From IMG/VR virus record IMGVR_UViG_3300032257_000007: DNA of 64,000 bases; one strand, 5' to 3'. The position numbers and the translations under genes are program-made. Shown one piece after another: positions 1-64,000 of the stretch (position 1 is the first letter of the stretch; each line of letters opens with the position of its first letter). The notes beneath the pieces are model-generated. The model searched no databases. It worked only from the letters and a program-made list of their open reading frames with translations, and was not told where the DNA came from. This DNA is from an uncultured virus (IMG/VR IMGVR_UViG_3300032257_000007). Taxonomy: Duplodnaviria; Heunggongvirae; Uroviricota; Caudoviricetes.

Positions 1-15
1 CACAAGGAACGTATA

Positions 16-3000
16 ATGGAACATGCTACAGGTGGTTTCGGCTTTTATGGAAGTGACCCTTCTTTTACAAATATGGCTGGAATGTATTCTTTTGGTGGTA
101 TGAACAGCAACGCTCCAAGTATGGGCGCACCCTTCAACCCTAGAAGCCAGTATTTCTATGATACAAGCACTGCTCACCCTGGAACTCTAGGGTATCAAGA
201 ACCAATCTATACAGCTCAATCTTATGGTGCACAAGATTCTTTTATGCATTCGTTCCTGGGTAAGCCAAGAGCTATAGGAACTAGCCCTTTTGAGACAGCT
301 GCGGCTAGGCATGAGTACAAATCTCTTTCAACTGCAAGCATGGGTTTTGATGCTGGAGGAATGGTATCTTCTGCTGGGTTGGGTACAGCTGCATATATGG
401 CTGGTATGAATCCAGTTGGAGCAACCCTTGGAGCAGCAGCACTTGCTGTGCCTATGGCTTTCGACAAAATGAAAGAAACTTATATGGGTAACTATAGGGA
501 TACTCAGACTGTAAATTCTCTTACAGGAAATATAATTGGTGGCGATGGCCAATTCGGACTATCTGGAAGACAGAATGCAAATATCGCAAAGTCTATTCAG
601 AGACAGGCTGCATCAGACCCAATGCTAGAGAGTGATGATATTATGAATATCCTTAAGGGCGGCAAAGAAGCTGGCCTTCTGAATTCTATGGGCAGTGGAG
701 CAGATCCGAGTCAAGCCTTTAAAAAGCTTACCGATAAGTTGAAAATGTTTGGTGATCTAATCGATTCATCTGACTTTAAAAAATTAACACAAGAGGTAGC
801 AAGATTTCAAAAACTTGGTATGTCTTTGGACAGCAGTATCAGTTTTTCTGCTTCTAATCAGATGGCTGCTAAGTTTGCTGGTGTATCTGAAAAAGCAGCC
901 AATGAGCATATTAACGCTGGAGTGATGATCGGATCTCAAAGTGGAATCGATGGCAGGTTGTCAGCAATGGACTCTCAGAATGCCCTGTATGCAAAAGGGT
1001 CTATTCAGCAATCTGGATATGGAGGCAAGGCTTTGTTGCAGGATTCTGTATATATGGCTGCAGCAAATAATGCAGACATAAAAGTTAGGACCCAAGCAGA
1101 AGCTTTAACTGGAGTTTCTGACCAACACAAGCTTCTATACGCAAAATACAGGCAGGATAAAGAGGGTATTGACATCCAGACAAGTCTAGATAAGCTCAAT
1201 AAGATGGGTAGTCAAGAGCAGCTGTCTACAATTGCAAGCTATGATGATAGCTACTCATACACTTCAGCTCTTGACGACAAGAATGTTATGGGATTTGAGA
1301 TGGCAGGCATAGATGTGACTAAATATGATACTGGTAGCAACTTCAAAACACTGATGGAAGAAGCTATACAGATAAATCGTGGGAACACAGATGCTAATTC
1401 TTTAGCCAATATTATGCTTGATGGAACTAATGCTTCTGCGGAAGAGCGATCATATATTGCAGCAAAAGTAAATATGGTTCTAGATAATGGGTATGAGAGT
1501 CTTGATAAGTCTAAAAATAAAGCTGATGAAATGCTCCGCAAAAAAGAAGAAGCTGTAAGACTACAAGATGCTCAAAGAAAAGATAGTCTTTATTCCAAGT
1601 TCAAAACCACCAAAGATGAATTCTCGCAAAGCATAGGGGAATTTATGGGTGGTTATGATTCAGCTGGAGAGACACAAGATTTATATAGAAACTTAACAGG
1701 AAATACTGGCGGAACAGGTCCTTCTTTCAATTACGACAGAACTATGTCACGTAGTAGAAAAGAAAGAGTCATGGATGAAATCATGATGGGCACATCAGAT
1801 GATTTAAGAAAAGACCCTAAGACTAAGACTAAATGGAAGCAGGATTCTGAAGTCACTGTAGCAAATATGAGCACGCCAGGAGCTGGATTTTTTGATACAG
1901 CATTAACTATGACCTCTAATGCTGGATCTTTAGGGTTTAATGATTATCTTGGGCTAATGGGCGGCACAGACAAAGGGAGTGGTCTTATTGGCGGAGCTGC
2001 TAATCTTGGAAAGTATGCAGTAGCTGGAGCTCTAACCGCCTCCAATGCACCAGTTTCTCTTATGAGAGAAGGACTGTCAAGTCTTGGCTTAACATCAGAT
2101 GCAGATGATAGGCGTACAGCCAACCTTGCCTCTCTTGATTATGCAAGAAAAGCTCACACGATGAAAAATGTAGGTGATGGGTCTGACCTTCAAAAATACA
2201 ATGCTGGGGAGTCAGCAAAGCTTGTTTCCGATAAATATAAAGGAATGTCAATTGGTGCCGTAGAAGAGGTTTCAAATCTTTTAGCTAATGGGTCTCAGGA
2301 AGATTTTGATACTTTCATGAAGAATTACAAGGAGCAAAATAGAGATTCAAGCAGGCTAGATGCTGAAGGGAATCGACAAAATTTTAACGAAAAAGAGTTA
2401 AAAGATATATGGAAAAACAAAAAAGATCTTACTTTCAATCTTACTGAAAAGCAATTTACTCCAGAGATGGCTGAAATAGCTAAAAAAGGAAGAGAGAGCG
2501 AATTTAATAAAGATTTTTCTAAACTAATGTCTATTTATGCAGATGAAGACCTGAGTGAAGATGAAAAAGCAGCAATGACACAAACAGTAATCCGACCTGG
2601 GGACATGAAAAGAGCTAAGACTATGTTAACCAGACATGGGTCTGATAGTGACGTTAGGATAATGGGTATAGCTACTGGCGAAGAGGGTCAAGAGTATAAA
2701 AAAGAAGATTTCAAAGATGTGAAAGAAGAAGTTAAACAAGCGGGTCTAGATGTCGCCAATGCTTTTGCTGGGGCTAACATCAAAAAAAAGAAAGATAGAG
2801 ATCAGGTCATGGAAGCCTTTAAAGACGGAGGAGTGTCTAAGGGGCTAGAAGCTGCTTCTTCTCTTGGAATCACAGGCGAAGCATCTATCAAGCTTAAGTC
2901 TGCCCTAGAGAAGCTTGGAAAAGCTTCTGATGGCGACGAAGATGAAATCGCATCAGGGTATGAATATGGAAAGTTTGAAAAAGCTGAAACTGATAAAAAT

Positions 3001-3324
3001 ATCAGAAAGAGGGTAGCAAGAAGGCTTGGTATTTCTACTGATGATTTTAGTGGAGCACACAAGGCTGCTAAAGGCGGGAGAGATGAGTACGATACTTTTA
3101 GATATACTGAGGGTAATGAAAAGTTCGAGAATATTGATTTCGAGCAATTTGTCGGTAGCGTAAACAAGGCCTCTATCTTTTCATCAGAAGACACCAAGAG
3201 GTCAGACGATATAATGAAAGGGACTGGTGGTAAAACAAATGAAATTATGGCTCAGTCTTTGAATGTGCAAGAAAAAATGCTTGAATCTATAAAAGAGGTA
3301 GATAAGAGCATTCAGAAAATATAG
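16..3324 (+). CDS. Tape-measure-like large virion protein
   Basis: 1102 aa, Gly/Ala/Ser/Met-rich and helical-looking, with hydrophobic stretches (GATLGAAALAVPMAF, GLIGGAANLGKYAVAGAL); directly upstream of baseplate genes; AAGGA RBS at 4-8. Confidence 0.55.
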   Translation: MEHATGGFGFYGSDPSFTNMAGMYSFGGMNSNAPSMGAPFNPRSQYFYDTSTAHPGTLGYQEPIYTAQSYGAQDSFMHSFLGKPRAIGTSPFETAAARHEYKSLSTASMGFDAGGMVSSAGLGTAAYMAGMNPVGATLGAAALAVPMAFDKMKETYMGNYRDTQTVNSLTGNIIGGDGQFGLSGRQNANIAKSIQRQAASDPMLESDDIMNILKGGKEAGLLNSMGSGADPSQAFKKLTDKLKMFGDLIDSSDFKKLTQEVARFQKLGMSLDSSISFSASNQMAAKFAGVSEKAANEHINAGVMIGSQSGIDGRLSAMDSQNALYAKGSIQQSGYGGKALLQDSVYMAAANNADIKVRTQAEALTGVSDQHKLLYAKYRQDKEGIDIQTSLDKLNKMGSQEQLSTIASYDDSYSYTSALDDKNVMGFEMAGIDVTKYDTGSNFKTLMEEAIQINRGNTDANSLANIMLDGTNASAEERSYIAAKVNMVLDNGYESLDKSKNKADEMLRKKEEAVRLQDAQRKDSLYSKFKTTKDEFSQSIGEFMGGYDSAGETQDLYRNLTGNTGGTGPSFNYDRTMSRSRKERVMDEIMMGTSDDLRKDPKTKTKWKQDSEVTVANMSTPGAGFFDTALTMTSNAGSLGFNDYLGLMGGTDKGSGLIGGAANLGKYAVAGALTASNAPVSLMREGLSSLGLTSDADDRRTANLASLDYARKAHTMKNVGDGSDLQKYNAGESAKLVSDKYKGMSIGAVEEVSNLLANGSQEDFDTFMKNYKEQNRDSSRLDAEGNRQNFNEKELKDIWKNKKDLTFNLTEKQFTPEMAEIAKKGRESEFNKDFSKLMSIYADEDLSEDEKAAMTQTVIRPGDMKRAKTMLTRHGSDSDVRIMGIATGEEGQEYKKEDFKDVKEEVKQAGLDVANAFAGANIKKKKDRDQVMEAFKDGGVSKGLEAASSLGITGEASIKLKSALEKLGKASDGDEDEIASGYEYGKFEKAETDKNIRKRVARRLGISTDDFSGAHKAAKGGRDEYDTFRYTEGNEKFENIDFEQFVGSVNKASIFSSEDTKRSDDIMKGTGGKTNEIMAQSLNVQEKMLESIKEVDKSIQKI

Positions 3325-3342
3325 AATAGGAAAGGATGTGAA

Positions 3343-3642
3343 ATGAAAGTAACTATGAATGTTAGCTGTTCTACCAATAAAGATGTGACTTTACAAGCTC
3401 CAGTTTCTGGAAATGTGACAATACCAGCTGGTGGTATCAAAAGTGGAATGTATACTAAGACTATAGCTACCGCTGATATTAACTGTAAAGGCACTGGGGT
3501 TCAGGCTGGTCAGACATGTAAGCAATATGGAGCAGGAGGCTCTGGAAATGGTGTTGTGGTGCAGAGAACTTCTGCTCGTGATGGTGGTACTAGTGGATTG
3601 CCTTATACTCAAGAAATACTTACGATAACAGGAGCATTATAA
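3343..3642 (+). CDS. Small Gly/Cys-containing virion protein, paralog of the next ORF
   Basis: AAAGGA RBS; similar to 3642..3914 (PVSGNVTI/PTSGQVQV, CKQYGAGGSG/CSVYASSGSG, PYTQEIL/PYVVSTI). Confidence 0.5.
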   Translation: MKVTMNVSCSTNKDVTLQAPVSGNVTIPAGGIKSGMYTKTIATADINCKGTGVQAGQTCKQYGAGGSGNGVVVQRTSARDGGTSGLPYTQEILTITGAL

Positions 3643-3914
3643 TGAAAACATGTGGAGATCCAGTATTAATAAAAGAAGAAGTGACTGAAAAAACTGACAT
3701 CATGGTGCTTAGACCAACATCAGGTCAAGTTCAAGTGCATGAGCAAGGCTCAAACTTAAAAGAAACATCTCTTACATTTGCTTGTGGGTCTGCTATGAGT
3801 GGTTCTTGCAGCGTGTATGCAAGCAGTGGAAGTGGTGCTGCAGAAGTAGGCACATCTGATAGTGCTTATGCTGGAACTCCGTATGTTGTATCTACAATAA
3901 GATTGGTGGAATAA
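3642..3914 (+). CDS. Small virion protein, paralog of the previous ORF
   Basis: TAATG stop/start coupling; similarity to 3343..3642. Confidence 0.5.
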   Translation: MKTCGDPVLIKEEVTEKTDIMVLRPTSGQVQVHEQGSNLKETSLTFACGSAMSGSCSVYASSGSGAAEVGTSDSAYAGTPYVVSTIRLVE

Positions 3915-3917
3915 CAG

Positions 3918-5402
3918 ATGGCTGTAACTGCAGATGGAATGTTTTCTGTATCATACACAGGAACCAGAATAGGTAATTTAGCAACAGGTTTTCATATGGT
4001 TATCAATGGCCCAAAAGGTAGTCTTGGCAATAGAAAAGAAGTTAATATAAGCATAGATGGAGTCAGTGCCAAGCTTGGATCTTCAAAAGCAGTTGTAAAG
4101 GAAATAGGGAAGAGCTACAATAGAACTTTTGAAGGTGACTCTTCTGTTGTTGTAGATCCTATATTTTCTTTATTTGAGAGACTTGTTATAATCCAAACTC
4201 AAGCTAGAGCGTTCCAATCCACATCTCTTGGTAGCGGAACACATGGAAAAGTGGTGGTTATTACTGCGCAAGACATGATGACACTATATAAAGACAAACT
4301 AGCAAAGGGCGACATAGAAGGGTTCATTCAGGGGTTAATAGGCGATGATAGCGGTATTGTTATCAACTATGATAGTGTTGGAGAATCTCCAATTATAAAA
4401 GCGCTTAAGTTAAATTCGAGTACCGCTATCTTCCGAAAGTCCAGCATGAATGCAGCTCGGTCTCTTTTTCAAAAGACAAACATATTAAGTGTTGGTGACA
4501 TCTTTCAGCAGTTTATATCTCCGTTAGGATTGGAACTGTACTGGATGAGAGACAATGTGTACAACTTAGAACCACCCAGAATACTATCAGACCCAAAGCC
4601 AGTAGCAACAATAAAAAAGACAGAAATAATAGAGCTCAACTCTGTTGCCGATCCTTACAATGTTCCAGATATTGTAATTCCAAGAATGCACTTTCAAAAT
4701 GCTCTAGGAACAAGTGCATCTAATACTATCGTCATCCAATCTCTTATTGCTGGTGTAATAAATTCTCAGGCTCCAGGTAGATCTGGTGTCGGTGGACAAA
4801 ACTTAAAAGTGTCTACATATGATGTTCCTCCATTTTTATACGATGCTCATGCTATGGGACAGAGACAATCTTTGAATGCTAAAAATAAAGAGCTTGGCAC
4901 AACTTTAGAAACCAATCCTGAATTTGAAGCTTCTTTGGCGGGGTTTTATTCTTCTCATGCAAGAAAGTCTGAGTTATACAAATTAAATACTGGTAGATGT
5001 GTTACTATTCTTAATCCAAAGCTCAATCAACCTTATGCATGGTATAATATTGATGGAGAAGACTGTTTTGTTTCTAATATCAGACATGAGATATCGAGAA
5101 CAAGGGCAGTTACTATTCTAGAGATAGCAGGCAAAAACACAGGGCATCTCACTGATCCAAGTGGTGGGTCTGTACAATATAGTCCAGCTGAAGATGCAGA
5201 GGTTAATGATCTAGGTAGAAAAGGTGAAGACATCCTTAAATCAGCTGCAGGAAGAAAAGAAAGAGCTGACCCTAAGTGGAAAAAACCTGAAGGTCTAAAA
5301 GATGCAATCAAAGATGGTAAAACGCAACTGAAGACACAATTCGGTGATGCTGATGCAGATAAGGCAAAGATAGATTCTGTAAATACTATGATGAGTGAGT
5401 AG
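3918..5402 (+). CDS. Putative baseplate hub (gp27/gpD-like) protein
   Basis: 494 aa between tape measure and gp25-like gene; C-terminal GRCVTILNPKL...FVSNIRHEIS...TILEI resembles hub-type beta-barrels. Confidence 0.45.
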   Translation: MAVTADGMFSVSYTGTRIGNLATGFHMVINGPKGSLGNRKEVNISIDGVSAKLGSSKAVVKEIGKSYNRTFEGDSSVVVDPIFSLFERLVIIQTQARAFQSTSLGSGTHGKVVVITAQDMMTLYKDKLAKGDIEGFIQGLIGDDSGIVINYDSVGESPIIKALKLNSSTAIFRKSSMNAARSLFQKTNILSVGDIFQQFISPLGLELYWMRDNVYNLEPPRILSDPKPVATIKKTEIIELNSVADPYNVPDIVIPRMHFQNALGTSASNTIVIQSLIAGVINSQAPGRSGVGGQNLKVSTYDVPPFLYDAHAMGQRQSLNAKNKELGTTLETNPEFEASLAGFYSSHARKSELYKLNTGRCVTILNPKLNQPYAWYNIDGEDCFVSNIRHEISRTRAVTILEIAGKNTGHLTDPSGGSVQYSPAEDAEVNDLGRKGEDILKSAAGRKERADPKWKKPEGLKDAIKDGKTQLKTQFGDADADKAKIDSVNTMMSE

Positions 5403-6021
5403 CAATATGTATGAAACTGATATAAAGTCACAAGTAGATTGGGCTGTACGAAAATATGGTGGAAATCTTCCGTCTTCTGTGGCTAAATCTCAAGCTGAAA
5501 AATTAGCAAGAGATGCTATGAAATCATACGACCCATCAAAGGGTAATGTAAAGACATATTTAAATAAAAGATTGCAGAAGCTAAGTCGTATAGCATACAA
5601 GGCCTCTACCCCAGTTAATATACCAGAGTCAAGACTTATGTCTAGAGCCAAGATAAGAGACTTTATAGATGAGTATAAGGATACTTACGGGGTAACTCCT
5701 AACCACTCAGTAATATCAAAACATACTAAAGTTCCTCTTGTTGATGCAAAAAGTTTCATGATGGAGTCTGCGGCAATTAATAGTGAATCTGCTTTCGACA
5801 ACATAGCTTCTGGGAATGCCCAGTCAAACCACAATATGGTTTTGCAATCTCTGCCGAATGAGCTTCTTGATATAGGGAATGACATATACTCTAAAGGTAT
5901 GACCGAAAAAGATATTATAAAGAAGCATAAGATAGGAAGAACTACCTATTTTGCAAAAAAGAAAAAGATAGACGGTTTCCTTAAAGGAAATTCTGGTCTA
6001 GCGAACATTCAATATAACTAG
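5395..6021 (+). CDS. Sigma70-family-like transcription factor (start may be ATG 5407)
   Basis: Region-2-like AMKSYDPSKGNVKTYL followed by PVNIPE; C-terminal HTH-like GMTEKDIIKKHKIGRTTY. Confidence 0.65.
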   Translation: MSSNMYETDIKSQVDWAVRKYGGNLPSSVAKSQAEKLARDAMKSYDPSKGNVKTYLNKRLQKLSRIAYKASTPVNIPESRLMSRAKIRDFIDEYKDTYGVTPNHSVISKHTKVPLVDAKSFMMESAAINSESAFDNIASGNAQSNHNMVLQSLPNELLDIGNDIYSKGMTEKDIIKKHKIGRTTYFAKKKKIDGFLKGNSGLANIQYN

Positions 6022-6025
6022 ACTA

Positions 6026-6035
6026 TGGTATAATT
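6026..6035 (+). promoter_or_regulatory. Extended -10 promoter TGGTATAATT
   Basis: Intergenic, about 20 nt upstream of ATG 6055; recurrent motif. Confidence 0.65.
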
Positions 6036-6054
6036 ATGAGCAAAAAGGGTAGGT

Positions 6055-6468
6055 ATGTCTAACGTCTTAATTACATATAAGAATCAGAATAAATTAGACA
6101 AATACCACCTGCTCCCGTCAGCTGAGCAAACCACAGTAGACAATGTCATAGCGAACTTCATCCAAGAACTTGTTACTGAAAAAGGGTCATCCCTGTTTGA
6201 TAGAGAATATGGGTCAACCTTTATGTATGAGCTTGGACCACAGGTTAATATATATAAGATAGATTATATTCTCAAGAATTCTATAGAGCCGCTTAAGGCT
6301 AAGTATGGGATAACGGCTGTAACTGTTGGAACAGCTAATTTTAATACATCAGATGGCTTTCTGGACATAGACTTAAAAATAGAGATGGATGACATGGCAG
6401 TGGAAACACATTTTAACTTCGTTTATGGCGGATTATTTACAGATCAAATGATTGTGGAGATGGATTAA
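6055..6468 (+). CDS. Baseplate wedge gp25/GPW-like protein
   Basis: 137 aa; LVTEKGSSLFDREYGS matches the T-x-K-G-x-x-x-F-x-x-x-Y-G motif of gp25-like proteins. Confidence 0.7.
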   Translation: MSNVLITYKNQNKLDKYHLLPSAEQTTVDNVIANFIQELVTEKGSSLFDREYGSTFMYELGPQVNIYKIDYILKNSIEPLKAKYGITAVTVGTANFNTSDGFLDIDLKIEMDDMAVETHFNFVYGGLFTDQMIVEMD

Positions 6469-7748
6469 TGAACAACCTTCTGTTGAATGACTTACTAGTT
6501 ACAGAGAATATAAAAGATGCACTTTTTTCAATGGAAGAAGGAATAGCAGCTGCTTGCGAGAATAAGGCAGTACAAATATGTAAAGAATTGTTTCCGAATG
6601 TAAACTTTGCAATGCAGGAGAATATAGACCTTGTGATCAGACCTCTATCGTCTGTCATCGCATTAAATGAACTCCTTCTTCAGAATATATTTTCGGAATC
6701 ATCTCTAGACGGGATAGTGTCATCTGCTACAATCCCTAAAGACACGAAAGTCATGATGCTTAAGAACTTTGCTTCTTTAAATGGTATTAACACAGCTTCC
6801 AATGACCCTGAGTCTCTATATAGTGAAATTGGCTTCTTTCTTAAAAACAACAATATTAACAATGAATCTGTTTTAAGTTCTTCGATATTGACTGAGATGC
6901 CATCTATAGACAGATTGTTTTTCTCTGATCAATCTAATCAGGAGATGGAGCGCAACAGAGTTCCTTATGTACAAATAGATCATCTTAAAGTTATGGACTT
7001 TAATAGAAGTGAGTTTAACAGAGGTACACTTATCAATGGTGCTTACGATAGAGGAGATTATCAGACTTTTCAAGACTACAAAGAGTCTGACAATGTTGTT
7101 CTTCCTGGTATGCTTGATGTGTATTTCAGTACAGGGCTTGTAAAAGAAGACGTAGAAGTAGTTATGAGTAATGGCATGTATACATTCCCCGATGGTTATT
7201 ATATTGACATCAGCTCATCTAAAAATATGGCTATATCTGAAAACGACATGATGGCTAATGGAGTGACTAAGTTCTCACCATCTGTATTCGTAGAAAGCGG
7301 TGAAGCTACAGAGACATTTCAAGTAGTAAAATACATTGACCCAGACTTTGAGAGCTTCACTAGAACTGATGACTTTGTTGTGTCAGACACACTGTTTAAA
7401 GGCTTTTACCCGCTGTTTCTCAATCTTGATGCGTATAGTAAACAAGCGGTGGTTTTAGAAGACCTCACTTTAGCTATAGAGGAATATCTTGATTCTATCA
7501 GCGGAAGCGTAAAGATGATGTCTTTAAACGACATGCACGATTTTGTAGCCACAAAGGGGATGGAAGTAACATTTGCAGCAAAGAATACTGCCGACTTATT
7601 CCTATCTACTGGAATGGCTACTTCGATGGACGTATTGTTCCCATTGACGATGAAAGACATATCAATTCCTCCAGAGCTAAGGACCACTCAGGTTTCAGAA
7701 AAAACAATCAAACTTTTTGCTGGTGATATTAATGTTACACAAGAATAA
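6468..7748 (+). CDS. Putative baseplate wedge (baseplate J/gp6-like) protein
   Basis: Translationally coupled to the gp25-like gene; FPNVNF...DLVIRP N-terminus and PGMLDVYF motif; mainly synteny. Confidence 0.45.
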   Translation: MNNLLLNDLLVTENIKDALFSMEEGIAAACENKAVQICKELFPNVNFAMQENIDLVIRPLSSVIALNELLLQNIFSESSLDGIVSSATIPKDTKVMMLKNFASLNGINTASNDPESLYSEIGFFLKNNNINNESVLSSSILTEMPSIDRLFFSDQSNQEMERNRVPYVQIDHLKVMDFNRSEFNRGTLINGAYDRGDYQTFQDYKESDNVVLPGMLDVYFSTGLVKEDVEVVMSNGMYTFPDGYYIDISSSKNMAISENDMMANGVTKFSPSVFVESGEATETFQVVKYIDPDFESFTRTDDFVVSDTLFKGFYPLFLNLDAYSKQAVVLEDLTLAIEEYLDSISGSVKMMSLNDMHDFVATKGMEVTFAAKNTADLFLSTGMATSMDVLFPLTMKDISIPPELRTTQVSEKTIKLFAGDINVTQE

Positions 7749-9567
7749 AATATTCCTCAAGCTTCTTGGTAGCTTCTATGACCAAACTGCAAACACTGAG
7801 TTCTCGGGAAAAATAGATTATATCTACACAAGCATACTTTTTAATAGGTATGTTGAGATATTGCACAAATCTATCTTGAGTGTTGATAATAGCTATCCAG
7901 ATGTGCCTCATTTTGGGTATATTCGTCCTTCAGAGATAGATATTGGAACGAGCACAATAATAGTAAAAGACACAAATGGAAATGCTGTTGATGGTGTAAA
8001 CTTTTTATCTTTCGGATACTTGGATATTGAAGAGTTTTTCAAAGTAGAGAACGGTGTAGTCGGGCAAGAAGTAATAGATGCCGCTTCGGAAAGTATGTTA
8101 TCAGTAATCCCAGTTGTATACATAACAAGTTCTACTGGTCACTTATTTTCAAGCGGATCTTTTTCTTTTACAGAGAACATGAATGCCCAGGACACAACTT
8201 TCTTATCTTCTGTGACCATGAAACTCATATCAGACCAAATTGCATACTTCCCAGACACATTAAACACCTTAGATAAACTGGTCAATGTGGTGTTAGGGGC
8301 AGAGTATGCAAAAGCAGATGAAACAGTCCTACATGTGGATGACAATATTATTATTACAGACTATAACTCATACGACTTATTAGAAGCAAACATAGGTAGA
8401 CAAATAGTATCCGTGGGAGATATGGTTAAAGCATCTTCTTTAATAACGAGAATAGCTACTGTGACAAGCGATGTTGCTCGTATTGGAGATGTAGCCTCTC
8501 TTGATAGATTTATGACCACCACAGGATTGTCTACATCAAATTATAACTATCTGAAGAAAATATCTTCTGCTGTGTCGAAAAGAAAAATAGCTGCGGATAT
8601 ACCTGCTACTGCATTTGCACTTTTGGATACTGAAGCATTAAGTCTTGTATCATCTGCTATAGGAATGTCATCATCAAGAGACTTGTTTACGACTTCTTCT
8701 AGCTCAGACAGCGATACCGTAGAAGCAATATCTTCTGCTGGATATCTTATTGCTGATGAGAGCACGATGGATGTAGCAATTAGTGGATTTTGGATACTAG
8801 AGCTTCCTGCTGACTCAATGAATGTTGGGATACTTGCCGATGAATCATTTATGAGCACTTCATCCGACAATGTAGAGCCAATTGATGATTACGCTCTTCT
8901 TATGGACCCAGTTGTAGTCAATGAGAGTATCTCTGTATCTGAAGACTTAGTAAACGCTTTCACAAGCGATGCAACAGTTATTATTCAAGATTCTGACGTC
9001 ATGGAAGGTTTCTATAAAGATACATACATAGCTACTGCTTCTGAGGAAGTAAGCGAGATGTTTGTAGAGTCAACTGTAGGTAACGCTGATGATATAGACC
9101 AATTTATAGACAATGGTACTGTTACATTAGCAACGAATTTCCCTATGGTAGAAGATGATTACAGTGAGATATCTGTGTCAGATGCAGCTACTACGATAAT
9201 CTCGGATATCATGGAGCATGTAGCGGAAAACTTCGATATTATTTCTATGCAGGATAGTCTGCTTGGTGAGACAGAGATAATAGAAATTGCGGGAGCTACT
9301 ATGATCGGCATGGATTCTTTATTAAGTGCTGATCCAGCCAGTATAGTTCCTTTGGAGACTGGAGATCTTGAAACTTCTGTGACAATTCCAGTAGAAGATA
9401 TAGCTTCCACCTTTGAAACTATAGAAGTTAGTGGTATAATAAGCGAACAAGTGGATGCTACGTATACAACTAATGATGATGTTACTGGTAATTTGGTTGC
9501 GATAAAAGACGCATTGACAGTGCTTGACACTACGGATGTAACAAGTGATAACGTCATAGATACATAA
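7732..9567 (+). CDS. Putative baseplate/tail protein with a very acidic C-terminal half
   Basis: ORF 7717..9567, likely ATG at 7732; synteny after the J-like gene. Confidence 0.45.
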   Translation: MLHKNKIFLKLLGSFYDQTANTEFSGKIDYIYTSILFNRYVEILHKSILSVDNSYPDVPHFGYIRPSEIDIGTSTIIVKDTNGNAVDGVNFLSFGYLDIEEFFKVENGVVGQEVIDAASESMLSVIPVVYITSSTGHLFSSGSFSFTENMNAQDTTFLSSVTMKLISDQIAYFPDTLNTLDKLVNVVLGAEYAKADETVLHVDDNIIITDYNSYDLLEANIGRQIVSVGDMVKASSLITRIATVTSDVARIGDVASLDRFMTTTGLSTSNYNYLKKISSAVSKRKIAADIPATAFALLDTEALSLVSSAIGMSSSRDLFTTSSSSDSDTVEAISSAGYLIADESTMDVAISGFWILELPADSMNVGILADESFMSTSSDNVEPIDDYALLMDPVVVNESISVSEDLVNAFTSDATVIIQDSDVMEGFYKDTYIATASEEVSEMFVESTVGNADDIDQFIDNGTVTLATNFPMVEDDYSEISVSDAATTIISDIMEHVAENFDIISMQDSLLGETEIIEIAGATMIGMDSLLSADPASIVPLETGDLETSVTIPVEDIASTFETIEVSGIISEQVDATYTTNDDVTGNLVAIKDALTVLDTTDVTSDNVIDT

Positions 9568-9580
9568 TCTATGCTTGTTA

Positions 9581-9590
9581 TGATATAATT
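9581..9590 (+). promoter_or_regulatory. Extended -10 promoter TGATATAATT
   Basis: Intergenic, upstream of AAAAGGA RBS and ATG 9619. Confidence 0.65.
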
Positions 9591-9618
9591 TGAGAAATAC
9601 TTTTAAAAGGAAGATGTA

Positions 9619-10536
9619 ATGATTACACAAGGAAAAGCAGCTGAAGCATATGCAGCACTAAATTCCGATGGGATTAAAGCTGGATTAGTAGGTACAGTAA
9701 ACCTAGTTATCCATAACGAGAGCGGAGAAGCTGTCGGAGTTCAGGAACTATATCACGGAACTGATGTAGATGATATGATGTTGAACCAATCACTAGACAC
9801 AGCAAAGATTATTTTCTCTAAGCTTGCGGCAGGTATGGTAGATCACAAGATCGCTAAAATTGCTTTCGGTAATGCTGGACATAATTTCCTTAACCCTAAG
9901 CAGGCTGTTGATGCAGTTGCTACTGATATTGGGCTTAAATCTGCTGAGCATATTGTTACTTCTTTAGATAGCGTTGCTGTTACAGATCACTACCTATATA
10001 CTGACACAAATGCTGTAACACACAGAATGGTATATGTTGAGAAAGACATTCTTCCTGAACACATTACTTATGGTGCTATGGGTAATCAATTTGTTGTTCG
10101 TGTTCCTATCAGTTATGATGAGTTCAATATGAGAGTTGGTGGAGCTACTACTACAGATGTTGGTTATGACACTTCTCTTATCTCTTACACAATGGTAAAT
10201 CCTAATGATGGTACTCTGATCCGTTTTGGTGATGTTGATGCTGCAGGTGCACCTCTTCTTGAAGCTAGTGAAGTTTATAGTTGGGATGACGCTGGAACTA
10301 CTCGTTATGCATTCTTGAATGGTATTAATGGTTCAGGTGTTATCGATACTGTAAATGGTGGTGACAGACCTCAAGAGATCTCTGAGATTCTTCTTTGTGC
10401 TGATATTACTGGTGACGGTACTGTTGAAGCTCCATACCAAAAACTTGCTTCTTCAAGAATGACAAGTGGTCTTCTTGCTTTCCCTGAAGGCTTTACTTTT
10501 ACTTACGAATGGTCACTTAGCTGGAACTTCGTTTAA
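9619..10536 (+). CDS. Putative baseplate/tail-fibre attachment protein
   Basis: IAKIAFGNAG...ISEILL...FTYEW pattern typical of tail-fibre N-terminal or baseplate domains; GCT/GGT/GTT-biased codons. Confidence 0.5.
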   Translation: MITQGKAAEAYAALNSDGIKAGLVGTVNLVIHNESGEAVGVQELYHGTDVDDMMLNQSLDTAKIIFSKLAAGMVDHKIAKIAFGNAGHNFLNPKQAVDAVATDIGLKSAEHIVTSLDSVAVTDHYLYTDTNAVTHRMVYVEKDILPEHITYGAMGNQFVVRVPISYDEFNMRVGGATTTDVGYDTSLISYTMVNPNDGTLIRFGDVDAAGAPLLEASEVYSWDDAGTTRYAFLNGINGSGVIDTVNGGDRPQEISEILLCADITGDGTVEAPYQKLASSRMTSGLLAFPEGFTFTYEWSLSWNFV

Positions 10537-10538
10537 AA

Positions 10539-10563
10539 ATAGCGTAGCCTTTTGGCTACCTAT
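10539..10563 (+). terminator. Hairpin GTAGCC-TTTT-GGCTAC, possible terminator
   Basis: Stem 10544-10549/10554-10559 directly after stop 10536, followed by a pyrimidine tract. Confidence 0.5.
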
Positions 10564-10624
10564 CTTCACTTCTTCTTCCAAATCAACCATCTTTATTGTA
10601 TAATAACACAAAAAGCGAACTGCC

Positions 10625-10795
10625 ATGACAAAAATAGTTATTAGGCCAAAGTACCCGAATGTTTCACACGTCACTCCAATGACGCTATCAATGCCTATGA
10701 CTAAGGATGCTAGAGCACAGCATCTTTTGATGGTCAATACTAACTTTAAAAATATAAGAGAGTGGTTGCATGTTAAACGAAATTATACTACCTGA
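10625..10795 (+). CDS. Small hypothetical protein (56 aa, MTKIVIRPKYPN...), not in the ORF track
   Basis: Read manually; follows TTGTATAAT (10596-10604) and overlaps the start of 10770. Confidence 0.45.
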   Translation: MTKIVIRPKYPNVSHVTPMTLSMPMTKDARAQHLLMVNTNFKNIREWLHVKRNYTT

Positions 10796-11060
10796 TGATT
10801 ACACTGGGACTATCACCCAGGAGAATGCGATAATAGGCGATATTAACGAGAACTTCACAGAGCTTGAAAAGCAGATTTCTGAGCTGAATTCCACTTCTGT
10901 TGAGTTTGAAGACCATATTGTTGACTTTGAAGACTATGAGATCGATCTCTACTTCGGTAACAATAAAAAGAAAGCCACTATCTCGGTGCAAAATGAAATT
11001 ATCGAGGTTAAAGTAAATGGAATTACAATAAAGATAGACTCGGATGGAAATGTTATTTAA
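10770..11060 (+). CDS. Hypothetical protein with a beta-rich, spike-like C-terminus
   Basis: 96 aa; ISVQNEIIEVKVNGITIKIDSDGNVI. Confidence 0.45.
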   Translation: MLNEIILPDDYTGTITQENAIIGDINENFTELEKQISELNSTSVEFEDHIVDFEDYEIDLYFGNNKKKATISVQNEIIEVKVNGITIKIDSDGNVI

Positions 11061-12111
11061 TATATCTACTCAGACTATCGATATTGACCAGCTGACACTA
11101 GACCTTACTCTAAGTAACCTGTCTGATATTTCAGCAGAATTAGCTATCGTACAGGCTATCTCAGACATACAGGAAGAGCAATTCTCTATTCTCGAAGCAG
11201 CTGAGCTATATGCTGAGAGAATCTATCAGTTTTCTGACAATGAGATTTCTCTTCATAGGAGTGTTATTGAATCTTCCCAGCAGCCTAGCTTAGTTGCGGA
11301 AGAAGTAGATATTGGAATCAGTGGGCTGGATTTTGCTTCTGGGTTTATCACAAGCAATTCCTCTTCTTCAGTTTTTAGAGCTCATTATTGGATTCTTGGG
11401 GATAGCGTAGGAATTCAAAACGATATGTATTCCCTTACTGGTATTGATGTAAATTACGATACTGTTGTAACCAGGGAGCTAACAGACATCTTGTTTCTTA
11501 AGAAGGCTGCTGGAGAGACTTTAGTAGACTGTTCTGTATCCACAATTACTGGCGACATAAGAAGTCATGATATTTCATTAAGTAGGGCCATCAATCTAGG
11601 AGATGCTAAGAGATTCTATATGAACATAGCTTCGTCTGTAGATATGGATCTTAAAGTTATCAGAAATAATGATTTGTTTGTATCAAAAACATCGGTATCT
11701 GGAGGCGAGACTAAATCTACTTCGTTAATCAAGCTGTCATCTTTAAAAGCAGAGTCTGGAGTTGTCAACTTAGGGAACCATACTGAATTGTTTTTAATAG
11801 AAGGGGGATTCGCATCAGACGAATCTGCTTTAAACCAAGAAGCATCCACGAACACAGTGTTTTTTAAGACAGCCGTTAAGACATTGCTTGATGGATATGC
11901 TCCTGCGTCAAATTGGCAAGCAAAAGACCTAAAGAAGGCAGACGTAAAAGATAACCAGTTTATGCTAGACATGGCTCAGAATCTAATTAACGGAAACCCT
12001 CCTGCTGCTATTGACGGCTTTAAGTCTCCAGTAACAAAAGGGGAAGTGTCTTTTGTATTGGACTCAGTCCTACAAAGTATTTTAAATATGGATGTTTGTA
12101 ATGACAATTAA
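11044..12111 (+). CDS. Hypothetical (probable virion) protein
   Basis: 355 aa ORF overlapping its neighbours. Confidence 0.5.
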   Translation: MEMLFNISTQTIDIDQLTLDLTLSNLSDISAELAIVQAISDIQEEQFSILEAAELYAERIYQFSDNEISLHRSVIESSQQPSLVAEEVDIGISGLDFASGFITSNSSSSVFRAHYWILGDSVGIQNDMYSLTGIDVNYDTVVTRELTDILFLKKAAGETLVDCSVSTITGDIRSHDISLSRAINLGDAKRFYMNIASSVDMDLKVIRNNDLFVSKTSVSGGETKSTSLIKLSSLKAESGVVNLGNHTELFLIEGGFASDESALNQEASTNTVFFKTAVKTLLDGYAPASNWQAKDLKKADVKDNQFMLDMAQNLINGNPPAAIDGFKSPVTKGEVSFVLDSVLQSILNMDVCNDN

Positions 12112-13198
12112 AGATAAATTAACAGAGAGAATTAATGAGCTAGAAGCCATGAAAGCTGGGCTTCTAAGAAAAGAGCAATTCTTAGATCCTACAAATGATA
12201 CATTCTTATACTCTACAGAATCTATCTCTGACATAGCTGGAACACAAGGGTCTACTCCAAAGAATCTCTCTACAATACTTGAAGTTATTGTTAAAGAGAT
12301 AAACACATATGTAGAATATATAAGAGATCTTCCTTTTGCGGAGTCGCATGTCATATACAGAGAAAGAACAGACGTAGACCTTGCTCTCGTATCGAACAAC
12401 AGAGCTTCTTTTAACATACCTATGTCATGGACGAAAAGAGGTGATGGGTATGATTTTAATTCTGTGCAGTCGCAAGTTGCATTAAGCAAATTCTTTGGTA
12501 GCGTTAAAAAAATGACAGTTACTTCGTCTCCTTCATTTAGAAAGCATGGAGAGAATGGCGAGGATATCAATTTTGAGATAAAAATGATCAAATTGAACCC
12601 TAGAAAAAACGAGTCCTCTGTATTTAGATCAGGATCTGGGCCATTGTCTGTTGTATTGGATGAAAATTCAATTTCTGGTGATGATATTATTTTTATAGGT
12701 ATTGTTCCATCTGTAGACCTAGACCCTGCCGCTATATATTTCAAAGATTTTACGTACAGAATAGCAATTGAGAGACATGATGGGACCGAAGATGTTATCG
12801 TTAACAGCATTGCAAATACAAGAGTTGGCAATTCTAGCATCAACAGCGATACAACTGCTGGCATTATGGTAAATTGGGACATGTTAACATTTAATAGACT
12901 AGACATTAAGTATTTAAACACAATAGGGAACTCTGGTCAATTCGCTACAGACTTTGACGGTTTTCTTGGCGGAGGGCTAACCGCTGGAAATGTCCTTAGT
13001 AGCATTTCTGTAGAGCAATTTTCAAGTGATCTTCAAGAAATGGCTATCTCGTACAGAGAGGGCGTAGCGTGGTTTAGAAAGCTACTGGATGATACTTATG
13101 GCTTTTATGATATGAATTCTACCAATGTGGAATCCATTGTTTTTAATAACCTAAGACCAATATCTCATGTTTTAGAGGAGGCGATAGATGCTTTATAA
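12092..13198 (+). CDS. Hypothetical protein
   Basis: 368 aa ORF in a tiled + strand operon. Confidence 0.5.
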   Translation: MFVMTIKDKLTERINELEAMKAGLLRKEQFLDPTNDTFLYSTESISDIAGTQGSTPKNLSTILEVIVKEINTYVEYIRDLPFAESHVIYRERTDVDLALVSNNRASFNIPMSWTKRGDGYDFNSVQSQVALSKFFGSVKKMTVTSSPSFRKHGENGEDINFEIKMIKLNPRKNESSVFRSGSGPLSVVLDENSISGDDIIFIGIVPSVDLDPAAIYFKDFTYRIAIERHDGTEDVIVNSIANTRVGNSSINSDTTAGIMVNWDMLTFNRLDIKYLNTIGNSGQFATDFDGFLGGGLTAGNVLSSISVEQFSSDLQEMAISYREGVAWFRKLLDDTYGFYDMNSTNVESIVFNNLRPISHVLEEAIDAL

Positions 13199-14471
13199 CT
13201 ATGGTGCAATTCTAGACTTCGACCCACTATCTTACAGGGGAGCCTTGGAATACTTTGATAGTAAAAGGGCTAATGCATATGCTGGCCTCGAAATAATTGA
13301 GACAGTCTACAGTGGAGTGCAGGAGGTATTTGACATATTTCATCCTAATATCACATTTCAAGTAGGTCAATTTGAGTTCAATAAAGAGTCTTACTCTATT
13401 GATCTTGGAAACAGCATATCTCTACTGATGAATAATACAAGCTCAACTTTTGAGTCTTCTGGTGATCCAAAGCCTGTTCATGAGAAAACTGTTCTTCTAG
13501 CTGATAGAGTTCTTGATGCAAAAGAATATTTTGATACCGTATTCTTGTCGAGAGACTCTAGTGATCATACAGTGTACTGGCTTTATGACATGACTAGTAC
13601 TGATTTGCAATTTATCACTGGTCATATTTTTAATGATAGCGACATCCTTCCATCGTCTGTGACTGAGGTTCTGTTTTATAAAAAAAGAAATGAGGCTTTC
13701 AACGATCTTTTTGTCTTATCTCATGATGTCACGAATCAAGAATCAGTTGTGTATAAAGGAATGCTTGAAACAGAATTCAATAATACTGCGGATTATGAAG
13801 TTCAATGTAATGCACTAAATCTTACTGGTCAAACTGTATATTCAAAAGACGGTGACATAAACTTTACTAATACGATGGCTCTCTCCACAAGAATAGCTAG
13901 CTTTAGCAACAGTTATATTCACTTTGATATGTCTCCAGTAAGTACAGATTACGCCTCACTGATATTCATATCAAAAGACTTGAGTAATGCAAGCTCTTTT
14001 ATGGTTGTGGACTCTGTGCATGCAGACAGATCTCTAAAAGAAGTCATATCTCTGTCTAACTTCAATGAAGTGCTGAGTGATATTTTGGAGATAGATGCTG
14101 AATTTATAGACGATAGCTATAAGATAAATGTTAGTAGCGGAGGGAACGCTCTTAACTTCAGTAAATTCTATTCTCTTCTTGCGGTCAAGCTGAACTCTTT
14201 TTATGCTGACCAGCTAAAGCTATTTCTTGATGGATATACAAATAGTGGGGCCCTCGGGGAACTACTTAAGTACATTATAGATAAAATAGAGAGTCTAAAA
14301 AACAAGTTCGTAGCGGTTGATGAGTGTGTTGCTTTACCTATAAACAATATAGATGAAGGATGTAATATTCCTTGTGATCAGATATATTTAGATGAGCCAA
14401 AGCTTATGGTTAGTAAGCAGAAATTGAAGTCTATGATTAGATGTTCTCTTAATTGTGAAAGGATAGTATAG
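13188..14471 (+). CDS. Hypothetical protein
   Basis: 427 aa; GAGGAGG RBS. Confidence 0.55.
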   Translation: MLYNYGAILDFDPLSYRGALEYFDSKRANAYAGLEIIETVYSGVQEVFDIFHPNITFQVGQFEFNKESYSIDLGNSISLLMNNTSSTFESSGDPKPVHEKTVLLADRVLDAKEYFDTVFLSRDSSDHTVYWLYDMTSTDLQFITGHIFNDSDILPSSVTEVLFYKKRNEAFNDLFVLSHDVTNQESVVYKGMLETEFNNTADYEVQCNALNLTGQTVYSKDGDINFTNTMALSTRIASFSNSYIHFDMSPVSTDYASLIFISKDLSNASSFMVVDSVHADRSLKEVISLSNFNEVLSDILEIDAEFIDDSYKINVSSGGNALNFSKFYSLLAVKLNSFYADQLKLFLDGYTNSGALGELLKYIIDKIESLKNKFVAVDECVALPINNIDEGCNIPCDQIYLDEPKLMVSKQKLKSMIRCSLNCERIV

Positions 14472-15010
14472 TGGTAGGATATAGCACAGAATCAATAAAG
14501 GCTGTAGGAGCCGTTTTAGATAGAGTTGGAGCAGATGCATTCATGGCAAGACAAAAGGTCACAGCTAGCTTTTATAAGATCATGATGGGTGATTTTGACA
14601 CTATCATAACTCACAAGAAAGAAATAGCTTCTCTTTTGATGATAATGATGATTATGCACATAAGAAAAGATGTTAAGCATGAGGCTAAAACTGCAGTTAA
14701 AATAGCAGAAGAAGTGCTAATACCTATGATGAATAGAGCATTATATGAGCAAGCTTCTGTCTTTAGTGCGTTATCTAGACCTAACGATATCCCTATGCTT
14801 CAAATAATGTCTATGGACGTTATAGGGAAAGGGCACCTTGAAAAAGTAATATCAATGATCATGATTCTTACAAAAACTGACTTTCAGGACCTTCTTATGG
14901 ATGACTCTAAAATGGAGTATTACATCAGAGACAAAAGAATGTTCAGAGACAAGACGTTTATATCATTAGAGGATGTAGTAGATGCAAGCAACAATTACAA
15001 CGCTCAATAG
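14471..15010 (+). CDS. Hypothetical helical Met-rich protein
   Basis: 179 aa; GTG start coupled to the upstream TAG. Confidence 0.5.
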   Translation: MVGYSTESIKAVGAVLDRVGADAFMARQKVTASFYKIMMGDFDTIITHKKEIASLLMIMMIMHIRKDVKHEAKTAVKIAEEVLIPMMNRALYEQASVFSALSRPNDIPMLQIMSMDVIGKGHLEKVISMIMILTKTDFQDLLMDDSKMEYYIRDKRMFRDKTFISLEDVVDASNNYNAQ

Positions 15011-15431
15011 GTTTAACTACAATGATGTCGTATCTCTTGTGTGGAGAGTTATGAATGAAGGCGTAGGAGAAGGCAACTACAAAAGAGTAGAAGCTGAGGA
15101 ATACGTCAAAAAGAATTCTGACAGAGTGAGAGTTTTAGAAGTTGAAAATGAAGTCATGGGGATGTATGCTTATTATGATAATCCAAATGTATTTACTCTT
15201 AGCTTTTTTGCTCTACACCCATTGGTTAGATCAAAGAGAGATGGATACAAGTTATTTTTCGATCTAAAGGAAAAACTTTCTGGAAAACCTGTTATAATTC
15301 CTGTATATAACCACAATACAATTATGTCAGATATAGTCAAAAAAAGAGGTGTTTTCGTAGGGCGATTTAAGTCCGAAGGCGACAAACTTTTAGATTATTA
15401 CTCTGCATCATTTGGTGGAGAGGAATGGTAG
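14982..15431 (+). CDS. GNAT-fold acetyltransferase-like protein
   Basis: 149 aa; VLEVENEVMGM...LSFFALHPLVRSKRDGYKLF resembles GNAT motif A, followed by VYNHN. Confidence 0.55.
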   Translation: MQATITTLNRFNYNDVVSLVWRVMNEGVGEGNYKRVEAEEYVKKNSDRVRVLEVENEVMGMYAYYDNPNVFTLSFFALHPLVRSKRDGYKLFFDLKEKLSGKPVIIPVYNHNTIMSDIVKKRGVFVGRFKSEGDKLLDYYSASFGGEEW

Positions 15432-15432
15432 A

Positions 15433-17181
15433 ATGACAGGAACAGCTGGAATTATTGTAATCAACGACATGTTGCCAAGGGACATACAGTTTCCTTATGA
15501 CAAGCCTATTGATTCTAAATTATTTAAAACTAAAATGAAGCTTTTTGCTAAAAAGTATCCAGAGAAATTTGCAAGTACGATTAGTCATATAGCAAATATT
15601 GGCGAAAAGATGTCTTTCTATCTAGGAGCTAATGTTGGCCCGAAAGACCTAAAGACTGATTCGGCTAAGAATAAGAGGCTAATGGCATCTTTAGAGAAGA
15701 AGCTTGATAAAGCAAAAACAATAGACGAAAAAAGAAACATTCTTCTTGGCGGTCTTCAGAAAGCTGTAGATTTGACCTCTAAGATCAAGCTTGATGATAA
15801 TGAGATGGCCCAGCAAGTAAAATCTGGTTCAAGAGGAAAACCTGTTCAGTTTGCAAGAATGGCAGTTGGTCCAGTATATGCCGTTGATATGAACCAGCTT
15901 CCTAAAGCCAATTTAATCAAAAACAACTTTACGAATGGCCTTAACTCTCAAGAATACTTCAACGTGTCTAGTCAAGGACGTTTCTCATCAGTGCAAGCTG
16001 CGAATGCTACATCTGAACCAGGCGCACTCGGGAAAGTCCTTGTTGCTAATGCCGATGATCAAACTATCACTATAGACGACTGCAGAACATCAAATGGTTC
16101 TTTCATGAACACAAAAGATAGACATATTATAGGTAGATACGAAGCAGGTAAAAACAAGCTTATTGACGATACTTATTTTAGGGTTATCAGTAAAAGCTCT
16201 AAAAAGATAAAGGTAAGAAGTCCTCTTACTTGTCAGGCTCAAAAGGGAGTGTGTTCAAAGTGCTATGGCCTTAAGCCTGACGGAAAACTTCCTTCTATTG
16301 GTGACAATGTTGGTATTATTGCTGCACAGACAATAGGTGAGGTTTTAACTCAGATGACACTATCTACAAAACACTCTACAATCGGTAAGAACGATGACAG
16401 TAGTCTAAGAGGTGTTGATGGATTTAAAGCTATTGCTAACTCTCCTGCCAGCTTCTCTGGGTCTTCTTCTGTTGCGGCTACTTCTGGAATAGTCACTAAA
16501 ATCCATAAGGCTCCTCAAGGTGGACATGAAGTGTATGTTGGAAGCAAAAGATATTTTGTGCCACCATCGGCTACAGTAAAAGTGAAAATAGGACAATCTG
16601 TTTATGCTGGTGATGCCTTATCTAGTGGCGTTGTAACTCCTAAGCAAGTTCTTGAAACACGAGGTATAGGTGAAGCAAGAGAGCACGAAAGCTCTATGCT
16701 ACATAAGCTATTTCTTGATTCAACAGGAAGAGATCTTCAGAAGAAACACTTTGATATTGTTGCTAGAGGGCACCTGTCTCTTGGTCAAGATAAACAAGGT
16801 GATGTTGACAGTCATTCAAGTATGATGGATAAGTATCCTAGAACTTCTATGCTTGAAAGCGTTTCCACTGGTATCAAAGGTAAATATCTTGGAGAAGACG
16901 TTGGTTCTTTATCTAAAGGTCTTGAAATAGATGATAGAGTATATGGTAAGCTCAAAGACTGGAATGTTCATAGAGTAAAAACTACAAAAGAAAGACCTTC
17001 CGTAAAGCCTATCTTTAAAGCTCTTGAGCAACGACCTACATTTGGTGGAAACTTATTCTCTAAGATGAATTACAGAAATCTATCCAAAGCAATCAAAGAA
17101 GAAATTCTTTACAAAAAGAGCCCAAGCAAGGTAAATGACTTCTCTTCTGATAGAGCTAAGCATACTGCAGGGTTTCTATAG
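15433..17181 (+). CDS. rpoC: DNA-directed RNA polymerase beta' subunit, C-terminal half (split subunit)
   Basis: SGSRG; NFTNGLNSQEYF; bridge-helix-like GRFSSVQAANATSEPGALGKVL; Zn site DDC...RSPLTC...GVCSKCYG; trigger loop AAQTIGEVLTQMTLSTKH; KHFDIVAR; no NADFDGD; ORF 15412..17181, likely ATG 15433. Confidence 0.88.
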   Translation: MTGTAGIIVINDMLPRDIQFPYDKPIDSKLFKTKMKLFAKKYPEKFASTISHIANIGEKMSFYLGANVGPKDLKTDSAKNKRLMASLEKKLDKAKTIDEKRNILLGGLQKAVDLTSKIKLDDNEMAQQVKSGSRGKPVQFARMAVGPVYAVDMNQLPKANLIKNNFTNGLNSQEYFNVSSQGRFSSVQAANATSEPGALGKVLVANADDQTITIDDCRTSNGSFMNTKDRHIIGRYEAGKNKLIDDTYFRVISKSSKKIKVRSPLTCQAQKGVCSKCYGLKPDGKLPSIGDNVGIIAAQTIGEVLTQMTLSTKHSTIGKNDDSSLRGVDGFKAIANSPASFSGSSSVAATSGIVTKIHKAPQGGHEVYVGSKRYFVPPSATVKVKIGQSVYAGDALSSGVVTPKQVLETRGIGEAREHESSMLHKLFLDSTGRDLQKKHFDIVARGHLSLGQDKQGDVDSHSSMMDKYPRTSMLESVSTGIKGKYLGEDVGSLSKGLEIDDRVYGKLKDWNVHRVKTTKERPSVKPIFKALEQRPTFGGNLFSKMNYRNLSKAIKEEILYKKSPSKVNDFSSDRAKHTAGFL

Positions 17182-17218
17182 TGTATAATACTGGTAAAAC
17201 AGACATGGAGAAGCAGTA

Positions 17219-17944
17219 GTGGCTAAATTATATTTTAACAACCCTATTATGAAGCATTTAAAAGAGGTGACTATTCTTAACTTCTTTTCAGAAAAAGATG
17301 GGACATCTATTTTTGTTAGGGATACAAGACCTGACATATACAGAGATCAGAAGTTTGTATATGGGGATTTGGATTTATATCAAAAAGACAACGATTATTA
17401 CATAGACATTAGACCTATGTCTGCAATGTCAGGAGATGCCTTTGGCGTATATGTTGGAGAAGGATACGACTTCGAGGTTAAAGCACCTAAAGACCCTATT
17501 TTTATAGTAAGACAAAAGAGTACAGATATGGCTCTAGGGATGATGCCTGATATGCACCAGGGTGTAGATATTACTGAAACGGCTTTAGGCATGTTTCATA
17601 TAGGTACTACAATCACCTTTAAAAGAGAAGGGATACAGATACGAGATGAGCTTACGGATAAAGGGTGGGTAAGACGCTCTGGCCCAAGTGACAAAGATTT
17701 TGGTATAATGACAATTGAAGAAGCCTTTGCTGGCAAATTGTCTGAAGAGAAAAAGAATCAGGACGCTTTAGCTGCTGATGTACTTGAGACTATTGAACGC
17801 ATTAGAGCTGCAAAAGAAAAGGGTGAAATCAACCCTGTTCTTGCTGATGAGTTAATAGCTTCTAAAATAGATACAAATGCAGATAATATCTACATGTTCT
17901 TGGCGAAGGACATAAAAGATCTTAAGAAACGCAAAATTTTATAA
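17219..17944 (+). CDS. Hypothetical protein
   Basis: 241 aa; GGAG RBS; TATAAT at 17184-17189. Confidence 0.55.
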   Translation: MAKLYFNNPIMKHLKEVTILNFFSEKDGTSIFVRDTRPDIYRDQKFVYGDLDLYQKDNDYYIDIRPMSAMSGDAFGVYVGEGYDFEVKAPKDPIFIVRQKSTDMALGMMPDMHQGVDITETALGMFHIGTTITFKREGIQIRDELTDKGWVRRSGPSDKDFGIMTIEEAFAGKLSEEKKNQDALAADVLETIERIRAAKEKGEINPVLADELIASKIDTNADNIYMFLAKDIKDLKKRKIL

Positions 17945-17961
17945 TTAAAAAGGGTTCCACT

Positions 17962-20178
17962 ATGAGCGGTTTAGCTACTATTCAAAAAAAAGAAGATCTT
18001 CCAAAGAGTGCAGGTGAAGGTTCTCTTGAAAATAATGTAAAGCAACTTATTACCGATGAAGCATATTCTCAATTGTCTGGTAAGTTCCCTAAACTTATCC
18101 CTATGATTGTTGGAGTAAACATTGTAGAGATGATAAATGAAAAAACTGCTGTTGGTGCAGCTGTTATTGGAATTGAAGACAAAAAGATGATGATTCCAGT
18201 TATCTATACAAATGGACTAGTGGACGCTACTACTTTCATTTATAGTGAAGATGAAGACACGCTTCTTGCTCTTACTAAGAAGGTAGTAAGTATGATTGTC
18301 TCTAGTAGCCCAGTGCTTACTGGTACTGTACCTAAAGAGGGCGAAAAGAGAACATTTGATGGTGGGGATATCCGAAAACTATTCGTTCCTCCTAAAACTT
18401 ATAGCCCAAAAGTTGCATCAGAAGGCGGACTTCTTTTTGCAGTTCTTGAACAAAGCCCTTTGTTAAAAGAAGCTATGACTGAGAAGCTTAAAGATGCTGA
18501 ATATGGAAAAGCTTTTTCTGAAGCATACGGTGAAGAGGCAGTTGAGTTTATTACATCAAATATGATGGAAAAGACTGCTTGTGAGATGGCATGTGACAAA
18601 ACACCAGTTGAAGTTTCATTTTCAAAAAATGAAATCATGCAAGGGGATTGGCTAAACAAAGAAGCTGCAATGCAAGAGTTTGCAGTAAATGGCTTTGCTA
18701 TTTCTCATGGTGCTACACTTCAAACAAGATCTCTCAGGAAAGTTGCATCTGTCGAGACGAAACTAAAAGAGATCATTGGATCTGATACTATTCAGAGCAT
18801 TGACACAAACCATTCGGGTGTTTACACGGTTTATTCTCTTTCAGACTTGAAACCTATTGAAATTGTAGTCTCTAGAGAGGTTGGTTCTGATATGAGAACT
18901 GAACCTAAAGTGATCAGCTCTTGTAGAATCACAGACTCTATGAAAAATGATGGAAACCCAATTATTGGAACTCAAGTAAATGCGTCAGAAGCTAAAACGC
19001 TAACTGAATTCTCTCCAGAAAAAATTATGAATAAAGAAAGCGTAACTTTAGTGTTCTTTAAAGGCGGGGAAGTGTTTGGTAGTAAAAGGTTTTATGGAGA
19101 CTCAGACAATGTAACAAAAGGTTTAGGCAACACTACAATCTCTTTGGCGTTCTCATCTTCAGTAAAATCTATTATTATTGAAAAAGGGAGTGATGCTACC
19201 GCTACAGTCATGGGTGCAACTCTACACATTGGATCTAATAATGTTAAAGTTCTTGACAAGCAAGAGAAAGACCATGAGAATGTTTTAAGAATGAGAGACT
19301 TGCATAACGACGAACTTTCTACAAACATGGTCAAGCTTGCATTTGATGGAGTAGAATATATTCACGACCAGGCTGTTTATAGCAAGGGTCAAATTGTCAA
19401 TAAGCTACTTGCAGATGGATTTGATAAGCATAGTGTTTATGATATTGTAAAAACAGCTGCTGCAGAAGGATCTGCTGAGCTAGTAGCCGTAAGCGCTAAG
19501 CTGGACATGCTTACAAATATGGTTATGAATCTTGCTGGTCAGGTTCAGCAAAACACTATGATGCAACAACAAAGCCAAGACCAGGCAGCAATGCAAGCCG
19601 ATCAAATTGCTCAAGAAGAAGCTGCACTTGAAGAAGAAATGGCAGCTGCTCAAGGTGGAGAACAAGCTGCTCCTGAACAAGGCATGGCTATGCAAGACCC
19701 TCATAATGGTATGCAAACTCCAGAACAGCAAGCAGCTTCTGAGCAAGAAATGCAAGCTCAAGCTGACATTGATAAACAAATGTTAGGTCAAGAAGCAGCT
19801 CAGGCCCCTGGCCAGGAAGAAGCTCAACAAAATCCTGATGGCATGAACACTTCTATTGATCCTCAAATCCTTCAAGCTCTATCTGATATAAAAGATAGTA
19901 GAATAATGGATGTAGGAGTCATATCTATGATTGCAGCATCAAATGACATTCAAGATGTTATTGCTCAATATAAAGGGGATATTTTATCTGGAGCTTCTGC
20001 TTTAGGTAGAATTCTCTTAAATGCTATGACTAAGAAAGATGAACTTATTCTGGATGTTGGTGAGCCTAAATATAAACAGCTTACCAATAGTTTAAAGACG
20101 GTCTTCACAAAAGTGAGCGACTTGTATGTAGATATTATGAGGTTAGAGCTTGAGTCTGACGGAAAAATGGCCAGTTAG
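17962..20178 (+). CDS. Putative internal head protein with K-x-A-S motifs and a Q/E/A-rich region
   Basis: 738 aa; PKVAS, EKTAC, NKEAA, RKVAS, VKTAA, GKMAS; low-complexity segment at about 19540-19850. Confidence 0.5.
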   Translation: MSGLATIQKKEDLPKSAGEGSLENNVKQLITDEAYSQLSGKFPKLIPMIVGVNIVEMINEKTAVGAAVIGIEDKKMMIPVIYTNGLVDATTFIYSEDEDTLLALTKKVVSMIVSSSPVLTGTVPKEGEKRTFDGGDIRKLFVPPKTYSPKVASEGGLLFAVLEQSPLLKEAMTEKLKDAEYGKAFSEAYGEEAVEFITSNMMEKTACEMACDKTPVEVSFSKNEIMQGDWLNKEAAMQEFAVNGFAISHGATLQTRSLRKVASVETKLKEIIGSDTIQSIDTNHSGVYTVYSLSDLKPIEIVVSREVGSDMRTEPKVISSCRITDSMKNDGNPIIGTQVNASEAKTLTEFSPEKIMNKESVTLVFFKGGEVFGSKRFYGDSDNVTKGLGNTTISLAFSSSVKSIIIEKGSDATATVMGATLHIGSNNVKVLDKQEKDHENVLRMRDLHNDELSTNMVKLAFDGVEYIHDQAVYSKGQIVNKLLADGFDKHSVYDIVKTAAAEGSAELVAVSAKLDMLTNMVMNLAGQVQQNTMMQQQSQDQAAMQADQIAQEEAALEEEMAAAQGGEQAAPEQGMAMQDPHNGMQTPEQQAASEQEMQAQADIDKQMLGQEAAQAPGQEEAQQNPDGMNTSIDPQILQALSDIKDSRIMDVGVISMIAASNDIQDVIAQYKGDILSGASALGRILLNAMTKKDELILDVGEPKYKQLTNSLKTVFTKVSDLYVDIMRLELESDGKMAS

Positions 20179-20911
20179 TCGTTTCGACGATAACTTAGAG
20201 ATTTTAAAAGATTTTGAGAAAGATAAAGATTGTATAAGTGCCAAAAAAGTACTTGATGGAGATTATTCAAAGACAAACAAGAATATTCTTCATGCAGTCA
20301 AAATTCATCAGAGTGATATGCAAAGAGATATTATTGAGGCTCTACTGCTAGCAGAGGATTGCGATACTACAGAAGCTTCTGAATTATCTGGTGTAGGGAC
20401 TGACGTTCTCGAGATGTATGCGAAACTTTTCTTTAATATCCAAGACACTTTCATATCTAAAATAGACCTCTTAGACTATATAGAAACAGGCGTAAACACT
20501 TATTCTAAAAATGGGAACGATGATCCAGACTTGGGATCATTTCTTCTTAAGAGATGGGTCATCTCATTAGGTAAAGAGTTTGTTGTGTGGAGATATAAAC
20601 TTAAGCCTATTGCTTATGCTCCTGCAAGCTTGTATTCAACTATTATGAAAGAAGCTTTCTTTTATCACAAAGAGAAATCCATGGGTAATGAGCAGATCTC
20701 TCTAAGTGAATATCTGAGGTCAACAAGTACTCTATTGAGCAGCGTTAAAGGCAGTACCGCCATCAAGGAAGTTAGCGAAGAAGATGCTGGCTTGGACATC
20801 ATGGATCATTTAGGTATAATTATAGAAGATAAATCAGCACCTATGATTACGCTTGATGAAATAAAAGATGGTAGTTTTGTAAATAACGCCACACAACAGG
20901 AGACTACGTAA
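20150..20911 (+). CDS. Hypothetical protein
   Basis: 253 aa ORF; start codon uncertain. Confidence 0.5.
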   Translation: MSLTEKWPVSRFDDNLEILKDFEKDKDCISAKKVLDGDYSKTNKNILHAVKIHQSDMQRDIIEALLLAEDCDTTEASELSGVGTDVLEMYAKLFFNIQDTFISKIDLLDYIETGVNTYSKNGNDDPDLGSFLLKRWVISLGKEFVVWRYKLKPIAYAPASLYSTIMKEAFFYHKEKSMGNEQISLSEYLRSTSTLLSSVKGSTAIKEVSEEDAGLDIMDHLGIIIEDKSAPMITLDEIKDGSFVNNATQQETT

Positions 20912-21822
20912 TGAGTCAATTCATATCAATGGCAGAAGATGTTAGATCTAACTTTAAGGGATCTGATATTGATGGACACATAGAAAAGTATGCAACTGAT
21001 AAAAGCCTTAACGACAATGAAAAGCAAAGACTTGTCGAAGAGGTTAATGTTGCTACATTTTTAGGGAAGTTACAAGAAGGTACTCATCACGAAGATTTTC
21101 CTATTGCTAACCCTATCGTAACTCACGATGGAGAAGAAGACGCTCCTCTTGAATCTGCTGAGCTTAACAAAGCTGCCTCTGTAGACTATTCAAATCAAAT
21201 AACTGACTCAATGTTCTCTTTTGACAATGAAGATGCTCCTGAGAGCTTAAATGATCTTTCTAAGGTAGCAAGTGTTTCTACTGGAGATGAGATCTTCACT
21301 TCTGAATCATTATGGGACGAAAACGAAGCTGCGGTTGAAGAAATGAAAGCAGAAGAAGCTGCTGGAATTGAAAAACTTGCTTCTGAAACTGAAATGTATG
21401 ACTCTCTTGGACATCTTACAAGAGCAGTTTCTATCAGTGAAGGAATGACAAAGACAGCAGCTGTAATCCTTGCTAAACATGAACTTAATGATGCTGCAAC
21501 CTCAATGCTTGAAAACTCAAAATTCTCACATATGGACGTTGTCTCTTCATCTGCTGAAGAACTTTCAAAAGAAGCTTCGGAAATTTTAGATACAATTCTA
21601 GAGAAAACTGCAAAAAAAAAAGTAGATCCTAGCGTATTAAAAGATGCTGGGAAAGCTATCGTAGATGTGGGAAGAGGGCTTACTTCTGTAGTAAAATTTC
21701 CAATAAGAAACCCTAAAACAGCTCTTCTCGGTGCTGGCGCAGCTATGTATGCTAACTCAGACAGGAATGAAGAGCCAGAAAGACAGAGGCTCAAAATGAT
21801 GGCTAATAACTATCAACAATAA
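20911..21822 (+). CDS. Acidic putative internal head/scaffold-like protein with K-x-A-S motifs
   Basis: NKAAS, SKVAS, EKLAS, TKTAA, SKEAS, EKTAK; C-terminal ALLGAGAAMYA. Confidence 0.5.
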   Translation: MSQFISMAEDVRSNFKGSDIDGHIEKYATDKSLNDNEKQRLVEEVNVATFLGKLQEGTHHEDFPIANPIVTHDGEEDAPLESAELNKAASVDYSNQITDSMFSFDNEDAPESLNDLSKVASVSTGDEIFTSESLWDENEAAVEEMKAEEAAGIEKLASETEMYDSLGHLTRAVSISEGMTKTAAVILAKHELNDAATSMLENSKFSHMDVVSSSAEELSKEASEILDTILEKTAKKKVDPSVLKDAGKAIVDVGRGLTSVVKFPIRNPKTALLGAGAAMYANSDRNEEPERQRLKMMANNYQQ

Positions 21823-21842
21823 AATTTAAAAAAAGGAAGGTC

Positions 21843-21959
21843 ATGTCAGTTCAAACTAAAGAATTTCGTGAAGAAGTTAAGGTTATTTTCAAAGAGGCAG
21901 CTCTTAAAAAACTCGCAGGATACCTTCTGGCTAAGACGGTATTAAAGTCAAGTAAATAA
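21843..21959 (+). CDS. Small basic protein (38 aa, MSVQTKEFREEVKVIFKEAALKKLAG...)
   Basis: Read manually; strong AAGGAAGG RBS; fills the intergenic gap. Confidence 0.55.
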   Translation: MSVQTKEFREEVKVIFKEAALKKLAGYLLAKTVLKSSK

Positions 21960-21971
21960 GAGGGGGAGCGT

Positions 21972-22196
21972 ATGGCTTTCCCAGATAGCTTCACATTGTT
22001 CGACAGAATAGATGTTTCTAGTTCTGTTGATATGGTAGCAAAACTTGATTCTATTTTGTTAGGTGTTAATAATAATGCTGGAAAGTTAATGCTTCTTCAG
22101 AGTGAGCATGCGGACATGATGGAAGATCTAGCATTGCTTACTTCTAAAGAACAGATTGAAGCTTCTAATGATGTTGGTTGGAGGGTCATTATATGA
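21972..22196 (+). CDS. Hypothetical protein
   Basis: 74 aa; GGGGGAG RBS. Confidence 0.5.
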   Translation: MAFPDSFTLFDRIDVSSSVDMVAKLDSILLGVNNNAGKLMLLQSEHADMMEDLALLTSKEQIEASNDVGWRVII

Positions 22197-22849
22197 TCTA
22201 TGGCGACAACTTCAATCTTATTTTTGATGCCTTATCTCGTATTGAACAACATATCGGGCTAAACTCATCTAATGATGATGTCTCCGTAAATGGTAGGCTT
22301 AACCAAATCATGACCAGCTCTATTTTTAGAGGCGGTGGAGCAATCGAACCTTTCTGTGAAGTAGATATCCCTATTGTTGGGGATAACTTCACAGTAACTC
22401 ATGAGCCAATGATGGTTGGTAATTCTTGGGTTATACAAAATACTGCAACAATAACCATGTCTGAAGATGTTAGTTCTAAAAATGTCGAAGAGTGGTTTGA
22501 TGTTGAATTTGATGGGAGCAATGGTACATTAGTAGGTGCAAGCGGGAAATATGATGGAAAATATGTAACAGTTACATACTTTCACAACAATCTTAATGTA
22601 TACTACGATATTGTTTTCTCAAATGGGATTCCAGATGTAACAAGAACCTCTGAGGATATACTAAATCTTGTAGTTTCTGATACAATAACAGGAACGAATT
22701 ATAGAATAACTGTAGATAGTAAAGGAAGAATAAGTAATCTTCCTACTCAAGATCAAATTGTAGGTATAAATATGTTTCCAGATGCTGTGCTAGGTGCTAC
22801 TTATGAATTGTTGATAGAAGATGGCTACATGAACTGGAGAATAGCTTAA
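22178..22849 (+). CDS. Virion/tail protein sharing a domain with 23455..24297
   Basis: GDNFT...EEW...GTLVGASGKYDGK domain; DALSRIEQHIG N-terminus. Confidence 0.5.
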   Translation: MEGHYMIYGDNFNLIFDALSRIEQHIGLNSSNDDVSVNGRLNQIMTSSIFRGGGAIEPFCEVDIPIVGDNFTVTHEPMMVGNSWVIQNTATITMSEDVSSKNVEEWFDVEFDGSNGTLVGASGKYDGKYVTVTYFHNNLNVYYDIVFSNGIPDVTRTSEDILNLVVSDTITGTNYRITVDSKGRISNLPTQDQIVGINMFPDAVLGATYELLIEDGYMNWRIA

Positions 22850-23367
22850 TGGCATGGAAGATGTTCGATGCCATAGTTGATGGCACAATTAAATTAAAAA
22901 CAAAGACCATCGACGTTGCTAATGGACTTCTTACATTTGATGGAGTAACTGTTGCTCTTATAAATGATGCCTCTAAAAGTAATATCGCTACATACTCAAG
23001 TGACAAGGTGGAAAATCTTGTTCTTGAGACCTATTCCTCCGTTGAAACCACAGTCAATAAGTCTTGGTTCGGAAAGCCTGTTTATCGAAGAGTTATCAAT
23101 GCGGGAGCACTTCTTGGTGCTGTTGATAATAGTATCCAAATGTTTGACCATGGCGTTGTTGGTATCGAGCATGTTGTAATGGTAGATTTCTCTGCTAAAG
23201 TTGCAGGAGCCCCGATCTGGTTAACATCAGCGTATTCTTACATCCTAGAAGATCCAGCTGGCGAGTTCCAACAGATAAGAGCTTATGTAGACGGCTCTAA
23301 TATAGCAATCAGAACTTCTGCTGATCTTGATGAATGCTTCCTTATTATGGAATACACCAAAGTATAA
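22849..23367 (+). CDS. Tail-fibre-associated protein
   Basis: TYSSDKV and WFGKPVYRRVI...HGV...EYTK pattern common at phage fibre C-termini. Confidence 0.55.
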   Translation: MAWKMFDAIVDGTIKLKTKTIDVANGLLTFDGVTVALINDASKSNIATYSSDKVENLVLETYSSVETTVNKSWFGKPVYRRVINAGALLGAVDNSIQMFDHGVVGIEHVVMVDFSAKVAGAPIWLTSAYSYILEDPAGEFQQIRAYVDGSNIAIRTSADLDECFLIMEYTKV

Positions 23368-23454
23368 TCCTACCTAGAAACCCCCTAGTCAATATTTATT
23401 TTTACTTTCCCATTTAAGGTATAATTGTAGTTATAAAATTGATAAGGAACCCCC

Positions 23455-24297
23455 ATGCCATTATTACAAAGAACGATACCCTCCATTAAAGATTTAACTC
23501 CTGCCCTTGCTGCAAAAGTTAATGTTGGTGACATCGTAAATGATTTAATCACTGGAGGCATAACAGTGCCTTTGTCTGCTCAACAAGGTGTTGAGTTAAA
23601 AACTCTTGTTGATGCTAAGGTTAACACTTCAGCTATCGTTAATGACTTGACTACTGGTGGAACAACTGTCCCACTTTCTGCTCAGCAAGGTGTTGCACTT
23701 AAAGCCTTAATTGACGGCTTATCTAATGGACTGACATATATTGGTTTATTTAATGCTTCTTTAGGGACATGGCCATCTGATCCGTCTCAAGGAGATTTCT
23801 ATAAAGTATCAACTGCTGGAACTATTGATGGTGTCGACTTAACTCCAGGTGATATGATCATTGCGAATAAAAATGTTATTGGAATTTCTGGTACAGTTGA
23901 CTGGGATATAATTGACAATACTGAAGCTGCTGACATCATTAGATGGGGTGACACTTCTACTGCAATCGATCTTGGTGGAGCTGGTGCTTCAGATAATGTT
24001 ATTCCTACTCAAGCAGCTGTTAAACAGTATGTTGATGACACTGCGGCTGCTCTTGGTGGTGGTGCAGTTAAAGTTAAAGTTGATAAGAATAGACTTATCA
24101 CAGGTGATAACTTCACGACTACTTTTGCTCCTAAAGATGGAGTTGTATTCATGGATATTGCAATTGTTGATAATGCAGATGGGTCTTACGATGAATGGGA
24201 GAACATCTCATTTGTAGTTTCTACTGGAACCCTAGTTGGTGCTGGCGGTGCATACGATGGTAAGACTTGTAAAGTTTCTTATATCTACATAGCTTAA
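23455..24297 (+). CDS. Tail fibre-like protein with a tandem 34-aa repeat
   Basis: Two copies of AKVNxxxIVNDLxTGGxTVPLSAQQGVxLKxLxD; GDFYKVSTAGT; IPTQAAVKQYVD; TATAAT at 23420-23425. Confidence 0.65.
   Translation: MPLLQRTIPSIKDLTPALAAKVNVGDIVNDLITGGITVPLSAQQGVELKTLVDAKVNTSAIVNDLTTGGTTVPLSAQQGVALKALIDGLSNGLTYIGLFNASLGTWPSDPSQGDFYKVSTAGTIDGVDLTPGDMIIANKNVIGISGTVDWDIIDNTEAADIIRWGDTSTAIDLGGAGASDNVIPTQAAVKQYVDDTAAALGGGAVKVKVDKNRLITGDNFTTTFAPKDGVVFMDIAIVDNADGSYDEWENISFVVSTGTLVGAGGAYDGKTCKVSYIYIA
23512..23715 (+). repeat. In-frame 102-bp tandem duplication (2 copies)
   Basis: aa 20-53 versus 54-87 of the 23455 ORF; synonymously diverged at DNA level. Confidence 0.8.
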
Positions 24298-24354
24298 TAG
24301 CTGTGTATGCCAGGAGGATATAATGGTTTTTTCAATTAGAGAAAAGGATTAATC

Positions 24355-24912
24355 ATGGGACTCCGACAGAGAACGGTAGCCCCTACTGAGGCATCAGATA
24401 TAAATAGCGAAGGTGCTTCTACAGACCAAGAGAGGATTGATGCCCTTGCTGCTCACGTCCAGGAATATCATGCAGATGGTGGAGCTGGAACGCCAGGTAT
24501 TGCTGTAACCTACTATCTTGACGAAGTGCGAAACAAATACCTATCTCATCAGATTTTCAAAGTTCCATTTTATAGAAAAGACAATGTCAAGAGACAGTAT
24601 ATGAATTATATGCCAGACATTAGATCTTCAAATGTTCCGTACCGTCTTCTTGGAACATATGACTTCTGTGTCGTTGGATTCGAGATGTACAATGTGGCTG
24701 AGGTGTCTGGAACAATAATGGATGTGAGAGATGAAAGCACAGGATTTGCATCAATACTCCCAATCAACATACCTGTTCTAGCTACTGAATACTATGATGA
24801 AACTGTAGATATAACACTTACATCTGGAGCTGGGCTTTGTGCCTATATAGAAGATAATACACTGACTGATCCTGTGCTGATTTTAAATATTAGACAGATC
24901 TTCGTACCTTAA
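24355..24912 (+). CDS. Hypothetical virion protein
   Basis: 185 aa; AAAAGGA RBS. Confidence 0.5.
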   Translation: MGLRQRTVAPTEASDINSEGASTDQERIDALAAHVQEYHADGGAGTPGIAVTYYLDEVRNKYLSHQIFKVPFYRKDNVKRQYMNYMPDIRSSNVPYRLLGTYDFCVVGFEMYNVAEVSGTIMDVRDESTGFASILPINIPVLATEYYDETVDITLTSGAGLCAYIEDNTLTDPVLILNIRQIFVP

Positions 24913-24921
24913 GGAGAATAG

Positions 24922-25587
24922 ATGAAACTTAAAAATATATCTGGCTTCTCGCTTACACTTCCTATATCAGGGGTTGTCCTTGCCATAAATGAAATAGTAG
25001 ACACGTCTACTTTTGGTGATGCGGCCTTTGTTGAAAGTTGTGCTGACGAGATAACAACATTTAAGGCACTTGGAAAGATTGAGGCATATGATGATACTGA
25101 CACCTTGATCACAAGCAATACTGAGATTATCGCTACTCTAGGAGGTCTAAAACAAGATCTCTACATTACTAATGTTGAAGAGCTTGCAGTAGCAGTATCT
25201 CCTCATGCAAACAGAAAGTTCATATTCTTATCAGACACGATAGAAATGAAAAACAGGGAAGTTATAAAAAAGCCATTTCCAGGAAGTATCTCAACGGTCT
25301 CCGTAAGACCAAAAGACAAAAACGTAAGCGTCCAGTTGTTCTCAGACGGAATAACATTTCCAGAGGAAGAAGTTAGAAAGAATGCTGTATTTGAATTCGA
25401 CTTTGATTTTAAAATGACAGATTGCGTTCTTACTATATTATCTTCTCATGGAAAGACTGATGTTGAAGTTTATGTAGATGGTGATACTTACCTGGACACA
25501 ATAGCTATTCAAGAGCTTGTAGACTCTTGGAAAGAAGGCAGTGCAACTCACTCTACTATAGATCAATATATGTTCGATTCAATATAG
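24922..25587 (+). CDS. Hypothetical virion protein
   Basis: 221 aa; AAGGAG RBS. Confidence 0.5.
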   Translation: MKLKNISGFSLTLPISGVVLAINEIVDTSTFGDAAFVESCADEITTFKALGKIEAYDDTDTLITSNTEIIATLGGLKQDLYITNVEELAVAVSPHANRKFIFLSDTIEMKNREVIKKPFPGSISTVSVRPKDKNVSVQLFSDGITFPEEEVRKNAVFEFDFDFKMTDCVLTILSSHGKTDVEVYVDGDTYLDTIAIQELVDSWKEGSATHSTIDQYMFDSI

Positions 25588-25600
25588 GAAGGGCTTAAAT

Positions 25601-26209
25601 ATGGCTAGAAAAGTAGACTTTGTTCAACACGATGGGACAAAAAAGATTTTAACTACTCCTAGACAAGAAGGTACATTTTTGTACTTTACTGGAAAGGGAG
25701 ATGATATAGCTAATGGGCTAGTAGGTAAAGGCACTGACATGTCTTTAATAAACTCAGCTGGTGAGGCTGTTATGTCTGTCGAATGCTCTTTCTTAGATGA
25801 TGTATTTCTTAAAGATGGAATGGCATTTTGGGAAGGTGCAGTATTTGGTGATACTGTAGACATGGAAATTGTCTTACCTGCTAACACTCCAATGCCATCT
25901 GAAGATGAAACAGGAAATGCAGGAATAATAGATGCTCAGGGGACGATAAGTTATATCACAGCGTCACCTACACCAGATGAGACATGGACAGGGGCATATT
26001 ATCTATTCCCTATGGACTACGTGGCACATAGATTTGTAAACTCTTTTCCTATGAACGGAACGAACAATGTTGGTACTGTGTTGGAAAGCTCTGATACTGC
26101 TGAGATTGAGAATATATTCAAGTTTAGAATAACAGTAAACTCATCTACAAGCAACCCAGCACTTAAAGTTTTTACTGTGCTAGAATTATACCGAACAAGA
26201 ACAACTTAA
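25601..26209 (+). CDS. Hypothetical virion protein
   Basis: 202 aa, beta-rich. Confidence 0.5.
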   Translation: MARKVDFVQHDGTKKILTTPRQEGTFLYFTGKGDDIANGLVGKGTDMSLINSAGEAVMSVECSFLDDVFLKDGMAFWEGAVFGDTVDMEIVLPANTPMPSEDETGNAGIIDAQGTISYITASPTPDETWTGAYYLFPMDYVAHRFVNSFPMNGTNNVGTVLESSDTAEIENIFKFRITVNSSTSNPALKVFTVLELYRTRTT

Positions 26210-26219
26210 AGGGAAAATA

Positions 26220-26756
26220 ATGTTAATTGGAATAGCGTTCAAAAAGAAGGCTCATGACTACGGTTGGTGGGATAAAATAAAGTCAAAGGCTGTGCAAATA
26301 TGGACTGGAAGTGAATATTTTCACTCTGAGTTTATTATTGGAGACTACTGGGTCTCGGCTAACACAAGTGGGATAGAAATTCATGCATTAAGACCACTTT
26401 CTTGGATGTATGACTACTTCTTTATCGAGGTAGATATCTCAGAAGATCATTGCGATAAGATAATTAGGTTTATTGAACAGCAATCTGGTGCAAAATATGA
26501 TTGGGCTGGCATCTGGATGTCTCAATTTTTAAACATTGGTGTAAATAGATCAGATAAATGGTTTTGTTCTGAATTATGTACAAAATTGATGCAATTGTGC
26601 CTTGTCGAAGAAACTTTTATGCTACAGTCTCATAAAATCGACCCTGGGGAGCTTTTTAGGCTCTTAGAGGGTATGGTAGATCAAAAAAGAGTTGATTTTT
26701 TAATCGGAGAAACTGCACAGGAGCGCCTTGAGAGGGGTGTCTTTGAAAAGTGCTAA
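26220..26756 (+). CDS. Permuted papain-like NlpC/P60 (YiiX/YebB-type) enzyme
   Basis: N-terminal His (SEYFHSE), then GAKYDW, then C-terminal Cys (KWFCSEL). Confidence 0.75.
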   Translation: MLIGIAFKKKAHDYGWWDKIKSKAVQIWTGSEYFHSEFIIGDYWVSANTSGIEIHALRPLSWMYDYFFIEVDISEDHCDKIIRFIEQQSGAKYDWAGIWMSQFLNIGVNRSDKWFCSELCTKLMQLCLVEETFMLQSHKIDPGELFRLLEGMVDQKRVDFLIGETAQERLERGVFEKC

Positions 26757-26761
26757 CAATA

Positions 26762-26771
26762 TGGTAGAATT
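26762..26771 (+). promoter_or_regulatory. Extended -10 variant TGGTAGAATT
   Basis: Intergenic, about 30 nt upstream of ATG 26802. Confidence 0.55.
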
Positions 26772-26801
26772 ACACTGTAACTCAATACAAAAAGGATTCC
26801 T

Positions 26802-27383
26802 ATGGGTACTGTAAAAAAAGCTGGTACTGACTTTTACGCAAAAGTTGATACTAACAAAGATTTATTTGGTGCGGCAGCTGGCTTCGAGTCATCTTACGTT
26901 AATGATGCAACTGGTACAGTTGTAGCTGGTGTTAATGCTTTCTCGGAAGTAACTAAAACTGTTGCTGGTACAGCGACTACTTCAAATGGTGGTGCTCTTG
27001 CTGGTGCTTTCATTATCCCAGTAACTGCTGCAACTGGCTTCGCTGATGGTGATGTTGTTTCAGATGCTAATGGTAACATGTACTATGTTGAGTCTATTGT
27101 TGGTAATGACCTTCAAGTTAAGTCTAAACTAGTTGCTGATATCGCTGACCTTGATGCGATCACTCAAGTTGGTAACACTGGTATCTACCGTGTTCTTGTA
27201 AATATCCCAACTGCTGGTGATTATACTATGATCGTTGCTAACCCGACTGTTAACATGCAAAATATTGCATTCCCAGTTGAAGTTGTTGCTGAAGATCTTG
27301 ATGACGCTCAAACTAAACTTGACGACATCCTAAACAACCTTGGTGTATCTGCATCAGAGAGAACGTACAAAGGTTTCGTGTAA
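26802..27383 (+). CDS. Probable abundant structural protein (VGNTGIY domain)
   Basis: Own promoter, strongly biased codons, downstream hairpins; domain shared with 30506..31363. Confidence 0.55.
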   Translation: MGTVKKAGTDFYAKVDTNKDLFGAAAGFESSYVNDATGTVVAGVNAFSEVTKTVAGTATTSNGGALAGAFIIPVTAATGFADGDVVSDANGNMYYVESIVGNDLQVKSKLVADIADLDAITQVGNTGIYRVLVNIPTAGDYTMIVANPTVNMQNIAFPVEVVAEDLDDAQTKLDDILNNLGVSASERTYKGFV

Positions 27384-27390
27384 CCACGAG

Positions 27391-27458
27391 CTTTGTTCCT
27401 GGGTCTTCCCAGGATCTCTTTGAGTTTATTTAGATAAATTGAAAGAGATGATACAAAG
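27391..27458 (+). promoter_or_regulatory. Structured intergenic RNA element (two hairpins plus a closing helix over the RBS)
   Basis: TCCTGGG/CCCAGGA; ATCTCTTT.AGTTTAT/ATAAATT.AAAGAGAT; CTTTGT/ACAAAG. Confidence 0.55.
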
Positions 27459-27466
27459 GACTTTTT

Positions 27467-27832
27467 ATGGCAGACTTTCCAGTAGATAACCTCAGAGCCA
27501 ATAGAATAGTCTTAGAGGGTACAGACATACACCAAATTTTTGCCCCAAAAGGCGGAAACTCTTTATCTGAGACTTACGAATTCAATAATGCAACAGATGC
27601 ATTCCTAATCAATCTTAGCACATATATAGGACCTGTCTATAGTGCAAGACTGTTTATCCAACCAAACACTAACCTTAGTATTACATACAATGACACTGCG
27701 CAACCTGGTGCTCTTACAGAGGCATTTAATGTTGATACTGAAAAAGAAATAACTGAAGACGAACTTCACTACAGCCTTACCGTAACAGGGACAGGTAAAG
27801 TGGAAGTTCTACTTAGATACAAAACTAAATAA
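27467..27832 (+). CDS. Small virion protein with MADFPVDxLRANRIVL N-terminus
   Basis: N-terminal 16 aa shared with 34033..34263. Confidence 0.55.
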   Translation: MADFPVDNLRANRIVLEGTDIHQIFAPKGGNSLSETYEFNNATDAFLINLSTYIGPVYSARLFIQPNTNLSITYNDTAQPGALTEAFNVDTEKEITEDELHYSLTVTGTGKVEVLLRYKTK

Positions 27833-27841
27833 GGAAAAGAT

Positions 27842-29368
27842 ATGCCAAAGTTTGATTCATACGTTAGAAACGTAACAGAACATATACCAAGACAAATGGA
27901 ACTAGGAGGAGACTTTGTTGTCAATGGAAGATTTTACGATAAGACTAACTTTGTGCCAACGTCTTATGATCTAATGGAAATCACTAGCCACAGGCAAATG
28001 CAACTTCTTCAAAGATCTTTTGATGTCACTAGTATCCACGAATACACTCATTGCGGGTATGAAGTAAGTGATATGGATCAGAACTTTGGAGGAACTAGAT
28101 ATATAATAGATTCGAGTGATTCTAATATATGCTACATCGCCACACAATCTGTTACTCCTTATGTCCATAAAATTGATATGACTACAAAGAAGGTAATTGA
28201 AAGCATTGCAGTAACAGAATATGTAAAAAATGGTATGTTTGCTGGTCAAGATGACACATATCTGTATTACACAGGGGTTAGAGACAATGCTAACTACTAT
28301 GAGGCTGCTTGTATTAAAGTACGCAAAGAAGCTATGAATTACACTCTTCTTGGTGATTATTATGACAGATATGCAGCCGTGCCTAGATTTTTAGAATTTG
28401 GTATTTCTCACATCACATGGTCGTATACAACTACTGATGACTTTGACACAAGAATTATGTCGTTCTCAAGAGATACAAACATTGCAACTACCATAAAAGG
28501 TTACGCAAACACAATTGCTATGAAAAACAACATCTCTGACAAAAGTGCAACAGGAGTGAGGTATACATGTACCTCAATTCTTGGTGCTTTTGGAATCTCT
28601 GCAGTAAAAATAAATGTGAATGGAGATGGGCTTGATCTTGATGTTGCGGCAACATTAGATCATACTGCTGGAACGGCTCCAACTCATGGCACGACAGCTA
28701 ATAATTATGCATTTAAAATCTACATTGAAGGCAGCAGACTGATTGTGTTTAAAACAAATAACAGTCGTAGTGTCGCTTTCAAAGGATTATCTGCTAATTA
28801 TGGCTGGTGGGTATATGATATGGTTGATGATGTAACTCTTACTCTAATAAACCAAGGTGCATTTACAGATACCCCAGAGCTACAGTCTGAAATGGTTAAG
28901 ATTCCAAATGGAAGCTATGGTGCTTATGAATACGGAGCTGGCGTTAGGCTTTACAAGTTTAACCCTATAACAGATGCCATAGAGGATGTTAATACAGTTC
29001 CTATGCCTAACCTTGCTTCTTGGGGGTTTGACTCTCATGGAAGAATGTGGTGGCTGCAGAATGATGCACAAAGAACACTTAATGTATCTGATCAGACATT
29101 GTCTATGGATGTACAAATTGACTTCGATCAAGATGTGGTTTATTATGATAATACTGCTGTTGACGCAAATGTGAACATTGGTTCTTATGACTATATGGGT
29201 GTAAGAACGGCATCAACTTTAGTACTTTACATTAACGGTAATGCAGTATTTAAAGTCAATGGGCAAAAAACAATAGAGGTAACTACTTCAAACCTTAACG
29301 ATATTGTTGAAGTAATAACTATTCAGGATGCTGGTCGAGTAACGATTTCATCTAAACCTAAACTGTAA
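27842..29368 (+). CDS. Beta-propeller-like putative receptor-binding/tail protein
   Basis: 508 aa, aromatic- and beta-rich with blade-like repeats (VHKIDMTTKKV, LYKFNPITD, WGFDSHGRMWW). Confidence 0.45.
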   Translation: MPKFDSYVRNVTEHIPRQMELGGDFVVNGRFYDKTNFVPTSYDLMEITSHRQMQLLQRSFDVTSIHEYTHCGYEVSDMDQNFGGTRYIIDSSDSNICYIATQSVTPYVHKIDMTTKKVIESIAVTEYVKNGMFAGQDDTYLYYTGVRDNANYYEAACIKVRKEAMNYTLLGDYYDRYAAVPRFLEFGISHITWSYTTTDDFDTRIMSFSRDTNIATTIKGYANTIAMKNNISDKSATGVRYTCTSILGAFGISAVKINVNGDGLDLDVAATLDHTAGTAPTHGTTANNYAFKIYIEGSRLIVFKTNNSRSVAFKGLSANYGWWVYDMVDDVTLTLINQGAFTDTPELQSEMVKIPNGSYGAYEYGAGVRLYKFNPITDAIEDVNTVPMPNLASWGFDSHGRMWWLQNDAQRTLNVSDQTLSMDVQIDFDQDVVYYDNTAVDANVNIGSYDYMGVRTASTLVLYINGNAVFKVNGQKTIEVTTSNLNDIVEVITIQDAGRVTISSKPKL

Positions 29369-29379
29369 AGGGGACTAAT

Positions 29380-29988
29380 ATGTCCGCCTCGTTAAACGTA
29401 AGAAGAAAATACAATCCAGTAGCAGTAGATTTTGCAACAACTACCTCTGAAGTTCTTATAGTTGAGAGGTCTTCAGTTGAAATAGAATTCTTCGGTGGGT
29501 ATGAAGACTCTACCTTACTGTCATCTACCGAAACTTCATTTGGTGCAATACTGTTTGTCCCAAATCTGTCTAATGACAAGGAAATCTTATACTCAAAGTA
29601 TGAGGTGGAGGCAAATGCAATACTAAGTGTCCCGTATAGTGGAAGAAATTTCATTATGACAGGTGGTAGCGGAGACCTACAAGTTCTTCCTGTGTTAACT
29701 AATGCTTTGATTAACAAAGTGAACACAGAAGCTGAGCAAGCCATAGTGAGTATTGTAGATGAAGCAGGGCAAACTATTCCCACAACGAATATCGATTTTT
29801 ATGCTCGTGTTGGAACACTCACTAGCTTTGAAATCCCAGCTTCTCTGAACTCTTCAGTGGCTCTTCCAAATGGATGGACGCTAAATGGAAATATCCTGAC
29901 TGGAAGAATTACTTCCCTTAGCGATATTGCTATTGGCTATTCCTACGGAACAATTAGAATACATCCAAGAATTGGATACAATAAATAA
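29380..29988 (+). CDS. Hypothetical virion protein with an Ig-like C-terminal part
   Basis: ALPNGWTLNGNILTG resembles He_PIG/Ig repeats. Confidence 0.45.
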   Translation: MSASLNVRRKYNPVAVDFATTTSEVLIVERSSVEIEFFGGYEDSTLLSSTETSFGAILFVPNLSNDKEILYSKYEVEANAILSVPYSGRNFIMTGGSGDLQVLPVLTNALINKVNTEAEQAIVSIVDEAGQTIPTTNIDFYARVGTLTSFEIPASLNSSVALPNGWTLNGNILTGRITSLSDIAIGYSYGTIRIHPRIGYNK

Positions 29989-30000
29989 AAAAGGAAAAAC

Positions 30001-30486
30001 ATGTACGATATTATAAATGAAGCAGACGGGTCTGTTGTTTACCAGTCAGAGATTTACCCAGAGATATTAGATGCTGGTCAGGTAGTTATTGAATCTCCAA
30101 TTCTTGGACTTACTGGCAATATTGAAACAGATATCTTATCTGCTATAGAGGCTATTAACGCTAAGGCTTCTCGTGAAATAGATGCAGGCTATATTGATGC
30201 AAATGGAGTAAGGTTCTCTTTATCGCAAACTGACCAGTTAAACTATAATGCTCTTGCGACAAGCCTTGCTCTTGGTGCCACAGGAATATCTGTATATGGT
30301 GAGCTTGGAGACAACCCTTACCATGAGGTAGCTCTTAATGATGTTGATGGAAAAGCTCTTCTTCTTGATATTATGGCATTTATTGAAGGTGTTCTTTCTT
30401 CTCACAGAGCAGTGAAAGTTTTAGTTGGAGCAGCAATATCTTCATCTGAGATCTCAACTATTTTATCTGACAACAATATAGTATAA
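30001..30486 (+). CDS. DUF4376-like tail fibre assembly/chaperone protein
   Basis: REIDAGYIDANGVRFSLSQTDQLNY...AAISSSEI. Confidence 0.55.
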   Translation: MYDIINEADGSVVYQSEIYPEILDAGQVVIESPILGLTGNIETDILSAIEAINAKASREIDAGYIDANGVRFSLSQTDQLNYNALATSLALGATGISVYGELGDNPYHEVALNDVDGKALLLDIMAFIEGVLSSHRAVKVLVGAAISSSEISTILSDNNIV

Positions 30487-30505
30487 TACTGCAAAAGGAT
30501 AACAT

Positions 30506-31363
30506 ATGGCTTTAGCTCTTAAAAGTGGTGCATTTTATGATAATGACAATCCATGGAACGTGATTATCATAGCAGATGACCAGGATGGGAATAACTATGA
30601 GATTTTATTTAATGAGGTCGATCAAGTTGCATACACGGCACTTACTTTGGATCCTCCTACTAATAATAGTATTTTTACTGATGAGTACACTGATATGCTG
30701 TGGGCCCTTCATACAGATAATGGGTTTTTCAATATCGAACAGCACACACTTGACCACCTGCGTGGAAATGGTGCAGAAGGCGCAAAAAGAGTAAGTGTTC
30801 CATTTAATGTAAAAGTTGATACGCATCATGATCATTATGACTTAGCTGACCGTTTGAAAGTTACATTTATTAATGACAAGACAGGCGGTACTGCCGTATA
30901 TGATGCCTCTGTATTTACAGAAATCATAAAAGATGTAGTTGCATCGGCCACTACAACAACTGCCATTGTTCCATCAGGGTCAATTGTTATTCCTGTTCCA
31001 AATGGACATACTATTGAAGCTGGAGACGTTATCAAGATCAACTATGCTGGAAACATTGAATATAAATATGTGAAGCTTGCTGATGCTACAAATCTTGTAG
31101 TAAAAACTCCTCTTGAGCATGACTATGCAGCTACTTCTCAGATAGACAGAGTCGGAAACACAGGTATCTACCAAGCGGTTGCAATCTGTTATGCTGCTGG
31201 ACCTCACTCTGCAATCATTACTACTCCAAGAGAAAATGTTTTGGTCTCTATGGACATTTTATCCGAGACAGAAGTTGAGGCGAGTATGAAAGCGGACAAA
31301 ATCAAAGAGATGCTTGCAGATGCTGAGAAACGACAGCAACATGTATTCATCGGACATGCATAA
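30506..31363 (+). CDS. Virion protein, paralog of 26802..27383 with an N-terminal extension
   Basis: Shared F-x-E...IPV...GDV...VGNTGIY domain. Confidence 0.55.
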   Translation: MALALKSGAFYDNDNPWNVIIIADDQDGNNYEILFNEVDQVAYTALTLDPPTNNSIFTDEYTDMLWALHTDNGFFNIEQHTLDHLRGNGAEGAKRVSVPFNVKVDTHHDHYDLADRLKVTFINDKTGGTAVYDASVFTEIIKDVVASATTTTAIVPSGSIVIPVPNGHTIEAGDVIKINYAGNIEYKYVKLADATNLVVKTPLEHDYAATSQIDRVGNTGIYQAVAICYAAGPHSAIITTPRENVLVSMDILSETEVEASMKADKIKEMLADAEKRQQHVFIGHA

Positions 31364-31375
31364 AAAAGGAATAGT

Positions 31376-31714
31376 ATGAAAATCGTAGAACAAATGAAAC
31401 AGACTGGTGCCCACCTAAGAAAAATATGGGTTGAAGTGCCAGAAGAAATGAACAAGTCTAAGGCGATGAGAACTCAAGAAGTTGAGAAGATTATCATTGA
31501 AATCATCAGAGATGACCTTTCTATCTTACTTTTTAATGGTGATGAGCAATCTCAAGAGAGAATGCACAGAAGTTACACGGTGATGAAAGACATGAACCTA
31601 GCTACTGTTCCTTGGAGAATGGAAGATGGTAAAACTTTTGAGGTTACTTCTGGTGAGCTTCTCGAAGCGCTATACAAATCTGGCATGGAGCAATCAGCTC
31701 TATGGTTTGCATAG
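31376..31714 (+). CDS. DUF4376-like tail fibre assembly protein
   Basis: FNGDEQSQERM...WRMEDG...EVTSGELLEAL...QSALW. Confidence 0.65.
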   Translation: MKIVEQMKQTGAHLRKIWVEVPEEMNKSKAMRTQEVEKIIIEIIRDDLSILLFNGDEQSQERMHRSYTVMKDMNLATVPWRMEDGKTFEVTSGELLEALYKSGMEQSALWFA

Positions 31715-31724
31715 GTAGCTAATT

Positions 31725-32294
31725 ATGGGCTTTCCGTTAAATCCATCAGAGGGGACGCAATATGTTAGCCCTGGTGGAGTTAAATACACATATGTTTCTG
31801 CAACAAGAGCATGGAATAAAGAGCAGGGTGCTGCGGCAATACCTATTGAATACAACATCACTGTAGCTCAGGATACGATTGAATTAATCAATGAGTACCA
31901 TCTTAACTCTCCATTTAGTGATGCTACGATTTCAAGTCTAGTTATAGCTAATGACAATGATGAGTACATCTACATGAACGACAGTGGACTTGCTAGCTCT
32001 AGCACTGTCACTGAAAACCTGTTTGACAACTTTAGCGACTCGACAATATCCTCGACTGTCATATCTTCTGATGCAGATGAAATTCTATATATGAATGACA
32101 ATGCGATGGAAACGTCAATTTTACTAGACCTAGAGCCATTTAATGACTTTAGTAACTCATTAACCTCATCAATGCTTCTTTTCGATTCAGATTTTTCTTC
32201 TGCTCGAGAAGAGGTATCGACATACGCTATTGATTTTAGCGTGTTTGATGAGTTTAATGCACCACTAGTAACAACACACACAATCACACTATAA
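31725..32294 (+). CDS. Acidic repeat-containing virion protein
   Basis: FPLNPSEGTQY...YTY...W N-terminal motif; about 39-aa internal repeats. Confidence 0.5.
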   Translation: MGFPLNPSEGTQYVSPGGVKYTYVSATRAWNKEQGAAAIPIEYNITVAQDTIELINEYHLNSPFSDATISSLVIANDNDEYIYMNDSGLASSSTVTENLFDNFSDSTISSTVISSDADEILYMNDNAMETSILLDLEPFNDFSNSLTSSMLLFDSDFSSAREEVSTYAIDFSVFDEFNAPLVTTHTITL

Positions 32295-32305
32295 AAGGAC
32301 AATGA

Positions 32306-32494
32306 ATGTTTATCTATTTTGATTTAAAAACAAAAGAGATCTTCGCTACAAGAGAAGATGGGATAGATTTCCCAGCAAAAGGAACCATAGGAGTAGACTA
32401 TGGCAAGGAAGAGGTTATTGACTACGTTCAAGGACTGTACACAGTAGATGATTCAACATCACCTATAACTTTAATACCAATCACTGAAGGATAA
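32306..32494 (+). CDS. Small tail-associated protein
   Basis: 62 aa; AAAAGGA RBS. Confidence 0.5.
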   Translation: MFIYFDLKTKEIFATREDGIDFPAKGTIGVDYGKEEVIDYVQGLYTVDDSTSPITLIPITEG

Positions 32495-32498
32495 CACT

Positions 32499-34022
32499 AT
32501 GGCAATCACAAAGACACTTGTTCTAACAAACGAACTTAATGACTACTTTTTTAGAGTTCATGATAAATTCATGCAAAACGAACTGTATCAGATTCCTCTT
32601 ACTGTGTATCGTCCTAAAGCTATGCTTTTTGATAAAACTAGAGGTATTTTATGGGTTGCCCCAAATACAACTGGTAAAGTGTACAAGTATTCATTGACTG
32701 ATATTGGTTACACATTAGAAGGAGAAATTACTGTATCTACATATTGTGGACTTAACGGAATGGCTCTAGATGAGAATACTGGAGACGTGTATCACATTAA
32801 CTATACTGGTACTACGATATCTAAGATTCCTGGTGCTGGAATTTCAGTATCTACTACTCTTACTGTAGTAACACCTTCTGGTGCTCAAAGCTATCCAGCT
32901 CTCGAATTCATCGAAGAACGTGATGAGCTCATGGTAGTATGGGAGTACAGCAACACGTCTCCAGACCACAACTTGTCTTTACTTACTAGAGTAGACAGCA
33001 GCTTGATTTCTTACGAACACTTTGCGAACTACGGTAGACAGTTTGGGTACTACTATAGATATACTGGCAGCACTAGATGTAAAGGTTCTCACTCTTCATT
33101 TGATAATAACCAGGCTTCTTACAATAGAGTATCTAAAAAGATGATCTATGCAATGGACAACCTTGGAAACTACTCTTTTGGAGGATTTTTATCAATAGAT
33201 CCAGTGACTGGTCACATAGATGTCTGGAGTGCTGCTGATCTAGATACAAAAAATATCGCTACTGTCAGTTCTATTTTTGTTGGTAGAGACTCTGGTACTA
33301 TCTACTGTATTCTTGGAAATGACGTATATAAAGTCTCTCCTGGATTGAAATTCATTAAGAAGTTTACTGTTCTTGGCCAAGGTGCTGACCACATGACATT
33401 CAATGATGTTTCTGAAGAGTTCTATGTTTCTGATTATGCGAATAACTCAGTGCACGTATACACTTCTAATGGTGATCATGTTCTTACTAAGACTAGCTTT
33501 GTGAATGACGTTGAGACAACTAAAATAGCATCTGCTGCATCTGATTCAACAGGTAACTATATCACTCCTGCAAGAATTGTTAATCCTAACAATGCTGCAA
33601 CTTTTACTGACGATACTCCTACAGTTGTATTTAATGTTGGTTCTAACCCTATTGGATGGACACAACAGTTTAGACTTATTGCTGATACGGATGAGACTGT
33701 AATTGGTACTGGCGATGCGAACACTGCTTATGCTAGAGTATTCGATAGCTGGTTGGCTGGAACAAGCTACAATGACGCTGGTTGGGAATATTCAACTGAT
33801 CATGATGAGACAAATGAAGTTGACCCTCTAAACGGAACGTGGGCACCTCTTGGTTCAGGTGAAGCTCTTAGATCAGGTGCATTAAACATTACTGATGGTC
33901 TTGATGCAAATGTTGCTAACTACTATGTGAGAATGACTTTCCCTGCTATCTCTGCCCTTACTGGTGCAGCATCTAATACTCAGTGGTTCTTCAAAGTATA
34001 CAGCTACTCAAAAGCGGTATAA
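32499..34022 (+). CDS. YncE/NHL-like beta-propeller virion protein
   Basis: Blade repeats PKAMLFDKTRGILWV, LNGMALDENTGDVY, DHMTFNDVSEEFYVSDYANNSVHVY. Confidence 0.6.
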   Translation: MAITKTLVLTNELNDYFFRVHDKFMQNELYQIPLTVYRPKAMLFDKTRGILWVAPNTTGKVYKYSLTDIGYTLEGEITVSTYCGLNGMALDENTGDVYHINYTGTTISKIPGAGISVSTTLTVVTPSGAQSYPALEFIEERDELMVVWEYSNTSPDHNLSLLTRVDSSLISYEHFANYGRQFGYYYRYTGSTRCKGSHSSFDNNQASYNRVSKKMIYAMDNLGNYSFGGFLSIDPVTGHIDVWSAADLDTKNIATVSSIFVGRDSGTIYCILGNDVYKVSPGLKFIKKFTVLGQGADHMTFNDVSEEFYVSDYANNSVHVYTSNGDHVLTKTSFVNDVETTKIASAASDSTGNYITPARIVNPNNAATFTDDTPTVVFNVGSNPIGWTQQFRLIADTDETVIGTGDANTAYARVFDSWLAGTSYNDAGWEYSTDHDETNEVDPLNGTWAPLGSGEALRSGALNITDGLDANVANYYVRMTFPAISALTGAASNTQWFFKVYSYSKAV

Positions 34023-34032
34023 GGAGTAACTG

Positions 34033-34263
34033 ATGGCAGATTTTCCAGTTGATACACTAAGAGCGAATAGAATCGTTCTTGGTGGAAAAGATGTTTCACA
34101 AGACCTTGGTGGCTCTAATATGAAAACCGTGTTAGTACTGCCTACCCCAGCTCTTGCTTATTTTGAAAAAATGGTTTTCGTAGTAGGTGACAGAGCCTAT
34201 ATTGGCACTTCAAACGTAGAGACACCAACTTCGGACACAGAAGTGTTCTGGGTTGAGGTCTAA
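34033..34263 (+). CDS. Small virion protein with MADFPVDxLRANRIVL N-terminus
   Basis: AAGGAG RBS; N-terminus shared with 27467. Confidence 0.55.
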   Translation: MADFPVDTLRANRIVLGGKDVSQDLGGSNMKTVLVLPTPALAYFEKMVFVVGDRAYIGTSNVETPTSDTEVFWVEV

Positions 34264-34265
34264 TA

Positions 34266-34275
34266 TGCTATAATT
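34266..34275 (+). promoter_or_regulatory. Extended -10 promoter TGCTATAATT
   Basis: Intergenic, upstream of ATG 34298. Confidence 0.65.
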
Positions 34276-34297
34276 ACTCAAAAAACTTGGGTAATTA

Positions 34298-35203
34298 ATG
34301 CAGCATTCAGAGATACGATCAAAATTAGAAACAGTATCATTGTTCTCAAAAACAGTTAGTCTAAACACTGACTGTCTTGTTTACAAGCTTGCTGAAGATA
34401 ATTCTTTCACTCAAGTCCCTTACACTCCTGATATCATCAACATCTATGGCGATGTATACAAGACGGACATAACTCTTCCAGACGAAGACTGTCTTTTATG
34501 TATCCTATTTAAAGAACAACCTATCTTTATAAGAGTCGGTGAACCTACGGTTAGGTTTCTTTACTACTCAGGATTAGCAGCAGAAACTATTGCTTACTCT
34601 CAGTTTTTATCTAATGGTCTTCAAGTTGGTACTGGAAATCTTTCCGAGCTTGGATTTGGATTCTATCAATTCACTCCTTCCGATTTAAGCTTATCCATAA
34701 TAGAGGTTAATGATCACCCGTTTATAGTAAAAGTACCATACCTTGTCACAAATGTTGCACCGCCATCAACTGGCGGACACCAAGCAGATGGGTACTTTGC
34801 TGATACAGGATATAACTTCTTTGGCTTCTTGGGAGAAACAAACTCTTACTTTGATTTAGGTCAAGGCAAGTGGGTTAATGATCCAACCAGGACCGCAAAA
34901 GCAAGTGATATCGGTAGAGCTGTTGCAGACAGATATACTCTTGAGTGGACAGACAATACTCTTCCTAACTGGATCGGTAACTACGTTAAATATATCAGAA
35001 CATACAATGAAGAAACCAAAAGGTTTATGGTTTACACTCCATCGATCACTCCAGAAGACAATATCAATAACTTCGACCTGACAACTGTGGATGAGCTTGA
35101 TAATCATGTTGTGCGTGGTGTTCAAATCCTTCTTATACAAGACCTTGAGACTATCGTTGAAGGTAGTGTTGGTACAATCATTGACTTCAGAGAGGTTGTG
35201 TAA
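34298..35203 (+). CDS. Virion protein; C-terminal domain shared with 37718..38977
   Basis: TY...RFxxYxPxxT...NNFxL motif in both proteins. Confidence 0.5.
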   Translation: MQHSEIRSKLETVSLFSKTVSLNTDCLVYKLAEDNSFTQVPYTPDIINIYGDVYKTDITLPDEDCLLCILFKEQPIFIRVGEPTVRFLYYSGLAAETIAYSQFLSNGLQVGTGNLSELGFGFYQFTPSDLSLSIIEVNDHPFIVKVPYLVTNVAPPSTGGHQADGYFADTGYNFFGFLGETNSYFDLGQGKWVNDPTRTAKASDIGRAVADRYTLEWTDNTLPNWIGNYVKYIRTYNEETKRFMVYTPSITPEDNINNFDLTTVDELDNHVVRGVQILLIQDLETIVEGSVGTIIDFREVV

Positions 35204-37710
35204 TGGGTTACGCTGTATATGGATATATTAAAGACGAAACATGTACCCCTATATCTGGTGCTACTGTTTACCCATACTTCAAAAAGGTAGATAGTGGGTC
35301 TGACCCGAGCAAATGGTCAACAAACCCATATTACACAGATGCAAATGGGTACTATTCATTTGATATTGAGGATGCCGACCTCCTTGATACTACTGGTAAC
35401 TACAAAAAAGGACAAGATAAGTTCTATGTAGCAGTAGTTGCAAATAGTGGTGACATCAACGATCAAACTAAAGAGTCTTTGACTTTCACTAATGCATCAT
35501 TTTTTGTGCACACTCTTGTTGCTGGAGCAGATACATTTCAGTTTAATTTCTCTGCTCCATTAAAGAGATCACCGATAATAGATACTCATTCTTTTCCAGC
35601 AGCAGCCTTACTTACTAAACATAACTATACGATGTCTGAAACATCTCATGCTGATACAACATGGGAACTTGAGCCATGTTATGGATCTGAAGTTTCTCAA
35701 AAAAGCATATATGACTTGGTCCCTATCTTCCCTGGTCACACTTTGAAGGAGACGATTTATTCTTGGGACGAAAAGCCACCTGTAGTGTCAACCACAAATT
35801 CAAGTGACACATATCAGTTCTCTGCGGCAGGCAACTATAACCTTAAGATAACAGTATGGGAAAACTGGAATACTTTTACTGAGGTTACTCAAGCTGTAAC
35901 AGTAAAATACAATGCTCCGACTCCAGATTTCCATTGGACTCCAACACAAACTAATAGTGGTCAGATAAAAGGGCAAGAGACAATTACTTTCACAAATGAC
36001 ACTTCAGACCTTGATGGAAGAAGTGATACTGTGTATACATATGACTGGACAATAGAAGACACTCTATATGATGGTCTCACAGACAACACGCAGACAGTTT
36101 CTAATGTTGGCAAGCTCATAGCACCAACTCATCAGTTTCAGTCTCCTGGCACAAAAAATGTAACGCTGAAGGTATATTGGAATGACGGGTTTAATGACTT
36201 GACTGATACGATCACAAAACAGATAGTTATACACCCTTTTGATATTGTGCCATCTTTCTCTTGGACACCAGACACTCCAGAGAATAGAGGGCAGACGATT
36301 ACTTTTGATCCAGACTCTACATCTGGCGATGTTGATAAGATTGTTAAGTATGACTGGATCATAGAAGACAACTATCCAGCTCCAGATCCTATTAATTCGC
36401 TCTATACTTTTTCAGATTTAGAGACATCTAAATATAATGAGGGGTCTCCTGATAATACTGTGTTAGTAGACAATGAATATACTTTTGCGAATACACATTA
36501 CCCTACGCTTAAGTTCCATAGTGTGATACAGAAGAATGCAGCTCTTACAATCACGTATTATAATGGATGGGTTAATGTTACTGAGTCTATCTCCAAAACA
36601 GTAACTCCTTCTAAATACGACTTAACTCCAAATTTCAGTGCTTCCAATTATGCCCCAAGAGGCAGAGCTGAGACTGTTACGTTAACAAACACAACATCTG
36701 ACACAAATCTATTACAGTACACTATTGATTGGCTTGTAAGTGATTATTTCATGGAGTGCAACCTTGACAACCCTACACCAGGTGTTGTTGCAGATAATAG
36801 CGATGAAGCTCTTGGCGTCATTCCATCTACAACATTCCAGCACAACTATCAAAATATAGCTGCCAATGAAGCAAAGCTTGTTATTAGGTATGATGATGGG
36901 TGGCAAATGAAGACTGAAGAGATAGCTAAAGATATAGACCCTGTGGTTTATCCTAGTCCTACACCAGACTTCTCATGGTCTCCATTAGTCCCTGTAAGCA
37001 GAGATGTTCAAGTAACATTCTCAGATGAAACCTCAGATCCTGATGCTAGACACATTGCAAGCACTTGGGTGATTGTAGACAAGTTTGATATAAACAACCC
37101 TGACAATCCAGATTATGGTGGATCGGAACCAGACAATACTGCCACTTTCAGTAGAGTTGCTAGAATATTTCAGCCAACTCACTTCTTTCAAAAGCAAGAG
37201 GATAAGACAATATCTTTGGAGTATTTTTATGATGATGGGTTTTGTGAAAAGAGTGTTCAAGTAAATCAGCTTCTTGGTACAGATCTATACACACTGAATG
37301 CTGATTTTACAACAGACACCCTTCCAGTTAATGATGGGTTTGTAGGGAAGATAGAAGTTGTTTATACGAACACCACTCCAGACCCAAGTGGAAGAATGCT
37401 TGATGTTGATTGGGAATGGAATGATAGAGATGGATTAAATCTTGACGCTGATCACATAAGCAATGTGAATGATGCGATTCCTAGTACTCCACAACCTTTT
37501 ACATTTATGTATCCATCCAGAAGTCCTTTCAGTGCTATAGGCGGAGACACTGTTCAGAATATTAACAAAGATGTTTATCTTAATGTGCGATACGATGATG
37601 GTTGGCAAGACCAAGCATTTACAAGTATCACTAAGAACTATGAGGCTTCTCCGAAAGAATTATCATCTGAGATTAGCTATAATTGTAACATCACAAATTA
37701 CACACACTAG
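35203..37710 (+). CDS. PKD/Ig-like repeat virion protein
   Basis: Repeated PDFxWxP...TFTNxTSD...YDWxI...PTHQF...(Y/W)(D/N)DG units; N-terminal GYIKDETCTPISGATV...TDANGYY. Confidence 0.7.
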   Translation: MGYAVYGYIKDETCTPISGATVYPYFKKVDSGSDPSKWSTNPYYTDANGYYSFDIEDADLLDTTGNYKKGQDKFYVAVVANSGDINDQTKESLTFTNASFFVHTLVAGADTFQFNFSAPLKRSPIIDTHSFPAAALLTKHNYTMSETSHADTTWELEPCYGSEVSQKSIYDLVPIFPGHTLKETIYSWDEKPPVVSTTNSSDTYQFSAAGNYNLKITVWENWNTFTEVTQAVTVKYNAPTPDFHWTPTQTNSGQIKGQETITFTNDTSDLDGRSDTVYTYDWTIEDTLYDGLTDNTQTVSNVGKLIAPTHQFQSPGTKNVTLKVYWNDGFNDLTDTITKQIVIHPFDIVPSFSWTPDTPENRGQTITFDPDSTSGDVDKIVKYDWIIEDNYPAPDPINSLYTFSDLETSKYNEGSPDNTVLVDNEYTFANTHYPTLKFHSVIQKNAALTITYYNGWVNVTESISKTVTPSKYDLTPNFSASNYAPRGRAETVTLTNTTSDTNLLQYTIDWLVSDYFMECNLDNPTPGVVADNSDEALGVIPSTTFQHNYQNIAANEAKLVIRYDDGWQMKTEEIAKDIDPVVYPSPTPDFSWSPLVPVSRDVQVTFSDETSDPDARHIASTWVIVDKFDINNPDNPDYGGSEPDNTATFSRVARIFQPTHFFQKQEDKTISLEYFYDDGFCEKSVQVNQLLGTDLYTLNADFTTDTLPVNDGFVGKIEVVYTNTTPDPSGRMLDVDWEWNDRDGLNLDADHISNVNDAIPSTPQPFTFMYPSRSPFSAIGGDTVQNINKDVYLNVRYDDGWQDQAFTSITKNYEASPKELSSEISYNCNITNYTH

Positions 37711-37717
37711 GTAGAAA

Positions 37718-38977
37718 ATGGCATGTACTATTTACGGTCAAGAGACCGTTGAATTCACTCTCAGCATAACTGATACTCATTCTGCTATAGTGCACACCAC
37801 TACCGACTGGGACATAGAAGATATCCTTCTTGATCTAACAGATAATACTCAGGTGATAACCGATGTCCTGTACACAGTTAAGCCCACTCACCAGTTCCAA
37901 AGTTCTGGCGTAAAAACTATTACAGCGATAACTGACTTTGATGATGGCTGGGGAAATGTTTACCAACATGAAACATTATTAGATGTAGAGCCTATACCAT
38001 ATGACCCTCCTACTATGGATTTCTCATGGACACCTCTAAATCCAACAGTAGTTGATATGGTAACTTTTTCTCAAGATCATAATGACACAAGAGATTTGAC
38101 GAACACAAAAGGGAGAATAGATGAAGTACGAGTGGATTTTCACAATGATGGTTTTGATGTGGTTGATATTAATGGAGATGGTGTTGCTACTAATGATATT
38201 ATTGGTGATACCGATCAATTCTATAATCAGTTTGTTTCAAAAGAAACAGGAATACCAATCACCGTTGAAGCGACTTACTGGGACGGATGGGAACATCAAT
38301 TAGTAGATATCACTAAGAGCCTAGATATGTCTAATATACCTCCTGTAGCAGACTACAATACTGCTCAGGATGGGATATGTGTCCCAAGTTATGTTTGGAC
38401 TGCTACAAGTACGGATACGGACGATGACGACACTCTTCTTGCTCACTCATGGGAATTATTCCTAGAGCAAGGGGTTGACTGGGTATTGCTTGACAGCGGC
38501 ATGGGTACGACATTTACTTATCCGTTCCAGTTTGAAGGAACATACAAAGTGTCTCTTACTAGTGCAGATGTCGATGGGAGCACTGGTGTAAAAGAAGATG
38601 TGTTCCTTGTTGGATTTGATGCATGTAGTGCTGGTGGTGGAAGCTGCTCTGGTACAATTAAAATTCAAAACAATGCATGGCAGCTTATTGCTATCCCAAG
38701 AAACGTAGGGAATGTTAAAGAGTATTTCGTAGACAGACTTGCGACATCTTATGGTGTTGCACCTGAAAGCCTGATCGATATATGTAATACTTACATAGGT
38801 GGAGAGGGTCGATTTAGATCTTACATTCCAGGGGTAACTAATGCTGCAACAAGCAATAACTTCCCTCTTATATATGACGATGGTGTAAACAGAGAGATTA
38901 CTGGATTCTGGGTTAAGACATTTGATTTTACAGCAGCAACGGGACACGATGCGTTGCTCTTTAGTTGGGAGCTATAG
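37718..38977 (+). CDS. PKD/Ig-like repeat virion protein
   Basis: PTHQFQSSGVKTIT, DFSWTP, PPVADY...GTYKVSLTSADVDG. Confidence 0.7.
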   Translation: MACTIYGQETVEFTLSITDTHSAIVHTTTDWDIEDILLDLTDNTQVITDVLYTVKPTHQFQSSGVKTITAITDFDDGWGNVYQHETLLDVEPIPYDPPTMDFSWTPLNPTVVDMVTFSQDHNDTRDLTNTKGRIDEVRVDFHNDGFDVVDINGDGVATNDIIGDTDQFYNQFVSKETGIPITVEATYWDGWEHQLVDITKSLDMSNIPPVADYNTAQDGICVPSYVWTATSTDTDDDDTLLAHSWELFLEQGVDWVLLDSGMGTTFTYPFQFEGTYKVSLTSADVDGSTGVKEDVFLVGFDACSAGGGSCSGTIKIQNNAWQLIAIPRNVGNVKEYFVDRLATSYGVAPESLIDICNTYIGGEGRFRSYIPGVTNAATSNNFPLIYDDGVNREITGFWVKTFDFTAATGHDALLFSWEL

Positions 38978-40528
38978 ATGGCATTAAATATAAACTTTCA
39001 AGGTAATGTCGTTGATGAAAATGAAAACCCTATAGATTGTGTTTTTCAGGCGTTCTCAAACAATATATCGACTTGGAGCCTTACTCACACAACCGAAGCT
39101 CAGCAATACCAAGTCAATGCAGGTGACTCTGACTTGAACACTCAGACAGGAAGCTTGTCTGTTGGCGATGTCATTATGGTGGCATACTGGCAACCAGGCA
39201 ACGACAGAAATACTATCCTCGACAGATTTGCAGTTGTTGCTTTTGTATATGATGGTAATGATAATGTTGTTCAAGACGTACAGCTTAGACCAGCAATAAA
39301 ACCAGACTGTTCTTTTATCTTAGACAACTTTGGAGAGGTTGGCATACCTGTTACGGCAACATCTCAAGCCAGTGATATCTATCAGTGGGCATATGCAGGA
39401 AAAACACACTTCCATAGACATGACTGGTATGGACAGGTTGTATTTAACTCAGTAGGAATATCTGTAGATGAATTTAACTTTAACTTGACAGGATATGGCG
39501 TAGCCAACTCATATACATTCCTAGATTTCGGAGACTATACTGTACAACACAGGGTGGTTAACAACTATGGACAAGAGTCTATCTGTCAAAGAGATATCAG
39601 AATAACATTCAGACCACCAGTGCCTGGTTTAATAGTGACACCTAATGCGGTATCTGTCGGTAGTGATGCGACTGTAACAGCAACTATTCAAGATATTGAT
39701 AGCAGGATTGTGACAATAGACCATATCTTTGATGGATTTGAGATAGCAGTAAATGCAAATACCTCTTTTGCATACACAGAAAACCTGACTGAGTTCAGAA
39801 CTTATATTGCTACTCAATTTATAGACTGGGATGATGGGTTTGCGATTCAGACCATAGAATATAACTACCCGATCACTATGGACAATCTAGCACCTATTGT
39901 TGAGCTTTCTCTTACTGAGAGTGAAGAAGATAAGAGATACAAGATTTTCTCTAACTCTTATGATATAGATGGGACTGTAGATAATGTTTGCTGGGAACTG
40001 TATTATGGAAACTTTCTATCAGATGGTCTACCAGGCCCATTCTTTGACTGTAAAGATTCTGTTCTTAATCCGACTCCTTCTTATGTGAAAATATATGAGA
40101 AGTGTGATGTGCTGCAGACAGAGCTTGACATGCTATTTGCCATCAAAGGGCTGTACAAAGTAGTCGTTACTGCTACAGACAACCTTGGGGCGACTGGATC
40201 TAGTGAGATTGAGTTTAATGTAGATAGAGTATGTCTTGGTGAAACAACTGCTGAAGGTGATTGTTCTGGAGCTGTTGAGCTTGCAATCAATAACTACAAG
40301 AAAGAGCTTGAACTTAGAAATAGAGAAGATGGCAAACCTGGTCTTATTGTTGTACAAGATGGTAGAGCTTCTGGATCTGCTTCTGGTAAAGTTGGTGGTC
40401 AAATCGATGGTAACATCCAAGCATCAGATCTTACTGGTAAAATTGATACTAACTTAGATGGAAATATCGGTGGTGGAACAATCAGTGGTGGAATAGGCGG
40501 TAAAATGTCTGGGAAGGTTAAGAAGTAG
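38978..40528 (+). CDS. PKD/Ig-like repeat virion protein with a Gly-rich C-terminus
   Basis: GDYTVQHRVVNNYG, GLYKVVVTATDNLG; C-terminal G-rich repeats. Confidence 0.65.
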   Translation: MALNINFQGNVVDENENPIDCVFQAFSNNISTWSLTHTTEAQQYQVNAGDSDLNTQTGSLSVGDVIMVAYWQPGNDRNTILDRFAVVAFVYDGNDNVVQDVQLRPAIKPDCSFILDNFGEVGIPVTATSQASDIYQWAYAGKTHFHRHDWYGQVVFNSVGISVDEFNFNLTGYGVANSYTFLDFGDYTVQHRVVNNYGQESICQRDIRITFRPPVPGLIVTPNAVSVGSDATVTATIQDIDSRIVTIDHIFDGFEIAVNANTSFAYTENLTEFRTYIATQFIDWDDGFAIQTIEYNYPITMDNLAPIVELSLTESEEDKRYKIFSNSYDIDGTVDNVCWELYYGNFLSDGLPGPFFDCKDSVLNPTPSYVKIYEKCDVLQTELDMLFAIKGLYKVVVTATDNLGATGSSEIEFNVDRVCLGETTAEGDCSGAVELAINNYKKELELRNREDGKPGLIVVQDGRASGSASGKVGGQIDGNIQASDLTGKIDTNLDGNIGGGTISGGIGGKMSGKVKK

Positions 40529-40531
40529 AGA

Positions 40532-41161
40532 TTAGCAAGACCCAAAGGTTCTGCTACACTCTCTTATATAGCCAAGCTCAATAGTGAGAGGCATGTTTAG
40601 ATCTAGGACACCAGCATCAAATATTTCTACTTCTGTTGCGGTCAATGCACCAGCGTTGTACAGAAGCAATCCTTCGTTATCATCATCGAAATCAATGATC
40701 ATAGAAGTTTGGTCACATAGTTTTTCTGCATCAAACACCCAGCCAACAACCTCTTTGATACATCCCATATCATAGCTTTGGTCTACAGCAGTAATATGCT
40801 TGATACCACTTTTTCTCGTTTTGATTTTAAAGTGAGATACCTCATGGACTTGACCAGTAACAGTACTCCCTATTTGAACATACCCATAAATATACTGAAG
40901 TCCATCATTGGCAGTAACTGGAAGCAGCTCTGTTTCGTAGGGAGTGAGATTTAATAGTAATAGTCCATCTTCTGGGATGCCTTTGACTGGTATGTTTTTA
41001 AATATGTAAGCATCTTGGTCCGCAACATCTCTTGAGTCTTTGATGGCTACATAATTATCGTCATATACAGACAAATTAACTGGTTCTTCTTCACCGTCAT
41101 TAGTGTAAGTAACTTCTACTTCTTTGTAGAATGAGTCACCAAGGTTGATTAATTCAGCCAT
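40532..41161 (-). CDS. BppU-like baseplate/fibre adaptor protein; the only inverted gene in the structural block
   Basis: INLGDSF...EPVNLSVY...GLLLLNLTPYETELLP...YGYVQI pattern. Confidence 0.55.
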   Translation of the reverse strand: MAELINLGDSFYKEVEVTYTNDGEEEPVNLSVYDDNYVAIKDSRDVADQDAYIFKNIPVKGIPEDGLLLLNLTPYETELLPVTANDGLQYIYGYVQIGSTVTGQVHEVSHFKIKTRKSGIKHITAVDQSYDMGCIKEVVGWVFDAEKLCDQTSMIIDFDDDNEGLLLYNAGALTATEVEIFDAGVLDLNMPLTIELGYIRECSRTFGSC

Positions 41162-41184
41162 CTTTGCGCCTTTATTATTTTTTC

Positions 41185-41200
41185 TGCTATAATTATAGCA
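41185..41200. promoter_or_regulatory. Perfect palindrome TGCTATAATTATAGCA, i.e. overlapping divergent extended -10 promoters
   Basis: Reads TGCTATAATT on both strands, between divergent starts at 41161 (-) and 41228 (+). Confidence 0.75.
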
Positions 41201-41227
41201 AAAATAAGACTCTAAAAGGTTTTTACC

Positions 41228-41779
41228 ATGGCTAAAGCATTTTTACTAAGATGGGGCTATCAAAACGACTTTGATGCCATCAAACTACAGACACGAGAGA
41301 TGGGTTTTGCGGTTGATACTACAAAACTTTATATCGGAACAGACGATGCAAACCTGCACATCCCTAACGAAGGTTTTGTTGCAAGTATGATCACCGCTGG
41401 TGTTGCAAAATATAAACCAGTTGCTGGAACTACACTTGAGTTACAGTCTTCGCAGCTTCCAGGAGCTACAGCATACAATACTGATGAAAAAAGACTGCAG
41501 CATAAAACTGCATCTGGGACTATCATTAATGTAGCCAACCTATCAGACCTTCCTCGATCCGAAGCATACTCTGTATCAGTAGCAATCGAAAACATTGATG
41601 CAGCAAATGCAAACAGTGTTACATTGACTGGATACACTAGCCCTATCAAAATGGTATTTCTTTCTGGAAACCTTTGTACAAACAATGCTGTAGACCCACA
41701 CCAATATACTGTAGATGATGTAGCAGGAACTCTTACGATTAAAGAGTGTGTTCCTGGTGATATCATTGCATACTTTTAA
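41228..41779 (+). CDS. Tail fibre protein with an Mtd/hyaluronidase-type N-terminal anchor domain
   Basis: LLRWG...LQTREMGFAVDTTKLYIGT. Confidence 0.6.
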   Translation: MAKAFLLRWGYQNDFDAIKLQTREMGFAVDTTKLYIGTDDANLHIPNEGFVASMITAGVAKYKPVAGTTLELQSSQLPGATAYNTDEKRLQHKTASGTIINVANLSDLPRSEAYSVSVAIENIDAANANSVTLTGYTSPIKMVFLSGNLCTNNAVDPHQYTVDDVAGTLTIKECVPGDIIAYF

Positions 41780-41791
41780 TAGGAGACCGTA

Positions 41792-42229
41792 ATGGCAAAA
41801 GCAATAAACACTGAATTCGACCAAACTGTAGAAGAAGATGTTCTTTTAGAGCAACTTGATGGTCAGGCACCTGCCGTACAGACAACCCTTAAGAATGCAG
41901 AAAATGTATACAAGAGTTTCTTGTATCTGAAGAAGATGTATAGCAAGTACCCAGCTAAAGAGACTGTTATGTCTATGGCTACAGTTAACTTTGCTGTACA
42001 GACTGCTGTTGTAATTCCTGAAGATGGAAATCAAATCACTGTTAATAACTTCAGTGGTGCGAATGCAAGCATCTCTATTAACGGTGGAGAGTACATTCTT
42101 CAGCCTGGAGAGAAAGAAGTGTTCCCACTTATCTCACCAGACCCTCTTGTAGTTCCAGCTGTAGCAGGTGACACTCTAGCATTAACTGGTAATGTTTCTT
42201 ATATAATCAAGAACGTACAGGAATACTAG
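41792..42229 (+). CDS. Small adaptor-like protein, paralog 1 (KSFLYLK family)
   Basis: TEFDQTVEEDVLLEQ...KNAENVYKSFLYLKKM. Confidence 0.6.
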   Translation: MAKAINTEFDQTVEEDVLLEQLDGQAPAVQTTLKNAENVYKSFLYLKKMYSKYPAKETVMSMATVNFAVQTAVVIPEDGNQITVNNFSGANASISINGGEYILQPGEKEVFPLISPDPLVVPAVAGDTLALTGNVSYIIKNVQEY

Positions 42230-42230
42230 T

Positions 42231-42641
42231 ATGTTGGTAGAGACTGACTTTGATGGCCTTTTAGAAAATGATGTAATTTTTGAGGAAACAGACCAGACTC
42301 TAGACTACAAAGAGATCTTAAAGAACTCAGAGAATATAATCAAGTCATTCTTGTACTTGAAGAGAGTTACAGATGGTACAAATCCATATGTTAACTCTGT
42401 ATTAAAGATGGATACTGTTGACTTCGCTGAGAAAACTGCATACACTCCACATGTAAACACAGGCCTTATCCTTGTTAAAAATGTAAGTGCCCTGGTCAAT
42501 GGATCAATCTTCTTTAATGGTGGGGAATTTGTTTTATTCCCGTTTGAATCCCTTGAATTCCCAATACTCTCAACGTCGGTATTAGAGCTAAGTGGAAACT
42601 TCTCAATCTTAGAATCAGAATATAAATTAGGTAAATCGTAA
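42231..42641 (+). CDS. Small adaptor-like protein, paralog 2
   Basis: ETDFDGLLENDVIFEETDQ...KNSENIIKSFLYLKR. Confidence 0.6.
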   Translation: MLVETDFDGLLENDVIFEETDQTLDYKEILKNSENIIKSFLYLKRVTDGTNPYVNSVLKMDTVDFAEKTAYTPHVNTGLILVKNVSALVNGSIFFNGGEFVLFPFESLEFPILSTSVLELSGNFSILESEYKLGKS

Positions 42642-42651
42642 GGAATAAAAC

Positions 42652-44697
42652 ATGGCTACATACTATGTCGACAGTATTAATGGACTAAATACAAATGATG
42701 GTCTCACACCAGCTACGGCTTTTGCTGATTTCTATGCAGATCTTGGAGCAACTTCAACAGCTGTTGACACATATTGGGTAAGAAACACTTCTCAGTTTGT
42801 ACTAACAGCAAGCACTGCTCTACAATTTAAAAACATTATATCTTGGCCTACTGCTGGAGGAAAGTATCATGATAGTCGATTAGTGGATACATCTACTGCA
42901 GCATGGGATCTAGATGATAATAGTGGTTTTATCGATATTGCTGCTTCAAGCTTCACGTTTAAAGTGGATGAGAATATCATATCTTTCTCTAATTTCAATT
43001 TCAGTTCTACTAACGCTCTGGATGCATCCCCATCTATATACACAACAGGTGGTACAATAAGTTTTTTCAACTGCCAGTTTGCATCTTTGAGGACTGGGAC
43101 TTACAGGGGAAGCTTCTTTCGCTACGAACAACCCACAGTGGGCACTCTGTCATTTGTTTTCGAGGACTGTGATTTTGATTTACTTACTCCGCTTGTTGGA
43201 AAGTATGAAACACACCTTGTAAGTGTCACTAGATCCATATCTATGACAAGATGTACAGGATCTATGCGCAATATGTTTGGATCATATACAACCACAGTTA
43301 ATCAATATAATGGAAGTACAAATCTTTCTGTAATAGATACCAATATTGTATTCAGTGACTCGGTAGTCCAGATGTCTTATGCTGGAACATACAATCAAAC
43401 TGGCCACAAGTTCAATTTCTTTTTAAGAAATTTTACAGCCACAGCAACTTCTATCCTTTCGTATATGACAACCAGTTCAACATACGGAATGCCAAGAATA
43501 GATGTTGATGTAGATAGATGTGACTTCTCTTGCACAGGCATTCTTTTTGATTACTATTGTCCAAACTATACAAGTTCGGCAAACTACTATGGATATGTGG
43601 AAAAGTTCTCAATATTAAACTCAAATATCAGCTGTACTAATATGCTTAGAACTGTTCGTGGTAATAACTGGACTAGAATAGATACTCCTATTATTGTTGA
43701 GAACAACACTTTAGATATCTCTATGGTATACAACACTGCTAGCGTCCAAGTGTTTGAACGACTAATGTTTCGTGGTAATAAGGTTCTTGCTTGTTCTGCT
43801 GGTCTTATTTCTATGACAGGCGTAACTGCTTCAGAAAGGTCTTTTATTGATATTGATGATGCGACTATAGGCGGGAACCTTATTGACGGTTTGCATAAAG
43901 CAGACGTATCGTTAAGAGGATGCATAGTCAATGGAAATCTAGCTACAAGCTCTGTATACGGAGAGTATATGGATATTAGAGACTCAGATATTGATGGGAC
44001 AGAAGGATTTGGAGAGTACGAGATAGTAAGGTCAAGAGTTGTTCAGAATGGTATAACATCTGCTATTCCATATGCATCAAAAGCTGTCCTTAGAAACTCA
44101 GAGATAACTTCTCTTGGAGAGCCTCTTGGTTCTCTTGGTGCGAAAGTGCTTGTTATTGACTCTATCTTGTCTAATGATATGTCTATCCCTGTTAAAGGTG
44201 ATGTTTCAGTATTTAACACTGAGCTAAATGGAACGGCTGTTGCATATGAAGCACGTCACAGGAATACTCTCAAGAAGTTATCACCAGTATTTAGACTGGG
44301 TGGTTCTCCAGGAAGTGTATCCATCTCAACTGGCTTAGTAGATGAATTAAGTGTAACATCTGATGAAGTAAGGGGAGTAGTTAATGCTGGGTCTGCTTCT
44401 GTAAAAGCATTTTTTGCTTCAAATAGAGAGCTGGACTTAACGGCTGACTCTGTTAGAGCTAAATTGTATTTCACAACAAACACTGGATCAGTTGGGAATG
44501 TTGATATGACTCTCGGTGTGGATTCAACATCACAATGGGATGGGATGCTACTTACCCATTTCATGTACTCTCTTGATGGTATCCTAATACCTGCTACTAC
44601 TGACTATACACAAAAAATGTATGTGAGAATAATGTTCAACTCTCCATCTGGGCTTGTAAAAGATCTATACCTGGACTTAAACTTAGTTGGCGTGTAA
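42652..44697 (+). CDS. Right-handed beta-helix (pectin-lyase-like) tailspike/receptor-binding protein, copy 1
   Basis: YYVDSINGLNTNDGLTPATAF N-terminus; Asn/Cys-ladder repeats (FFNCQF, FEDCDF, ILNSNI, VENNTL). Confidence 0.65.
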   Translation: MATYYVDSINGLNTNDGLTPATAFADFYADLGATSTAVDTYWVRNTSQFVLTASTALQFKNIISWPTAGGKYHDSRLVDTSTAAWDLDDNSGFIDIAASSFTFKVDENIISFSNFNFSSTNALDASPSIYTTGGTISFFNCQFASLRTGTYRGSFFRYEQPTVGTLSFVFEDCDFDLLTPLVGKYETHLVSVTRSISMTRCTGSMRNMFGSYTTTVNQYNGSTNLSVIDTNIVFSDSVVQMSYAGTYNQTGHKFNFFLRNFTATATSILSYMTTSSTYGMPRIDVDVDRCDFSCTGILFDYYCPNYTSSANYYGYVEKFSILNSNISCTNMLRTVRGNNWTRIDTPIIVENNTLDISMVYNTASVQVFERLMFRGNKVLACSAGLISMTGVTASERSFIDIDDATIGGNLIDGLHKADVSLRGCIVNGNLATSSVYGEYMDIRDSDIDGTEGFGEYEIVRSRVVQNGITSAIPYASKAVLRNSEITSLGEPLGSLGAKVLVIDSILSNDMSIPVKGDVSVFNTELNGTAVAYEARHRNTLKKLSPVFRLGGSPGSVSISTGLVDELSVTSDEVRGVVNAGSASVKAFFASNRELDLTADSVRAKLYFTTNTGSVGNVDMTLGVDSTSQWDGMLLTHFMYSLDGILIPATTDYTQKMYVRIMFNSPSGLVKDLYLDLNLVGV

Positions 44698-44707
44698 GGT
44701 AAAATAG

Positions 44708-45184
44708 ATGGCTTTTATGGAAGACTACTTTTTATCTATCTCAAGCGAGTACATACGTCCTCACAGGTTGTATTCTTTAGATATTGTCTCTGAAGCTCCG
44801 AGCCAAGTCCCAGGAAGGGACGAAGTATGGTATCTTGATATGAGCATCCTAGCTGACACAACTTCTCAATTTATCCCACAGTATGATGACCTTAGTGTCA
44901 ATGCTTTAGATGAAGGCCTCATCAGTATGCCTGACTTCCCTAGCAAGTTCTATTCTGTCATGAAAGATCTGGATGTTGGAATACTCAAATATTCTGGACC
45001 GACTACTGGTGTCGGTGGTATAATGAATGAAGTGTATGATGCTGAGCGTCCTAGTGCTTTCTCTATGTTTGAGCAGTTCTCTCAAAAAGATATCTCATTC
45101 AATCGTGTTTCAAAAAGAATAAACAAAGTTATCTATCCTTCAATCACTAGGACTTATAGTGGTCACAAAAGAAGCTTTCGATAA
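44708..45184 (+). CDS. Small cassette protein, copy 1 (basic RINxxIYP C-terminus)
   Basis: C-terminus similar to 47701..48192. Confidence 0.55.
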   Translation: MAFMEDYFLSISSEYIRPHRLYSLDIVSEAPSQVPGRDEVWYLDMSILADTTSQFIPQYDDLSVNALDEGLISMPDFPSKFYSVMKDLDVGILKYSGPTTGVGGIMNEVYDAERPSAFSMFEQFSQKDISFNRVSKRINKVIYPSITRTYSGHKRSFR

Positions 45185-45186
45185 TC

Positions 45187-45196
45187 TGCTATAATT
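45187..45196 (+). promoter_or_regulatory. Extended -10 promoter TGCTATAATT
   Basis: Intergenic, heads the second cassette. Confidence 0.65.
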
Positions 45197-45224
45197 ATGT
45201 AATTAAAATATATATGGAGATGAC

Positions 45225-45623
45225 ATGTTAATTGAAACAGAATTTGACGGTCTACTAGAAGAAGACGTTATCTTTGAAGAGACCGATCAGTCTCCTGGAT
45301 TTGTTGAGATAATGAAGAACTCAGAGAATCTTCTAAAATCTTTCTTGTACCTCAAGAAGATGTTCAACACAACTCCTTTGTTAAATAGAATACTAAAAGT
45401 TCAAACTGTTGAGGAGACGCAGAAATCTCTAATCACTCAACATGCTGACACTAATGTGATGATGGTAAAAAATGTGTCTGACCAAAATTCAGAGCTTTTC
45501 ATCAACGATGGTCTTTTGGTGCTGTTGCCTTTTGAATCTTTCGAGTTCCCTATAGATGGAACATACAAGATTGAAGTGTCTGGCAAGTTAAGCATAGTAG
45601 AATCTCAATATAAAATAGGATAA
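45225..45623 (+). CDS. Small adaptor-like protein, paralog 3
   Basis: ETEFDGLLEEDVIFEETDQ...KNSENLLKSFLYLKKM. Confidence 0.6.
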   Translation: MLIETEFDGLLEEDVIFEETDQSPGFVEIMKNSENLLKSFLYLKKMFNTTPLLNRILKVQTVEETQKSLITQHADTNVMMVKNVSDQNSELFINDGLLVLLPFESFEFPIDGTYKIEVSGKLSIVESQYKIG

Positions 45624-45627
45624 GAAA

Positions 45628-47688
45628 ATGGCAAGAATCTTTTACGTAGACTCAATTAATGGTTTAAATACAAACGATGGGCTTACTCCGTCAACAGCTT
45701 TTGCAGACCCTTTTGTTGATGTTCTGGCAACAATATCTGACCCAGTAGAGTTCTGGATAAGACAAGGTAGTGCTGTTGAAATTGGTGCTGTTGATAAGGT
45801 GCTTAAATACTCTAGTCTTGTAGGTTGGCCAAGAGCCGAGGACCCTGCTTATGATGTTAGACCATCTACTGACTGGGATAATGATACTTATGTTAAAGCA
45901 AAGGTTGTTTACTCTACAGACAATACTGACTTAGACATGCGGTCATCATATAATACTGCTACTGTTGCGAATATTGAATTTGAGTACACAACTTCGACTG
46001 TAGGTAGTAATGTCAGGCTATCCTATGGAGACATGACTTTTGATAATTGTAGCACTGTTAATCATACAGCTTCTTTTATTTCCACTTCAGGATCTGGGGA
46101 TGCTCCAGTTACTGCTGATCTGCAGCTTACGATAAACGGGCTTGTTCTTGGTGCTGGATCTGCGATCACAGTGGTTGTAATTGATGCGGTAAGCAATAAT
46201 TATCTTCTCGATTGTAAAATGAACGATTGTGTAATGAATGGGATTAGTGTCATTTCTAATACTTATGGAAATGGTAATGTTAACTACCCTAAAAAGTTCC
46301 TTGTTACCAGGTGTACAGTTTCTGCCAGCAGTGCTTTTACTTATGGAAGATATCAAGGTGGGTCAAGCTACAGGATTGATGAATTCAGGTTTGTAGACAG
46401 CAACATAATCACAGCTGGAAATGCAATAACCTATTATTCTGGAAGCAATTATCATCAAACTGGCATTCAACTAAAATTTTCTTCCCACAATACAGAATTT
46501 GATTGTGGAGGCAGAATATTGCATGGGTATACCTATTCCTCTACAAATTATGGATTTCTTTATCTTTTAGAATTTACATTTATAGGGAATACCGTACACA
46601 GGGCTACGGATTTAGTTTACATGCAGGGAGGTAATGCTGATACTGATACCAGATGGTACTTTACTGGTATATCCAAGGTGTTCAAGAATACTCTTAATCT
46701 ATCTGGGTACTTATTTAGAGGAACTACAACAAATGCATATCAGTATCATAGCGGTAGTGTTTTTGTTGCTGACAATGAGTATATCAGTATGATTTCTATC
46801 ACAGGTGGTAGTTCTGGTGGATCATCGCCTAGTACAATTATGCTCTCTGAGAAAAACTTAACAACATCTGGTTCCCTTTTTGAATACGGTGGTGGCAACG
46901 CCCAAATAAAACTTGTTAATTCAACAATAAATGGACATCTTGGCGATCATGGAACATCTTATGTTTCTCTTGAAATGTGCTATGTCAACTCTCTAGCTGA
47001 TGGCGGAATGACTCTTGATGCAAAGGGAAGTACAATAGTCGGAGCACCTGCTATAAACAATCTTAAGAATGTTGTTCTTACAAATTGTATTGTTCGATCT
47101 GCCACCTCTCCTCTTATGGCTGGGGCAGGATCACTTACGATGATAGACTGTGAAGTAGATAATGATTTTTCAGCAAACATAAATGGTACAGCTAGGTGTT
47201 ACAATTCTATTGTTAATGGAGTTAGTACTGCTTTTATCTCAACAGAGCCTGGTTTCAATAAGACAATTTCTGCTGTCTACAGACAGGGTGGTTCCAATGG
47301 TACAGTTAGAATAGAAGCACCTCTTGCGGAAAGCTCTTTTATCTCATTTGACAATGTGACAGGATCTTTTTCTATAGGAACTGGAACTGTTTCAATGTTT
47401 ATTTCTGGCCAAACAGATCTCTTGGCAGAAGATGTTGTTCCTACGGTTCAGCTTATTGGCGAGAGTGGTGGCTTAAAAGTAAATGTAGATTGCACAATAA
47501 CTGTTGATAGTTCGTCACAATGGGATGGAATAACAGTTGATACTAATAGATTTGTTATAACAGCAGATGTATCGTCTTCCAATCTTGATGATGGCTCTGA
47601 ATTTTATTTCTTTTTCTCATCAATAATTCCTGCTCAGTCCGTTAAAGATTTATACATAGATCTTGATGCGGTTCAGCTTCTAGCTTAA
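45628..47688 (+). CDS. Right-handed beta-helix tailspike/receptor-binding protein, copy 2
   Basis: FYVDSINGLNTNDGLTPSTAF; full-length paralog of 42652..44697. Confidence 0.65.
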   Translation: MARIFYVDSINGLNTNDGLTPSTAFADPFVDVLATISDPVEFWIRQGSAVEIGAVDKVLKYSSLVGWPRAEDPAYDVRPSTDWDNDTYVKAKVVYSTDNTDLDMRSSYNTATVANIEFEYTTSTVGSNVRLSYGDMTFDNCSTVNHTASFISTSGSGDAPVTADLQLTINGLVLGAGSAITVVVIDAVSNNYLLDCKMNDCVMNGISVISNTYGNGNVNYPKKFLVTRCTVSASSAFTYGRYQGGSSYRIDEFRFVDSNIITAGNAITYYSGSNYHQTGIQLKFSSHNTEFDCGGRILHGYTYSSTNYGFLYLLEFTFIGNTVHRATDLVYMQGGNADTDTRWYFTGISKVFKNTLNLSGYLFRGTTTNAYQYHSGSVFVADNEYISMISITGGSSGGSSPSTIMLSEKNLTTSGSLFEYGGGNAQIKLVNSTINGHLGDHGTSYVSLEMCYVNSLADGGMTLDAKGSTIVGAPAINNLKNVVLTNCIVRSATSPLMAGAGSLTMIDCEVDNDFSANINGTARCYNSIVNGVSTAFISTEPGFNKTISAVYRQGGSNGTVRIEAPLAESSFISFDNVTGSFSIGTGTVSMFISGQTDLLAEDVVPTVQLIGESGGLKVNVDCTITVDSSSQWDGITVDTNRFVITADVSSSNLDDGSEFYFFFSSIIPAQSVKDLYIDLDAVQLLA

Positions 47689-47700
47689 AAGGTAAATAGT

Positions 47701-48192
47701 ATGTCAACTATAGATAGCTGGATATTTTCAAGTGCTGTTGATGGTTCTGCAACGGCAATGACTAGAACTCCCCTCGATGATGCCATAAAAGATAATATCG
47801 GGATTGTTAACTTAGATGACACTGTAAGAACCATAGATACTTCAGCTTCTGACTACTATCTGAACCATATTGTTGAAGATAAATTTTATGGAAAAGTAAT
47901 TCCATTTGATTTTAATGAATTTTTTGTATCTGCAAATACAAATCCTTGGAACAATATGCAACTTAAGAAAATTGGGACAAAATCCTATTTTCTTACAGAG
48001 TTAAATACTGCTGTGCCTTTTAATGGTGTTCTTTTGCCATTTGAATCAACTCTTAAAGACTCTCAGAGAGAAGCTTTCGCTATGTCTAAAGGTGGATTTG
48101 GAGAGATTAAGCGTATCTTATCTAGAATTAATAGAACTATCTATCCTAGATCTGGTGTATCGACTGTCGGTAGAGTACGTTCTCTGGTATAA
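47701..48192 (+). CDS. Small cassette protein, copy 2
   Basis: AFAM...SRINRTIYP...RSL versus AFSM...KRINKVIYP...RSF. Confidence 0.55.
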   Translation: MSTIDSWIFSSAVDGSATAMTRTPLDDAIKDNIGIVNLDDTVRTIDTSASDYYLNHIVEDKFYGKVIPFDFNEFFVSANTNPWNNMQLKKIGTKSYFLTELNTAVPFNGVLLPFESTLKDSQREAFAMSKGGFGEIKRILSRINRTIYPRSGVSTVGRVRSLV

Positions 48193-48194
48193 TT
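48185..48194 (+). promoter_or_regulatory. Extended -10 promoter TGGTATAATT overlapping the upstream stop codon
   Basis: TAA 48190-48192 lies inside TATAAT; AAAAGGA RBS and ATG 48217 follow. Confidence 0.6.
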
Positions 48195-48216
48195 ATAAAA
48201 CATAAAAAGGAAATAC

Positions 48217-48921
48217 ATGCTTTTCAAAGAAACAGAGTTCTCAGCAAATGGCATTCAAGTAGGTTCGACTAATCATTGCTTTGATAAGTGCGACTTCCTA
48301 AAGAAAGAAGCCTCTGCTGAATCTATTAAATATTTTAATGAGCTGAAGGCTAAGCCTGATCACTTATACTTTTTAGTTGTTGCTATGACATCTGGTGAAT
48401 GGTGGTCTTCAAATAGAAATGGAGATTACTTCAAAGAGGAAGACTTGAAAAAGTATTACAATATCTTTGAAGATTCTGGTGTATTCTGGAACCATGACAA
48501 CAAAGATCCTGAGAAGAGCATCGGCAATGTTCTTAAGGCGTTCTATAATGATGACATGCACCGTATTGAAATCGTAATTGAGGTTCCTACTGAAAAGGGA
48601 AGATACCTTGCTGATTACATTAGAGATGGAAAACCTATCTCTGTATCTATGGGTCTTAACACTCCAAGTGAGTCTTGTAGTATCTGTGGCCATGTAACAA
48701 AAGGCTCTTATGAAAACAGATGTGAACACCTAAAGTTCATGATGAATACAACTCTACATGATGGACGTAAAGTATACGCTATCAGTGGAACACCTCTTAA
48801 GCTATTTGATATCTCTTTTGTGTTTAGACCTGCTGACAAGACAGCTTATGCTATGCTTACAAAGACAGCTTCACATAAAGAGCTTGGACTATCTTCTATA
48901 AAGGATGAAATCAATGACTAG
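48217..48921 (+). CDS. Prohead (capsid maturation) protease, HK97/assemblin-type fold, with a Zn-finger-like insert
   Basis: SNRNGDYF, WNHD (His), SIGNV, SVSMG (Ser), CSICGH...CEHL, FDISFVFRPAD. Confidence 0.75.
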   Translation: MLFKETEFSANGIQVGSTNHCFDKCDFLKKEASAESIKYFNELKAKPDHLYFLVVAMTSGEWWSSNRNGDYFKEEDLKKYYNIFEDSGVFWNHDNKDPEKSIGNVLKAFYNDDMHRIEIVIEVPTEKGRYLADYIRDGKPISVSMGLNTPSESCSICGHVTKGSYENRCEHLKFMMNTTLHDGRKVYAISGTPLKLFDISFVFRPADKTAYAMLTKTASHKELGLSSIKDEIND

Positions 48922-49645
48922 GTATGAAACTACCGAAGAGTTTAAGAGACTCGAGAAAATTGCTGAATTAGAGAAGCGTATTCTTGGTGAAATCAAGGAC
49001 GCTAAAGACACAGAGGGTGGAGCTTTAATCCCTGAGTCTATTCGTGAAGCAATGAGAGTGAGAGGAAACTCTCCTGTACCTAAAGCTGTGCTTGACAATA
49101 TGATGGATGATGGTCTTGACTCATCTATATCTCATATGGCTAAACATAGAGTTATGATGACTCCTGGTGAAGCTCTATACCAAGCTATCGGCAAGAAAGA
49201 CAACAATACATACAAAGGTGCTCTGAGCATGACTCTAGGCGATATCCTAAGTATGATTACTAATAGAGCAGCAGTTGGTCAGACATGTGCAAATAAGCCT
49301 ATGTCACTTGATGACCATGATGTTCCTAAGCATGTGAAGGTTATTATCCGAATGCGTGGTGTGTCTCCTGATATGCTTGAGAAGAGTGCTAGGAGTATTT
49401 TAGATACTCGTAATGCTATGGACTCATATCAGTTTACATACTCAAATGGTCAAAAGGAGAAGTTTGGATCTAAGTTCGTTTCAGAGCATAAAGACAATCT
49501 TCAACGAATGATCAATGATGGTGTTATCATTAAAGTGATAAAACTGTTGTCAAGTGGTATGAAAAATACCGTGTATGAAAAGAACGCTTCGTCCGACACT
49601 GAGGACCTACTGTACGCAGAATTACTACAAGGCCTTATGGCTTAG
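48905..49645 (+). CDS. Putative head-associated protein with K-x-A motifs
   Basis: EKIAE, EKSAR, EKNAS; overlaps the protease gene end. Confidence 0.5.
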   Translation: MKSMTRYETTEEFKRLEKIAELEKRILGEIKDAKDTEGGALIPESIREAMRVRGNSPVPKAVLDNMMDDGLDSSISHMAKHRVMMTPGEALYQAIGKKDNNTYKGALSMTLGDILSMITNRAAVGQTCANKPMSLDDHDVPKHVKVIIRMRGVSPDMLEKSARSILDTRNAMDSYQFTYSNGQKEKFGSKFVSEHKDNLQRMINDGVIIKVIKLLSSGMKNTVYEKNASSDTEDLLYAELLQGLMA

Positions 49646-49654
49646 TACATTTGT

Positions 49655-49684
49655 TTGCGATACACTTTTAATTTTGGTATAATT
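49655..49684 (+). promoter_or_regulatory. Sigma70-type promoter TTGCGA-N17-TATAAT with TG extension
   Basis: -35 at 49655-49660, -10 at 49678-49683. Confidence 0.65.
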
Positions 49685-49718
49685 ACCGAAAGCATAAATT
49701 CTATTGAAGGAATTCACG

Positions 49719-50240
49719 ATGGGTGAAAAAACCGAGCTACTACAAGATATCCTTGGAAGTTTAAGTACTGAAGAGAACGAGATGATCGAAAAAACCGCTG
49801 AGGCTAAAAATGGTCTTAAGAGTACTGAGAACAAAGAGGCTGCTAAACGCATCCCTACAGAAACTCCTAAGAAAAAAGAAGGTAAACTTGGTCTTTCAGT
49901 TCTTGGAAAAAACAAGCATGAAGAGGACGTACTCAACTTTGACCACGTTTCTGCAAACGGATCAGATGGTAAAGGCACTGAAGATATCAAAGTCAAAAAG
50001 CCTAAAGTTGAGCCAGGTCTAGTATTTGAGAAAAAAGCAAGTGCAGATGTACTTGGTGCTCTTTATGAAGCTGCAGGTGTTGAACTTGAGAAAGTTGCTT
50101 CTGAGGAAACTCAGCATGACGCTCTTCTTAAAGTTGCTGCTGAAACATTACAAGAACTTAATGACCTTGATAAAGTAGCAGAAGAGATTGCTGACAAAGC
50201 CGCTGATAGATTTTTAGCAAGACTTAGCGAAGCTGAATAA
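49719..50240 (+). CDS. Scaffold-like charged protein rich in K-x-A motifs
   Basis: ORF 49704..50240, likely ATG 49719 after GAAGGA; EKTAE, EKKAS, EKVAS, LKVAA, DKVAE. Confidence 0.55.
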   Translation: MGEKTELLQDILGSLSTEENEMIEKTAEAKNGLKSTENKEAAKRIPTETPKKKEGKLGLSVLGKNKHEEDVLNFDHVSANGSDGKGTEDIKVKKPKVEPGLVFEKKASADVLGALYEAAGVELEKVASEETQHDALLKVAAETLQELNDLDKVAEEIADKAADRFLARLSEAE

Positions 50241-50248
50241 GGGTTCAC

Positions 50249-50386
50249 ATGTTTGACAAAGCAGAACTCTTAAAAGTTGCAGAGCAAGTCAGAGAGCAGG
50301 GTGTAACAACTACTGCTGCTAAGACTCTAATGAAACAAGCATCGGACATCCGTATCACAACTCTTTTAGCCGCTATCAAAAAATAA
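50249..50386 (+). CDS. Small protein (45 aa, MFDKAELLKVAEQ...MKQASD...)
   Basis: Read manually; fills the gap before the portal; carries K-x-A motifs. Confidence 0.55.
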   Translation: MFDKAELLKVAEQVREQGVTTTAAKTLMKQASDIRITTLLAAIKK

Positions 50387-50405
50387 CGTACCAGAAGGAC
50401 TATTT

Positions 50406-52277
50406 TTGATCTTTAGCGACTATGATCTAACTAGAAGATATAAAAAACACCCATTATTATCACAATTCAGTAGTTCTCTGCCATCAAACATTAAAGAATT
50501 GTTTGAGTGGATGGAGTTTATTGTTCATAACAACCCTATTGCATCTGCAGGTATTAAGAAACTTTCTGAAACTCCTGTAACTTCATTTAAATATTTAGCT
50601 GCTGATGATCCTAATGAGGGGTCTATCAGTGAAAACGATAGCTGGAAGTCTGTATTAGAAGATTCTCTAAATATGAAGGCTAACCTTCTTAACGTCTCTT
50701 ATAACACTCTTTTATATGGAAACTGCTTTGTGTCTGTGTACTCTCCTATTATTAGATTTTTGAGATGTGACATATGTAATGAAGAGATCCAGCTTCGTCA
50801 CTCAAAGAAATTGAAAGTTTTTATCTCAAAGAAAGATGATGCTGGCTTCGGTGAGCACTCTGAATTTGAAGATGATGGTGACTTTTCAAAACAAGACATA
50901 TCTACACCTACAAAAGACATTACAGAGAAGTACAAGAAGCTTAACACTAAGAAGACTCCTGTCCACTTTTCTTGTCACTGTAACTCATGTAAGAAGATAA
51001 CTTCTCATGCTGCAAGAGATATGCGTATTAAATCTAAAGATGATATGAATCTTATCGTTTGGGACCCTAACTCAATCAAGCTTGTTGATAATCAAATCAC
51101 AGGGGCATCAGAGTTCTATTATGAGATCCCAGGCAATGTGTATCAGACTGTTAAGGATAATGACCCTTTCACTCTATCTACAATGCCTATCGGTATGATT
51201 GAAGCAGCTATCACGAAGAAGCTTTTTAAGTTCTCCGAGGGTCACATATATCATTCCAAGAGAGAGACAATCAGTGGAGTATCTACTTCATGGGGAATGC
51301 CAGCACTATCTTCTGCTATCCCTGCATTCTTGACTCTTATGATTCTTAGAAAAGCAAATGAGAAGATTGCATCTGACTACATGGTTCCTTTAAGAACCAT
51401 ATTCCCTATGAATCAAGCAAGTGGAAGTGACATGTATAACTTCATGGGCGGGTCTGACTTTGTTGGTAAGATTAACACTATGCTCGACAAATGGAAGCTT
51501 GACCCTTCTGCTGTTCAGACAACTCCATTCCCTATTGGAACAGAGACTATCCTTGGAGATGGTAAACTTCTCAGCCTTAACCAAGAGATCGATCAACTTG
51601 AGTCAAATATTGCCAATTCGCTTGGTATCCCTATCGAGTTCATCAAGGGTGGTTTGAGCTACTCTTCACAAGGTAGTTCATTAAGACTTCTAGAGAATCA
51701 GCTGGCTAGACTTTCTTCTAACCTTGAAGATGTTCTTGGTTTCGTGGTAGATAGAGTCTCACTTACTTTAGATAAAGAGCCTATCAAAGTGAAAATGGTT
51801 CCATTTAAAATCGTTGATGACTTGCAGGAGAAAGCTGCTATTGTTCAGCTTGCTGCTTCTGGTCAAGGAATGATAAGTACGTCTACTATGCTTGAGATGT
51901 TCAATATGGATGCTGCTTCTGAGAATAAGAGAATGCTTGCTGAACAGAAAACTGGTGTTAAAAACAACATCGATCTTCAGAATTATCAGCAAGAAGTTGC
52001 TACAAGTATTGAAGAGCGTGCTAAAAATGCTGCTCAGATGAATAATAGTAACTTCCAGACTCTTAACCAGCAGTCATTAATGGCAGAGGCTCAACAGTAC
52101 GTTGACCAGCTAATGCAAATGGATGATGGATCTAGAAAATCAGCTCTCGATGAAATGTCTAAGACAAATTATATCTTATATGGTGTTGTTAGAGCTCTAT
52201 TGGAAATGAATAAAGGCAAGCAAGACTATGCTAACCAACAAGAGGGCGAAGCTGCTGCAGGTGGAGAAGAAGCCTAA
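50406..52277 (+). CDS. Portal protein (putative)
   Basis: 623 aa; LLYGNCFV, IVWDPNSIKL, HIYHSK...WGMPAL, IANSLGIPIEFIKGG, ISTSTMLEMF follow the order of portal motifs; near the protease. Confidence 0.7.
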   Translation: MIFSDYDLTRRYKKHPLLSQFSSSLPSNIKELFEWMEFIVHNNPIASAGIKKLSETPVTSFKYLAADDPNEGSISENDSWKSVLEDSLNMKANLLNVSYNTLLYGNCFVSVYSPIIRFLRCDICNEEIQLRHSKKLKVFISKKDDAGFGEHSEFEDDGDFSKQDISTPTKDITEKYKKLNTKKTPVHFSCHCNSCKKITSHAARDMRIKSKDDMNLIVWDPNSIKLVDNQITGASEFYYEIPGNVYQTVKDNDPFTLSTMPIGMIEAAITKKLFKFSEGHIYHSKRETISGVSTSWGMPALSSAIPAFLTLMILRKANEKIASDYMVPLRTIFPMNQASGSDMYNFMGGSDFVGKINTMLDKWKLDPSAVQTTPFPIGTETILGDGKLLSLNQEIDQLESNIANSLGIPIEFIKGGLSYSSQGSSLRLLENQLARLSSNLEDVLGFVVDRVSLTLDKEPIKVKMVPFKIVDDLQEKAAIVQLAASGQGMISTSTMLEMFNMDAASENKRMLAEQKTGVKNNIDLQNYQQEVATSIEERAKNAAQMNNSNFQTLNQQSLMAEAQQYVDQLMQMDDGSRKSALDEMSKTNYILYGVVRALLEMNKGKQDYANQQEGEAAAGGEEA

Positions 52278-52295
52278 GCTAAAAAAAACCAGGGG

Positions 52296-53024
52296 CTAAG
52301 CCTCTGATCTCTTTCTTATCGGATTAGGTACAAGCCTTATCCAATCTTTTCTCTTTTTGAATTCATACGCTTTACTTCCTTCGTCAACCACTTCTAATTG
52401 ATCGATCTCAGCTTCATATTCATCCATGCTTTCAATGATAGTTGTCACAATATTCTTCTCAATGAATAAAAGTATATCATCAGCGACCACCATAGTATAG
52501 AAGTCGCCAGACACTCTTCCGTAAGTCTCTATTGTTTTACCAACAAATCTCACTTCTCCATCACATAAGAATCTACCATGAATATCTATCATTGTACCAG
52601 CGGCAACACTGCCACCTACATACAAGTTAGCTTTAGCAACAAGAAGATCTCTTGCACTGACGTTCTCTTCAACAGAGACATCAGAAAGTAAGTGTATCTT
52701 TCCTGTTGATATAAGAGAGCCTTGAACGCTTGCTCTTCCTAACTGTATAAACTCATTGGCAATTATGTTGCCTTTTATGTTGGCTGTGTCAATGGTTACA
52801 GAATTACCCTGTATACCAGTCATGCTAGCACTCCCTTTGATAAGGACTGCTCCATCTACCACAACTTCACCTTCAATGACGCTTCCAGCAACAAATAGGT
52901 TCTCACCAACATGCAGCCTTTTGTCCAGGTCAATAGTTAGATCATCATTTACAATCAGTGATGATATGTAATAGTGATCGCCTTTGTCTTCAATGTAATC
53001 ATTGTTAGCATTAAGTGTTAACAT
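52296..53024 (-). CDS. Beta-helix repeat protein (bactofilin/polymer-forming-like)
   Basis: Repeated V/I-x-G-x-V/L units (VAGSVIEGEVVVDGAVLIKGS, IKGNI, VQGSL). Confidence 0.5.
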   Translation of the reverse strand: MLTLNANNDYIEDKGDHYYISSLIVNDDLTIDLDKRLHVGENLFVAGSVIEGEVVVDGAVLIKGSASMTGIQGNSVTIDTANIKGNIIANEFIQLGRASVQGSLISTGKIHLLSDVSVEENVSARDLLVAKANLYVGGSVAAGTMIDIHGRFLCDGEVRFVGKTIETYGRVSGDFYTMVVADDILLFIEKNIVTTIIESMDEYEAEIDQLEVVDEGSKAYEFKKRKDWIRLVPNPIRKRSEA

Positions 53025-53025
53025 T

Positions 53026-53250
53026 CTATCCCTTTACTCGAATAAGACTAGACAACTCAGATAGAATAGCTTCAGCAAGGGCATTGTTTTTAGTCACAAT
53101 CTTCCTTATCCCGCCTTTCAGCAGTTGAGCTTCTACTATGTTGCCTTTGACTTTGTCGTATGTTATAGAAGACTCTTTTAACTCATCGTCTTTTATTAAC
53201 ATCTTTTCTTCAATGACCCACTTTGCCTTCTTTGAAAGCTCAGTACTCAT
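53026..53250 (-). CDS. Hypothetical protein
   Basis: 74 aa, tiled in the - strand operon. Confidence 0.5.
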   Translation of the reverse strand: MSTELSKKAKWVIEEKMLIKDDELKESSITYDKVKGNIVEAQLLKGGIRKIVTKNNALAEAILSELSSLIRVKG

Positions 53251-53953
53251 CTTGCTCTTGCTCTTTCATGTAGTACTCCAATAGAAACTCTTTTATGAGC
53301 ACATCGAAATCCTTGAAAGCGTGTTCTAATGATGGTATAAGCTCCGAGAGCATCTTTATTTCACTATCTGATAGAATGTGACTACCGCCATCGTTTATCC
53401 ACCTTGTAGCTATCTTAATGGCCTCTCGACCCATTACAGATTTAGTGTAGATCTTTCTGAACTTAGCAACATTGCCTTCGTGAACAGAAAAAGTATCACC
53501 TCGGTGATGTTCCACACAAAGTGGGACACATAAGATATCGTGTCTCATTGGTTGTCTTCCATAAGCATGATGAGCTTCTATGTTGGTATTCGTACACCCT
53601 TCCACAATACATGGTTCTGAGTGTAAGTGAATCATAAATTCTTTCAAGATTATGTCAAACTTTTTCTTCTTTCTGGGTTTAGATTTGATATGAGACTGTT
53701 TCATTCTCTTTGCCTCTTTAGGCTTAGACTTGGTGCAATGCATTTGAAGCCATTGCTCAGTTATCTTATCAAGGTCAACCCTGCCTATATCAAATCCACT
53801 AGGAGATGTGACATAATAGGCGGTCCCGTCTTCTATTGTAAATATGTATCCGTTAAACTCAAGGACTTCTTCTCGTTCAAACTCAATGTTTCTCTTGAGA
53901 TCTCGTACCATGAATTTTCTAGTTGTTATTGCTCTAGGTTCTTCTGAGTCCAT
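53240..53953 (-). CDS. DUF968/Ref-like Zn-binding HNH-type nuclease domain protein
   Basis: PCIVEGC...EAHHAYGR...VPLCVEHHRG...VH. Confidence 0.65.
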   Translation of the reverse strand: MDSEEPRAITTRKFMVRDLKRNIEFEREEVLEFNGYIFTIEDGTAYYVTSPSGFDIGRVDLDKITEQWLQMHCTKSKPKEAKRMKQSHIKSKPRKKKKFDIILKEFMIHLHSEPCIVEGCTNTNIEAHHAYGRQPMRHDILCVPLCVEHHRGDTFSVHEGNVAKFRKIYTKSVMGREAIKIATRWINDGGSHILSDSEIKMLSELIPSLEHAFKDFDVLIKEFLLEYYMKEQEQDEY

Positions 53954-54329
53954 CTTTATGCCTTCTCTTGAGTTTTGACATTTTACTCAGACAAATAGCA
54001 GAAGCTATAAGCTGAGAGTCTCCATAAGCATAAGCCATTGCTGAATGATTTCTTGTGCTGACGACAGAACATTTTGATTTGCAACCAGGATCACCTTGTG
54101 GGCAATCTGAAGTATCAATTCTAAAATCTTCTGGAGTTAACGATACGAGAGCTTTTCTTATAACGCTTGTCTCGACTTCCCAAAGAGGCATAACAATACC
54201 TCTCTTAGTAGTCTCTATCACACAATTTTCATCAACAATAGATATGCTTTCTACTTTACCGTGTACTCCCATAAGTCCTTTGGACTCAGGAGTAGTAATC
54301 ACTAATTCAATTGCATCTTCTACAGTCAT
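53934..54329 (-). CDS. Hypothetical protein
   Basis: 131 aa ORF. Confidence 0.5.
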   Translation of the reverse strand: MTVEDAIELVITTPESKGLMGVHGKVESISIVDENCVIETTKRGIVMPLWEVETSVIRKALVSLTPEDFRIDTSDCPQGDPGCKSKCSVVSTRNHSAMAYAYGDSQLIASAICLSKMSKLKRRHKDGLRRT

Positions 54330-54337
54330 AGGCCTAC

Positions 54338-56650
54338 CTACGAGCTGCAGCTATCACAAGTATCGTGATCGTTGTTTTTAGGAGTGTTGGTGTAATACAA
54401 AGTTTTGACACCTAGCTTCCAAGCAATCTGATGCAGCTTAGCAAGATATTTGTAGTTCCAATCTGCCTGCTTAATGTAAAGATTAAAGCTCTGGCTTTGA
54501 TCAATAAATAGCTGACGGATAGCATTTAGAATGATAAGCTTCTCTTGATCAGTTTCATAAGCAAGGCTGTAATACTGATTAAGTTTAGCAAATTCAGGAA
54601 CAAGTACTTGAGTAGTAACCGCACCTTCAAGTTCGTAGCTGTAGTACATGATCGGTTCAATAGATTCCGTAAGGTCTCTTGATGTTGCCGAACTTGCAGT
54701 TGGAGCAATAGCAGATGTGAGTGCGTTTCTCATACCAAATTTCTGAATACGATCTTTGATAATTGCTGCTTTCTCATCATCAAACAGATGACCAAACTTA
54801 TTCTTTAAGAACTCGTTACCAAGGTCATAAGGAATATAGCCTTCTGCCCACTTACTTTCAGAAAACTTCTCAAATCTACCACGCTCTTCAGCAAGTATTG
54901 TATTCGCCATTAGAATAGAGTTTGATATCTTATTGAATAGTTTGAAAGTATGTTCTTGAGCCTCTGGTGCGTCAAGAAGAATCTTATGTCTAGCCATATG
55001 GTTTGCGTAGTTATTGTACCCAAGACCAATATATCTATACTGAAGGTTTGTTTTCATACCAGCAGCTCTCATATACTTACCAATATCGATTGTATTATCA
55101 AGAACAAGCGAGACAACATAGACAACTTCGTCCATTACCTCTTCAGGCTCATCCGCAATATTACAGTTAAAAGAGGCTAGATTACATAAAGCAATTTCTT
55201 CATCTTTATACTTGGTAATCATATACTCTTCACCATCTTCTTTGATCACGGACTCTTTTACAAGCTTCCCTGGTCTTGAAGGTTCAAGTATCTCACAACA
55301 TAAATTTGAAGAACCAACATAACGATTAGTCATATTAGCTCGGTTCACATTGTCAAGCAGTATTTCGTACATATTCCCTGTTTGGAATGAGTACTTCAAG
55401 AAAGACATACCATATAACTCTCTGGCGTTAACTCTCTTGCGTCTTATACCGTGTTTCTCAACATATCTATGGTAATGCTCAACCCACTCATCACTATACG
55501 TTTCTAGCAGCTCTGGTGTATCGAGAGGATCAAAGAGATAGACATCTTCGTTCTTCTCAACCATTTCCATTAGGTAATCGTTAGATGCGAATGAATATTG
55601 AAGGTGAGGTGCTCTATTTTCTTCTGTCCCACCTGATGAATCTTTCAACTGAAGGAAGTCTTCAATCTCATAGTGCCACCAAGCACATGTGATTACAGCA
55701 CTACCACGACGAGTATCTGATTGCATCATAGAACCAACTACAGATTGGATGTTTCTGATAAACGGAACAATACCACCAGTCTGAACACCATTGTTCGTAT
55801 AGCTTCCTTTTGCTTGGATGTGCGAGACATCAAACGCAAGACCGCCACGACCTTTAGTGTAAAGACCACCAGTAGTAAGTTTGTTCATTAGATCCCAAGT
55901 ACTGTTACCGATAGTATTTAGAATACAACTGGCAAATTGGTTCAAAGGAGTAAGAGCATTCATCATAATAGGCGTAGCTAAAGTAGCCTGCGCATTAGAC
56001 AAAATGTTATATAGCTTTTCGATCAGTTCAAGTCTTGTAAACTTCATCTTAGGTATATTTTCGCTACCAAGGTTATAACACAGACCCATAGCAACTCTCA
56101 TATATGTAAGTTGAGGCAACTCAAGCTTTTTAGTCTTTGAGTAGTTTTTACAATATTTAAGATTGAACTGTTTTAGAGCATTGTACGTAAAAGTGAGGTC
56201 TCTGCTTGTATCGATAAAACCATTTATGATGTTAATTTCATCTTCAGAGTACATGCCTACAATTTCAGAATCATACACTTTATGAGAAATACCCTTTTTA
56301 AGGACATCCATCAAGTGAGGGTATTCTTTGTTTTTGATATTGTATGCTTCAGAGTAGATGTCGAGAAGATAAAGCTTGCTTGCCACAAATTGCCACTTAG
56401 GTGCAATCTGGCTAACTTTACTGACAGCTGTTTCGATAAGGTTTCTGTAAAGCTCTTTGATTTTAATCTTATCTTTGAGCTTTATTTCTGTATCACGAAG
56501 CAGGATATCTGCCATATGCTGATCACCGTCACATGCCCATAGAGCAACACGGTTAATCTTTCTCTTCATCCATGGTTCTTCTCTACCATCTCTTTTTATT
56601 ACAATGACTTCTTTGTTTTTTAAGTCTACTATATGCCCTGTCTTACTCAT
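54338..56650 (-). CDS. nrdA: Ribonucleoside-diphosphate reductase class Ia, alpha subunit with ATP cone
   Basis: VIKRDG ATP cone, FASC, SNLCCEI, CNLAS, APTASS, KTLYY, C-terminal CDSC; likely ATG 56650 overlapping the nrdB stop. Confidence 0.95.
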   Translation of the reverse strand: MSKTGHIVDLKNKEVIVIKRDGREEPWMKRKINRVALWACDGDQHMADILLRDTEIKLKDKIKIKELYRNLIETAVSKVSQIAPKWQFVASKLYLLDIYSEAYNIKNKEYPHLMDVLKKGISHKVYDSEIVGMYSEDEINIINGFIDTSRDLTFTYNALKQFNLKYCKNYSKTKKLELPQLTYMRVAMGLCYNLGSENIPKMKFTRLELIEKLYNILSNAQATLATPIMMNALTPLNQFASCILNTIGNSTWDLMNKLTTGGLYTKGRGGLAFDVSHIQAKGSYTNNGVQTGGIVPFIRNIQSVVGSMMQSDTRRGSAVITCAWWHYEIEDFLQLKDSSGGTEENRAPHLQYSFASNDYLMEMVEKNEDVYLFDPLDTPELLETYSDEWVEHYHRYVEKHGIRRKRVNARELYGMSFLKYSFQTGNMYEILLDNVNRANMTNRYVGSSNLCCEILEPSRPGKLVKESVIKEDGEEYMITKYKDEEIALCNLASFNCNIADEPEEVMDEVVYVVSLVLDNTIDIGKYMRAAGMKTNLQYRYIGLGYNNYANHMARHKILLDAPEAQEHTFKLFNKISNSILMANTILAEERGRFEKFSESKWAEGYIPYDLGNEFLKNKFGHLFDDEKAAIIKDRIQKFGMRNALTSAIAPTASSATSRDLTESIEPIMYYSYELEGAVTTQVLVPEFAKLNQYYSLAYETDQEKLIILNAIRQLFIDQSQSFNLYIKQADWNYKYLAKLHQIAWKLGVKTLYYTNTPKNNDHDTCDSCSS

Positions 56651-57779
56651 CGAATAGGTCCTCCAGATCGAAAGAAAGGTCGTCTTCAAGGAACCCTTCA
56701 TCTTCTAACACACCAATGTTATATGTCAAAAGGTTTGTCTCTTGTGCAAGAGATTTACTGTTGTTAAGATCTTTCTTTGATTCAAAGAAGCTAACAAGTT
56801 CGTTTTGTTCACAGTCAGGGATATCCATCTCTATCTTTACGGCTTTTAAAGCTGCAATAGAATAGTACTCTAGGAAGCACTGTACTGTCTCTGGTGTAAA
56901 ACCTTGGATCTCTTGGATTGTGCTTAGATAGTTAAACCACTCAAGCTCACTATCAATCACTTCTGCGAAACAATTGATTGCCATTTTTTCAAGGTCTTCG
57001 TCATATAGGTCAGAGAAACCCTCATTAGGATTATCTCTTAGGATATTGATCATATGTTTAAAGATAGTTGTATGAATCAACTCATCATTTAAAATCAACT
57101 TGATGTTGTTTACTGACCCTTGTAGGACCTGGTCACAAAGCTCATTGATTTTAAATGTGTAAAGAAATGAAACAAAGAATCTGATGTTCTCAAGAGCGTA
57201 TTGTCTAAACAGCACTTCAAGCACTACTAGCGCTCTATCTCTTGGTGTACCTTCTCTCATCTTTTGCTTCATCTCAGAAAATGACTTTATCTCAAGATCT
57301 AGTCTCTTTCTGATATTCTCGTTTTTGAAGCCCTCATTAAAGAACTTCTCTGGGTCACTAAAGACCTCCCTGATGTTCCAGCTGTATGCTTCTGAGTGTA
57401 CAAGTTCAAAGTGTGCCTGCCATTTAATAACAGCTTCCCACTCAGGGCTTGTAATATACTCACTAAGCACATTATCGAGAAATCTATTCGCTAAACTATC
57501 TGCCATTGTCTGGAACAGAAGGTTTGCTTTGTATATCTCTTGGAACTCTGGTGACAGAGCATTATGGAAACCAGATCGATCTCTTCCGAAATTGATCTCT
57601 TTTGGAAACCATGTAGCTGACTGCTGAACCTTGATAAGCTTTTCAGAGATAGGGTACTTAAACCTGTCGTATCTCTGAATACCATCATGTTCACCAAAGA
57701 ACATCTTCACGTCTTCAATACTATCTTTACTTTTGCTAAAGTCTAAAATATAATCTGATGCTGTATCCATCCCTATCAC
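56643..57779 (-). CDS. nrdB: Ribonucleotide reductase class Ia, beta subunit
   Basis: WFPKEI, QTMADS, ELVHSEAY (radical Tyr present), LENIRFFVSF, DELIH, AQET. Confidence 0.93.
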   Translation of the reverse strand: MIGMDTASDYILDFSKSKDSIEDVKMFFGEHDGIQRYDRFKYPISEKLIKVQQSATWFPKEINFGRDRSGFHNALSPEFQEIYKANLLFQTMADSLANRFLDNVLSEYITSPEWEAVIKWQAHFELVHSEAYSWNIREVFSDPEKFFNEGFKNENIRKRLDLEIKSFSEMKQKMREGTPRDRALVVLEVLFRQYALENIRFFVSFLYTFKINELCDQVLQGSVNNIKLILNDELIHTTIFKHMINILRDNPNEGFSDLYDEDLEKMAINCFAEVIDSELEWFNYLSTIQEIQGFTPETVQCFLEYYSIAALKAVKIEMDIPDCEQNELVSFFESKKDLNNSKSLAQETNLLTYNIGVLEDEGFLEDDLSFDLEDLFDE

Positions 57780-57782
57780 CTT

Positions 57783-58397
57783 CTAGCTTTCGCTAATTAA
57801 AACAGTGTTGTCTGTCATATAAGTGACGAACTTGTTGTAGATAACGAATGTGTTCTCTTCTGGTATTACAGAAACATAAACATCTTCATCGATAAATAGG
57901 TGAGCCATCTTTTGGATATTTGAAAAATCCACTAATGACATATAGCATTTCTTCTCTTGAATAAACAGAGCGATTTCTTCAATCTGAGCCTTGTCTTCAA
58001 TAAAGAAGTCTCGAGAATTGCTCTCATCTATCTCTTTGCTTCTTGAAACAGTTGCCTGCATCTTACCAAGAAGACTTTTGTATTCTCCACCTTCTATCCC
58101 CATAGGCAGAACGTAGTCTTGCTGTGCAGCAGAGTCGTATAAAGATACAGTAGCATCAGTGCCGATAGAGACATCGTCAAATGAACTCATCTGGCTAAGA
58201 TTGTTTACTAGCATTGTGTAAGATATCTGTCTCTCATCTTTCCCTGCGGTTTCAGTTGATATGAAGATAGTGTGCAACGCATCCCATGAGCGAAGCGATA
58301 ACCCCATCCCATCAACATAAGCAAAAGGCATAACCCCCTCTAACTTTTTGGTCCCAAATACTTTTACAAGTACGTCAAAATTCTTTTTAGTTATCAT
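57783..58397 (-). CDS. Possible PCNA-like DNA sliding clamp
   Basis: GMGLSLRSWDALHTIFI resembles PCNA GISLQAMDxSHVALV; about 204 aa; replication context. Confidence 0.35.
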   Translation of the reverse strand: MITKKNFDVLVKVFGTKKLEGVMPFAYVDGMGLSLRSWDALHTIFISTETAGKDERQISYTMLVNNLSQMSSFDDVSIGTDATVSLYDSAAQQDYVLPMGIEGGEYKSLLGKMQATVSRSKEIDESNSRDFFIEDKAQIEEIALFIQEKKCYMSLVDFSNIQKMAHLFIDEDVYVSVIPEENTFVIYNKFVTYMTDNTVLISES

Positions 58398-58785
58398 ATT
58401 CTTTGGCCTTCTCGAATAATGCATCCCATTTACGGTCATGCAGTGTTATATTATTATAGATACAAACTGACTGTATCCAGACTAGGTGAGAAGAAAGTTG
58501 ATCCCCACTTATTTCCGTCATTGAAGCTGGATATCCAAATATCTCATAGAATGACCGAAGTCTCTCTACTGGTATTTTTGTCCTCTTCTTTGAAGGCTCT
58601 TTGTCTGTCTTAGGATAGTCCGAATCTAAGAGCTTGAGCATTATTTTAATGCCCTCTATATCCATTTTCTTAGTGTCTAAGATAACAAGGTTCTTGCCCA
58701 CTTCGACTTCTATCTTCTTATTAGAGTCAAGAATATCAGCAAGTGTTGCGTGGAACTTCTTATTAAATTGCCCCGATACTATCAC
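58387..58785 (-). CDS. Hypothetical protein
   Basis: 132 aa ORF coupled to dUTPase. Confidence 0.5.
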   Translation of the reverse strand: MIVSGQFNKKFHATLADILDSNKKIEVEVGKNLVILDTKKMDIEGIKIMLKLLDSDYPKTDKEPSKKRTKIPVERLRSFYEIFGYPASMTEISGDQLSSHLVWIQSVCIYNNITLHDRKWDALFEKAKEYDN

Positions 58786-59420
58786 TATGCAACCAGGTAT
58801 CTTTCTTGTAGAAGTAGACCCAGGTCATCATCAAAGTGGTTGCTGTAAGCGATGTTGTTAATAAGCTCTGCCATCACAACATTGTCTTCAACACCATTCC
58901 ACATCTTTTTGTATGTACCATCAGCATAGCCATTGCTTTGTCTGAAGGTGTTCAATACAGCTTTCCCGAAGTATAGTTTTTGAATATCATCAAAAGTCAT
59001 GCCGATTGAACCAGCAGCTTTCATAACACTCTTAGCGATAACAACGGATGATTTGTCTGTAATGGAAGCCTTAATTACATTTTCCATATGATGAAGAACA
59101 GATTCTAAGTCACTTGTATGATCAAGTGTGTCAGTTTCTACGATTGCTTTTAACTCTTTTTCAAGTTTGTCGTCAATTATGATTTCTTCTTCTACCATCA
59201 TAGATAGAACAAAGTGCCATATATCAACCAACTCAACTTTTGCATTTTCAATGTCAGCAGAACCATGCTTCCACCATTTCCATGGGAATGAGTCAACTAA
59301 CTCAGCACCCTCCAATAAGATCGCTCTTCTCCAGTTGTGACCTTTCTTTCCCCAATCCTTACCAGTAGTCTTGGTATTGACGCTGTTTTGGGTGTCTATC
59401 ATTTTTCTTAAATCGTGCAT
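58785..59420 (-). CDS. dut: Dimeric all-alpha dUTPase (dUTPase_2 family)
   Basis: EGAELVDSFPWKWWK, KVELVDIWHF, YFGKAVLNTFRQSNGY, WNGVEDN. Confidence 0.92.
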   Translation of the reverse strand: MHDLRKMIDTQNSVNTKTTGKDWGKKGHNWRRAILLEGAELVDSFPWKWWKHGSADIENAKVELVDIWHFVLSMMVEEEIIIDDKLEKELKAIVETDTLDHTSDLESVLHHMENVIKASITDKSSVVIAKSVMKAAGSIGMTFDDIQKLYFGKAVLNTFRQSNGYADGTYKKMWNGVEDNVVMAELINNIAYSNHFDDDLGLLLQERYLVA

Positions 59421-59440
59421 TTAGTTCCTTTTGTATTTTT

Positions 59441-59490
59441 TTTAAAAAGGGTTAAGCAGTATACAGAATATATTCTTAACCAACTTTAAA
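59441..59490 (-). promoter_or_regulatory. Promoter (-10 TATACT) inside an inverted repeat, upstream of the dut-nrdBA operon
   Basis: TTTAAA-n3-GGTTAAG-N18-CTTAACC-n3-TTTAAA; TATACT on the - strand at 59458-59463. Confidence 0.5.
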
Positions 59491-59506
59491 TTTTTATTTG
59501 TCTACT

Positions 59507-60100
59507 CTATTTTAAAGATACAACATTTTGAAGAAACTCTGTCTTGCCATTTTGACTGACTATGACATAGTCATTAGACCAGAAAAATCTGTCTTCTAGC
59601 AGTCCATGTTTTGTTTCAAACGCTTTGATCTCTTTTATCTTCTTGGTTATTTTAGACGCATAACCACGACCTCTTTTAGAGTTAAAAGACCATCCGTTGT
59701 TGTAGCTTCCCCATACTTTAGCCCAGTCTCGACCATGAACACTGATCCAGTATTTCAATTCATCAATAGACTCTTTGGCAGCAAAGTCTTTGTCCATGAC
59801 AAGCTTTGATGCGAATCTATTTCTGTTCGCTTTTGTATCTTTCAGGTTGTGTCTCTTAAGAACACTCACAATGTTGTTTTGCCATATCCCAAAGTCTTTT
59901 GAGGCTATGTTGATTATGTTTAATCCACCCTCGGACTCGATAGAAGCAATCGCTGCCATTGTGTATGAAAGGTCATTAGCAGACCCATAAATCTTTGACT
60001 CAGCAAGAACTCTTAATTGATCTTCTGAGTAACTACTTATGTTGTCTGCAAACAAAGCAGAGCATAACATTAAAATTTGAATCAGTATCTTCTTAGCCAT
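59507..60100 (-). CDS. Lytic transglycosylase (SLT/lysozyme-like) with an N-terminal signal peptide
   Basis: Likely start MAKKILIQILMLCSALFA; AIASIES (catalytic Glu), DFGIWQNN, GSYNNG. Confidence 0.7.
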   Translation of the reverse strand: MAKKILIQILMLCSALFADNISSYSEDQLRVLAESKIYGSANDLSYTMAAIASIESEGGLNIINIASKDFGIWQNNIVSVLKRHNLKDTKANRNRFASKLVMDKDFAAKESIDELKYWISVHGRDWAKVWGSYNNGWSFNSKRGRGYASKITKKIKEIKAFETKHGLLEDRFFWSNDYVIVSQNGKTEFLQNVVSLK

Positions 60101-60506
60101 ATAAACTCCAAACTGCCATTTTAGGTTCAAGAGCTTGTAGCTCTGGTGAATATTGTATCCCTGCGGACCAATAAAAATCTTTTTCAACTTCATCTATCAT
60201 CTCATCACTAGCGACTGGATGAAGAAAGATGTCGACGCCCGTCTTTGCCTTGAAAGCATTTGCTAGATTAGCATACAACTGATCAAGCCCCTCGGCAATA
60301 GTCTCATACTCAATCTGCTCCATTTCTGGCTCACCTTCATATAAAGCCTCTGTGTCACCATCTCTAAGTGAACGTGCCAAGCACTCATAGTCAGAGTCTA
60401 TATCTTTCAAAGCTCTGTCTATAGCCTTAACCTCTTGAGGGCAAGTCTTTTCAACAGTACTTTCTTTGATTATAACTGCCCAGCAACCATAATGTTCCAT
60501 TCCCAT
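60093..60506 (-). CDS. Hypothetical protein
   Basis: 137 aa ORF. Confidence 0.5.
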   Translation of the reverse strand: MGMEHYGCWAVIIKESTVEKTCPQEVKAIDRALKDIDSDYECLARSLRDGDTEALYEGEPEMEQIEYETIAEGLDQLYANLANAFKAKTGVDIFLHPVASDEMIDEVEKDFYWSAGIQYSPELQALEPKMAVWSLYG

Positions 60507-60686
60507 CTATCTGTCCTTCCCAACAATTGTTGCAATTAAATCTTCACCGCTCATAGATTTGAGCTGCTCTGATGTTACATTTTTTCCAAACATTTCTTTA
60601 ACAATGCCTGGATACCTATTTTTGTCCACCCTGTCATAACCATTATTTTTAATAAAGGCCTTGACCACACTACTTGCTAGGGACAC
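60507..60686 (-). CDS. Small hypothetical protein (59 aa, GTG start)
   Basis: Read manually; tiles the gap and abuts the next ATG. Confidence 0.45.
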   Translation of the reverse strand: MSLASSVVKAFIKNNGYDRVDKNRYPGIVKEMFGKNVTSEQLKSMSGEDLIATIVGKDR

Positions 60687-60822
60687 TAGCTTTATCCATT
60701 TCAGCTACAATCGCATCTTCTTTTTGAGCCTTGTATAAATCATGTTGTCTTCCTTCATAATCTGCACATGCATCTTCAAACTGCTCTGGTGTATCATAGT
60801 CATCACTACTTGGACATGCCAT
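60670..60822 (-). CDS. Small acidic hypothetical protein (50 aa, MACPSSDDYDTPEQ...)
   Basis: Read manually; AAGGAGG RBS upstream; tiles the gap. Confidence 0.5.
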   Translation of the reverse strand: MACPSSDDYDTPEQFEDACADYEGRQHDLYKAQKEDAIVAEMDKASVPSK

Positions 60823-61756
60823 TTAAAACTACCTCCTTCTTCAAGTCTCTGTACTGTTCAAGCAATCCTCTGATAGCAAAAGAGAATTCTTGAGTCTCTG
60901 GTTGAGTCCAGTTCTTTGGACCGCCATCATCCATGTAAGCATTTCTCTCACGAAGAAAGTGAGGCCATGCATCATCATCATTGATTAGACCAGTAATCAC
61001 AAACTCTTTCATCTTAAAGTAGTAAGGTGCACGACTGTAAATTTCTCTTGGGTATCCAAGTTCTTTTAAGAAGTCCTGTACTTTAGATTGGGGAGCGTGA
61101 TTTATCATCCAGTCCACAAAGTTTTCTGCACACATTCCATTCGGAGGGTTTACATAGTCCATTGAGTATTTTCTGATAATGTCACGTCTTGTGATGGGGT
61201 TGTTCTCGAGGTCTAGTCTTTCATCTAGGTCGTCTGGTAGCCAATAGTCAGCTTCTTCTGATACACGATCACTCTGTGATTCAGTAGATAACTGAGTGTG
61301 GGTTACAATTTGAGCCCATACAAACATAGGTGCTTTGATTCTGAATGCAGCGAATACTTGATTGTCATCCGAGTAAGGAATTTTCTCATACTCTGCACCA
61401 GCTTCAATAAGTGCTCTCATATTTGTATACAGCATCTCCGACTTAGGATCGGCATGAGAGAACTTTGCAAGTTTGATAGCCTTCTCGTGTTCTTCTATAC
61501 CAAGATCTTCAGCCTGGTTAAAACTCATAGTTACAGGCATAAACTCGAAAGGCCTAGAAGGTCTCCCGCTTTCTGCTTCTGTCATTAAAGCTTTGTACCG
61601 CTTAGGTGGGTTAGCACTTTTATCTTTTCCTCTACTGATAGCAGCAAGCTCTGTTGTCCAGTGAATTCTGGCATCTTCATTTGCATTGCTTCCAGTCGGG
61701 TCTAAAAACTCAATGTAACCATTTCCGTATTCTCCAATACTAACTCTCTTCTCCAT
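60806..61756 (-). CDS. thyX: Divergent ThyX-like (flavin-dependent thymidylate synthase family) protein
   Basis: PSRPFEF, FRIKAPMFVWAQIVTHTQLSTESQSDRV, GYPREIYSR, WPHFLRER...TQPETQ; signature motif is non-canonical. Confidence 0.6.
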   Translation of the reverse strand: MEKRVSIGEYGNGYIEFLDPTGSNANEDARIHWTTELAAISRGKDKSANPPKRYKALMTEAESGRPSRPFEFMPVTMSFNQAEDLGIEEHEKAIKLAKFSHADPKSEMLYTNMRALIEAGAEYEKIPYSDDNQVFAAFRIKAPMFVWAQIVTHTQLSTESQSDRVSEEADYWLPDDLDERLDLENNPITRRDIIRKYSMDYVNPPNGMCAENFVDWMINHAPQSKVQDFLKELGYPREIYSRAPYYFKMKEFVITGLINDDDAWPHFLRERNAYMDDGGPKNWTQPETQEFSFAIRGLLEQYRDLKKEVVLNGMSK

Positions 61757-62117
61757 CGTCTACCTTTTTTCTTCTCAGCCCAAGTTCTTTTTTGTATCTC
61801 TCAAGCTTATTTAACTTCTGGTCCATCTTTTTTCCGACAACCATAGCCAAGTTCATTCCGCTACACATGTTCATCCAAATCCTATACTCTCTAAGATCTC
61901 GAATTGCATCATATTTCCTACGAAGTAATGTAGCTTCATTCTCCAGTATGTCATATGAAACATCTATTGCAAGTTCATTGCAGTCTATCGAATCAGTATC
62001 CACACCATGTGCAGAAAGTGTCTTCTCTAGTCTTTTAGATAACTCCGTAGTAAAATCATCTACTGATGCTCCATACACTGTACTGATGTCGTATCCAAAC
62101 ATCGGTGCATTTTTCAC
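61740..62117 (-). CDS. Hypothetical protein
   Basis: 125 aa ORF. Confidence 0.5.
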   Translation of the reverse strand: MKNAPMFGYDISTVYGASVDDFTTELSKRLEKTLSAHGVDTDSIDCNELAIDVSYDILENEATLLRRKYDAIRDLREYRIWMNMCSGMNLAMVVGKKMDQKLNKLERYKKELGLRRKKVDDGEES

Positions 62118-62383
62118 TTTTTACTCTTCTTTTTCTTAGCTTTTTTCTTTTCTTTACGCTTCAATCTTTTGATTTCACGATCAGCATAGTACATAACTTT
62201 TTCAAGATTTCTGATAGGAGTATCTTTATCATGAAGTCTGTACAATGCTAAAAAAGCTTCTCCGACACTATGATTCATGTCTTTGTGTTCAAGTAGTCCT
62301 ACTGCGTCTTTGATCCATTTCGGAACATCGTAGTAGCTACTATAGCCGCCATCTTTGTCTTTTTTACTTAGCTTTTTTCCCAA
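62114..62383 (-). CDS. DUF3310-like protein
   Basis: SYYD...MNHSVGEAFLALYRLHDKDTPIRNLEKVMYYADREI. Confidence 0.6.
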   Translation of the reverse strand: MGKKLSKKDKDGGYSSYYDVPKWIKDAVGLLEHKDMNHSVGEAFLALYRLHDKDTPIRNLEKVMYYADREIKRLKRKEKKKAKKKKSKK

Positions 62384-62733
62384 ACTAAACCTCTCCCAAA
62401 TAGTTCAACATCTATCTCAAGAACCTCATTTGAGGCATTGATTATAGTTGAAACGTCATCTTCAATAGCTTTTATATCTTCTTTGCTTACGTTATCAGCA
62501 TCAAGTAAAGCACCCATGAGTAATTTCAAAGCAGCAGTAGATCTGTCCAATGTGTAAGTAAGCATTGATAAATGCATTCTCTCATCTTCAGTAAGTGGAA
62601 GTAAGCCTTTTGAGCTCATTACCGCATCTACGTCCTTGCTTTCTATAGTGGTTGGATCAAGAGCGTGGCCGTCAATCCATAGTAGTTTTTTGTTCGATGA
62701 TTGGTTTGTAGCCATTTTCATCCTTGTAAACAA
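62368..62733 (-). CDS. Hypothetical protein
   Basis: 121 aa ORF; true start probably at an internal Met. Confidence 0.5.
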   Translation of the reverse strand: MFTRMKMATNQSSNKKLLWIDGHALDPTTIESKDVDAVMSSKGLLPLTEDERMHLSMLTYTLDRSTAALKLLMGALLDADNVSKEDIKAIEDDVSTIINASNEVLEIDVELFGRGLVWEKS

Positions 62734-62893
62734 GTTTTTGTTTTATGAGTTCTTTAATTGCAGGTTTTGCCCATTTCTCGGCTTTTTTTCTCGGTTGTTC
62801 AAAGTAGAGCCCTACATCCATGGCGGATATCGCTTTATCTTTTCCGAATCTTTTTATACACCCTAAGATGTCTTTTTGCTTAGGTGTCAACAT
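62672..62893 (-). CDS. Small winged-HTH DNA-binding protein
   Basis: MLTPKQKDIL...ISAMDVG...IKELIKQKLVYK. Confidence 0.55.
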   Translation of the reverse strand: MLTPKQKDILGCIKRFGKDKAISAMDVGLYFEQPRKKAEKWAKPAIKELIKQKLVYKDENGYKPIIEQKTTMD

Positions 62894-62968
62894 TTAACTG
62901 TCTCTCTCGCCATTCATATAGGCTCCTTGTCTGTTTTGGTAATTGTACCACAAGACACCTTACGGTGC

Positions 62969-63544
62969 CTAGAATGGAATTTCATCCTCATCGATGTCAA
63001 TCTCTGGGATAGCAGATGCATCAGGCATTTGCTGTGCTGCAGCAGGTGCTTGCTGTTGTTGTTGCGGTGCACCTTGCTGTTGATTGGCTTGCTGGTTGCC
63101 ATACTGCTGGTTGTTTTGCTGACCACCATATGATTGTTGTTGCTGGTTTCCATAAGACTGTTGGCTATTGTCATAACCACCTTGCCCTCCACCTTGACCA
63201 GCAGCTTTTGCTTCTGCATCAGCTTTTGAATCCATCATCTGCATTGTCTCAACGATAACAGTATGCTTTGAACGCTTGCTACCATCTTGAGCAACCCATT
63301 GGTCAAAATTCAATCTACCTTCAACAAGGATCTTGCTCCCACGTCTAAGGTACTGGTTTGCAACTTCTGCAGAACGACCAAAGAAAGTGATGTCAATAAA
63401 ACATACTTCTTCTTTCTTTTCACCATTTTGAGTAAACTTACGACTAGTTGCGATTGCTGTGTTTGCAATAGCAGTTCCGCTCTGTGCATAACGCAGTTCG
63501 ATATCACGAGTCAAGTTTCCTACAAGTACTACTTTGTTAAACAT
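62969..63544 (-). CDS. ssb: Single-stranded DNA-binding protein
   Basis: MFNKVVLVGNLTRDIELRY, GSKILVEGRL, acidic tip DIDEDEIPF. Confidence 0.97.
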   Translation of the reverse strand: MFNKVVLVGNLTRDIELRYAQSGTAIANTAIATSRKFTQNGEKKEEVCFIDITFFGRSAEVANQYLRRGSKILVEGRLNFDQWVAQDGSKRSKHTVIVETMQMMDSKADAEAKAAGQGGGQGGYDNSQQSYGNQQQQSYGGQQNNQQYGNQQANQQQGAPQQQQQAPAAAQQMPDASAIPEIDIDEDEIPF

Positions 63545-63578
63545 ATTTTTCCTTCTTTTTTTAGTTCTTCGACTATTT

Positions 63579-64000
63579 TTATAGGATAGGCATACTAACC
63601 TGTCCTGTTGTTTCTGTCGTAGGTATTATACCATCTTTTTCTTCATTTGCGGCACTAGAATCAACATTTTCTGAATATTCTGCGTCTATTGAGTCGTCTA
63701 CATATTCTACTACTTCAGCAGGTATATAGTCATTCATAAACGATGCCGTAATTGCTTTAAATCCGAGTTCAACAGATCCAGTTGGACCATCTCTGTTTTT
63801 ACCTATGATTGCCTCTGCGTGCTCCACCTCTGGACGATGATATTCACCATCCTTTTCAACATCCCACTCTTTCTCACGATAGTATTCTTGTCTGTACAGG
63901 AATACAATCATGTCGGCATCTTGCTCAATTGAACCAGAACCTTGTAAGTCGGACATCATAGGTCTTTTGTTATCTCTGGTCTCAACAGATCTGTTTAGCT
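63579..64000 (-). CDS. dnaB: Replicative DNA helicase DnaB, C-terminal part (truncated by the window edge)
   Basis: [36 protein letters not shown]...[11 protein letters not shown]; frame open to the window end. Confidence 0.93.

Follow-up and report, generated by a model that had tools for sequence, protein, structure and literature searches.

The open reading frame (ORF) at positions 15,433 to 17,181 of the 64-kb stretch of viral DNA analysed here (the window) encodes a genuine C-terminal half of the RNA polymerase (RNAP) beta' subunit (beta'C), with the bridge helix, Zn-II site, trigger-loop histidine and fold of double-psi-barrel-type RNAPs, and is one more ordinary member of its RNAP family. 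That family, large and apparently not yet described, is a variant among the phage RNAPs that lack alpha, and it has a cultured representative in Salmonella phage Arash. In the reading that we favour and consider likely, the gene encodes the smaller of the two chains of an RNAP without alpha that, together with a sigma factor, would be made late, packaged, injected and used to read the early genes, while host RNAP would read the late genes. The wider proposal, to which we give an even chance, is that these enzymes form a third, very widespread alpha-less phage RNAP lineage that is minimal (a beta-beta' chain of ~2,000 aa, either intact or split at one point, together with a sigma70 homologue of ~210-240 aa), sigma-dependent and virion-packaged, consists of 2-3 polypeptides, shows remodelling of the bridge helix and trigger loop as well as an altered rifampicin pocket, lacks the N-terminal Zn domain, and initiates at a promoter of its own, which in Arash would be GGTATAAG-n5/6-GTA.

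The gene begins at an ATG preceded by GGAGGA, 2 bases past the stop codon of the ORF before it, and the GC content of the 16-18 kb bin resembles that of the flanking sequence. Its product gives the sole RNAP Pfam match among the 69 window ORFs scanned (RNA_pol_Rpb1_5, E 2.9e-18), and among PDB sequences it aligns best to C. difficile beta' 556-1058 (E 6e-28). The AlphaFold model (pLDDT 87) retrieves bacterial beta' chains as best Foldseek matches (TMq 0.68-0.73). The chain starts near E. coli-equivalent residue 570 and does not contain DxDGD; in agreement with the sequence-only reading, which had noted the absence of the catalytic NADFDGD region, a six-frame scan of the 64-kb window found no DxDGD, and queries with beta and the N-terminal half of beta' (beta'N) gave no match within it. 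We found 127 homologues of the beta'C protein, dozens of which share its length (~580-630 aa).

Table 1. Features of the window, with position, strand and supporting detail.
Feature	Position	Strand	Detail
Sigma70-like factor, regions 2-4, Arash gp10 homologue	5395..6021	+	208 aa from GTG, or 204 aa from ATG 5407
GNAT-like ORF adjoining beta'C upstream, kept there in close clade	14982..15431	+	E 0.015; G001 orthologue PF13673 E 3.4e-4
Beta' C-terminal subunit of phage RNAP	15433..17181	+	582 aa, stop codon at 17181; Pfam, PDB match, predicted fold
Bridge helix (residues 182-203)	15976..16041	+	R780, T790, G794 equivalents retained; Y795 to A, R798 to K, S793 to P
Zn-II site C217, C267, C274, C277 (E. 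coli 814/888/895/898)	16081..16263	+	Alignment
Trigger loop TQMTLSTKH (residues 306-314)	16348..16374	+	Q929, H936 equivalents retained; R933 to S, F935 to K
Homologue of Arash virion protein gp218, conserved downstream neighbour	17962..20178	+	738 aa; E 3e-10
Homologue of Arash gp219, conserved neighbour	20150..20911	+	253 aa; sequence match
Head maturation protease-like gene, Arash gp222 homologue, marking the morphogenesis module	48217..48921	+	Sequence match
Portal protein, Arash gp204 homologue	50406..52277	+	Sequence match
Eight intergenic TGnTATAAT sites (probable late promoters), 29-43 nt before start codons	6026, 9581, 34266, 41185, 45187, 48185, 49675	+	8 of 15 sites, with the next row
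	41200	-	

The bridge helix, the four cysteines of the Zn site and the trigger loop lie where they had been read from the sequence (Table 1; E. coli numbering was transferred through Salmonella RpoC in the alignment). Across the 47 lineage rows of the alignment, R425, D460, D462, D464, R780, G794 and H936 are invariant and Q929 is kept in 46. In the bridge helix R798 is replaced by K in all 47 rows, S793 by P in 39 and Y795 by A in 33, and the F935 position holds K in 12/12 two-chain rows versus F in 32 of the 35 others. Y795, R798 and F935 are invariant in all bacterial rows and in the listed mReC rows, and are altered in the phage lineage. The remodelling of both elements that had been remarked upon is real and shared across the whole phage clade; judged from the alignment, the altered motifs are traits of this clade and do not point to decay. 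The seven lineage rows displayed have lost the Zn-binding domain at the beta' N terminus, which the rows for mReC, TM30 and YerA41 retain. The chain is cut between E. coli equivalents 552 and ~570, immediately past the DPBB domain, and by these comparisons it is from its single-chain relatives, and not from any host rpoC, that the split sets the two-chain form apart.

The missing part of the enzyme is found as a fusion of beta to beta'N. Four of the 24 cultured-phage records that matched the beta'C protein did so over at least 80% of its length, namely Vibrio phages D181, D148 and D69 and Salmonella phage Arash, at ~30% identity, and Arash gp206 (1,525 aa) comprises beta followed by beta'N, its C terminus coming after ADYDGD. 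Searching IMG/VR with the single beta'C sequence gave 16 candidates, none of them related, and searching with an alignment gave three related records (G001-G003; 50-65% identity). Each of these carries one frame of 1,437-1,462 aa with PF00562, PF00623 and DxDGD, and PF00562 matches once per genome in all three, indicating a single RNAP set. G003 is collinear with the window end to end, and its fusion gene (70.3-74.7 kb) lies ~11 kb beyond the match to the window's right edge. With the G003 fusion as query we retrieved P0126 (1,445 aa), which has the beta motif GDKxxRxGNK at 765 and SDYDGD at 1352-1357. Its longest contig measures 134,261 bp, the same as that of the window beta'C protein, and its identities to the relatives (73/67/49/44%) run parallel to those of window beta'C (74/64/52/49%). 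On the strength of equal contig size, identity pattern and synteny, P0126 is very probably the window virus's own fusion, placed by synteny ~11 kb past the window.

The DxDGD-bearing beta'N and beta partner for which the sequence-only reading had proposed a search is therefore present in 3/3 close relatives, with the window virus's own copy very probably P0126. A genome devoid of partners, the counter-case which that reading had named, is not what we found, and its split phage RNAP gains support; its term 'stand-alone' suits the gene but not the enzyme. At the rifampicin-pocket positions 513, 516, 526, 529 and 531 P0126 differs from the bacterial residues, so the putative phage RNAP is likely insensitive to rifampicin. 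Alpha was not found in the lineage genomes searched (PF01193 0/5, PF01000 0/5; controls 14/14). A homing endonuclease gene interrupts the fusion gene in D181 and D148, not in D69, and intein or homing-endonuclease domains are common in lineage RNAP genes according to precomputed Pfam annotation (P0241, P0242, P0095, P0100, P0154 and others).

Contrary to the claim that no further RNAP subunit is recognisable in the window, a sigma70-like ORF lies ahead of the beta'C gene (Table 1). It is matched by Arash gp10, annotated as a sigma factor, at E 1e-6, and has orthologues in G001 and G003 and, with the window ORF as query, in G002. The protein alone has no match to a sigma Pfam domain, which would explain why it was overlooked; likewise Pfam Sigma70_r2 was found in 0/3 close records, and the close-clade sigma surfaced only through gp10. 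In the Atlas, viral Sigma70_r2/r3 clusters are listed first for it (score 0.96). A profile of 85 homologues, compared with regions 2-4 of SigA and RpoS, matches SigA at E 1e-19 over positions 57-232 of 236, and the predicted model (pLDDT 90) retrieves sigma factors in all of the best 50 Foldseek rows (best E 2.9e-4). By profile search the gene occurs in exactly one copy in 10/10 near-complete lineage genomes and in 0/5 mReC-type records, just one of which is complete; in the close clade only one sigma-like gene was found per genome. Two region-2.3 tryptophans of sigma70 are missing from the phage sigma in the alignment. Its product is a probable promoter-recognition subunit of the phage RNAP.

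A search for longer proteins was headed by single chains of ~2,000-2,100 aa that unite beta, beta'N and beta'C. Scanning IMG/VR with a single-chain query confirmed at least 374 stretches; 76 of the 80 examined hold the three parts in one frame, a share that is not a frequency because the query itself was single-chain. The beta' tree comprised 62 of 102 aligned rows and 749 columns (IQ-TREE PMSF quick search, SH-aLRT as the only support, rooted on giant-virus Rpb1), without rows for phiKZ/AR9 or Campylobacterota RpoC. Two-chain rows joined beta'N to beta'C of the same record or of proteins on equal-sized contigs, rows P0299 and P0307 were dropped as they had no motif match, and the mReC rows came from five contigs (L300, L308, L311, L317, L325) paired with entries in supplement 4 of PMC7481178 through sample id and length.

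In this tree the single-chain and two-chain phage forms make one clade (100), the 14 bacterial rows are monophyletic without it (99) and mReC is separate (98). All phage groups join at SH-aLRT 93, an unstarred node prone to long-branch effects, and Arash with D181, D148 and D69 is the sister group of the window clade (96). The two-chain forms stand together in the beta' tree (95), but L093 falls apart from them in the beta tree, which makes their monophyly unstable. The latter (FastTree) also sets the phage clade apart from mReC and Bacteria, does not keep the two-chain forms together, and places YerA41/Carin-5 beta as sister to the phage clade. Since the clade branches outside Bacteria, an old, lineage-wide enzyme is indicated, not a recent host capture. 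The description 'clearly bacterial-like, independently acquired' has to be qualified accordingly. A recently captured bacterial rpoC, considered as a separate candidate, was rejected for lack of nesting within Bacteria (99, in a tree without Campylobacterota RpoC). Compared by eye, 0/80 lineage loci are present in the mReC list in the accessible part of PMC7481178. In the literature within reach, which left out most subscription journals and bioRxiv supplements, we found no description of a fused beta-beta' lineage.

The beta'C gene had been placed inside the morphogenesis module, and portal and head protease genes do lie nearby. The window also holds tail-fibre-like genes, and from ~53 kb its minus strand carries replication genes. 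PMC7824862 mentions phage acetyltransferases that act on host RNAP; a link to the GNAT-like ORF is speculation. Downstream, a 241-aa ORF of no known family (17219-17944, +) adjoins beta'C in every close locus that reaches that far; at the counterpart position Arash has the SNF2 helicase gp217, plentiful in particles. The 738-aa neighbour, for which the Atlas gave no usable match, is possibly co-packaged with the RNAP, by analogy with gp218. A 305-aa ORF (9619-10536, +) is among the best-conserved close-clade neighbours (45-54%); it has no family match and is not an Arash-type capsid protein. Between 41792 and 47688 (+), three genes of 132-145 aa and two of ~680 aa match the same G001/G002 genes as paralogous blocks, probably duplicated tail-fibre modules.

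Possible promoters of two kinds were found. TGnTATAAT occurs 15 times in the window versus 4.8 expected, a count reached by 0/100 shuffles, and eight of these sites are intergenic (Table 1). We take TGnTATAAT to be the extended -10 type of Campylobacterota RpoD, in line with the occurrence of a 47%-identical beta'C of this clade, next to a GNAT-like gene, on a 2,154-bp contig (L016) of Sulfurimonas sp. SAG-AH-194-C20; this contig from a single-cell genome points to Sulfurimonas as the host, or to infection of the cell. The accessible part of PMC12641261 does not document a Campylobacterota extended -10 promoter. Whole-genome counts of TGnTATAAT in G001-G003 are not above shuffles; similarly placed sites are present, one of them upstream of the G001 fusion gene. 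At 41162-41227 a divergent gene pair has a short common spacer with back-to-back TGCTATAAT, and the same arrangement recurs in G001 (51039/51054 and 6307/6314).

In Arash, TATAAG-n(4-7)-GTA has 29 sites where 2.6 are expected; five are copies of a single repeat, and every site lies on the non-structural strand. The structural genes carry TAAAAT instead. GGTATAAG-n-GTA (n5/6) is a candidate phage promoter in this genome. Upstream regions of D181 contain TATAAG in 18/66 cases versus 1.8, and TAAAAT in 11/33 versus 1.4; the enrichment is confined to these regions, the whole-genome motif count of 16 being within the shuffle range (maximum 25). Neither the window nor G001-G003 shows the Arash promoter motif. 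G003 has six sites of GGTATATATATA(TG) versus 0 expected (e.g. 79273, 85082, 159443, 161872), several of them intergenic before starts, and GGTATATATATA is a candidate phage-specific (phage-sigma) promoter. It was seen in G003 alone, and no early-promoter motif shared by the close clade was found.

Evidence on packaging comes from the published proteomics of Arash particles (PMC10585845). There gp206 is the most detected protein and gp216 the fifth, with 3516 spectra for gp206, 1210 for gp216 and 467 for gp10. Calculated from that table, spectra per residue amount to 2.3 for gp206, 2.0 for gp216, 2.0 for gp10 and 1.9 for gp218, and to 4.3 for the capsid protein, bearing in mind that spectral counts saturate and that Arash is only 30% identical to window beta'C. 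The second Arash sigma, gp196, is missing from the particle protein table; the preparation comprised 116 proteins including metabolic enzymes, and the authors allow for co-purification. Because the fusion, beta'C and gp10 show similar spectra per residue, the virion packaging that the sequence-only reading had proposed receives support by way of this 30%-identical relative, and the RNAP is probably carried inside the virus particle by the phage family.

From the sequences, motif conservation, co-occurrence, tree position and the Arash proteomics, we infer complex formation, activity, injection and a division of promoters. Mechanistically, the large chain (P0126) would give both double-psi barrels and the Mg-binding DxDGD, while the small chain would contribute the secondary channel, bridge helix, Zn-II site, trigger loop and jaw, and the sigma70-like protein would complete the holoenzyme. 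All three subunits would be produced late, enter the head and be injected, and would then transcribe early genes from phage-specific promoters. The structural genes would probably be transcribed by host RNAP at the extended -10 promoters.

An unlikely alternative, though one to be weighed, is an active phage RNAP with its sigma that stays out of the virion and serves middle or late genes after infection, the phage sigma itself reading TGnTATAAT. The single RNAP set per genome and the one sigma-like gene of the close clade would fit such an enzyme, as would the similarity of the Arash/D181 motif nGnTATAAG to TGnTATAAT and the possible contaminants in the Arash proteomics (PMC10585845). However, the RNAP and sigma genes sit in the late module, and because the G001 fusion gene is preceded by TGnTATAAT, a purely late enzyme would need itself for its own synthesis; neither of the two region-2.3 tryptophans of sigma70 is kept in the phage factor, and the three subunits show near-equal spectra per residue, with gp206 ranking top. 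We think it improbable that the packaged chains have a non-canonical role (DNA-pulling pre-early transcription, priming or a structural core) while sigma redirects host RNAP: the deviations at Y795, R798 and F935, where bacterial and listed mReC rows are invariant, and the deleted Zn-binding domain would suit this, yet the catalytic residues are all invariant in 47/47 rows and sigma accompanies RNAP in every near-complete genome tested. A lone captured host rpoC fragment, decaying or acting as a decoy, has next to nothing in its favour beyond the lack of a partner inside the window, against the 127 homologues (dozens of ~580-630 aa), the partner in relatives and very probably in the window genome too, a clade outside Bacteria, and GC at 16-18 kb like its surroundings.

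If the packaged, sigma-using enzyme that we prefer is real, no bacterial-type RNAP that uses sigma would be simpler, and the idea can be tested directly in a cultured phage. The enzyme would show how bacterial-type holoenzyme assembly and initiation proceed without alpha, omega and the beta' Zn domain, and how catalysis copes when bridge-helix and trigger-loop residues that are invariant elsewhere are lost. As a further marker it would serve for a large group of phages of 160-200 kb (at least 374 IMG/VR stretches), whose two-chain form the mReC filters would miss, and it could provide an orthogonal transcription system.

Among known systems, Arash (gp206/gp216/gp10, OQ632216.1; PMC10585845), D181, D148 and D69 share with the window virus the fusion and a separate beta'C (30% over 95%), and the Arash group also shares the gp10-type sigma, the xKH trigger loop, the gp218/gp219 neighbours and the portal and protease homologues. 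In Arash ~5 kb separates the beta-beta'N and beta'C genes, and gp196 is a further sigma, whereas in the window virus the distance is ~60 kb and one sigma was found. The accessible part of PMC10585845 annotates the Arash genes as beta and beta' only, and does not remark on fusion, split or lineage.

The phiKZ/AR9 enzymes (PMC7598289) resemble the window's in lacking alpha, in a beta' split after the DPBB domain, reported there for cyanobacteria too, and in having a virion-packaged version. They differ in forming two RNAP sets, in a beta that is also split and in the lack of a recognisable sigma; the window lineage has one set, with beta intact and fused to beta'N, and this fused core pairs with a recognisable sigma70 homologue. 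AR9 matches only partner residues 752-876 (9%) and no phiKZ record was among the cultured-phage matches of the beta'C or partner search, consistent with the independence from phiKZ/AR9 that had been suggested.

Like the window's enzyme, mReC (Weinheimer and Aylward 2020; PMC7481178) has an RNAP alignable to bacterial beta/beta' and placed outside Bacteria. It has a separate beta, an intact beta' of at least 800 aa with NADxDGD, a canonical bridge helix, the N-terminal Zn domain and a Gp23-type capsid, whereas the window lineage has a 582-aa chain and a GSDYDGD partner fused to beta, forms a separate clade and has the sigma that mReC lacks. The Gp23-type capsid (PF07068) was found in 0/4 lineage genomes and in the one mReC control (1/1), and lineage relatives carry an Arash gp226-type capsid.

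YerA41, Carin-5, RHph_TM30 and RP13 are cultured phages with bacterial-like beta/beta', split in beta' in YerA41 and RP13; beta is not fused in YerA41 and Carin-5, and all four fall outside the window clade in the beta' tree. The crAss-like phages deliver their RNAP in the virion, and in these phages, YonO and P23-45 one polypeptide contains both barrels, as do the ~2,000-aa relatives of the window RNAP. PMC7481178 describes the RNAPs of crAss-like phages, YonO and P23-45 as not alignable to COG0085/0086; the window clade, in contrast, retains beta/beta' domains that Pfam recognises clearly, along with a partner of sigma70 type.
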